Assembly (NCBI RefSeq): GCF_009914755.1 | Contig: NC_060931.1 | Reading direction: 5' to 3' (one strand) | Length of the DNA: 64,000 nucleotides | Source: the human T2T-CHM13v2.0 reference genome, Homo sapiens | Shown: piece after piece, positions 1 to 64,000 of the stretch | Layout: the number at the start of each line of letters is the position of its first letter | How positions within the stretch are numbered: the first letter of the stretch is position 1 | Made by a program: the position numbers and the translations under genes | Notes under the pieces: model-generated | What the model was told of the DNA's origin: nothing | Seen by the model: the letters and a program-made list of their open reading frames with translations, nothing else | Database searches by the model: none

Positions 1-92
1 CTTCCAGCCTCCAAAACCATGAGAAATAAATTTCTGCTATTTCAGCTGCCCAGTCTGTGGAATTTCATTATGGCAGCCCTAGTAAACTAATT
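1..92 (+). mobile_element. MaLR (MLT1-type) LTR, 3' end
   Basis: cttccagcctccaaaaccatgagaaataaatttctg...cagtctgtgg...ttatggcagccctagtaaactaat matches the typical MLT1 LTR terminus including AATAAA. Confidence 0.8.
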
Positions 93-1039
93 CTCATCTT
101 CCCAAAGTTCTCTTTTATACACTGTTTTTACCCCTTTCGTATGAAGTAATTATTTTCTCTTCACCTGGGGGCCATAGTACAATTAAAATACTATTTATGA
201 TGTAATTTTTCAAGTCTCCAAGTGTCCAATGTGGAGCAGGCATTATGCCTTTAATTTAACCCAGCCCTTAATTCTATATGCTGTAGAGTCTAATGCTTTG
301 ATTTTTGTAGTGTGCTGAAAGTTCAAGTGCATCCTGTTGAAATTCTCAGCAGCAGAGAATAAATTTAGCAAAATAAAAATGTTTTACTGAATTAAATTCA
401 TGGTACTTGCACAGCCTGAGAACACACTCCCAAAGATCTCAATAATATTTCACTGTTTTGTTAGGCTACGAACTTTCCCAGTATGAACTTTTGACCAGAT
501 TATTCTAATGCCTGTATTGATCAAAAACATTAAATATTATGTCTTTCTCGCTCAATTAAGTGAAATGTAGGCGCATAAAAAGTAGCTGAATCCAGTATTG
601 GAGAATTTGTTTTTATCTATTTTACAAAATTACGGGTACTTTGTACTTCCAAAGTCTGATACTGTACATTAACAATTGATCATTTCATATGAAAAAAATC
701 CCTTATGTCAAGACAAACTCTGGTAATTTTTTTCATCTTTGCAATTAAGTCACCAGAATTCTAGTTTCCTGTGGCATTCGCCATCCTGCATTCCAAACAT
801 TTCGAAGCATACAACTAGATAATTAAAAAGCTGTTACCCTTTCAATTGCCAACCACCATTTGTGGCAATTCTGCCCATTATCAGGCTGGTATATTTTGGG
901 GGCATGTAAATCGGTATGGATTGAATGAAGGTTGCCAGACGCTGGTTTTTACTGTTTAGGAACATACACAAAACGTCACCAGCCTGGCATCTAACAGGAT
1001 AAAACATATGAGTAATGTTGCACGCCTCACTTGTGTCGG

Positions 1040-1145
1040 GTACATGCTATGAGACTTTCCAATACCATCACATTTTCCCCTTCCCAAAACCTTCTGAAGT
1101 AGATATTTTAATCCTCAGTTTAGAGAAGAAATTGAGGCTTTGATT
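1040..1145 (-). mobile_element. MIR fragment
   Basis: aagtagatattttaatcctcagtttagagaagaaattgaggct resembles the antisense MIR core. Confidence 0.55.
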
Positions 1146-2409
1146 AGACTAAAGTATTTATCAAATGGTTATCTACCGCTATCTCAAGAGCAGTTCCTCT
1201 AGAGTCATTTAGACCAACTGAGTCATGTCTGTCTCTTGCAAATACTTGGTAATCCACTGTGCTTGCACTGTTCTTTGTGACATTTGTGGTCACTGTGAGC
1301 ACTGAGATAAAAGTTTCAATAGCAAGTGGCCATACTACAGAAGAAATTCTTATATAATGAGGCATTTGGCCAGAAAAAGTGTCAGACGGACCATGAGTCA
1401 GCAGTTTTTTCCCCCCATCACACAATCAGAGTTCACTCAATTGGGTTCCTCTTAAAATTGTGTCCTCACTGACATTATTACACAATTTCCAAGTAAAAAC
1501 AGTTATGTTGAGTTATGTGATGTTTTCTGAAGAAATTGACTGAATTTTATAAATCTGACTAACACATAGGGGAAATGCCTATGTTATGGTTTAGGGTTTA
1601 TAAAAACAGTATTTAGAACCCCTATGCTAGGCACTATGCTAAGTGATTTCACAGTTATTAGGGCAGAGGGGCAGAATAGGTTAAGTTGTTTAATAAGTAA
1701 GTCTTACAGAAGAGTGGATTATAATGCGTAAATTCACCATATCATTGCTTTACTGGCACATTCCTTTCTTATTCTCTTTTACAACTCAAAAGAGAATCAT
1801 ACAAGATTCAGTTGCTTGCCATTCCTTTTTGACTAGACAAAAAGCAAAGAAATAAAGGAAGGCATTTGCTGGTGCTAAGAAAGCCTCCTTTAGGAAAGCT
1901 GAAAGGGGCTGTAATTAGTTCCCAAATACCATCTTGAATTCACTGTGCATTATTTTTCACACACAAAATTGAGCATTGGAGACCAAAGGACATGGAATGT
2001 AAAATGATGCCGCTAAACTCCATTTAGAAGTAGTTGTAATGCAATTTCCAGTTGCTGGATTGATTTTATCTGCTAATCTTGAAAAGAAATTGAACCCTGA
2101 AATATCACTAATATTTCCTAACTCTTGTTACAAATTGACAGTGATTGATTTTGAGTAATTATCCTGAAAAATAGATTAAAAATATTCTTCTAGATTATAG
2201 GGCAGTCTAGTTCATGTTTTTAATTAGTCCCTTTTTTGAAAGTATGATGGTATAACATTTGAATAGCACAGTGGATTTCTTAAATAACAACTTGACTTTA
2301 CTATGAAAAAAACTATATAAATTAAGAGCCAAGTTTTTAGTAAAAATCCCATTTGTGGATTAAATTCTTCTGGAAGAAAGCAACATAGAATTAAAATAGC
2401 TAGGGTATC

Positions 2410-2556
2410 AAAATCAGGGGGCCTGACATATTCTTGGTTTAGCCGTTAGTTACCTTCGTGAAGGCAGATGACCTTTTTGGCCCTGATTTCCTGAATCTGT
2501 AAAGTGAAGGAATTCAAGGAGAAGATGCTCTCCAAGGCCCTTTCCTCTTCTAACAG
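2410..2556 (+). mobile_element. MIR/MIR3 fragment
   Basis: ccctgatttcctgaatctgtaaagtgaagg...tctccaaggccctttcctcttctaaca resembles the MIR core plus MIR3-type tail. Confidence 0.55.
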
Positions 2557-2729
2557 CCTGTTTTTATGTATTATATAATTCCATCTTACTTAAATTAATG
2601 GTCCATTTTCCATGCAGGCCTCTAAAGTAACATTGGAGAGTGATTAAGGGAAAGTGTAAAGAAAGACTAGCTCATATAGAGGAAATAATTCCTTTATGTT
2701 TCATTGCTTATAGAAAGATGCTCTCAAGA

Positions 2730-2870
2730 GTAGTGCTTCTTAAGCTTAATTTGCATTCACATTGCCTGGAGATCTTGTTAAAATGCTGAGTCTGATGAAG
2801 TTTGGAGAGAGGCCTGAGAATATGCATTGTTAGCACACTCCTGAGTGATGTCCTTCCTGCTGGTTCCAGA
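2730..2870. mobile_element. MER5-type hAT-Charlie non-autonomous DNA transposon
   Basis: cacattgcctggagatcttgttaaaatgc...ggcctgagaatatgcattgttagcacactcctgagtgatg is characteristic MER5 sequence. Confidence 0.7.
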
Positions 2871-3240
2871 AAGATACAAAAATGTAATAAAGCTAAATTG
2901 AGAAAAATATTTCTTCTGGAGAGAAGGAAAAGAGATGCAATTAGTGACATGGACACAGAACTCTTAATAGTGTTAGTAATGTTTTATTTTTATTTTTTAA
3001 GCTGTGGGGTGGTTATGTGACCAGTGTCTTAAATGAAGCAGAAAAAATACACCAATTAGCAATTATTTTAAATACATACAAATATTTAGTTGACAGCACT
3101 GTTGTATTTGAACTATTTTTTTTAAGGCATTGTTGAGAGCCTTCACTTTCTGCACATGTTGAGAAGTTAGAATTTGATGTATCTATAATAATTTTTTTGA
3201 CATCTATTTAGTCAAAACTAACTGTATGCAGTGTATTGGA

Positions 3241-3605
3241 GCCTCCAGCTCCATCCATGTTGTTGCAAAGGATAATGTCATTTTTTATGGCTGTGCAGTA
3301 TTCCCTGGTGTATGTGTTCCACGTTTTTCATCCAGTGTGTTAATGGGCAGCTAGGTTGATTCCATGTCTTTGCGATTGTGAATAGTGCTGCAATGAACAT
3401 GTGTGCGTGTGTCTCTATGATAGAATAATTTTCATTTCTTTGGGTTTATACCCAATAATGGGATTGCTGGGCTGAATGGCGATTTCTCAAAAAACTTTAA
3501 ACAACTACCAAACTGCCTTCCATGAAGCTGAGCTAATTTACATTCCCCACCAGCAGTATATATGCATTCCTTTTTCTCTGTAGCCTCACCAGCATCTGTT
3601 ATTTA
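3241..3605 (-). mobile_element. L1 (L1PB/L1PA-old) ORF2 3' fragment
   Basis: gcctccagctccatccatgttgttgcaaagg...ttgattccatgtctttgcgattgtgaatagtgctgcaatgaac is antisense L1 3' region. Confidence 0.85.
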
Positions 3606-3624
3606 AAAATACATTTTTTTTAAA

Positions 3625-5520
3625 GCATGACAGCAGGTGTTAAAACTTTCTATGGAGGAAAACAAAGCAGGAAAAGAGGATGCAACATTTTGGGAGATTA
3701 GTTGTACTTTCTCAGGGAAGAAAGGCCTCACTGAAAATTTGACATGTGATCAAGGACCTAAGGAAGGTGGAGAATGAGCTCTGCAGTTTTATGGGTTGTT
3801 CTGAGCTTTGAAGTACAAATGCCCTTATGCATGTGGTAAGTTCGAAGAACAGGAGAGTCAATGTATCTGGAACACAGCAAGAAAAAACGAGGCAAACATA
3901 CTTCTTAGAAGCTCAGTATGCCATATTAAGGATTTTGGGTTTATACTGAATGAATTGAGCAGCATGGGACATTTTGAGTAGAGGCATCATGTGCTATGAT
4001 TTTTATTTTGAAATGGCCACAGTGGCTCTTCTGTTGAGAATGTACACCAGGAAAGAAAGGTAAGAGTCAGGGAGATAAAGTAGAGCAGATACTGGCAAAC
4101 TCCAGTACTAGGATCTAATCTGGACTGCCTGTTCTGGTAAATGAAGCCTTACTGGGACATGGACATGCTCATTTAATTGCATAGTGTTGATGGCGGTTTT
4201 CACATTGTGGCAGAATTAAGTAGTTGAAACAAAGATCCTGTGGCCTATTGTATCTAAAACAACTGTAGATCTAACTCTAAATACAGAAAACAGTTTGCAC
4301 ATCTCTGAATTAGAAGGCTATAATCCAACTGAGACATAGTGGAGGCCTGTATCCAGTTAGTAGTGGAAGTGATTAGAAATATTTAGATGCTGCATATATT
4401 GAAAGTAGAGCCAACAAACATGCCGAAAGGAAAAGGGGCTAAAAGAATGATCAACTTCACCTGAGCAATGGGAAAGAACCGTCATTTACTTAGTTGAAAG
4501 ATTGTGGGAAGAGCACATTTAGAGATTCAGATCATGAGTTTGGTCTTCAGACACCTAACACATCCAACAAATAGGTACAGTAGACAGTTGCACATTTAAG
4601 TCTAGAGTTCAGCAAGAAGACCTTAGCTACTAACGTAAATTTGGGAGGTTTTGGCATGTAGGTGGTATTACACAGCATGGATGAGATCACAGGGCAGTGA
4701 TGCTGGAGAAAGAGGTTCAGAGGTTACACCTGAGGCTTTTCAGATTTTGGAGGTCACGCAGATATGGTAAAATCAGCAAAAGGCAATGATAAAGAGCAGC
4801 TAAATGAGAAAGACCAGGACACATGAAATCTTTGATGCCTCAATAAACAAGGTCAGTCAAGTTAAGTGCTGCAGCTCTTGTAGGTAAGATTGAGAAGAAT
4901 TTACCGGCCAGCTTAGAACAATGTGGAGATCATCGATAACCTTGAGGAACATCTTAGTGGCATATGGGGTAAAAATCCTGATTGGAATGAATTCAGGAGA
5001 AAATGAAGAAACTGTAGATGGTTCATAAAGAAAATTGGAAGTTTTTCTCTGAAGGAGAGAATAGAAGGTAGCAAAAGGAGGTGGTATTGAGAATTCTTTA
5101 AATTTCTTTTTCACATAGGAGAAATAGCAGGATGCTTGTATGCTATTGAACAATTTGGTCAGGAGGGGAAAAGGATAATACCCAAAAGAAAAAAAAATTA
5201 AAAGTGCTGTGTTTGAGCAAGTGCACGAGTGGAAGTGATGTCCTTCAATGAGAACACAGGTTGTTCAATCAAAGCAAGAGAAGTAAAAGCAGAATATATA
5301 GGCAATGTAGAAACAGGTGAGTAGATAGGAGTGTAGCAGCTGGGGACAGTCTTCTGATTACTTTTTAAAAATTTTTCTTCTTTGTTTTTAGCATAAGAAG
5401 CAAAGTCAAACTGAGGGGAAAGAGGTCTTGGAGGTATGAGAGGAGACTAGAGGGTACGCAATATCCATTAAGAGAGGAGGCAAGTGAATAGGGGAATATA
5501 GAATTTCTGCGTAATACCTT
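3625..5520 (-). mobile_element. LINE-2 (L2), long degenerate fragment interrupted by MER58
   Basis: Purine-rich antisense L2 motifs such as ggcctcactgaaaatttgacat, gaaagtagagccaaca, aaaatcctgattggaatgaattcaggagaaaatg. Confidence 0.7.
4090..4308. mobile_element. MER58-type hAT DNA transposon
   Basis: ggcaaact...gtaaatgaagccttactgggacatggacatgctcatttaattgcatagtgttgatggc...cagtttgcacatctctg. Confidence 0.7.
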
Positions 5521-5714
5521 GGGCTAAGAGTCACAACAAAGCATACATTAATATACAATGAAAATATTCTAAATATTCAACAAGAGGATAATAGAAAAGG
5601 ATTCTAGAACTTTCAGTAAATGAACTACTGTGAAGTTATCAATTTTCTAGATATGCTTAACATAGGAAAATCTCCATGTGGAATAATATAACTACAATTC
5701 TTTATATTCTATGT

Positions 5715-6368
5715 TGTTACCAGGAAGTGCAGGAATCCTCAATTCTTAGTCTTACTTGGAGAAAGTTCTGCCAAGTGATTTAACCAAAAAAGAGAATTTA
5801 TTGAAGGAAAGTAGAGTGCAGAGAGTTTGCTTAAAGCAACAGTATAACTCTGAAAAGATGAGTCAGAGCCAGGTACTTAAAGGGAGTGGGCCAGCTGCAG
5901 CCCCTGAGAGTTCCGCATTGGGTTTTTATGATGTCAAAATCTTGAAGTTCTTACTTGTGTCTTAAAACTGTTTCTCGATCTAGTTTTTCCACTCCTACAT
6001 TAAGTCTCCTTCCTTTCCCCCATGGACTTCTCAATCCAGGCTTGTGGGACCCTCCCTTACCACTATTAGGGTGCATGTGTGGGTCTCCTGTCAGATACAA
6101 CTAGCACCTGCATTATCCCTTATAACTTTGCCTTTTGCCTCTTGTTCGGCATGTAGCTAGCTCCATTCTGACAGGTTAAGTGCAGAGTGAATGACTATGG
6201 GGCATCTTACTGGGCATTCCTTTCTGCATGGATATTTTCCCTCCTCTTTATTCATGCATATAGTATGCAGGTTTCAGGTGATCTCTGGGCTGCGAGATTT
6301 TTCCAGACCTCCCCTTTCTCAAGGGCTTTCCTCTCCTGCTCATGTCTGGTTCTCTGCCTACTCCAACA
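5715..6368 (-). mobile_element. Solo ERV1 LTR (MER50/MER83-like)
   Basis: TG...CA termini; minus strand begins TGTTGGAGTAGGCAGAGAACCAGACATGAGCAGG; about 650 bp; subfamily from recall only. Confidence 0.7.
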
Positions 6369-6949
6369 TTATGCAATTTCACAAGTGACAGACATGAAGA
6401 CTCCAAAATCACAATCCTGGGAATTGATAAGCCTAGGTTACAAATCCAGTTTGACTGATTTCAAACTGATTTCCAGACCACTTGAGTTTTAAGCATGTTT
6501 AAAACCTCCGAAATTTTTTGAAAAGGTATTACATGGATAAGTATCCTATGTTTTCTAACTGAACAATTGTTTCAACTGTAATGTCTAAGTTCAAAAACAT
6601 TACATTTCTAACGTTCCAGGTCAATCACCCTGAACAGTTTTTGGGCAAACTATTTCTGTCATTCAACACCTTAATTTTGTAAAAACTTTAGCCAGCTCTC
6701 TTAGTTTTTGAAGTGCTCTAATGAAATCTTCATGTAAATCTCCAAAATCACTAACATGCTAATTCATTCTTGAAAATAGTAGTAAGTTTTAGAATTACAG
6801 AAGCTTCTTTGAAGAAAATGGTCTAAAATAACTAAAAGGAATATGTTACTAGATAGAATTATCCAAGTTCTTAACATTTTGAATAAAAAATTAGAACAAA
6901 ATTCACAAAGTAGCAAAAGATAAAAGCAAAGGAGGATAAACACAGCAAC

Positions 6950-7309
6950 AAAAGAACTGAGTAAAGAAAGCACAAACTTATTCAAGATAATTCAGAAGGG
7001 GAGAAAGCGCAAGAAAACAGCTCTAAGAGCTCCCGACTGCATTGCTCCTCAGGGTTTTTATAAAGCCAAAAGAACTGGCAACAAGTGCCCTTTAGAGGCC
7101 TCCAAATGGTTACACCCTATGACCAATCAGAGGCTGAAGTGGATGCTTGGCTCACATTCAATTAGAGGCTGAAGTGGAAACTTCTGTCTCCTTATCACAG
7201 GCACGAGGTTGTGGCCTGTATGCGACCATTCTTGCCAAGAACTGGCTGCACCTGCTGTTGTTTAGTTTCTCCCTTAACCCCCATTTATACGAATTCCCTA
7301 TTCTGCCTC
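6950..7309 (-). mobile_element. ERV1 LTR fragment (MER51/LTR36-like)
   Basis: Minus strand begins TGAGGCAGAATAGGG; duplicated accaatcagaggctgaagtgg CCAAT motif typical of the MER51 group. Confidence 0.65.
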
Positions 7310-7479
7310 AGAATGAATTTCTGGCATAAATGAATCAAGAAACAAAACCCAAATTTGGTACAGTTTGCTCCTCTATGATAATCTCTTCAGGCAAACATAG
7401 TTTAAGTTTCAGATTGTATCCAAAGACTTTTTAGGTTTTTTCCACATGTGAGACTTACCCCTGATCTCTAACAGCTGAC

Positions 7480-7650
7480 AATTAGATGATCTTACCTTGT
7501 CCCATGACCATTAATATTTTCTTATACGTTAATGACTTCCAAATTTATATCTTCTATCCAGTTCTCTTCTTTTGCGCTCCAGTCAGGCACATTTATCTGT
7601 CTTGTTGACGTCTCCCTTAGGTTAATTCAAGCATAATATAGTCAAAACAG
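7480..7650 (+). mobile_element. L2 fragment upstream of the RPL9 pseudogene insertion
   Basis: aatgacttccaaatttatatc...ctccagtcaggcacatttatctgtcttgttgacgtctcc is L2-like and resumes after 8430. Confidence 0.6.
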
Positions 7651-7659
7651 ATCATCTGA

Positions 7660-8416
7660 GAGTTTTGCCACATCTGCAAGAATAACGATCATACTCAGTA
7701 ATCAGACTGCTGGCATTCCGGAGAATGTTGACATCACTCTTAAGGAAGGCCTAGTTATTTTGAAGGGGCCCTGAGAAACTCTGTTGAGGGACTTTAATTA
7801 TGTGAATATAGAACTCGGTCTCTTTGGTGGATGGGGGGAAGAAAGGTAGAGGCTCCAGCTTGACAAATGGCAGGGAAATAGAAAGAAACTGGCTACAGTG
7901 CACACTATCTGTGGCCATCCACAGAGCTTGATCAACGTGTTACAGTGAGCTTCCATTACAAGAAGAGATCTGTGCATGCTTACTTTCCCATCAATGTCAT
8001 TTTTCAGGAGAATGGGTCTCTTGTTGAAATTCAAAATTTCTTAGTGAAAAATGCATCCACAAGGTTCAGGTGAGGCTGGGTGTTGCTTGTTTAATATCTC
8101 AAACCCAGAAAAATGAGTTAATTCTGGAAGAAAATGACATTGAACTTATATCAAAGTCTGTTGCTTTGATTCAGCAAGCCACAACAGTTAAAAACAGAAA
8201 TCAGGAAAATTGTGGATGGTATCTACATCTTTGAAAAAGGAACAGTTTAGCCCCCTGAGAAGTAAAGCCTAAAAGTTGTCCAGCTTAGGAAACAAAATGC
8301 TGATTCCTCAAATCCATTTATGACGTTTTAAAGATTTAACAAAAACCCTCTACTGAAAAAGAAAACAAACAACAACAACAACAAAAACACACACACAAAA
8401 AACCAAGCAACCAACT
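7660..8416 (+). pseudogene. RPL9: Processed pseudogene of 60S ribosomal protein L9 (uL6)
   Basis: Manual translation from 7682 gives [48 protein letters not shown] versus RPL9 [49 protein letters not shown]. Later blocks [64 protein letters not shown] and [11 protein letters not shown] also match. Intronless, ATG>ATA, TGA at 7772, frameshifts, end of former CDS at 8265, A-rich tail about 8356-8416. Confidence 0.95.
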
Positions 8417-8431
8417 AATCAGACTATCTGA

Positions 8432-9256
8432 ATTACAGCTCTCCCCTCAAGTTATTTCCCATTTTTATAATGTCACCATCATTTGCTCGAGCCAAGAACC
8501 ATCTTTAATTCCTCTCTTTCTCTGAAACCATATGTACTCAATGAACAAGTTTTCCAGGACTTTTTCCAAAATACATGTAAATTCAGTCCTTTGCTCCCTT
8601 GCAGTTCTCTAGTCCAAGCTCCAATGATCTTCAGCTTGTTTTATTATAACAGTCTTCTAAATAGTCTGAATATTTTTCCAGTTCCTCTAATTAATCCACA
8701 AAAAAAATTTTTTTTGAAAGATCATTCAGATAACATCACTTTCCCATTTAAAACCTCTCAATGCTTATTGTCATGTTAATATAAAATGGAAGCTCACTAT
8801 TCTGGTCTATAAGATACTACATGATTTGGATTCTGTCTGGATTTCTACCTATCACTCTACCCCCTGGCTTTTTCTTCAGTTGCACTGTTCTTTGTGTTCT
8901 TGGAAGACACTAAGATTTTCCAGCCTTAGATTCTTTGTATCCACTCTCACCACTGCCTAGACCACTTCCCATGGTTCTTATATTTCAGATCTCCTATGAA
9001 ATGTCACACACTGGGAGAGTTGTTTCTTGACCATTCTATCTAGGATAGATTTTCCACCTCTGAATGTATGTTTTCTCTACCAAAACATCTGCTTATTTCT
9101 CCTATGGAACCTAACACAATCTTTAGGTATTTTTTTATCCATGTGTTTCTTTATTTTGTGTCTAATTTTTCATAGGTTTTTTACTGCAACGCCAGTGCCT
9201 ATCACCTATCGCGTTCTTAATTTTTGAATGAATGGATAAATGAATAAATGAATTAA
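8432..9256 (+). mobile_element. L2 3' region with terminal (TGAA)n-like tail
   Basis: Pyrimidine-rich L2 3' motifs ending tgaatgaatggataaatgaataaatgaatt. Confidence 0.75.
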
Positions 9257-9679
9257 TGTACCATTTTCACTCATCGCAGAAGTGATAGTTCATTTTCATA
9301 GTTTATAAATTCATTAGTTTCCACGCACAGTCAATTGATATTTAGATTACAGGCGATAATTGTCTTCTTAACACTTCTTGACTCCCCATTTTTAGGTTGT
9401 AAGGATTCTGTTTTGGTCAACTTCTACAGCTATTTGGTACATCATCTTTTTTCTTTTGCCTTCTTTCTTTATAATTCGAATGGATATGTATAAGGAAACT
9501 ATTTCGCTGAATACCTCCAGCTCTTTCTCATTTTCAGTCAAGCCCAAACCTAGGGGTGGATATTTTCCCTATTTTAACCACCTCTGACCAGTTTTAACAT
9601 TGCATAAATCAAAATACAAATTTACAAAACACAGGATCTCTACATAAATCTGTAGAAGGTAGTAAAAATACGTTTTTAA

Positions 9680-10040
<361 letters not shown>

Positions 10041-11329
10041 CTACACCACAGCCACTCATTAATTTTAGAGAATGCCACTTCCAAACTTTTGGTGATCTTT
10101 AACCTAAATTCCAGAATCTCACAGAAAGATGTAACTGGAGATTATATAATGTCATACCTCAAACATCTGCAATAGAAATTATTAAATTGTCTTTGGAGAT
10201 TCAGTGAATTTATACTTATATAATAAGTTATCCTTTTTTGTCACAGAGAGCATTAGCAATGCATCTTTTAGATTCTGTTTTACAGTCTGCTTGGCCAAAT
10301 GGACATAGCCAGAGCCCACTCTTGCTGGTTTCTATACTGGCCCATATTAACCCAGCTAATGCTTCAACAGAGTAGAAAGCACATTTACTTTCACTGTCTA
10401 ATTTAATGTTCTTTATCCATCAACATGTACTAAAGAATGTTTAATGGAGAGACAGAGCATGGTTAACTAGATAGACCTAACTTTTTACTGAGGTATGCCT
10501 TATAGAGGCTGACACATGTTTTAAAGATGTAGAACAAGGAAAGGAATGTCACAAAAAGTATCAAGTACAAGTACCCTCGCATCTATCTTATTGGTTGAGG
10601 GGGATTGAAGAGTACATGAGGTAAAGAGAAAGACCTATGTCTTTCTAAGTACTTCTAAGAAAATCAGAAAGTCAACATAGCTAATAATCAGAATGTGGGC
10701 GAAATATTACTGAGATAAGGGAAGGAGGAGGCGGCCCTGATCAAGCAGTTTGTTCTTAGGAAAATGAGAAGTCACTGAGAGTATAATAAGGATAATAATC
10801 TTTTTGAAACAGTTCTCAATACTGTCCCACTCACTGATTTTCTTTTTTAAACATCTTGGCTCCAGGGAATGGAAGAGCAAATTGTAAACTCAGAAAACTG
10901 AAAGTAGAAGTAGCCATTCCCGTTGCCAGAAGGGAGCTGGTAGGCAAAGACAGAAAGTGAAGTAGAAAACTTTCCTGTTGGTCCTCTCCTTTATTTTACC
11001 TCAGTCAGCAACATCATAATTCTAGCAATGGAAACAACCAGGTAATTTTTCAGGAGGGTGTTTCTCACTTTCCTAGCTGCATATTAGGAAAATTTAAGTT
11101 TCCTGAGAGGGAATGCCAGTGTAACCCAGGTGGTATGTAAAGCAGTAGCATAAACAGTTGACAAAGGGAAGATTCCCAATTTTCCACAGGTCTTCTAGTT
11201 TTCCTTTAAGCTTCGAGAAGGTCGTGGAAGATAATTGGGATATGATCGGGCTTGCCACCTCACGCCAAGGTCTATACAGTTAGGTAAAAGAGCCCCATAG
11301 AGAAAGGGAAAAAAGAAGTTCAGTTAGGC

Positions 11330-11895
11330 CTCTGACAGTATCTGCAGAGCCACGAGGCTGCAGAGAAGGTTCCCAGCTGAGTGTCTGAAGGCACTGAATG
11401 CTCCCACAGCAGAGTAATATCCTACCTAGCAACACCAGGTAAGAGCCAAACCAGGTGAGCCAGACCAGGTAAGAGCATTTATAAGAGCCAGATAAAATGA
11501 AAAACAGGCCCCAGGTTTCCCTTGCAATAGACATCAGCAGCTGTTGACAGTTAGTGCAAGGGGTTTTACACTGGGGCCCAGGAGATTTCACAAAAACTTT
11601 CAAAAAAATTAATGTCAGAGGAATGAATAATGCAATCTCTGCAGAGCGTGTAGTACAAGAAAAGGGGTCAGGTGCAGTGGCTCATGCCTTTAATCCCATC
11701 AATTTGGGAGGCAGAGGTGGGCAGATCATGTGAGGCCAGGAGTTCAAGACCAGCCTGGCCAACATAGAGAAACCTCCATCTCTATGAAAACTACAAAAAA
11801 ATTAGCCACGTGTGGTGACTCATGCCTGTAATCCAAGCAACTTGGGAGGCTGAGGCAGGAGAATCTGAGCTGGGAGTTGGAGGTTGCAGTGAGCC
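11330..11895 (+). repeat. Left arm of local inverted duplication (partner 12776-13325)
   Basis: Aligns by eye to the reverse complement of 12776-13325, covering non-Alu flank and Alu 5' part. Confidence 0.92.
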
Positions 11896-11983
11896 AAGAT
11901 CCATCCCACCATTGCACTCCAGCCTGAGTGACAGAGGGAGACTCTCAATTGAAAAAGAAAAAAAAAAGAAAGAAAAAGAAAAA
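11666..11983 (+). mobile_element. Alu (old S/J type), full length
   Basis: Dimeric Alu with A-rich tail; TSD-like aagaaaagg / aagaaaaagg. Confidence 0.95.
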
Positions 11984-11984
11984 G

Positions 11985-12400
11985 GAGGCATAGGACAGAA
12001 CTCCGAGTTTTGGAGGAAGGTTCCAAAAGAAAATAACATTCTGAGTAAGGAATGTTCGATTGCATTGACTGAAAATTTCCACTGGACTTGAAATTGGAAA
12101 ACATTAGTGACCTAAATATAGACAGATTTTGTGAAGAGGAGAACTGAAGAGAGAGTGAAGTAGCTGTTGAGTAAATGAGAGAGTAAAGGATAGATGAGGA
12201 ATAGAGGCAACAACTATAGGCCTTTCAAGAAATTCAACAGTGAATGGGAGAGAAAGTAGGTGATTCTTGAAGTAGAGTGAGAGAAGGTTGTCTTTTGTTT
12301 GTTAAATAATTTCTTTGTTTGTTTTGAGGAAGAGTCCTGAGCATATTTAGTTGTATGAGGGAAGGAATCAGAACACAGAGAGAATAGATAATACTCCATG
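11985..12400 (-). mobile_element. L2 fragment
   Basis: actgaaaatttccactggacttgaaattggaaaacattagtgacc...ctttcaagaaattcaacagtgaatgggagagaaag antisense L2 motifs. Confidence 0.55.
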
Positions 12401-12775
12401 TGGGCCCCCCAAAAAAAAGAGCAGCAGGAAAGGCATTGTGGCTTCCATTTTACAAATAAGAAAACTAAGACTTAGATTTAGTGGTTTGCTGAAGGTCAGG
12501 AACTGTTGATGTATTTGAACAAGAAGAAAGCCTTTTTTGTTTATGTGTTCCAATTCTTCTTTCAATGTATTTAATATCCTCATTTGCATTAGGACACTGC
12601 TGGATGTTGAGATTGGTTAAATGACCTGTAACATTTCATCTCATTGCATTGAATTCACAGACTACTAAGAATTGTGGAGTCCCTGAGTGATCAGTACATG
12701 AGGTTCTTGTGAGATCACTGCATGTGAGGTAGCTGGGTTTGTAACTCCTACTACTGTTTGTGAATTTTTTGGTGC

Positions 12776-13325
12776 TGGTTACTGCAACTTCCACCTCCCA
12801 GCTCAAGTGATTCTCCTGCCTCCGCCTCCCAAGTTTCTTGGATTACAGGCATAAGTCACCACACTCGGCTAATTTTTTTGTATTTTTAGTAGAGATGGGG
12901 GTTTCTCTATGTTGGCCAGGCTGGTTTTGAACTTCTGGCCTCATGTGATCCACTTGCCTCAGCCTCCTGAAGCGATGGGATTACAGGCATGAGCCACTGC
13001 ACCCAGCCCCTTTTCTTGTACTACACACTCTGCAGAGATTGCATTATTCACTCCTCTGACATTTTTTTGAAAGTTTTGTGAAATCTCCTGCGCCCCAGTG
13101 TAAGTCCCTTTGCACTAACTGTCAACAGCTGCTGATGTCTATTGCCAGGGAAACCTGTGGCCTGTTTTTCACTTTATCTGGCTCTTATAAATACTCTTAC
13201 ATAGTCTGGGTCTTACCTGGTCTGGCTAGGTAGGACACTATTTTGCTATGGGAGAATTCAGTGCCTTCAGACACCCAGCTAGGCACCTTCTCTGCAGCCT
13301 CATGGCCCTGCAAATACTGTCAGAG
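12776..13325 (-). repeat. Right arm of local inverted duplication, containing a tail-less Alu copy (about 12776-13008)
   Basis: Reverse complement of 11330-11895; the Alu lacks its 3' end and tail and shares non-consensus bases with the left Alu. Confidence 0.92.
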
Positions 13326-13765
13326 CTACTGCTTTGCCCTTTGTAATCTTGAGACAGAAAAACGGGGAAAGCTCAAACAATGGAAAAACAATGAGAACAC
13401 TTCTAGTCTTGGACAATGGGTAGAGGAAACAGTGTTTCCAGTTCTTAGTGCTTGGTCAGCTGAAAAGCAAGAATTTCATCCCTTTTCATAAGTTTTGGGA
13501 AAACTACAATGTGGTTTTTGCTAAATGTAAGGAAAGGAGAATGCTGATTGATATTATTTTATCTATATTAATATAAACAGCTAAAAGTGGATAACCTTTG
13601 TGAATCCTGGCTATGTGCTAGGCACACAAGTATGACAGCACTAAATACCTCATTGAATCCTTACAGAGCTCTGAGACAGGATATGCTCTCTCCATATTAG
13701 GAATAAGTAATAACTAACTTCAACTCCTCACTCTACCACTTATAAGTGATGTGACTTTTGGCTAA

Positions 13766-14174
13766 TATGTTATTCAGTTTTATGTTGCTATAAAGAAATG
13801 CCTGAGACAGGGTAATTTATAAAGCAAAGAAATTTATTTGGCCCACAGTTCTGCAGGCTGTACAAGGATGGTGTCAGCATCTGTTCAGCTTTTGGTGAGC
13901 CTCAGGAAGCTTTTAGTCATGGCAGAAGGAAAGGGAAGCCAGCATGAGACATGGCGAGAGATGGAGCAAGAGAGATGGGGTGGGGGTGGTGGGTCTCAGA
14001 CTCTTTTTAACCATCAGATCTCATGGTAACTCATTACTGTGAGAAGGCACCAAGCCATCCACTAGGGATTTGCCTCCATGACCCAAACATTTCCCACCAG
14101 GGTCCACCTACATCCAACAATGGGATCGCATTTCAACATGGGATTTGGAGGGGACAAACATCTAAACCATCTCA
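13766..14174 (-). mobile_element. MaLR MST-type solo LTR inserted in a MIR
   Basis: gttgctataaagaaatgcctgagacagggtaatttataaag...tttcaacatgggatttggaggggacaaacatctaaaccatctca; MIR sequence on both sides (about 13720-13765 and 14175-14300). Confidence 0.88.
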
Positions 14175-15609
14175 GCCAGTTATTCAACCTCTTGAGCTTC
14201 AGTATCCTTATCCATTACATTTAAATGGGAATGACAATAATAATACTTTCAACATAGGGTGATTTTTGAGAAGCAAATGAGTTACCATTTTTTCAAAGAA
14301 ACTTACAGTGAGAATATCTAAGTTTGTGTAATATAAGATAATTATCTGATTTTAAAACAAATTCTGCTCCACCAGCTCAGAACTATACATCAGTTTCTTG
14401 ACTCCCCTGTTGGAACAAAGAATGCATTTTCCCAGAGCAAAATAAACAAGTATAATTATTTGGGTTCTATAATTCAGATAAGTCATAGAGCTTCTGGACT
14501 ACCTTAAAGAACAAGTGATCATGCATTACAGTAGAATCTGGAATATATTTCTGATTAGAAATGTTTACAAGTGTCAAGGAAATATTTTTTGTGAGATGAG
14601 TTGGAGATGGCTTGTTGTTTACATATAGAAAACGGGAAGAAATTTGATACCTTCCAAGGAGTTATCAGTCAGATAGGTTCTGTAGTTACTTGGCTCAGGT
14701 TATTTTTATTTACTTGGTTCCGTTTAATTGACGCTTAATACACCTGCTGGAAATATCACCAACGAACCACAGCAGAAGAGTTTAGGTGAGAAAAGCAGTT
14801 AAAATTCCCCTCTCTAGTCTCCACTAGATCATATAGAAAGCAAGTGATTTCTGAATAACTGAATTCATTTGAACTTGTATTAGATTATCAGGCAGTTTTG
14901 TTTTGTTTTTGACTGCTAAAAACACTACTTTCCATAAAATCCAGATACCTCCCTACCTCAGCCAACTTGTGTCTCTTACTATTGATTTTGTCCTTACCAG
15001 TTGAATTCTTATACTTGAAAATGCTTCAAAAAATAAAAGTGCACTATAAAAGATAATATTTATTTATAGTATGGTGTTATTTTCTATGTTTCAGAACTCT
15101 GCTAGGTTAAGAAATACTGAGTTCACTCCAAATTATTTAATGAGTAGGAATCAGTTACAGGAACTATCTAATCTTGAGAAATAAGATGGTTTTCTGGCAT
15201 TTAAAATATCTGCTTAGACTGATGTTATAAAGGTTGAGAAAAAGAAGAAAATGATGAAAAACTGATCAATGAAATATGTTTTTATCTTCTGGAAAGACCC
15301 TCAAATGTCCAACATTTCCAGTAATTCCTAATAATTTCTAACTGTCTGATCTCACAGTATAGAGATGAGTAAACATATCATTTTTAAAATTGACATATTG
15401 AATAATCTCATTAAAATACCACCAAATATAAACCTTATACATCATTCTACAGGTAAAAGAACACATAAACAATTTTAGTGACATACTCATATTCATAATT
15501 ACCAGAAATATGTATATTTTAAATTTCCGCATGTATATCTTTTATTTGAGCAAGATACATTAAGTTCTTAACAATTTACTGTGTCTATGTCTATAAAGAA
15601 GATGAGGGC

Positions 15610-16095
15610 AGGGTGCTGCTACCTTCTGTTTCTGCTTCTGATTTCCTTTCTACCCCTGCTCTATCCCCAAGAATCTGAGATTAGCCACATCAATGCATTT
15701 CTTTGCCCTCTGTTTCTATTTGGATTTGTTCAACAGGCTGCATCAACAGAAGATCAGAGGGAGAGAGAGAAGTGATGTAGGAGTATGTTTTTCCTTTTGC
15801 TGTCTCCATGCCAGATTGAGGTCAGGTGATTTTGTCCCTCTAGAAAAGGCTGTAACTTCTGTCAGGAGGCCCTGTTCCTGCAGCTATTCTCTTCAGGTTC
15901 CAGTAATAATTTGCATCCCTTCACCTGAGGCCCAGATAAAATACTGATTTCTCTTGCTATTATTAGTCTCAGTATATTGCATTATCTATGGATGAGGTCT
16001 TTAAACCTTGGCCTACTTTGAAAATAATTCCTTTAATAAAATTTCCTCAAATTACACCTACTTGAGTGCTCTGTTCCCTGACTGAATCTGTTAAA
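15610..16095 (+). mobile_element. ERVL LTR (LTR33-like)
   Basis: ttgccctctgtttctatttggatttg...gaagatcagagggagagagagaagtga...cctttaataaaatttcctcaaattac. Confidence 0.6.
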
Positions 16096-16134
16096 GAGTG
16101 GGGAATGGATTCCTCAGAGTACTGAGTTTTAAAG

Positions 16135-16838
16135 CAGTCACTTTCAATGGCAGCATCGTCTCTTACTTGCCTTGTTGCAATAATCTCTTATTGGTCTCCC
16201 TTCTTCTAACCTTGACTCATCAAAGTGGATCTTCAACACTGCTGCCAGAATAATCTTGTTAAAATGTAAGGAAGATCAGTTCATTTCTCTGCTCAAAGGT
16301 CTTAGAGGATTTTAAATCTAAAGATCCAAGATATTTCCATATCCTTGGAGCCCTAACAATCTGCCCCCACCTGGCTCCCTTACAGCTCTGCTCTGGTCTC
16401 CTCTGCTAGTTACCCCTTAGCTGTTCCACTGCTCTGGATGGCGATGTTTCTTGAACACACCAGACATTCTCCCTGTTGAGGATCTTAACACTTGCTCTTC
16501 CTGCGGCCTGGAATCCTCTTCCATATGGCTTTTTCCTTCACTGACTTCAGATCTATCTATGCTATGATTTCAGCTTCCAAAGTAGTCTTTTCCTAAACGC
16601 TCTATTTAATGAAACAACATCCTCTCCTGGGCTCCTTTACACAGTTTTTATTTTATGTTTTCTCTAAAGTACCTATCACCAACTAACATATTTATTTTGT
16701 GCTATTTCTCTTTAAAGAATGTAAATTGCATAAAAACTGATTTATTTCTGTTTGCCCCTACAATCTATATCTGCAGAACACCTGGCTCTTAGTAGGCACC
16801 TACTATATACTGACTGAAAGAATGAAGAAATGAATGCA
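16135..16838 (+). mobile_element. L2 3' end
   Basis: L2 3' motifs ending tagtaggcacc...tgactgaaagaatgaagaaatgaatg. Confidence 0.75.
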
Positions 16839-17069
16839 TATAACTCACTAGAGTTAAGCAACATTTTACTCAGCTCACATTTACTTTAGCTGTAGTATGT
16901 TGATGATTAAATTAATTAAATCAATTATTTAGTAAATAGCATTGATACAGTTCTATGCTGAAAATTTAATTGCTCCCTGATATTTCCATCTTTTTAATAT
17001 ACACAAATAGATTGCAAGTCTTAATTTACCCTTAAAACAATATTTGTTACATAAGTAAAATGAATCAGT

Positions 17070-17222
17070 AAACAGATTTTTGAACTAGCTCTACTAGTAA
17101 TTCACACTAGATAACATAAGGCAAAGTCATTTTAATTTCTTTGTGCTCCAGTTTCCCCACCTATAAAATTAGGGATAGAATTAGATGATTCTTAAGGTCC
17201 ATTCTTCTTCTGAAATTCTGAG
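17070..17222 (+). mobile_element. MIR/MIR3 fragment
   Basis: cagtttccccacctataaaattaggg...tagatgattcttaaggtccattc. Confidence 0.6.
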
Positions 17223-17689
17223 AGGTGATTGTTACATAAAATGTCTTCTAAATATGTTTATATATTTTAAAATATCATCTAAAATTATAGTGTAATCGAT
17301 GCTAAGTACAAAGAGTAAGTGACATCTTCAGGAAACACACAGGCCTTATTATTTGTCTTTTCATTTTCTTTGCTAACAATATATCAGAAAGTCTCTTTCT
17401 GGAGGATAAAAACAGATAAAATTATCAAGAGACTAGTGATCATAGAGAACACATTGATTGAAATAAAAGCATAATTTTGAGTTGACTGTTTTTCACTAAT
17501 GTGTTAAGAAGCAGATGAAGTATGTCTGAATTCCAGATTATATTGCAATGAATATTTTTGGTTTTTATATGTCTGGAACTTTACGGAAGATTATCTCTAC
17601 AGAGGATCATCTCACAAATTTCCAAATTCAAAAAATGACTTTACATTGATCTCAAATGAGTACTTTAAATTGAAATGAACCTTTTATAT

Positions 17690-17885
17690 TTGACATATTT
17701 TTTGCTTATAAAATTGACACTGCACTCCCAGAAAATTCATGTAAAATTTATAGGAGTCTCTAGATCGTTCTTATCTGTTTATCGATCTGAAGATACGAAG
17801 CGACAAATTTCTGAATTTTCGTCAGCACTTGTATCGTGCCAACACAGCAAAAATCAGATGCTATTTATCATTTTTGAATTTTCAC
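17690..17885. repeat. Degenerate palindrome centred near 17775; candidate ancient conserved hairpin element
   Basis: Nested inverted blocks agatcg/cgatct, gaaaattcatgtaaattt/aaatttctgaattttc, ttgacac/gtgccaa, tttttgct/agcaaaaa; local CpG excess. Confidence 0.55.
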
Positions 17886-19783
17886 CACCGGAAATGTCAT
17901 TAATTTTAATGATAAAATCCTGTTATACTTTGCATAGAGTTGACCTTTTGAGCTCTCAGAAAAAATGTATCATATAACCATAAGATGGTATTATTGTTAC
18001 TTGGAAATGAAATAGATTTCTTATCTTTTCGTAATAGTATGATGGACAAAAATGTGTGTCTTTTGTCATTTTTTACTTTCTACATATTAAGTGCAATATT
18101 CATTTTGAAAATAAGTACTTCTTGTATATTTACATGTATATTTTATTTTAAACTACTGGAAAGTAAAAACAAATACCCACAATTATTTACATACCTCTAG
18201 CAGGCAGCTAGAAAGTGTTTTATTACATTTATTGTTTCATCATCTCAATTATTTTCAATAAAATCTGAACTGAAATTATTACTTATTAATAAACTCAAGC
18301 CCATAAATATCTTTTATCCCCCTACAAAGTGGTTTTTTATCCTGCATCAATTTATCTTGATTATGAAACAAACAAATTCTCAAATGAGTAAAAAATGTAG
18401 TGTCTGCTTGTCACACGTTTGGACAGTGAAAGATTCTTTTGTTTGGAAAACAAAAGAACTCACAATTTCTGGCTTCTTATAGCTTGATGATATTTGTTTC
18501 CATCATGCCATTTTACTTATTGTACAATACATAGTAGAATGCTTTTTATTGGCTTCAAACATAGGCTTAGAACAGGCATCGTTCAAAGAAAAGGGTCTCT
18601 ACATGCATCACAATTTCTTCCTTGCCACTGCCGTTTTGTATATAGTTAGGTGATACATCCATCCTCATTAGGAACCACTCCTCTTTACGCACAGACTATT
18701 CCTGACAATCAACCAAGCCAGTTCTTCTCTTGGATTTAAAATATCCTCATAACATTTATTCTCACTGCTTTGCTTTTTGTGGTCCCTAACTAGTACAATC
18801 ATTTTTTTAAAGAATAATACCTCCTATATTTATTCGTGCCAATAGAATGAAACAGACTTCATGGGTAGAAGGATGCAAGCAATACACAAGGCAACAATAA
18901 GAGAGGCACTGCCAAGTACTGGATTTAAAAAAGTAGAACTCACAAAGAGCAGCCCTTAAAGAGTATGTTTAATCATTGCTAGAAGTGTAAAGTATAACTA
19001 CCTTATATGACTGGTCGCCCACCATTTAATATTTATAAAGCACATTTCTACTTTTCATGAAGTTTAATATTTTATGATTATTATATCTATAATTCCACAA
19101 GAACCCCTCAGAGAAAGCATATTACAAGTTAAAAATTATCTGATAGGGCAAGTGTAACACGTTTATATGACAGCTTATGTGATAGAATGAATTAAAATAA
19201 CTCACTGGGAGATGGTGATATGGGTTGCATTCTGGTTCCTACCATTTACTACATTTGTAACAGAGCAAGTTCCATGGTTCCTATGTTCTTTAGTTTTTAT
19301 TCCTGGTAATGAAGGACATGACTGTCCTGTTCTACCTTTTGCACTATTTTGGAGTTTATTGATAACGTGTAGGAGGATACTTTCAAAAGAGAAAATGTTC
19401 TTAAAATATTACATTTAAACATCCTAAACTCTGTATTCCTTGCTATATACCTATGTAGAATCTACTTGACCTATGAAATTGGTCCTAACTTGGCCTTTTC
19501 CTCATTGTTGCAACCATTTAGGTACAATTCTGTTAAATTTAATCTTCAAAAAATTAGCCTTTATCTCTATAATTTGATCGTTTTTATTCTAAGAGTTTAC
19601 AAATGTGATTCTACCTCTCTTACTCAGAATCACCTCCCTTTTTTAAGGTATTTTACAGTGGGCAGTCTTTTATTCATCACCTGAAACTGAGCTAAACATT
19701 GATGCTATATTTTGGACATGAATGCTGTATTTCCCACTATAAATCTTTAACCTTTCACACTTTGTGGTTAATAGATGGACTTG

Positions 19784-20240
19784 GCAATCTCACTTCTGGG
19801 TATAAACCCAAAGGAAATGAAATTAGTATCTGAAAGAGATATCTGCACTCCCATGTTTGTGCAGCACTTCTAACAATAGCTAAAATTTGGAAGCAACTTA
19901 AATGTCCATCAACGGATGAATCAATAAAGAAAATCTGATACTTATGCACCCTTCAGCCATAAAAGAATGAGATTCTGTTATTTGCAACAACATGGATGGA
20001 ACTGCAGGTCATTACACTAAGTAAAATAAACCAGGCGCAGAAAAACATCACGTGTTCTCACTTATTCGTGGGATCTAAAAATCAAAACAATCAAACACAT
20101 GGAGATAGAGAGTAGAAGGATGTCTACCAGAGGCTGGGAAGAGTAGTGAGGTAGGGGTGGGGAAATGGGGTGCTCTGGGGGAGGTGGAGATGGTTAATCG
20201 GTACAAAAAATTAGTTAGAAAGAATGAATAAGATCTAGTT
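19784..20240 (+). mobile_element. L1MA-type ORF2 end / 3'UTR fragment
   Basis: gcaatctcacttctgggtata...agatatctgcactcccatgtt...ggtacaaaaaattagttagaaagaatgaataagatctagt. Confidence 0.85.
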
Positions 20241-20482
20241 CTTGCAAAACTTAAAAACAGATTTACCATATGGCCCAGCGGTCTCATTACTGGGTATATA
20301 TCCAAATGAAGATAATTTTCCCACCAAAAGGACCCATGAATTTATATATTTATCTCAGTGTTATTCACAACAGCAAAGACATGGAATCAACCTAGGTGCC
20401 CATCAACAATGGACTGGATAAATAAGATGTTATATATCCAGTTCGCTGTTGATTGGATATCAACAAAGGATATGTAGGATAT

Positions 20483-20575
20483 CAACAAAGGAGATATATA
20501 TCTATAGATATCTACAGATATAGATAAATATGGATAGATATATAGATAGATAGATATAGATATCTATAGATAGAG
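20483..20575. repeat. (GATA/TA)n-type simple repeat
   Basis: gatatatatctatagatatctacagatatagata...gatagatagatatag. Confidence 0.8.
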
Positions 20576-20651
20576 ATCTTGCCACTCCACTCAAGTCTGT
20601 GTGACAGAGCAAGGTTCCTTCTCCCAAAAAAAAAAAAAAGAAAAAAAAAAA
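20573..20651 (+). mobile_element. Alu 3' terminal fragment with poly(A)
   Basis: gagatcttgccactccactcaagtctgtgtgacagagcaagg followed by an A tract. Confidence 0.75.
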
Positions 20652-21014
20652 GAATAAAATCATATCCTTCGTAGCATCATGGATGCAGCTGGAGGCCATT
20701 ATCCTAAGCAAATTAATGCAGGAACAGAAAACCAAATACCATATATTCTCATTTATAAGTGAGAGCTAAACATTGGGTAGACATAGACATAAAGATGGCA
20801 ACGGTAAACACTGGGGACTACTAGAGGCAGGAGGGAGGGAGGGAAGGAAGAGGGCAAGGTTCGAAAAACTGTTAGGTACTATGCTCAGTGCCTGGGAGAC
20901 AGGAACAATCATGCCCCTAACCTCAGCATCACACAATATACCCATGTAACAAACCTGCACATGTACTTCTGATTCACTAAAGTTGAAAATTATTTACAAG
21001 AAAGAAATTTGATA

Positions 21015-21195
21015 AGAGAAAAGATTGTGTGTGTCTTCATCTCTTACACCCATACACATAAATCACAACTATGGTTGGTGATGGAGGTGTTAATTAATTT
21101 GACTGTGTTAATCATTATACATTGTACATGTATACCAAATTATCACATTGTACAGCTTGGATATATACAATTTTTATTGATCAATTAAGTATTTT
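21015..21195 (+). mobile_element. Old L1MA 3' terminus
   Basis: aactatggttggtgatggaggtgttaattaatttgactgtgttaatcattatacattgtac. Confidence 0.7.
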
Positions 21196-21349
21196 AATAT
21201 TTTACTTAGGATGACCTGTGTTTGAAACTTTGCTTTACTGTTTATGAGCTGTGTAATCACATGCAGGATGTTAAATCCGAAGCTTCAAAATGGGAAGAAT
21301 AATAAAACATACCTAATGTAACCTTTAAGAGTAGTAAATGAGAGAACTG

Positions 21350-21481
21350 ATTTGAGTGATAACTCTAGTTGTCCTGTGTGGGCTGGCCTCAGGTCATTTA
21401 AACTCCTTCTCTATTGCAACACCATGGTCTCAGTGAATTGATTTTGTGTAGTGGGCAGGAAGAAGCCATTAGGTGAGTACA
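21350..21481 (+). mobile_element. ERV1 LTR 3' end (MER31/MER67-like)
   Basis: aaactccttctctattgcaacaccatggtctcagtgaattgattttgtgtagtgggcaggaagaagccattaggtgagtaca. Confidence 0.6.
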
Positions 21482-22984
21482 TCATGCTGCTGCCCACCTG
21501 ACCCAGCAGGGAACCAGTCTCTCGCAGAGCCCCATATTTCTTGGCATCCTCAAGTTAGGTGGGAGCTGTTGTATGTGGTCACAGCATAGTACCTGCCAGT
21601 TCTGCCTCTCCTCCTCCATCTCCTACCTGATGCCACTTGCAGAAGTCTCACAACTGGTCCTCCTGACAGTGTGTGTAGTGAGAAAGCAAAGATCAGCATC
21701 TGGCGTGGTCTCCACCAGTTGTCTGGGCACCCAAGGAGAAAGCCAAGGGCTGGGCCCAGCATGGACTCCACTGGTACTACTAGCACCTGAGCAGAAATGA
21801 TTTCCCTCCACAAGACAGTTTGAGTTGACTCCCCTCAAACTCAATGTTTTACTGTGCCACGAGGAACCAAGCAGCTCTGTTTAGGCCAAAATCCCAAAGT
21901 CTCAAGGATGAGTTTCATAGTTCTAGGTCCTCAGATCATGCCCAGAATTTTACCAAGTGTTATGGAATCACTGCCATCAGTTTTTGGTTTTCTCTTCTTT
22001 TATCCCAAGAGCTGAAACCCAGAAGAGAAAAGATGTTAAGTCATGCCTATTCAATTTTCTCCAGACCCCTCAGCTAAAAACAGGCAAACAAAGAGTAGTA
22101 AATAAGATTATGTAAAGGGCTTGCTTCATGTTTGGCACTCCATCAGTTGGGCCTATCATTATCAATGTATCATACATTCTAGTTCCTTTTGCTGCCATTC
22201 CTGACTTTGCAAAATTTATGCTAGATTTTCCATTATCTTTCTTTTCCTTCCACAAAAAATAAAGTTGCTCTTCTTTATTACAAACGTATAAACATGTGGA
22301 AAGCTCCTCCTCGTGAGCCTCTACAGTCTTAGGCATTCCCTTCCTTTATTGATTTTTTTTTGTCAGATTTTGTGCCAACTGTCTCATGCCACCTTCAAAA
22401 ATCCTGAAATGATAGTGTAATCAATAAACAATAACAACATTACACATACCTGGCTGTCAGTTTCAAGATACTCACACTCAATGGCATCATATCTTAACAG
22501 ACACATATTCCCAAATAGTCATTTCTAAAACTTGTGATCCACTACCCTTTAAGCCCAATGTTCATTACCCATACTATATATATTTAATTCTTTTTTTTTT
22601 ACTCAAATCATCCACAAATGGGCCATTTCCCTCCTTGTGATAGCCCCTATTCTGTTCACCAATATTAGATGCAATTTTGTTTACTGGACTATTACTTATT
22701 ACTACTCAGTGCTTTATTTTCTCATTTACATAAAAAAGATGGAAAATAGTACATACTGTTTTTATTTGGATTAAATGAGTAAATAAAAAAATAGTGTACA
22801 TATAGATTACTTGGAAGAAAGAGCCATATGGTAGTTCATGTATGTTTGTATATTTCCTATAATATTTAACACTAAATAAATTTTCTGGCCATGTATACTA
22901 TATATCATTTGGCATACAGAGGCCAGATACCTAATATATTTATGTATATTCATAAAACGTATACACACACACACAGTATCCATA

Positions 22985-23185
22985 CTTTTAGTTCAATGTT
23001 TTATTTAAGTATTAGTATCCTCAAAAGAACTCTGACAGGTAGACATTATAATCTTCATTTTACATATAAAGAAACTATGGCTTTCAGAAGTTATAATTTC
23101 TTTGGAACCACTCAGCTAAATAGCGCAGAACAAGATTCCAAATATATGCTCTTCTCTTGTAAGCAAATGCTGCTCACACCACTTC
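22985..23185 (-). mobile_element. MIR
   Basis: aactctgacaggtagacattataatcttcattttacatataaagaaactatggc. Confidence 0.65.
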
Positions 23186-24695
23186 ATCTAATTATCAGAC
23201 ACTGTTTTATTCAATCATGAGGGTTTGTGATTTAGAGTAGCCATGTCCCATGTCCAAGCCTGAGATCTCTTCGTCAACTATTTCAACTGGATGAGATAGG
23301 ACATCATTTCATCACTTTAAAGGGAAACTTGAGTTGAACATGCCACTTTCATTCTCCTCTGTGAAAACATGAGTGACTTTCTCCACATTAAATCTGGGAA
23401 TCAAACATCTTTGAAACATCCTCACCCCACCCCACCCCCAAGCATTATCAGCTTTCAGTAAGTAAGTTTTCCCCTTCATGAATTAAAAATAATAAAGATG
23501 CTCTTTGAGAATGCAAGAATTCCTTCATTTCAGTCATAGATGTGTTTCAACAAAATTGGTGAAATGTTAATTATCTAATTATATTCCAGCCTAAGATTGG
23601 CACCAGTTTTAGAAGTAGTTTCAAATAATCACAAATGAATTGGAAAACTTGATGAGCCAATTATTCTCTGTCCATGACACTCTACATATTTTTAAGTGAG
23701 TGTGTTTCTGTAGGTTGTCCATAAATTATTTTCATCTTTGTATTAAACAGAGTCAGTTTCTTAAATATTTCTGAAATATGCTCTATAATGTGTTTCAGGT
23801 AGAAAGTTCTTGCATTCCAAGCTGCCCATTTCCTTAAACTTAATATTCACTTTAATCCTGTGGATTCAGTGTTCTGTAAAATGAATTTACTTCAAATGAA
23901 GAAGGTTTTTCTATAAACATCCACGTGCATCATTTTAGTTCTCTAGTGAATCTGGTTTTATTGCTCTAAGCAAATATTCCTTGATTCCATTTGTAAAATA
24001 TTTCTGAAGAAACAAAGATGGCTTTGAACATATTTTCATTTTTCCCATTTTACTGAGATTATGTTTCCTTTGAACAGTCCTCAGATGAATTTCACCTTTC
24101 CTTTTTGTCTATTTCAAAGAAAGGGAGCCTTTGAAGAGTATTTTTTTTTTAATTTAATATAGCTAAAGCTTCTCTTACACGCAAATGAAATTTCCATTTA
24201 ATATTTTGGGTTTTTACTGAGAATAGGCTATGCTCAGTGGAGAAAAGAAAACAAACTTATTTGCAACTATTCCTATTTTCTATGGAGACCCAAGTCCCAG
24301 TCACCACTTTTGCCGCTCTGAACACAACAGGGATGCAGCAGGCCCCAATTCCAGCACAGTTTGCTGTGAGTATGGGGACCCTAAGTGTGCATACAGCTGG
24401 TACCATATACCTTTTCACTTTCATGAGTTATGAGTTTAGGAGATGACCATGGGGGACGTGAGAAGGCAAGATGTATTTCACCCCCTTATGTACTTCCAAA
24501 TATACCTGACCAGAGACACAAAGAGAATGCTTCTTCTCCTTCACTTCGGTGGTTACCAAAAGCATGAATGTGCCTATTTTAATTTTAACGAAAGAAACAG
24601 AAAATGTAGAAATTATTTCTATGGGATGCAATATTCATGCTATAGCTGCCATAGACTTTCTGGGAATCCTTTTTGCTTTTCCTCTTCGAGTTGTT

Positions 24696-24803
24696 GCAGG
24701 ATCGCTAGAGCCCAGGAGATTGAGGCTGCACTGAGCTGATATTGTACCACTGCACTCTACCCTAGGCAACAAAGACAGACACTGTCTCTAAAAATAAATA
24801 AAA
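24696..24803 (+). mobile_element. Alu monomer / AluJ right-arm 3' fragment (FRAM/FLAM-like)
   Basis: gcaggatcgctagagcccaggagattgaggctgcactgagc...actgtctctaaaaataaataaa. Confidence 0.8.
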
Positions 24804-25649
24804 TATTATTCAAGTTACATATAAGTGTGAATTTTTGTTCAGTGGCAATTCCATTTAGAGTACTATTTATGTACCAGCAAAAAATATATAAACTATGTTT
24901 GATTTTAGAAATTAAAATATGATAGGCTATTTAATTTTATCTGAAAAATTACAACTTGCATAGAAACAGACATTATAAAGAGGACCCTGGAGACTAAGTT
25001 ACAGGACACATACTAATTAATTTTAAAATTCAGTTAAATGATGACAGCACTTCACATAAACACATAACAATATAAAGTGAGAACTGTAACTGTTCTTTCT
25101 TTCAATATTTAAATAAATCAAAGTTTGCATTTATAGAAATAAAGTAACAGAAAACAGAAGTTACAGATCTGTGATACTGGCCAGAGAGGAGAGATGAAAA
25201 ACAGACTAGGTACCATTTTAAAGTCTTGGACTGTGTAGTAGGCATCTTCCTACTCCCATCCATTCTTCCTGCTTCCTATTACTAAATAAATAAGTAAAGA
25301 TACTCTCACCATACATTTTCTTGCCAAGCAAACTTTGTGTTTTACTACTTATACTAAAATGAATAAATCCTGAAATTTTTTCACTATTAAAAGTTCTAGA
25401 TGTGTCCTGATCTACCTTTTTAATAATTTTGACTTACTACTTACTGTACCAAAAAAAATTCTCAGATGGTTCTATTTGTTATTCCCCAATACCTTCCTCT
25501 CATTTCAGCTTTGTTTATGCCAGACATGTAGTGTTGTAATGCACATTAAGTCCTCCTTACCACATATCTTCAATCAAAACCCACTCTCTTCTTCAAGTAT
25601 ATGTTCAAATTCAGCCTCAAACATAAAAAGCCTTCTTTTTTTTTTTTTT

Positions 25650-25760
25650 CACACCAATTATCATGAGCTTTTAATTAATCTCTCAAGCAGGGAATAACCA
25701 TCAGCACATTAATTAATTGGCTTTTTCCTTATATTTGAATATTATCAAATTTTAACATTC
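25650..25760 (-). other. Putative L1 3'-transduced segment
   Basis: Non-L1 111 bp between two poly(A) tracts, inside the TSD, with ATTAAA (plus-strand tttaat 25670-25675) 20 nt before the distal poly(A). Confidence 0.85.
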
Positions 25761-25762
25761 AT

Positions 25763-25793
<31 letters not shown>

Positions 25794-26731
25794 TTTTCTT
25801 TTTTTTTATTATACTTTAAGTTTTAGGGTACATGTGCACATTGTGCAGGTTAGTTACATATGTATACATGTGCCATGCTGGTGCACTGCACCCACTAACT
25901 CGTCATCTAGCATTAGGTATATCTCCCAATGCTATCCCTCCCCCCTCCCCCCACCCCACCACAGTCCCCAGAGTGTGATATTCCCCTTCCTGTGTCCATG
26001 TGATCTCATTGTTCAATTCCCACCTATGAGTGAGAATACGCGGTGTTTGGTTTTTTGTTCTTGCGATAGTTTACTGAGAATGATGGTTTCCAGTTTCATC
26101 CATGTCCCTACAAAGAACATTAACTCATCATTTTTTATGGCTGCATAGTATTCCATGGTGTATATGTGCCACATTTTCTTAATCCAGTCTCTCATTGTTG
26201 GACATCTGGGTTGGTTCCAAGTCTTTGCTATTGTGAATAATGCCGCAATAAACATACGTGTGCATGTGTCTTTATAGCAGCATGATTTATAGTCCTTTGG
26301 GTATATACCCAGTAATGGGATGGCTGGGTCAAATGGTATTTCTAGTTCTAGATCCCTGAGGAATCGCCACACTGACTTCCACAATGGTTGAACTAGTTCA
26401 CAGTCCCACCAACAGTGTAAAAGTGTTCCTATTTCTCCACATCCTCTCCAGCACCTGTTGTTTCCTGACTTTTTAATGATCGCCATTCTAACTGGTGTGA
26501 GATGATATCTCATAGTGGTTTTGATTTGCATTTCTCTGATGGCCAGTGATGATGAGCATTTTTTCATGTGTTTTTTGGCTGCATAAATGTCTTCTATTGA
26601 GAAGTGTCTGTTCATGTCCTTTGCCCACTTTTTGATGGGGTTGTTTGTTTTTTTCTTGTAAATTTGTCTGAGTTCTTTGTAGATTCTGGATATTAGCCCT
26701 TTGTCAGATGAGTAGGTTGCAAAAATTTTCT
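25761..26731 (-). mobile_element. Young 5'-truncated L1 (L1PA2-type) with ORF2 C-terminal remnant (26013-26615)
   Basis: Near-consensus L1 3' end; ORF reads MNRHFS...[16 protein letters not shown]...[10 protein letters not shown]; 3'UTR has gatgacGAGttagtggg and aaacttAaagtat (not the Ta ACA/G alleles); TSD aacataaaaagccttctt at 25620-25637 and 26736-26753. Confidence 0.96.
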
Positions 26732-27409
26732 TCGCAACATAAAAAGCCTTCTTGATTGACTTGGCCAGTTCATTATTCTGAGCACTTGTTGTGTACCATT
26801 TCTAGCACTTTCCCTGTATAACCTAGTATATTTTGGTTTATATATTTACTCAACTGCACTGTTAATTTTATGGAAAGGAGTACCATCAAGATTTTAACAC
26901 CTCTAAATTCCCCTCAGTATTAAAGTCATATTCTATGGAAAAAATGTGGATGAAACAATGGATTGTTCTTGAATGCCTCTGAATAGCTTGATTCCATGAC
27001 TCTCATCATAAATGAAGGTCTCAAAATTTTATACTTACAATGTTTATGGTCTTGGCTACTATCAAAATCCATTTATATTCAAACTTTCCAAAGAAATTAG
27101 CCGTAGACGAATATTCCTGGGGCTCCTGCTTTCCCTTCTTAGTTTGCATCTTCAGTCACACTTCACACTACCTTTAGCTATTTTTTAATCACCCTTTATC
27201 ACCTCAGTTTGTTTCTCCATCAACAAACCTTTGTTACATTCCTGTATTTACATGAAAGAAATGTCCAATTTCCTCAACCTACTTTCTTGGTCTTATAATC
27301 ACTTTATTAGGTAGTTCAGCTTCTTCCCAACCTCTTATCCTTTCAGCCTAATTGGTCTATTCCTTTTCACAATTCAACTATTTTTACAAAATAAACATTT
27401 CCCATTAAA

Positions 27410-28215
27410 CAAAGAGGAAGACATGGATGTTCTTTATACTGTTATTATTTAACATTGTGCTGAGTTACTAGCTAATGCAATTCATAAAGAGAAACAAAAA
27501 GGAGATATGGAAATTAGTCAAATATAAAATAATAATTACCTGCAAATAATAAAGATTTTTTATCTGGAAAACTCAAGATAATCAACAGAATTTTTATAAA
27601 AAGCAAGAGAATTTAGTAAAGTAGGCACAGAGCACGATCAATTGCCTTCATATATTGAAAGAAGGAGCTACAAGATCTAATAAAATAAACAACAATTTTT
27701 ATAATAGCAACAGACAGAGGAAATACCTAGGACTAAAAAAGGAGTGATCAATACCTAAATGAAGAAAACTGTAAATCACTATGGAGATTCAAGAAAAGAT
27801 ATTTTAACAAATGGAAAGTACAGCATGTTCTTGCAGAGGAAGACGAACAATCATAAAGATACCTCTTTACACTAAATTGACCTACAAAGAAAACAGAGCA
27901 GTATTAGTGAGAGGTGATTTAAGTGCCTGGGTTTAGTGAAACTAGCAGACTTGAATTTGAATTCACTAGCTGTATGACTGTGGAGAGTTTACTTAACCTC
28001 TCTGGGTCTCATTTCCCCATCTAATAAAGGAAAGAATCTACCTCATTGTGAAAATGAAAGGAAATTGGAATTTTGTTTATGAAAATACTGAACACATCAC
28101 CCAACCCTTGGTGCATTCGAAAAATACTAGTTTAACATGATCCCATTAAAAAATACCAGTAGGATAAATTTGTACAACTAAAAAGCCTGATTTAAAAATA
28201 TATTTAGAACAATTG
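27410..28215 (+). mobile_element. Old L1M(E) ORF2 fragment, interrupted by the 27885-28135 insertion
   Basis: tatttaacattgtgctgagttactagctaatgcaa...aaatacctaggactaaa...ctaaattgacctaca / tttaacatgatcccattaaaaaataccag. Confidence 0.7.
27885..28135 (+). repeat. Copy 1 of 250-bp direct duplication (MIR-derived)
   Basis: Matches 29204-29453 with 6 substitutions and one 1-bp indel by manual comparison. Confidence 0.96.
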
Positions 28216-29203
28216 GACATATTTCCCTGAATCAGTGCTGTACCCCTGCTCATCTATAGCTTCATCTTGCTCATCTATAGCCTCAGCCAAACTTATCTTC
28301 CTATAGAACTGGCCACAGTGCTACCTCTGTTAGGTAGCTTTATTCGCCACTGACTACCACCAAGTCATAGAAGGCCTATTAATTCCTATGCTCTTCATTT
28401 GATGCTTAAATTATTTTTTTTGCTATTCTCAGGCATGCCTTCATATGACAGTAGTTCAATTCCCCACCTACATATTGAGTCTAGGTGTCTTATATGTATC
28501 TGAATATTTCTTGGTACAAGTTATAGTGTCTGTATAGGCATTAGTTATTTAGAGTAGGAACTTTTATCCTACTTAATTTTAGTTGTCTCCTTTATTTATT
28601 TTCAGATGTCTCATACATGCCAGCAGAGTTGATCCCAACCTAATTACGCCCCAGGATTAAATTTTGTCACTTTGTTCCAGGTGTTCTAAAATGTGCTGGA
28701 TAAAATTGGGTCTAGGAAGTTGGATATATAGCTTATTAGTCTATAGCTGAAACAAGCATGCATATTCTGGGAAATTGGTGCTTATTTTGGCTTAATCTCA
28801 TGATCTTATGCAAAATATAAGCATCCTTAATAAAGCCAGGCTTGAGCCAGGCTCCAGGTTGCCTGATATAGTCTGGAAGTTAGAAAATTGAGGAGAAAAG
28901 GTAGAAACTGGCTCTAATAACAGATACGATGCTTAGTTGCCAGGAAGAGCAAAGATGATGTGAAAATAGAGACAGGAAAGCCTAAGCAAAATTCTTTGAG
29001 CTGTGGAGTTGAAGGCAACTCATTCTCCTGTCAAGATAATGAAGCAGGAGAATACAAAAGCAAAGATCAATGTGTGTGTTATCTCCTGTTAGATTTTAGT
29101 CTTGAGAAGTCCTGTAAATATTCTTTCTTTTTTTTTTGGTATATTTTATTGAATCTGGATGGTTTTTAAAGTACTGTAGGTCTATAAATTAAATAGGAAT
29201 TAC

Positions 29204-29453
29204 CAAAGAAAACAGAGCGGTATTAGTGAGAGGTGATTTAAGTGCCTGGGCTTAGTGAAACTAGCAGACTTGAATTTGAATTCACTAGCTGTGTGACTGT
29301 GGAGAATTTACTTAACCTCTCTGGGTCTCATTTTCCCATCTAATAAAGGAAAGAATCTACCTCATTGTGAAAATGAAAGGAAATTGGAATTTGTTTATGA
29401 AAATACTGAACACATCACCCAACCCTTGGTGCCTTCGAAAAATACTAGTTTAA
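29204..29453 (+). repeat. Copy 2 (probable donor) of 250-bp direct duplication (MIR-derived)
   Basis: Matches 27885-28135; MIR core ctagctgtgtgactgtggagaatttacttaacctctctgggtctcattttcccatct. Confidence 0.96.
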
Positions 29454-29573
29454 AAATGCAACCTTCATTCTTCTAAGGTTCAAAAATACTCTAGTTCTTT
29501 TAGATACCTAATTTCTGATAAATCCTAAGAGCAGATGCCTTGCTTTTACTTGGCCATAAAATTAATCAGAAAT

Positions 29574-29932
<359 letters not shown>

Positions 29933-31896
29933 TCAGCGTCAGGAGAAATGTTAATGTCCCAGTATATAATTCGGGTTTTCGCCAGAATTGAAATTTATGG
30001 ATTATCACACCTTCTGAATTAAATTTAGAAAATTTTTATTTTTCTTTTTCTCGTGGCAATGAAATAATGACAAACATTTTTCGGGGTGGCACCTAAAGCA
30101 AAACAAATATGATCCTAAAACCTTCCTCCCTTTCAAAATCTTGTATGATCTTACTTCAGGCCATCCTCCAAGTTTCTCAATTACAGTCCAGACAGTCTTG
30201 CAAATGTGGTGTCTGCGGGAGGTCACAAGAGCTTTTTGCAAACCATGCCCCACTTCTATAAAAAGGGAGTAATTAATATGTGGCTGTCAAAATGTTTATA
30301 AACGTCTTTAAAGGTACAAAATGCTGTAAAGGCTGTTTCTTTGCTTTTTAAATTAATCATAAAACGTGGAGATTTTCCAGGAAAAGTATTAAAAATATTA
30401 GAATTTCATTGCTCACTTTCAGGAGATAATTAAAATATGTAGCATTTTTATTATATAATTTCTTGATAAGAATCATAGCTCTTTTAATTAGAGAATTTAG
30501 GAGAGGTTAAAATGAAGTTTTCATTGATCCTCAATGATCACATAGCAGAGGTATTTTTTGATGAAAGTTATTGTAAATGAAAAACGAAGAATCCATGAAT
30601 CTATGCGCATTAACATCCTTTTTATCAAATGAGCTTTGATTGTCTGAAAGAGCGGCCATTCTTTTCCTCATTTCTAACCCATGACACACTATTTCTAACA
30701 CTGCTCTCCTTTGGACACCTTATTAGTTTTCATGTAACACAAAATTCTTAGCAAGTTTAATTATTTGTTTTCCCACTGCATACAGAAGCTCTTAGAGCTA
30801 AGCACAAGCAGAACAGGAAAAATTGTATTTGATGGCACAAAATGTGGGGAGAACAGAAATACTGTGGATGTTAGTGCACTAGGTGTTGGTTGTGCTGCTG
30901 TGTTCAATGGCTTGTCTGAGGAAGCACGGATGTTAGTAAAATTCTTTAGTGGCATATCCATCAACAGTAATTGAGAATAAAACATGTGAAAGCTGTAGCA
31001 CTTGAAGAGTTTATTTTGAATATGGAAAGTCTTTTTGCTTTATGATATTACATACTATGAGACTTCGTTGCACATAAAATATGCTGAGGAAGAACTCTGT
31101 ATTTCATTACATAAGTATGGAAATAACAAAGTATTTTTAGAGCATTCCTAGGGTAGCCCAAACCTAAACATAGAAACTATCCATGAATAGTTTCTCTCCA
31201 GTTCTATGGAGCCAAGGATTCACTAATTAGCCAGGCAGAAAGGGAAGAAAGAAAGAGAAAGTGTATGTGTGTTTGTCTATGTGTGTGTTTAGTGTGTGGT
31301 GTACATATTTATGTCATGCAGGAGGTATTGTGAGATAGTGGTGGATGGTCTTGGGTTCATGGAAAGGCAGTATTGCACATGGATATAGACCTTTGGGTTA
31401 GATTTTGGGTTGAGGTGACTTTATAGCCCAGATTCACCACTCATATAGTTGGGTGAGTGGACAAAATCTCTGAAATAATTTATTTTGTAAAATGGCGGTA
31501 ATAGAGGTGCATGTTATGTAGATTACTTATTAGGAAGCCTTGTGTAAATTCATGTTAAAATGCTTAGCAGGGTGTCTAGTAAGCAGAGTAAACACTTCAA
31601 AAATATTAGCTATTATTCTTATATTTATTATTGACACAATATTTCTACTGATAGTCTTGGAAACAATAATAAAGTTTTATTCAAGCAGCATAGAACAAAA
31701 TCCACCTCCCATCTGCCCTCACCATCCTTCCCACACGAACATCTAAGCAGTTAAACCAGTGATTCTTCCCTTTTTCCAAGCCTAACACACCAACGATAGG
31801 TATAGCACCCACATATTATTAATTGTATTCACCAACTAGTAATATGGGGAGAGATTCTCAGGGGTGAGTAGGAGGAGGAGTGGATCATAGAGACCT

Positions 31897-31938
31897 GTCT
31901 ATGATATATAGAGGAGTCTATGATATATAGAGGAGTCT
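31897..31938. repeat. Perfect 19-bp tandem duplication
   Basis: gtctatgatatatagagga repeated twice plus gtct. Confidence 0.85.
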
Positions 31939-32259
31939 CTTCAGCTTTCTGATACACACTTGTTCCTTGCTGAGTCTCTAAGCACAATATAAAATGAGGA
32001 GTTTGGAAGAGTAAGGAAAAATCTCAGGACTAAACCCAAGGCCATTTTTTTTTAAGTTGATAATTCTTTTAAAAAACTTTTTGGACGTTCAAAAATTCTG
32101 GCATCTCTGTGTCACTGTTTTATATGCTTACTGAGTATACGAAAGAAAACCATACTGGTGCTATTAGTGGAACAGAATTCTAGATTCAAGATCTGCTTCC
32201 ATGAGCAATTTTCAGAGATCACATAATTACAGAATTATATGTATATTGCCTGTTAAGAG

Positions 32260-32512
32260 ACAGGCAGTGCTCAAGGTAAAAGGGCTGACCCTGGAGCCAG
32301 ATATTCTCTTCAAATCCAGCATCTATCTCCCCCTTACTGCATTGGCTTCTTGAGCAAGTTAATCTCTGTGCCTCCATTTACTCATTGTAAAACAAAGGTA
32401 AAAATAATTACCTACTACCTCATGGGATTCAGTAAAAATTAAATGAGATAAAATATGTAAAAAGTATAGAGTGGCTTCTAGCATAAAATTGCTCAGAAAT
32501 ATGTTATTATTA
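32260..32512 (+). mobile_element. MIR, near full length
   Basis: ctggagccag...ttcaaatccagc...gagcaagttaatctctgtgcctccatttactcattgtaaaa...aaatgagataaaatatgtaaaaag. Confidence 0.8.
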
Positions 32513-33034
32513 TGTTTTCCTATGGAAAGGGCATTCTCAAGTACTAAATTAACTGTTAATAATAATTGAATTGAATTGAATAATGACACTATATGTATTT
32601 GAGTGACCTTTAATTTCCTTATATCAGTTATACTTACGGTTAGAGGAGAAACCAGAATGAAGCTATTAGTTGTGCAATTGTGCTTAGTGGGGAAACAGTA
32701 ACTTCAGCTAATAATAATCTTCTACAGTTTTGTAGGCTTTAGAGATCACAGATTTCTATGTATTATGCTTGACAATTTGCAAAGTGCTTCACAACTATTG
32801 CATCATCTATCCCTGGCAATAACCAAACAATTATGTTTATTTTCTTTAAAAAAATAGGATTCAAAGTGGTTGTCATGCAACCCTAGTCAAACACGATTGC
32901 TGGTTACCATAAGTCTAATAAACAAAAAGGGCCAAAAACATATAGCATCCTGCTCTTTATCCCTCCTTTTCTCTCTGCCTTTTTCCCCTTTCCCTTTCTT
33001 CTTTTTGTTCTTTTTTTCCTTTCTTCTATCCTTG

Positions 33035-33360
33035 CAAAATATGGGCTAAACTTAAGCATGTGTCAGGTACTGTGCAAAGTGCTGGATCTAGAGTGGTGCA
33101 ATGAAGACATATCATTGCCTTCTCTGCAGATCACATTTTGATGGGCGAGTCATAGCGTGTAAGCCAGAAAACAAATCTGTTACATTAATGACTATGTATT
33201 GTGAAATGATGAAGAAACAAAGGCAGCAGTGTGATAGAAAGAAAATGAGTTGGGAGTGGGGGCTACTTTTAGGCAAGATGGTCACAATACACTTCTCTGA
33301 GGAAGTGGCATTCCTGAAAGTTGAAGGAAGCGGAGAGCCTGTCAAGGGAGGAGGCAGGTG
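33035..33360 (-). mobile_element. L2 3' fragment
   Basis: tgtgtcaggtactgtgcaaagtgctggatctagagtggtg...cttctctgaggaagtggcatt. Confidence 0.65.
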
Positions 33361-35286
33361 AGGTGCGTAAATATATTACAGTCAGTCTGGCATAAGTTGT
33401 TTCAGATCCCTATTGTCTTGCAGGTTGAAGTACTTGAATTGAGTCTGGAGTACAATTCCTCCAGGGAGCTAAGAGATTTTCAGGGTTGTGATCATCGGTG
33501 TAACCCTGATCATCAGTCTTACCCTAGCAAAGGGCTGGGACTGTGCTTCATGGTTCTATAAGGGCTACCACAAAGTTTCCTCTTCTGTATGCACCATAGC
33601 TATGACAAGCGGGGCCCACTCTGTATTAATTCATTTCTCTCCAAATGTGTCTCCAAAGGCCCTTTCTTGTAACTGCTATATTCAATGTGCAGTTTAAGTA
33701 TTCCTTAAACTTCATCACAAGGTAATTATTTTTTGTTTTTGCTGCTTTTTTCTCTATAGCTTGTTGGACCAACAAGAAGATTCTAATTCTACACTGAAAC
33801 CTACAGTTCTCATTCTAGTCTGATATAGAAGATAAAAGTCTTTTGAAAAAGAACAGTGGCCTAGACAGTATTAGAAAGAAATCTTATCCCCAAAAGGATG
33901 CAGCGTAAATAGAGCAGCACATGGCCAGCTGTCAGAGGAAATCTCTTTGGCTTTATACTCCCCACAAGAGTGCAGTGAGCAGGTCCTTTTAGTATGTCTA
34001 CCAGGATACTAATAAGATGCTAAATGAAAACATCTTTTAAATATCTGTATCTGCCAATAAATTCCCAAGCTTATAAATCCAGTTGATATGACATTTTGTT
34101 GTCATGTTACTTACACTCAGTATTTATTTTGCACTGCCTGAAACAAACTCTTTAGCATCAGGTGCAGAATGCTGAAAGATGCTACTACATTACATTTAAG
34201 TTTTTCTGCAGCATCTTTGGCATTTCCCGTGAGACATCATCATGTACGTAGCTTTGAATGCAGAGTGATGTAATAAAGCAGGATGAAATATGGCTGCAGA
34301 ATACAATGATGGCACCACGGCAGGCATCTTCAGCTTTTTTTATATTGAAGATTCAGCAGGACTATTAAAGTGTAATGGTACAGAACATCTTGTTAAAAAA
34401 CAAAAAGCCACAGCCTTGTATGATATTCTTGTTTATGGATGATATTTATTACTTTTGTATTCTTATTGTGTGCTTCGAAGTCAATTGAAATGCAAGTGCT
34501 AATGAAACCTCCACCATAACACATTTATTTTTCCCTACCCCAAATGAGTCTACAAGATGTAAATGACTTACATATATCAACTGCTCAGGTTTTATTGTTT
34601 TGGGTTAATTTATTTGCTGTAATATTCTTAATGAAAGTAATGACTCTTATACTAGTTTGTATATTCACATACTACAGTTTTATTAAATCACGCTGGGAAA
34701 GTTCACAATGAAGGTCCTAAAATAAAGTTCCATGTTTTGTCAAATATATAAGTGCAATCCACTTACCAAATATCAACACTACATATTTTGTTATTCATTG
34801 TTTCCTAATTTCACCTCACCAAAATTTTAAGGTTAGGGCGGTCCAGGATATAACATATTAGTCATATGTTCGTATTGCATAATTTTTAAAAAGAATACTC
34901 ATCAGAGTTATCTACTTTACTACCTGAAGTTTATTGCACATTATATTGATTATGATGACCTAAAACAATCACTTTAAACTTTTATTCTCAATGTTTACAT
35001 TTCTGTGAACATACGTACTTTAGACAAAAGCAAACATTTTCATAGGATTATGGACATTCCAGATGGAGTGAAACAGAAGCTTTCAATATACAGTTAATTC
35101 TAAACTATGTCCTAGAAAAACAACAAACAAATCAATAAATAAGACCACTGTGTAATATAGTTTTAGAAATAAACCTAAAAATTTTTGTATGTTCATTCCA
35201 TGTTATATACTGGATGCCTGGTACTGGCATGACACCTAGGAAGCTCTCCCAACATTTTGCTGAATGAGCAATCTACTAATATTTAA

Positions 35287-35612
<326 letters not shown>

Positions 35613-35614
35613 TA

Positions 35615-36485
35615 ATCTGTCCAAAAATTAGCCTTTATTCCTACTTCTTTCTCTAGTCATTTTTTGGTCATTTTTTTTATTAGAAGATATTACTTATTTT
35701 GCAGACTAGTCTTAAAATTTTGAGATAACAGTCAAATCAATCTCCCTCTATGACCCAGTTTAATCAAGTATACCTTCACAAGTCGTTTCTAAATATGTTC
35801 CCTCTTCTTCATCACCACTGCATATTTCAGCCCTATGCTTTTATGCTTTGTACTGCAATAATATTTCAGTTGGCCTTGCTGATATCTTCCACCTCCAATT
35901 GATCCCTATATGGCAATCTATTTCTCTTCCTAGCCTATAACTGATTGTGTAGCTTCACTGCTTGAAAATTATAAAGGCTCCAAAACAGTAAAAGTTTTTC
36001 ATAATCCCAATTCCCTAGTATAACATGTAAGTCTGAGATCTAATGCCAACCTACCTTTTTTAGACACTTCCCCTCCCCTTTCTTCATTGATCTTATGCTA
36101 TAACTAATCTTGAAGTCTCAGTATCCCCAGAATCCATTGCCTTTGATCCTTCTCTCAATTTAGATTGCCTTCCTGAACCTTTAGATCCACTTCTATAGCT
36201 TTATCTCCGTATAGCCTTCTCTGAATAAAAACCAGTGAAAAGTATTTGTTTATTTCTCACAACCACTCTCCCCCCAGTTATCTGTCTGAATCTTCTTTAG
36301 AGCCATTGAAGTATTTACAACTAACAGTAAAATATTTGCATACTTAAAAATATTTGCCTTCTATGTTAAAACCCCTTGAAGGTCACTATCTTGTTTGTTT
36401 CTTCTTTATGTTCCTGTATGATGCTTAGTACAAAACTGTTAACATTTTTAGTGTTCAACAAACATTTGTTGAATTAAATTGAATC
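35615..36485 (+). mobile_element. L2 3' region, degenerate
   Basis: L2-like text ending gtgttcaacaaacatttgttgaattaaattgaat. Confidence 0.55.
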
Positions 36486-37549
36486 ACCATAAAATACATT
36501 ACACGCTTAAAAACTTCAATTCTCCATCTAATGTCTGCCAAATAACCCTTAGCTCCTTTAATCTCGACTCAAAGCCTTATTTTCCAACTTACAAGTTATT
36601 TTATTTGCTCTTACTTGAAGCAGAAGAATAAAGAAAGTGGGGAGATGAGGAAGAGAAATGCAAGATGTAGGTTCTATGAAGGCACCCAGAAAAGTTAAAT
36701 CATGCATGTGATCTAAAGAAAAAAATCTGAGAGCCGCAGTCCTCAGAAGGCTTGTGCATGCTTCTTGAAGTAGCAAGTGGTTTTATCCATTATATGAAAA
36801 GCATTTATCACATGGTCAGCCTTTCCATTTTTAAAGAAAATATGTTTTTTGAGTTTACAAAGCCACTTTCTTCTGGTACTGATTTTCTATCCGTATGGCA
36901 GCAATTTTAAGCTCATCTCTGAGTGACAGCTAATGTTGCATCAGTGCGAACTGGTGAATGATGGCTTCCAAAGAAATAGCCAAGAAACCCTTCAAGGTAT
37001 CAAAAAGCTTCTGGTGAATAATCTGGTTTTGATTTAGAACCTGTAAGAAAAGGGCTTTTTAAAGATGTCATGAGTTTCACTGTCCTTTTCCTTCTGTATC
37101 TCCCCATTCAGCCTCCGGTATTTATAGCACAGTAATGGTTACATTCTTTGTGCTCAGGGCAGATTTTCATTTTCATTTCTTTTATAAAATTAGTTATTCA
37201 CATGGCAGAGAAAACTTTTTAAAGTTAGACTTCACATTTTGATCTTCAACATAGTTTGAAACTGATACTTTTTTTGTTGGTTTGTTTTTATTTTCTAGAT
37301 GACAGCACTAAGAATTGATGGAATCTTTTTTGCAAACTCTGAAGAGAATCTGGGATGACTGCCAGTTACAGAAATGGAGGTGGGAGGTGATCTTTAAGTG
37401 TGAAGATATACCTCTCATTTTAGTGTGCTGAATGTCTATTTAACCACATGATCAGAAAATTCTTCCTTATACTCAATGAGATCTTCTTTGGAGTGAGATG
37501 AGCATATTTTTGTCTGACACTCTATGGAGTTAAAGTCAGACATTTTCTA

Positions 37550-37760
37550 ATAATAATTACCATCTATTTAATGTTTTTATATGCAGAACCTATGGTAAGT
37601 ATCTTACATACTCTTCTGATAAATATGCATTGGTATTCTGAATTTACAGATGAAAACATTTAGGTTAAGTTGCCCAAACTTACATGAGCAGAACCTGGAT
37701 TGTATATATGTATCAAGGTCCATAGTACTTTGAAACCCATGCTTTTAATCACTCCTCTCT
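37550..37760 (-). mobile_element. MIR
   Basis: aatttacagatgaaaacatttaggttaagttgcccaa...cccatgcttttaatcact. Confidence 0.6.
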
Positions 37761-40624
37761 GCTCACTCTTGACAATAAATTTTCAAGTGTTTAAACTGCA
37801 ATGATGTAAGCAACTGCCTCTTACTGCTCTTTTAGTTTTGCCCCTGGGAGCATTGGCCGCCTTAGTTTCTGGAATATGACAATATTCTTCTCCAAGTAGT
37901 GATACAAAATACTATCTGTTGGATTTTTTCCTAATAGTGCTGACAGTTAATTGTACCTATAGCACACATCATTAGTATATGGGTTTCACTACCATAAGGC
38001 TTTAGCCTGGTTGTTGTTGTTGTTGTTTTCCTCTCCAATTGTAAATGCCAGCTTCTAGGCTTAGTTTTTATTTTCAAGACTCTTTTTGCTTAGATTCCCA
38101 TTTCGGAAGCATAATGGGATTGTTCATTTTTAATAAAGTGCTCTGTAAAGTGAAAGTTGAGAGCTAGATGGAGATTTTGTGTGACAGTAAGTCTCTGGTT
38201 TCAAATTGCTTGAATTTTGCATTATCACATTTTCTCTTTTTGGTTAATTAGTCTTATCTTGATCATACTACTTAGATACTTGGAAGATTTTTTTAAGCTT
38301 CTCATTCTAATTTTTATTTTTAGAAGAAACCTGACTGCAACTTTAGAAACATAATTGTAAATCATGTTAAGGGATATACAAAGCCACTGCATTCCTTTTA
38401 TAATAAGGATTTATTTGCGATATGAACTATGGGCAATCAGTTGCTACTAAGACATAGCCTTAGCCTACATTCTAGACTAGTATATAAAAATTTGCATCAT
38501 TGTTCTAAGAATTCAACGTAAAAGGGTCATAAGAGTTCCAAAAATGAATTACATAATTTCAGATAAAGAAGAACTTCCCAATAATTCCTGGAGATTTCCT
38601 CAGAAAAGGTAGCATGCTTTTTGTTTTCATTTTCCCATAAAAATATATTAATTTTATAATTAACATGAATTTTGCTTTTAGAATAGAGCAGGTAGAATCT
38701 GTAGACATGGTAGAACAGATCAAAGTGGAAAGTATATATTCTACACATTTTAAATACAAAACATACATTTCACCTTGAAAAATAAAACATCTGAGATCTA
38801 CTACTGATTTTTCTGCCATGATAATCAAAAAGGAAAGAGAGTGAGAAAGGTAAGGAGGTTATAGAGGAAAGAATGAGAAAAGGTCGGCAGGGAGGAAGAA
38901 AGCAAAGCCAAATATTTTGGCTATACTTATTAACCACAACTAAAAACTAGTGTGGGTAGATGAAGCATAGGAATATGCACAGTTTCACACAATATCTCAG
39001 CATTTCCTCCTCTTCTTTAGTTGTTATTGTCTACATATAACATTCATATTTATATTTGCAGGCTTTTCATAGTTGATCATTCTTGTGGGTATGTGCATCC
39101 AGTCCTCTTCAATAATGTTGAGAGAGTTGGATAATTCTCATTCCAAACAGTTCTTGGTCATTTAACTCTTAATGTTCTTCATTCCAGAAAACAGACCGAT
39201 TCTATTCTAGGAAATATTAGCTTTCTCTCAGGTGGCTAACAATTTTATAAGAACCAATTTTATCATGTCATTGTACGATTTTGTGCAAATGAGTTAGCTT
39301 GTAAATGACAGGCAGTAACATTATAGTGTTTTCAATGCTATTCAGATTGTGAAGAGCCAGAAATATCATAGAGCTAGTCTGCCATTGAAATAGTAAAATA
39401 AATATTTTTATTGAAATGCATTAAATGGTTGGAGAGTCATAGGCTGAAATAAAATAGAAAGGGACACTCAGAGATAAATTTGACGGGAGATCTCAGAGCT
39501 ACTTCCTACATAATCATAGTGCAAGGAATGGGGATCCAGTGATAGAATTTATAGCAATGGTTTAGCCTTGAATGACTATAATAAAGAAAGTATGGAGGCT
39601 GAACATTTTATCACTTTAGAAAGGATACTTGAGACTGCTTCAACTGCTTGAATATAATTCAGCCTCTTCGATTACAAATATGACCCAATCAAATCCCAAA
39701 GACCTGAAACAGTGGGGGTCAGTTCCCTTTTTTCTGTGCTTAGAGAGTGATGTGCAAACATGAAGCACATATTTACTTCAACATGTTTGTGTGGAGAACT
39801 GTGGTTGTAGGCACTCTTTTCAATTGCAACTGTGTTGCGGAAAAAGAAAATAAAGGGAAAAGGATCAAAGCATAGAATGAAGCCTAAACATATTTGTAGA
39901 TGTCCTATTGATGGAGAATGGTATTTATCTTTGAAACAAGAAGCTTTGTTTAAATCCATAACATTCTTTTTACTAAGAAACAATAGTCCTTTGTTAATAA
40001 CATGTGATAATCATACAAACAGTTCAAACATTATCAATAAAATAATAATAATGTTATTGTTGGTTTCTGGATTTCTGCTGTTGTGAAACAGGAATAGTAA
40101 AAATGTAAGCTTGTTGACTATTTGTTTTTTCCATAAGTAGTTAGTGAAAAGAAATCTTGGTAGGTGCCAGTGAAATAATGGCAAGTATTGAGATAACTTC
40201 CAGTTTTGCTAAAAGGAAAAAATACAGTACTTATTTGGAAACTCTTATTAAAAGCTTCAAACAAAATGTAAATCTTTGAATTTATCAATAAAATCTGTTA
40301 ATAAGACATTGGTATTAACTCATAACGATATTGGTTCATAAAATCCCCATAATTAGGATGTCTAATTTTTTGAGACTACCAAAGCTTCAAAGGCCTTTAG
40401 ACCTCTTAAAAAGAATATTTTACTTCATTTATATTAAATCAGTATTTAATAAATTAAATAATTATTTAGATTTTAGACAATTTCAACATTTAAAAAATAC
40501 TACTAATGTGCTTAAAATCTTGCAAAACTTAAAAAGTGATCACTACTAAACCAATAGTCTTAACAATTGAAAGTTATCACACATACCTACTTGAGGTGAC
40601 ATCATAGAATATTCAATCTTCTGC

Positions 40625-42600
40625 CAGTCGCAGAGTTTTATAGTTTCGGGTCTTACATTTAAGTCTTAAGATGAATTTTGAGTAGATTTTTGTGTATTGT
40701 GTAAGATAGGGTGCAATTTCATATTTTTCAACTTGTATATCCACTTTTCCCAGTACCATCTATTGAAAATAATATCTTTTCTTCATTCTGTATTCTTGGC
40801 ACTTTTGTGTAAGATTAGTTGGCCATATATGTAGAAATTTATTTCTCTGTTTTCTATTCTGTTCAATAGGTCTATGTTTCTGTTTTTATGCCAGTACTAT
40901 ACAGTTTTGATTATGATAGCTTTGCAATATAATTTGAAATCAGGAAGTGCAACTGGTCCACTTTTGTTTTTCTTTTTCAAGATTGCTTTGGCTATTCAGG
41001 ATTTTTTTTGTGGTTCTACTTGAATTTTAGAATTTTTTCTCTATTTCTGTGAAAATATAATTGCAATTTTGGATTACTTTTAATCTGCAGATCACTTTGG
41101 GCAATATGGATATTTAAAAAATATTACTTCTTCCAATTCAAAAACACAGGATATCTTTAAATTTGTTTGTGTCTTCCTCAATTTATTTCATCAACATTTT
41201 ATAATGTTTAGTGTACAGATCTTTTACCTTCTTGGTTAAAATTATTTCTAAGTATTTTATTATTTGTTATGCTATTATAAATGAGATGGTTTTTTAATTT
41301 CATTTTTTGATAATTTATTTTTAGTGTATTGAGCACAATTGGCTTTTGTACGTAGATTTTATATCCTTAGGTGTTAATGATTTCGTTTATTCTAACATCT
41401 TTTTGGTGGAGTCTTTAAGGTTTTCTGTATATAAGAGCAGACCATCTGAAAACAGAGACAGTTTTCTTCTTCCTTTTTGATTTGGATGCCTTTTATTTTT
41501 CTTGCCTAATACACCTGGCTAGGACTTCCAGTACTATTTTGAATACAAGTGACTAGAGTGGACACCCTTGCCTTGTTCTTGATCTTACAGAAAAAACCTT
41601 TCCATCTCTCACCAGAGGATAACGTTAGCTGTAAGCTTGTCATGGCCAATAAATATGGCCTTTATTATATTCAGGTACATTCTTTTTATATTTAGCTTGT
41701 TGAGCATTTTCATCATGCAAGGGTGTGTTACATTTTGCCAAATACTTTTCCTGTATCTATTAAGATGATCATATGACTTATCATTCATTTTGTTAATGTG
41801 GTGTGTCATATTTATGATTCATGTATGTTGAACTATCCTTCTGTTTTAGGGATAAATTCTACTTGACTGTGATCTGTGACCCTTTTAATGTGCTGTTTGA
41901 TGTGTTGATTTTAACTATCTATCTATCTATACATATATATATGTTAATCATGGATATTGGCTGTAATTTGCTTTAAGAATTTGTTCTGCTTTTGATATCA
42001 TGGGAATGCTGGCCTTAATAGGGTGAGTTTCAAGGTGTTCCTTCCTCTTTGATTTTTTTTTGAAAGAGTTTGGGAATAATTGGCATTAATTCTTCAAATG
42101 TTTGGTAGAATTTACCAGTGAAGCCACATGGTCTTGGGCTTTTGTTTGTTGAGTGGTTTTTGATCAATGAGTTAATCTCCTCATTTATTGTTGGTCTATT
42201 TAGATGTTCTATTTCTTCTTGATTCAATTGGTATAAATTGTATGTTTCTACGAATTTATTCATTTCTTCTAGTTTATCTAATTCATTGGCATAAAAGTGT
42301 TCATAGTAGTCTAATGATGTATTTGTATTTCTGTGGTGTCAGTTGTAATGTCTCAACTTTCATTTATAATTTTATGTATTTAATCTTCTGTCTTTCCTAG
42401 TTAGTCTAACTAAAGGTTTTGTTTACCTTTCCAAAAAAAAAAAAAATCAATTCTCTGTTTTCTGTTTTTTTTTTTTTTCTATTCTGTATTTCCTTTATTT
42501 CTTCCTGATCTTTATTAACATCTTTCCTCGGGCTGACTTTGGGTTTAGTTTGTTCTTCTTATTCAATTTTCTTGAGGCATAACGATAATTTGTTTGAGAT
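40625..42600 (-). mobile_element. L1M (MA/MB-type) ORF2 fragment
   Basis: ORF-track remnants MNKFVETYNLYQLNQEEIEHLNRPT...KSPRPCGFTGKFYQTF and THHINKMNDK are L1 ORF2 Z/RT-region sequence. Confidence 0.9.
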
Positions 42601-42609
42601 TTAAAAAAA

Positions 42610-42769
42610 TTTTTTCTTTTCTGGAGACAGAGTCTCACTCTGCCAAGCTGGAATGCAGTGATGCAATCACAGCTTACTGCAGCCTAGACCCCCTGAGATT
42701 AAGCAATCCTCCTGCCTGAGCCTCCTAGGTAGCTAGGGCTACAGGCATATTCCACAACACCTGGCTAAT
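42610..42769 (-). mobile_element. AluJ right arm
   Basis: gagacagagtctcactctg...gcaatcacagcttactgcagcctagacccc...aagcaatcctcctgcc. Confidence 0.85.
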
Positions 42770-42862
42770 ATATATGTGTATATATTATATATACACACAC
42801 ATATATATATACACGTATATATACATATATACACATATATATATAATTTATATATATATAAT
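42767..42862. repeat. (TA)n/(CATA)n simple repeat
   Basis: Direct inspection. Confidence 0.85.
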
Positions 42863-43164
42863 TTATTCACAAATAATAGAAAGCTAAGAGAGTTCATTAC
42901 CACTAAACCTGAGCTACAAAATCTAATAAAGGATTTCCTTCAAGTTGAAATGGAAGGATGCTAAATAACAATATGAATTCATATGAACGTAGTATCATAA
43001 TTAGTGAATTAGCCAAAGAGCAAGATATTTTTCTTTATTTGTATTTTTTAAAACATTGGCCTAAATATACGTATTCCATCCCCCAAACACATTGTTCTGA
43101 CCCAGATGTCAATTCATGAAAACTTGCTGTCATAAAAATTTAGTAGTCAAGTCAAAATATTTAT

Positions 43165-43535
43165 TATTTACTCCTTGGTATTTACCCAAATGAATTGAAA
43201 ACTTATTTTTACATAAAAACCTGTACAGAGATGTTTGTCAGCTTTATTTATGATTGTCAAAATTTGGACACAAAAAAGATATCCTTCAATAGGTTAATAG
43301 ATAAATAAGTTGTGGTTCATCCAGCCAACCAATATTATTCAGTGTTTTAATAAAATGCACTATCAAGCCAGCTATGAAAAGACATGTGGAAAACTTAAAT
43401 GCATATTAAGTGAAAAAAGCCAATCTGGAAGGGCATATGCTATATAATTCCAACTATTATATGACATTCTAGTAAAGGCTAAACTTTGGAGTCAGTAAAA
43501 ATATCAGTGGCTCCCAGGAGTTATGGAGGACGAGA
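43165..43535 (+). mobile_element. L1MC/MD 3' fragment
   Basis: actccttggtatttacccaaatgaattgaaaactta...aaacttaaatgcatattaagtgaaaaaagccaatctg. Confidence 0.75.
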
Positions 43536-43539
43536 GTTG

Positions 43540-43619
43540 TTTTTTTTTTTTTTGAGATGGAGTCTCGCTGTGTCACCCAGGCTGGAGTGCAGAGGCGCAA
43601 TTTCAGCTCACTGAAACCT
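43540..43619 (-). mobile_element. Alu 3' fragment
   Basis: polyT then gagatggagtctcgctgtgtcacccaggctggagtgcag...gctcactgaaacct. Confidence 0.85.
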
Positions 43620-46600
43620 TAACTTGGAAGATTTAAGAAAACCAGTTAGTGTTCTAAAACAATTTCAAAAAGTTACTCTTTTAAAAATGTAATTGCATAA
43701 AGCTGAATCTTACTTTACTACTTTTCATTTTGTAGCAAACTATATTTCTCTGGTATTCTTGGAAGACGAAATTCTCAGTATGTATTTGTGTGCCACCAAC
43801 TCTTGCCCAAAACATTCTGCTTTGTTGAAAAAGGCTCTTCATTTTGAGCGAGAGGGTAAAAGTAAGTGGAATCAACTGGTAGGCATGTAAAGAGAGGTTC
43901 ATTTGTGGACTATACTCACATACATTATAAGATGCTTTTGGTATTAATAGTTTGATTTCAGTGCCTTTGTGGGTGGTTTAAGATGTAATACTCTATATTC
44001 CTGGGTGATATAGAAAAAAAAGAATTATACTTTTTGTGGTATTTTTTAAAATAAATGCACAGAGATGTGAGATAATGGGAAAAAATTGAGGTATCATAGT
44101 ATCTAATGCTAATGAGAAACTCCTGGGCCAACAACGTCCTTTACTGAATGATTATCTTCATTTGGACTGAATATGGACTTAGCAAATCTTGGGGACAAGC
44201 CTAAAGAGTTGTAGACTTTCTGATGCGCTGTTTATTTGTTTCCTGGTCTCTCAAAACCACAGATAATCATACTTTTTAAAAAAGCAAGAATTTCTAAAAA
44301 TCATCTTTTCACTCTCACTCCCAGGTTCCCCAAATCACTGAGAAATATTTGAGGATTTTGTTGCCCAGTTTAAAATTACTAGACATGTCATGTTAGCACA
44401 ATAGCAATAGGCACTAGTTATGTAGCCTGCTTGTGTTAACAATAAAAGGTCAGGATTTAAGAAAAAATATATGTCTCCAATCAATGGCCCTGGTGTTTTT
44501 CTGATTAAAAGCAAAGAAGGCTTTACACAGAAGCCAAATGAAGTCATTGAAAGTTGAAAATAAACAATTACAAACATTGTGTTTTTCCTTTCTCTTATCA
44601 TTTTATTTTCAGTTAATAAAGAGCATAATCTATTTGTACCTGCTTTTGCCTTAGGAGCTGGAAGAAGATAATGAAAATATTTTACTATCTGTTTTCAAAT
44701 TATAAGCTGTGTTTCCAAAGAAAGTAAAAACTCATGTATATTATCACATTATTGTTCTCAGGGGATTGCAGTCACCATAGTGATTGTAATTACATGGCTT
44801 CATTAACTTTATATATTCTACCTGTTATGGGGGGGGTTCACATTAAGAAAACTTGCATATGCAGGAAATGAATGTCATTTGCAGAGAGCTAATGTCATTA
44901 AAATTTAGGCAGTCCCTATCATGCAAAGGGGTTTCCATTGGGATATGCTTTTCAGTATGCCCTGTATAGTCATCGTACAGAAATCTATTTCCAAAGCTCT
45001 AAAAGTAAAACCTTTAGAGGAAAATATTAGAAATCAACAACTATTTTAACAAATCTGGTTTATGCTGGAATTGAATTACTGACACAAATGCTATTAAAAC
45101 ACACCAGTATAACATGGTTCTGAAAAAAATGTAAATATTTTGAATATTTGCAGTGTTCTTGCACAGCATGTGCGTATGTGTGTGTGTGTGTTTGCATGCT
45201 TTCTTGTACTACTTGATTGTGTGACCCATATTTTTTAAATGCATATTGTTGTTTGTTGGCACTTTCTATAGTTATTGACCAATTTAATCTGTTAATCTTC
45301 ACTATAATTGCTTAAAATTTCAACATAATGTCAAGTGAAGAAATAATAAACAAACAGGAGACATAAATAAAAGAAAAAAAGGAAATGAACTTTTAAAATA
45401 CTAAATTCAGAATTAAGGCCCCTACGATGAATGCATTTTAGAAATTTTGAAAGGCAGGATAATTTTTAAAAGGGTTTCATATATCTTTGTGTTTGGAGCA
45501 CATGTACTTAAACTTTTGGTAACATCAGAATGCTGAGTAGTCTAGAGAGGAAACTATAAGGTGAGAGCAGGTGAGGGGCTGCCCATCGTTACCAAGGAAA
45601 TGAATACCCATACTCTCATACGCTTGCCCTAGCACACTTCAAGCCTGTATCAGAAGTTCTTGTCTTTCTAATTTCTGTTTGCCATACTAGGATCAATATC
45701 AACTATTGAGAACAATGTCATTAACAGCAGTAAAGCACTCATCGTATAAATAGGGAAATGGGTGTGATATTTGCCATATGGCAGAGGCTATCAAAATTCC
45801 TAAGGAACACTCTTGAAAACCAGATTCAAAGCAACTCATAATTTATTTTTAGCTATTAAAATTCACAGTAGTTCACAATAATAAAGAAATTACCCATTTT
45901 CTGGTATAAAATTACATCCTAGGGAATTACATTACACACGTAAATTATGGTGGGCTGTTTTCAATCTGTATCTTTTTAGGTTAATTAATTCTTCACGAAA
46001 GGTGATGTATGTAAGTATTGAGTGAAAAAAATCACTTTATACAGGCAATTCACATAGATCTCAAAGTTGAAAGCAACAGAGTTAACAATGACAGAGTTCA
46101 GAGGTAACGGGAAAAAAATCAATTTTTAATCAAATTATTCCTATAACTTCTGAAATTTTCTCTATCTGATTAAGAAGTTTATAACATTTACGTTAAATAA
46201 TTTAGAAGAATGAATACATTGAGTGAATAAATTAAAATACGTTTTTCCTTTTCTGCTAGCCAGACAATTTTGCTCTCTTTTTGACTGTAATATATAGGAC
46301 GGACTTTCCTAGGGTAAAGGTAACCACCTTTTGGATCAAAATGACATCCTGATTTGTTGGCAGAACATCATGTAAGTTAATTTATGACCACTTCTAAATG
46401 AAAATGACCCAAATCAATTGACCTCTTATTAAATGGGTTGTGTACCTATTATTAATTTTGGACACTGCAATCAATGCCTGTTTAGATTTGTTGGAAAAAA
46501 ATAACACATAGCCTTTTTTGGTTAGTTTGTTGTTGTTTGAAAATACAACAGAAGTTTATGGACTTATGCCCCTAAATCTATCAACAATTATTTATTTTGT

Positions 46601-46919
46601 ATTTTGGAAGCAAGATAACTCTTTAAATAATTATATATTTATTTTAACTGTGACTCTTAAAAATATTCAGTTCAATCAACAAATGTTTTTGAGCATCTAC
46701 TGTTCTAATCCAGTGTTTGGCAACCATGGCTGTTTCCTGAATCAGTTAGTAAAGTTTACAAAATTACATACGCATAGGTACTCCTTCAAACTTATTATAT
46801 CAGAGTTTGTGGCGCGAGATTAGTTCTTGTATATTTTTTAAAGCTTCAGAGAGTATCCTATGTTTAATAATAATTGAGGACCACTTTTCTAGGCATTATA
46901 AAGCATATAGAAAACACAC

Positions 46920-47289
<370 letters not shown>

Positions 47290-47319
47290 TTAACAAAAAC
47301 TCCTAAAACAACAAAATTT

Positions 47320-47632
47320 TATCAACTACAGTCCTCATTTGCACGTTAGATTTCTAGGAGTGTTCATCCTATATATCTGCTACTTTGTATCTTTTGTACC
47401 ATATTTCCCCATTTCCTCACCACCAGCCCTGCCCCCGATAACCACTGTTTTATTCTATTTTTGCTGTGTTTGGACCCTTTTAAAAGCTTCTACCTATAAG
47501 TGAGATCATGATGCAATATTGTTCTGCCTCTGTTTTACTTCACTTAGCATAATGTCTTCCAGGTCCATCAGTGTTGTGGCAAATGGTAGGATGTCCTTTT
47601 ATTTTTACAGCTAAGTAGTATTCCATTGTGTT
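47320..47632 (-). mobile_element. L1MA 3' fragment
   Basis: tataagtgagatcatg...ttcacttagcataatgtcttccaggtccatcagtgttgtggcaaatggtagg. Confidence 0.8.
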
Positions 47633-47900
47633 TAAATATAAATAATATATACATATATTTATAATATATTATATATACATGTATATATAATGTATATGTA
47701 ATATATAAATATAATATGTAATATGTATATAACACGTATATATAATCTATTACATATACATTATATATACACATCACATATTTCATGTATATATGCACAT
47801 ATAATATGTATATATGATATGTGTATATAACCTAACATAATAATGTATATATAATAATGTATATATAATATAAATACATACATACATATATTTATATATC
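47633..47900. repeat. Long degenerate (TA)n low-complexity tract
   Basis: Direct inspection. Confidence 0.9.
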
Positions 47901-48059
47901 TTATGTTAAGAAGGAAGTTAAATACAAAAAATTAGAAAATTACACTTAGAGCCACTTTGTGAGAAGATTAGTTGAGTAATAAAGAAAAAATACAGTTCTG
48001 AGTGAGATAATTTAGTACAGTACTCACAAATTTCTGTGTGTCTTAATCTCTTGGAAACC

Positions 48060-48700
48060 TTGCATATGCAGATGCAGGTCAGCAGTGAAGGAATAAAGAC
48101 TCTTTTCACCTAGAGGATAGCCCTGAACAACCAGGGAAGATGGGAACACTCTTCACTTGCTACGTCCCTAGATAGACAAAGATGGAGAATGGAGCTCAGA
48201 GGAGAGGCCTCGCCCAGAGTTATACATTTGAGAACTGGAAACTTATAGAATGCTACTTGAAAACTACAGAAATGCATGGTATTACCAATGGAGTGTATGC
48301 AAACAGAGAAAAGAATGTTCAAGATGAATCACTAAATATGTGAAACATTTCATTTCGAGATTAAGTGGAGGGAAATTAACTAACAAAGGAGATTAAAAAA
48401 GGGTGGCCAGGGAGGTGGAAACAAAACCAGGAAGATAGGACTTTCCAGAAGATTAATGAGGAGAGCTATTTTCTTTAAGGAAGTGACTGTGTCTAAGGCT
48501 GATGATTTTAAGTCAGGTACACATAGAAAATTGTCCATTAAATCTTGCACTATGAAAATTAGTGGTGACCTTGCAATTTTGGCCAAGTGATGGGCACAAA
48601 ACCTAGATTGGAATGGGTTACGAATACATAGTAAATGAGGAAATGACAGCAATGTAATACACCCTTTTGGGATCTTTGACCGTTAAGAATGTTAAAGAAT
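48060..48700 (-). mobile_element. L2 fragment
   Basis: gaaaattgtccattaaatcttgcactatgaaaattagtggtgaccttg...aaacctagattggaatgggtt. Confidence 0.6.
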
Positions 48701-48954
48701 TAAAGTGGTTGTCACTAGGCTTGCTATGCTGCTTGCTTTTACTGCCCCTTTGGAAAAATTAGTAAAAAAGTTGTTGGTAGATATATTAGAAAAAAAAATC
48801 CCTGTTTGATTACATGCAGTTATAAACCAGAGATATATTAGTATATTAGGGAGTAGAATACAGACTACATTTCAGCTTCTGTGTCCGTATTCAGCCAGGT
48901 TTCTTTGAATCGTACAGTCCTGAATTGCGTATGAAAATAAAAATTTGTTTAAGA

Positions 48955-49225
48955 TGTTGTGATAAAATAAAAATAAATATTTGGTCTTTGTCTCCAGTTC
49001 CTGTCATACAAGTCCTAAAAACCTTGGACTCCCCAGAGTTATGAGAGTGTCTTCTGTATTGCTAATGAAATAACTAGTGGCTAGGGATCGGTAGATAGTT
49101 CAATTCGATTTCTGAGTAGTTGGACATCCAGTTGTTGTCTGTAGATAATTGGAGAACTGGTGTCAGGAGGAAAAAGACACCTCTCATGTGATGTTAGACA
49201 TGTGGGTAAAAACAGTTCAGATGGC
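48955..49225 (+). mobile_element. MER21-like LTR, internally deleted
   Basis: aaatatttggtctttgtctccagttcctgtcatacaagtcctaaaaaccttgg...gagagtgtcttctgtattgctaatga. Confidence 0.6.
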
Positions 49226-52200
49226 TACACATGATGTTGTCCTCAGCGTCTGTACCAGTTTCATAATCTCTAAGTATCATGTCAACTAGTTGATTAAAAT
49301 GAATCTTGGTGTTTTGTGTTCCAGCATAGGGAATTGGTTTTGGAAATATTCAAGGCAGTTCAGGTGTCTGGAAATACCTACCTAGAAACAGACTCACATG
49401 TTGATTGTTTACTAGTGAAAGTGTAAATTTGCTACTACTAGTTGGGGGAGCAAAAGTAATTGCAGAAATCAAGAGAATAGAAAGTGAGTTAATTTCAGTT
49501 TTGAGGTACTGACAGAGCTATCTGTCACTAGATAATTTTTGCAGGATCAGACACATTATTTTCGTCATCATATTTCCAACACTTAGCACAGTGCCTGGAC
49601 AGCTTAGGAATTCATTAAAATGTTTGTTTAATTGTACTGAAATTCCAAAAGGATAATTTAATAGCTAACAGTTACATAAGTGTAGATGAGAAGCCATATA
49701 ATGGGATGGATGTCGAGAATGGTGGTTAATAGACAGAGGCTGGTTTTGAAGTTGGTAAAAGTGGGTAAGCCACAGTGAAAGCTACTTTTTTGGAAAACAG
49801 AATTGTGTCAAGTGTTGTGCTTTCCTTGAACCTCCCTGTATCCCAAGTGGTCCTTCCTTGTGTCCTGTCTTAGGGGGAAAGCACTGAGGGAGAATTTATT
49901 TGGAGGAATATACTAGACTGTTCCCTTTTTCAATAAGTTGATAGTATGATAGACCAAACCAAACAAACAACAACAAGAAGCCATATCCTGAGGGGAGTAG
50001 GTCATGCACATTAGAGGTTTTGATTGGTAGTACATCAGATAGGTTTGACACTTAGCCAGTAAATGGCTTAGTAAGCTACAAACAGACATCCATGTGGGTA
50101 GGACTGCACAGGAATTATGGTTAAAAAAAAAAAGGCAGACAAGGATCTTGACAGGTGAGTTGAATGCTGAAGCAGCAGGCAAGCAGGTATTTGCCATTAA
50201 CGTGATTTCACAAGAAATAGAAACATGGCTGCATTAAGAACAGAAGGAAAGGCAGGACCAATGAGAGTATGATGGGAAAAAATTCGTAATCTCAGTAAAT
50301 TGCAGTTCATCAAGGCAGGGACTCAGACATTAAGAGAAAAGCCAGTCACAATGTGACTATGGTCAAGGTAGACTTGTTTCATATTTGTAATTGGAGCTTT
50401 CAACTGGCCTAGAACTCTAGTTACCGCACGAACTGGGAAAATTGAAGAAGCTGATAAGTACACAGCTTGGCTTGCCATGGCAGCTGTATTTCCCCTGCTG
50501 TAATGTTATGTCACTTTATTGACTAAATTGCTTAATTTAGCACTTATATGTAGCCTTCATTTTTATTCAGCTTTATAAAAAATTTTTTTTCTCTTCCAGA
50601 AAAAATAATTTCTACAGGATTGGCATTATTTTATATGTATTTTTTTTGTATTCCCACTTACTAGTACAGTGTTAACCGATTTAACAAGTCTTCAATAAGT
50701 ACTTGTACAATTGACATGTTAACTTTTTCATGTCAGGAAATAATTTAGAAATTGGACTTTTCTAAATTAAGGGGATGAAGTCAAAGGTAGTTATGTTATT
50801 TTTAAAGGAAATGAATGCATTGGAATATGCTGAATCTCACAAATAATATGTGCATTTTTCTATGAAAATGAGTTTAACAGAAATTTTATAACTATTTCTG
50901 CATCTTTCTTGTACTACTTGGTTGCTGCCATCTTGATTGTTTTAGGATGTTTTGTGAAATCTGTATCTTTATATTTTGTGAAAAGGGAATAAAGCTTCTC
51001 TAAATTGATTTGATGCACTGAAGAAATTGTATGGGCAATCTCCCTTTGTTATATTAAATTACCCAAGACATAGAGTAGCTTAAAAATATTCTCTTACAAA
51101 TGCTACTATTCAGAAAAGTACAGTAATATGGCATTACCAGATGTCTTTTTAATGTCTTTCTATTGAAAAATGCAATTTTTAAGGAAAATTAAGTACTTCT
51201 ATTGTATAAACTTCATCAACAATCAAATGACCATAATCCGATTTGTTCTTCAGGGCCTTCCTTATCACACACAGGTCCTCCCAGAAACTCAAAATGAAAA
51301 TGGTGGCACTGTAGGAATCTACAACCAGAGCCAGCATCTATTATGATATATTTAGTTCCCACACAATGCATTTTCCTTATTAACATTAATTATGTGGTAA
51401 AGGAAATTGGATGATTCATAAAAGCAGAAAGCATTTGGCTTGACCACATTTTATAGCAGTTCAAATAAGAATTCTTAATGCTGTTTAACAAATGTCTTTT
51501 CCACTCTTCATTAAAGCCCCTTGTTGCCATCCAATCTTGATTTTAGAAATTAAAGCTAACAACCAGATTGAGAGAATCAGGAGAGTGACAGCATGGGGCA
51601 AAGTCTCAAAGCCACAACTAACAGCATGGAGCAAAGTGAACCTCAAGCTATTGCAGCTCTCAAAGAAGGCTGGGAAGGGGAGGAATGCATTTGCAGGGCA
51701 ACTCAATTATAGCAACCCTCAGCCATAGGAAGTACTTGTGAATGTTGACATGAAAGCTTTTTCCCTTAATGTTTTAATTAAATACCTAGAAGCCAACGCT
51801 TCTTCTCAGTTAGTGTCAGAACACTGCTTCTTGGTGGATAAATGTTTACAACACAAGCTCAGCTGAGGATTTCTACAAGCATGACTCTAAGAACTAAGAA
51901 GGCTTTTGCTGAGGCACTTGAGATCAAGAAAGCAGTAGTGATTATAAACTAGCAGCACAATAGCAGGATGGTTTAATCCACCCAAATGTCAGTTTTTGGT
52001 TTGCAAGTTGGCAATCCCACCTTCATCTTCAGACAAAAGGGCACTGGTTAGTCATCTGTTTAATTCTTTAGCTTCAGTGTGTCATTTGGATATTGAAGGA
52101 AAATCTCTTGTTTCAGTCTGCCATTTCTGACAGCCTCCCTCTAGACCCCATTAATAAGCCTTTTAGAGAACAGAATGCAAAGTAGGCAGCAGGCAGTCCA

Positions 52201-52710
52201 CAATCAAAATGGAGATAGAATAGACAGTAGAAATATATTCCCTTTGTGAAGATGGTGCTTAGGTGACCTTTGTTGAAGAGATTTCTTTTTTTAATTTAAA
52301 CTGTGTCTTTCAAGATATTAAAGCAGCATTTGCGGTGTGGTAGATGTGGGAGGTCATTTGGAATTTGGGAGTTTATGATAGGATACAGAAAAACTCAAGT
52401 GATATTTACAAAATGTGCAAACAATGGCACAGACAGGAAGCCAGGCTGGCCTTGGGCATGCCTAGGGAATATCCTTCAGAAAACAAATATGCCACTCTTT
52501 AATGTTGGTTTGAATCTCATTATAAAATTGCAAGTGAAATGAGACACACTTTGCCTCTGAAATCGTGATTCCAGAAGCAAAGCAACTGTTCTCTAATAAA
52601 GCAGCCCTGTTAAGATTTTTAGGATTTTAATGTGCTTTGAAAGCACATAATTTGTTAGATTATGGACTCTTTCTATTGAATCCCATTTTCCACTTTTAAT
52701 TCATTAATAA

Positions 52711-52874
52711 TTTTAAATTGAGAGTGTGTGTGTGAGCAACATTGTTTAATGTACCTCAATTTTGAGTTGAGTGTGTGTGTGTATGTGTGTGTACATTCTG
52801 AGCAGCATCGTTTAATGTATCTCAATTTTCAGTTGAGTGTGTGTACATTCTGAGCAACTTTGCTTAATGTATCA
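52711..52874. repeat. Three-copy imperfect tandem repeat with embedded (TG)n
   Basis: Unit approximately ttttNagttgag(tg)n(tacattc)tgagcaRcattgtttaatgtaYctcaa. Confidence 0.8.

Positions 52875-64000: not shown

What the first reader, a model, noticed from the sequence alone, without database searches (positions are those of the whole stretch)
25620..26753. L1PA2-type insertion carrying a 3' transduction
Seen: the 18-bp TSD aacataaaaagccttctt (25620-25637 and 26736-26753) does not abut the L1 tail. On the minus strand the order is TSD, truncated L1, A-rich tail (25761-25807), 111 bp of non-L1 DNA (25650-25760), a second pure poly(A) (25636-25649), TSD. The extra DNA has ATTAAA exactly 20 nt before the second poly(A), and the target reads TCTT/GA, close to the L1 endonuclease consensus TTTT/AA. 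Established: read-through of the weak L1 poly(A) signal mobilises downstream flank. Inference: the 111 bp tags the source L1 elsewhere in the genome, and a repeat masker would leave it as unique sequence.
Basis: partly seen in the sequence, partly recalled or inferred. Interest (0 to 1): 0.8.

Follow-up and report, generated by a model that had tools for sequence, protein, structure and literature searches.

The report
L1 insertion with parentless 3' transduction
A truncated young L1 retrotransposon on chromosome 7 carried along about 111 bases from chromosome 5, but the chromosome 5 site holds no L1 in this genome, so the parent copy seems lost; this is an ordinary, known kind of event.

Summary
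An exact 18-bp target-site duplication (25620-25637 and 26736-26753) encloses, on the minus strand, in this order:
- 4 filler bases
- 924 nt of L1 3' end
- a 47-nt patterned A-rich tail
- 111 nt of non-L1 DNA
- a pure A run

ATTAAA lies 20 nt before the second poly(A).

The held T2T genome has exactly one other copy of the 111 nt, at G000:C5:165674616-165674726, in the same orientation as the L1. The homology is 119 nt with one mismatch. It stops at the poly(A) site and starts at a perfect L1 endonuclease site, TT/AAAA.

The chr5 locus has no L1. No young sense-strand L1 3' end lies within 70 kb upstream or 20 kb downstream.

Best reading (0.85): a true 3' transduction whose parent L1 was an unfixed allele, now absent from this haplotype. 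This "parentless" configuration has been described in dogs.

The 3'UTR trinucleotide is GAG, meaning L1PA2 or older. The closest copies are 97-98.5% identical.

This is an ordinary kind of event and of low interest. Ape and pangenome alignments were not available.

The parts
25620..25637 (.). Target-site duplication, copy next to the 3' end of the insertion (18 bp)
   Evidence: Exact 18-nt direct repeat, family D2. It occurs only twice in the window, and the chance expectation is 1.3e-4.
25638..25649 (-). Terminal pure poly(A). It is 12 nt outside the TSD, and the T-run spans 25636-25649 if the 2 TSD bases are counted.
   Evidence: Read directly. chr5 reads AAG at this point, so at most 2 of the A could be templated.
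25650..25760 (-). Transduced non-L1 DNA, 111 nt. BLAST homology to chr5 spans 25648-25766 (119 nt, 1 mismatch).
   Evidence: The only other genomic match is G000:C5:165674616-165674726 at 99%. Alignment A1 shows the boundaries.
25670..25675 (-). ATTAAA poly(A) signal in the transduced DNA, 20 nt upstream of the terminal poly(A)
   Evidence: The only AATAAA/ATTAAA hexamer in the 129-nt segment. Also read.
25761..25807 (-). Internal A-rich tail of the L1: A9 G A4 GT A5 (TAAA)6 AT. The last TAAAAT is also present at chr5.
   Evidence: Read directly and in alignment A1.
25808..26731 (-). 5'-truncated L1, the last 924 nt (end of ORF2 plus 3'UTR). Its own AATAAA is at 25810..25805, and the 3'UTR trinucleotide is GAG.
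   Evidence: 97.1-98.5% identity to the 29 related L1 copies examined, out of 2842 first-look candidates. The meaning of GAG comes from PMC7026601 passages.
26732..26735 (-). 4 extra bases (GCGA in L1 sense) at the 5' junction, not matching L1
   Evidence: All 39 non-self alignments start at query base 5. 29 of 29 related copies read ATGGG before AGAA.
26736..26753 (.). Target-site duplication, copy next to the 5' end of the insertion (18 bp). It is followed by GA, so the nick site on the + strand is TCTT/GA.

Best explanation
This is one L1 retrotransposition event by target-primed reverse transcription, carrying a 3' transduction. A GAG-type (L1PA2-like) L1 once sat in sense orientation on chromosome 5, inserted at the TT/AAAA site just before G000:C5:165674616. 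Transcription ran through its weak AATAAA and its genomic A-rich tail. The transcript was cleaved and polyadenylated about 117 nt further on, 20 nt after an ATTAAA. L1 endonuclease nicked chr7 at TCTT/GA, and reverse transcription started on the new poly(A). The copy was 5'-truncated after 924 nt of L1. Four untemplated bases and an 18-bp target-site duplication completed the insertion. The parent L1 is not present at chr5 in this haplotype. Most likely it was a polymorphic allele that never became fixed, which makes this a 'parentless' transduction. Shown: the anatomy, the single chr5 origin of the 111 nt, the boundaries of the homology, and the absence of an L1 there. Inferred: that an L1 once occupied the chr5 site, and that it was lost by drift.
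For: Structure:
- An exact 18-bp TSD encloses the whole unit (chance expectation 1.3e-4).
- The order is L1 3' end with AATAAA, A-rich tail, non-L1 DNA, then a second pure A run that directly abuts the TSD.
- The only ATTAAA in the segment lies 20 nt before that A run.

Origin of the 111 nt:
- It has exactly one other genomic match, chr5, at 99% and in L1-sense orientation (2 of 2 candidates scored).
- 1.2 kb around that chr5 site is otherwise single copy. It matches the window only over 119 nt, corresponding to 25648-25766.
- The homology ends exactly where the A run begins, and chr5 continues with unrelated sequence.
- The homology begins at cagTT/AAAATG, which is the perfect bottom-strand 5'-TTTT/AA site. 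This is where the 3' TSD of a parent L1 should begin.
- TTAAAA occurs at 0.0017 per base in the 70 kb of chr5, and P(TT before AAAA) = 0.09.

Against a second nested event:
- No second TSD pair is present. The terminal A run is pure and contains none of the (TAAA) pattern.

Precedent:
- An insertion with a 3' transduction typically has two A stretches and carries the source's 3' TSD (PMC4859970 passages).
- Transduced DNA mapping to a place without an adjacent LINE-1 is a described 'parentless' state. It was found for 17 of 18 dog transductions (PMC7980453 passages). In a second dog data set, only 3 of 27 lay within 50 bp downstream of a reference LINE-1 (PMC13141329 passages).
Against: - The feature that would clinch a transduction, an L1 directly upstream of the source sequence, is absent. 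No L1 is seen in the 1.5 kb upstream.
- No young sense-strand L1 3' end lies in 70 kb upstream or 20 kb downstream. The only pieces found are old and on the minus strand: 73.8% over 130 nt in L003, 92.5% over 938 nt in L043 (about 57 kb away), and an 85% piece in L042. There is also a 34-nt match in L007.
- No sibling insertion shares the 111 nt.
- No close sibling L1 was found. The two copies that share this copy's private variants are only 95.5% and 92% identical overall.
- The start of homology falls in A-rich sequence, where microhomology could also place a template switch. The TT/AAAA site is therefore only modest support.
- Patterned (TAAA)n tails also occur on ordinary related copies (L015, L020, L030, L032). 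The patterned inner tail therefore does not prove that it was DNA-encoded in a parent.
- L1PA2 members are thought to be mostly fixed (PMC7026601 passage). An unfixed parent has to be assumed.
Confidence: 0.85

Rival explanations
1. Chimeric retrocopy by template switching. L1 reverse transcriptase primed on a polyadenylated, L1-independent transcript from chr5. It copied the last ~117 nt, or reached the 5' end of a very short RNA, and then jumped onto the poly(A) end of an L1 RNA. This would give L1-tail-X-poly(A) inside one TSD pair without any L1 ever sitting at chr5.
For: The chr5 locus has no L1. The junction lies in A-rich sequence (TAAAAT shared), which would favour a microhomology-guided switch onto a poly(A) tail. 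Chimeric L1-mediated insertions such as U6-L1 are documented (PMC4859970 passages).
Against: In the documented chimeras, U6 lies 5' and the L1 or Alu lies at its 3' end. That is the reverse of the order here. This model needs an unannotated transcript ending at this site and a trans-mobilised first template. It also leaves unexplained the TT that completes a perfect TT/AAAA endonuclease site at the homology start (P about 0.09 given AAAA). Read-through transductions are common, in about 25% of insertions by the abstract of PMC13009371 (listing). Parentless ones are the majority in the dog data sets.
Confidence: 0.08
2. Two separate events. An ordinary L1 insertion came first. Later, a short 5'-truncated processed retrocopy of a chr5 transcript landed in the last bases of the L1's A-rich tail, in the same orientation.
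For: A-rich tails resemble L1 endonuclease target sites (from established knowledge, not tested here). The chr5 locus has no L1.
Against: A second event should leave its own TSD, normally 7-20 bp (a recalled range; the review says 4-20 bp). The sequence 5' of the 111 nt is (TAAA)n-patterned. The A run 3' of it is pure and abuts the outer TSD directly. Any inner TSD could therefore be at most about 4 A. The second insertion would also have to hit a window of a few bases in the right orientation.
Confidence: 0.03
3. The parent L1 lies far upstream on chr5, and the read-through transcript was spliced onto the 117-nt terminal exon. chr5 reads ...cttcag just before TTAAAATG.
For: An AG dinucleotide precedes the homology start on chr5.
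Against: No sense-strand young L1 3' end lies within 70 kb upstream. The region before the AG has no pyrimidine tract. The window reads A, not T, at the first exon base this model requires. The L1 tail is joined directly to the segment.
Confidence: 0.02

Closest known systems
Classical L1 3' transduction (read-through of the L1 poly(A) signal; Moran 1999, Goodier 2000 and Pickeral 2000 as cited in the papers read; features from PMC4859970 passages)
   Same: Two A stretches, non-L1 DNA between them, a downstream poly(A) signal, a single TSD pair, an endonuclease-like target, 5' truncation, and transduced DNA that maps uniquely elsewhere.
   Different: The source locus carries no L1 in this assembly, so parent and offspring cannot be paired.
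'Parentless' LINE-1 3' transductions in dogs (PMC7980453, PMC13141329; passages read)
   Same: The transduced sequence aligns to one place that is not adjacent to a LINE-1. This is explained there by a parent that is dimorphic in the population.
   Different: The dog cases are recent dimorphic insertions from a currently active family. This one is a GAG-type (L1PA2 or older) human copy, so the parent allele is more likely extinct than still segregating. Whether the chr7 copy is itself polymorphic was not testable here.
Orphan 3' transduction from a non-reference L1 (Solyom et al.; seen only as a reference title and a table row; the paper itself was not held)
   Same: The title says the insertion was created by a non-reference L1.
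   Different: An orphan transduction lacks L1 sequence altogether. Here 924 nt of L1 and its tail are retained.
U6-L1 and other chimeric retrocopies formed by template switching (Buzdin et al., as cited in PMC4859970)
   Same: Two RNA-derived parts inside one TSD pair with one terminal poly(A).
   Different: In those chimeras the L1 or Alu part is the 3' part and the other RNA lies 5'. Here the L1, with its own tail, is the 5' part.

Membership tests
L1 3' transduction | One TSD pair encloses L1, tail, extra DNA and second poly(A) | tested here: met
   Exact 18-bp repeat at 25620-25637 and 26736-26753. It is the only such pair in the window, with chance expectation 1.3e-4.
L1 3' transduction | L1 3' end with its own poly(A) signal and A-rich tail, followed by non-L1 DNA and a second A run | tested here: met
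   The L1 identity of 25808-26731 was shown by 97.1-98.5% matches to the 29 related L1 copies examined.
L1 3' transduction | Poly(A) signal in the extra DNA 10-30 nt before the second A run | tested here: met
   ATTAAA at 25675..25670, 20 nt upstream, the only such hexamer in the segment.
L1 3' transduction | Extra DNA maps to a unique locus elsewhere, collinear, in L1-sense orientation, ending at the poly(A) site | tested here: met
   A single match at G000:C5:165674616-165674726, 99%. 119 nt of homology with sharp ends.
L1 3' transduction | A sense-oriented L1 lies directly upstream of that sequence at the source locus | tested here: not met
   No L1 in the 1.5 kb upstream. No young sense-strand L1 3' end in 70 kb upstream or 20 kb downstream. 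This holds for this one haplotype only, and a dimorphic or lost parent is a described state.
L1 3' transduction | The transduced DNA starts with the parent's 3' TSD, that is, at an L1 endonuclease site of the source locus | tested here: inconclusive
   Homology starts at cagTT/AAAATG, which is a perfect TTTT/AA on the bottom strand. Without the filled allele the TSD itself cannot be seen.
L1 3' transduction | Endonuclease-type target at the insertion site | tested here: met
   TCTT/GA on the + strand. Similar variants, TCTT/AT and TTTT/GA, are listed for proven L1-mediated insertions (PMC4859970 table rows).
L1 3' transduction | The orthologous empty site in outgroups has one TSD copy and neither the L1 nor the extra DNA | not testable with these tools
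   No primate assemblies are held. Only the window's own genome could be searched.
L1PA2 subfamily | 3'UTR trinucleotide GAG (not ACA of Ta or ACG of pre-Ta) | tested here: met
   The window copy reads GAG after CTAGATGAC. GAG is 'indicative of L1PA2 or older' (PMC7026601 passage).
L1PA2 subfamily | Full set of diagnostic positions against the curated subfamily consensus (separating L1PA2 from L1PA3 and older) | not tested
   No repeat library is on hand. Indirect evidence only: 97.1-98.5% identity to the 29 best copies. Of these, 13 are GAG, 6 ACA, 3 ACG, 2 AAG, and 5 lack the motif. 15 of 924 sites differ from the commonest state among these 29.
Template-switch chimeric retrocopy | Second RNA fused 5' of an L1/Alu 3' part. 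In the U6 cases the passage read says only that an L1 or Alu is fused at the 3' end of U6. | tested here: not met
   Here the L1 is the 5' part and keeps a 47-nt tail. The order in known chimeras comes from PMC4859970 passages.

The most novel reading that the evidence does not exclude
The chr7 copy is the only surviving trace in this genome of an active L1PA2-era progenitor at 5q34 that never became fixed. Its position, orientation, tail pattern and the start of its TSD can be read from the offspring. The same parent allele might survive in another ape lineage through incomplete lineage sorting, or as a rare human allele. A bolder and less likely reading is that no parent ever existed, and the structure records L1 reverse transcriptase jumping from a short non-L1 polyadenylated RNA onto an L1 RNA tail. 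That orientation of chimera was not mentioned in the passages I read.
Probability: 0.1. Interest if true: 0.45.

Novelty: new member of a known kind. Interest (0 to 1): 0.2.

Why it matters
It matters little beyond annotation. The locus is a clean textbook example of an L1 3' transduction. It adds 111 nt of chr5-derived sequence to chr7 that a repeat masker only partly covers (77 of the 111 nt unmasked). The one point of some value is that the source locus is empty in a complete telomere-to-telomere haplotype. That illustrates, for an older human subfamily, that the L1 copies which produced surviving offspring were often unfixed alleles that have since disappeared. The 111 nt gives an exact address (C5:165674615/165674616, + strand) at which ape and pangenome assemblies can be checked for that lost parent.

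Tried and rejected
- Sibling transductions: none. The 111 nt and a 1.2-kb chr5 probe each found only the two loci.
- Junction probe (window 25740-25840): it returned nothing, not even itself, because simple or common words are skipped. This is uninformative.
- Lineage tracing by private variants. Three sites are private among the 29 related copies. Probes over them found C13:60033305 (100% of 61 nt; 40 of 723 candidates scored) and C5:154261681 (99% of 141 nt; 40 of 476 scored). Over the whole fragment these copies are only 92.0% (478 nt) and 95.5% (924 nt) identical. They are therefore older copies, not siblings.
- Distant parent plus splicing: rejected for the 70 kb upstream that could be examined. 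A 20-kb request then passed.
- Patterned inner tail as proof of a DNA-encoded tail: dropped as weak, because ordinary related copies also show (TAAA)n tails.
- Literature. Szak 2003, Pickeral 2000 and Solyom 2012 are not held. I therefore could not see how often human reference transductions lack a parent, or whether this locus is already catalogued. Supplements were not opened. Searches were not aimed at this locus, and I make no claim that it is unpublished.

Full report
**What is there.** The 18-mer AACATAAAAAGCCTTCTT stands at 25620-25637 and again at 26736-26753. The repeat finder reports it as an exact two-copy family with spacing 1116 (D2). It occurs nowhere else in the 64-kb window. 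About 1.3e-4 exact 18-mer pairs are expected by chance in the 1601 bp examined. The bases just outside the two copies differ, so the duplication is exactly 18 bp.

Between the copies, read on the minus strand, lie:
- 4 bases, GCGA (26735..26732)
- 924 nt of L1 3' end (26731..25808), with the element's own AATAAA at 25810..25805
- a 47-nt A-rich tail, A9 G A4 GT A5 (TAAA)6 AT (25807..25761)
- 111 nt of non-L1 DNA (25760..25650)
- a pure A run (12 nt outside the TSD; the T-run on the + strand is 25636-25649)

ATTAAA at 25675..25670 lies exactly 20 nt before that A run. It is the only AATAAA/ATTAAA hexamer in the segment. The nick site on the + strand reads TCTT/GA.

**The L1 part.** A search of the window's own genome with the 928-nt fragment scored 40 of 2842 first-look candidates. 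All 39 non-self alignments begin at query base 5. In 29 of the 29 related copies fetched, the L1 reads ATGGG before AGAAAATTTT, where the window reads GCGA. The 4 bases at the 5' junction are therefore filler, not L1.

The 29 copies are 97.08-98.49% identical to the window copy over about 924 nt. The window copy carries GAG at the diagnostic 3'UTR trinucleotide. Among the 29 related copies, 13 are GAG, 6 ACA, 3 ACG, 2 AAG, and 5 lack the anchor motif. According to passages of PMC7026601, ACA marks L1Hs-Ta, ACG marks pre-Ta, and GAG is indicative of L1PA2 or older.

The window copy differs from the commonest state among these 29 at 15 of 924 L1 sites, and 3 of those sites are private. The related copies are the best-scoring ones, so this sample is biased. 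Being about 97.5% identical to ACA and ACG copies fits L1PA2 better than an older subfamily. That is an inference; no curated consensus was available.

**Where the 111 nt comes from.** The complete T2T assembly containing the window is held. The 111 nt has exactly two matches in it: itself, and G000:C5:165674616-165674726 on the opposite strand at 99% (2 candidates, both scored). The L1-sense orientation therefore corresponds to the chr5 + strand.

A 1201-nt chr5 probe around the site is single copy. Its only other match is 119 nt to C7:9077648-9077766, which is window 25648-25766, at 99%. The pairwise alignment shows TAAAAT, then the 111 nt, then AA shared, with one mismatch (G in the window, C on chr5). 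Homology stops exactly where the window's A run begins; chr5 continues GACTTTTCAT. Homology starts where chr5 reads cagTT/AAAATG. On the bottom strand that is a perfect 5'-TTTT/AA, the L1 endonuclease consensus, and it is exactly where the 3' TSD of a parent L1 should begin. In the 70 kb of chr5 examined, TTAAAA occurs at 0.0017 per base, and TT precedes AAAA in 9% of cases.

**The parent is missing.** None is there. The 1.5 kb upstream on chr5 reads as unique sequence. blastn of the window L1 against 50 kb upstream and 20 kb downstream found only two hits:
- a 73.8% match over 130 nt, on the minus strand
- a 34-nt match

A further 20 kb upstream holds an old 5'-truncated L1 3' end, 92.5% over 938 nt, about 57 kb away and on the minus strand. 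It also holds an 85% L1 piece, again on the minus strand. Neither could read through towards the site.

No sibling insertion carries the 111 nt. Probes over the three private variants led to two copies. Over the whole fragment these are only 92.0% and 95.5% identical, so they are not siblings.

**Interpretation.** The simplest account is still a 3' transduction:
- a transcript that began in an L1 at the chr5 TT/AAAA site
- read-through of the L1's AATAAA and its genomic tail
- polyadenylation 20 nt after ATTAAA
- insertion at chr7 by target-primed reverse transcription, with 5' truncation, 4 filler bases and an 18-bp TSD

The review PMC4859970 (passages) gives the expected signature: two A stretches, with the source's 3' TSD inside the transduced DNA.

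A source locus without an L1 is a described state. [quoted passage not shown] In a later data set only 3 of 27 lay within 50 bp downstream of a reference LINE-1 (PMC13141329 passages). The authors explain this by parents that are dimorphic in the population. For a GAG-type human element the parent allele is more likely extinct than still segregating. L1PA2 is thought to have amplified mostly before the human-chimpanzee split (PMC7026601 passage).

**Dating (inference, with recalled rates).**
- 1 difference in 119 nt between offspring and source flank
- 0 differences in the 18-bp TSD pair
- 3 to 15 differences in 924 nt of L1

These counts are compatible with an insertion a few million years old. 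With one substitution, the interval is very wide.

**Rivals.**
- *Template-switch chimera.* Reverse transcription starts on an L1-independent chr5 RNA and jumps to an L1 RNA tail. This needs no parent L1 and fits the A-rich junction. But documented chimeras have the opposite order of parts. It needs an unknown transcript, and it leaves the TT of the endonuclease site to chance. I give it 0.08.
- *A second, nested retro-insertion into the L1 tail.* This should have left its own TSD. The 3' A run is pure and abuts the outer TSD, so any inner TSD could be at most about 4 A. I give it 0.03.
- *A distant parent with splicing.* There is no sense-strand L1 within 70 kb, no pyrimidine tract before the AG, and a mismatch at the first required base. 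I give it 0.02.

I dropped one argument. The patterned inner tail does not prove a DNA-encoded tail, because ordinary related copies also show (TAAA)n tails.

**Verdict.** This is a new instance of a well-known kind of event, of low interest (0.2).

The decisive tests could not be run here. They are alignments of the chr5 and chr7 sites in ape and human pangenome assemblies, and a look for L1-independent transcripts ending at the chr5 poly(A) site. Szak 2003, Pickeral 2000 and Solyom 2012 were not held, and supplements were not opened. I therefore cannot say whether this locus is already catalogued.

Noticed in passing
L011 (G000:C17:12357449-12358372, minus strand), just 3' of the L1: The closest relative of the window's L1 (98.5%, GAG type) ends in an A-rich tail. 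This is followed by about 38 nt that look like a piece of an Alu (a recalled resemblance) and then about 22 A. It may be a very short transduction or a chimeric tail.
   Followed up: no
L026 (G000:C5:102644551-102645473) and L033 (G000:C1:33696306-33697230), 3' tails: Both related L1 copies show two A runs separated by a few non-A bases (for example GAACAGC before a run of about 22 A). These may be very short transductions or tail rearrangements.
   Followed up: no
window 25727-25760: NCBI's repeat mask (25727-26735, from the hub's note) extends 34 nt into the chr5-derived segment although this DNA is not L1. The remaining 77 nt (25650-25726) are unmasked.
   Followed up: partly
L043 2394-3510 (about G000:C5:165617009-165618125, minus strand) and L042 2-1222: Old 5'-truncated L1 pieces (92.5% and 85% to the probes) lie about 57-70 kb upstream of the chr5 source site. 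Both are antisense to the direction of the inferred read-through.
   Followed up: yes
window 26676 and 26596 (L1 fragment positions 60 and 140); L041 (G000:C5:154261681-154261821): At least one of two variants that are private among the 29 close related copies recurs in a copy that is only 95.5% identical overall (a 141-nt probe over both matched it at 99%). They may be retained older states or parallel changes rather than post-insertion mutations.
   Followed up: partly
window 7679-8349: The hub's table lists RPL9P19, a processed ribosomal-protein pseudogene, in the same window. It is another L1-mediated retrocopy nearby. I did not examine it.
   Followed up: no
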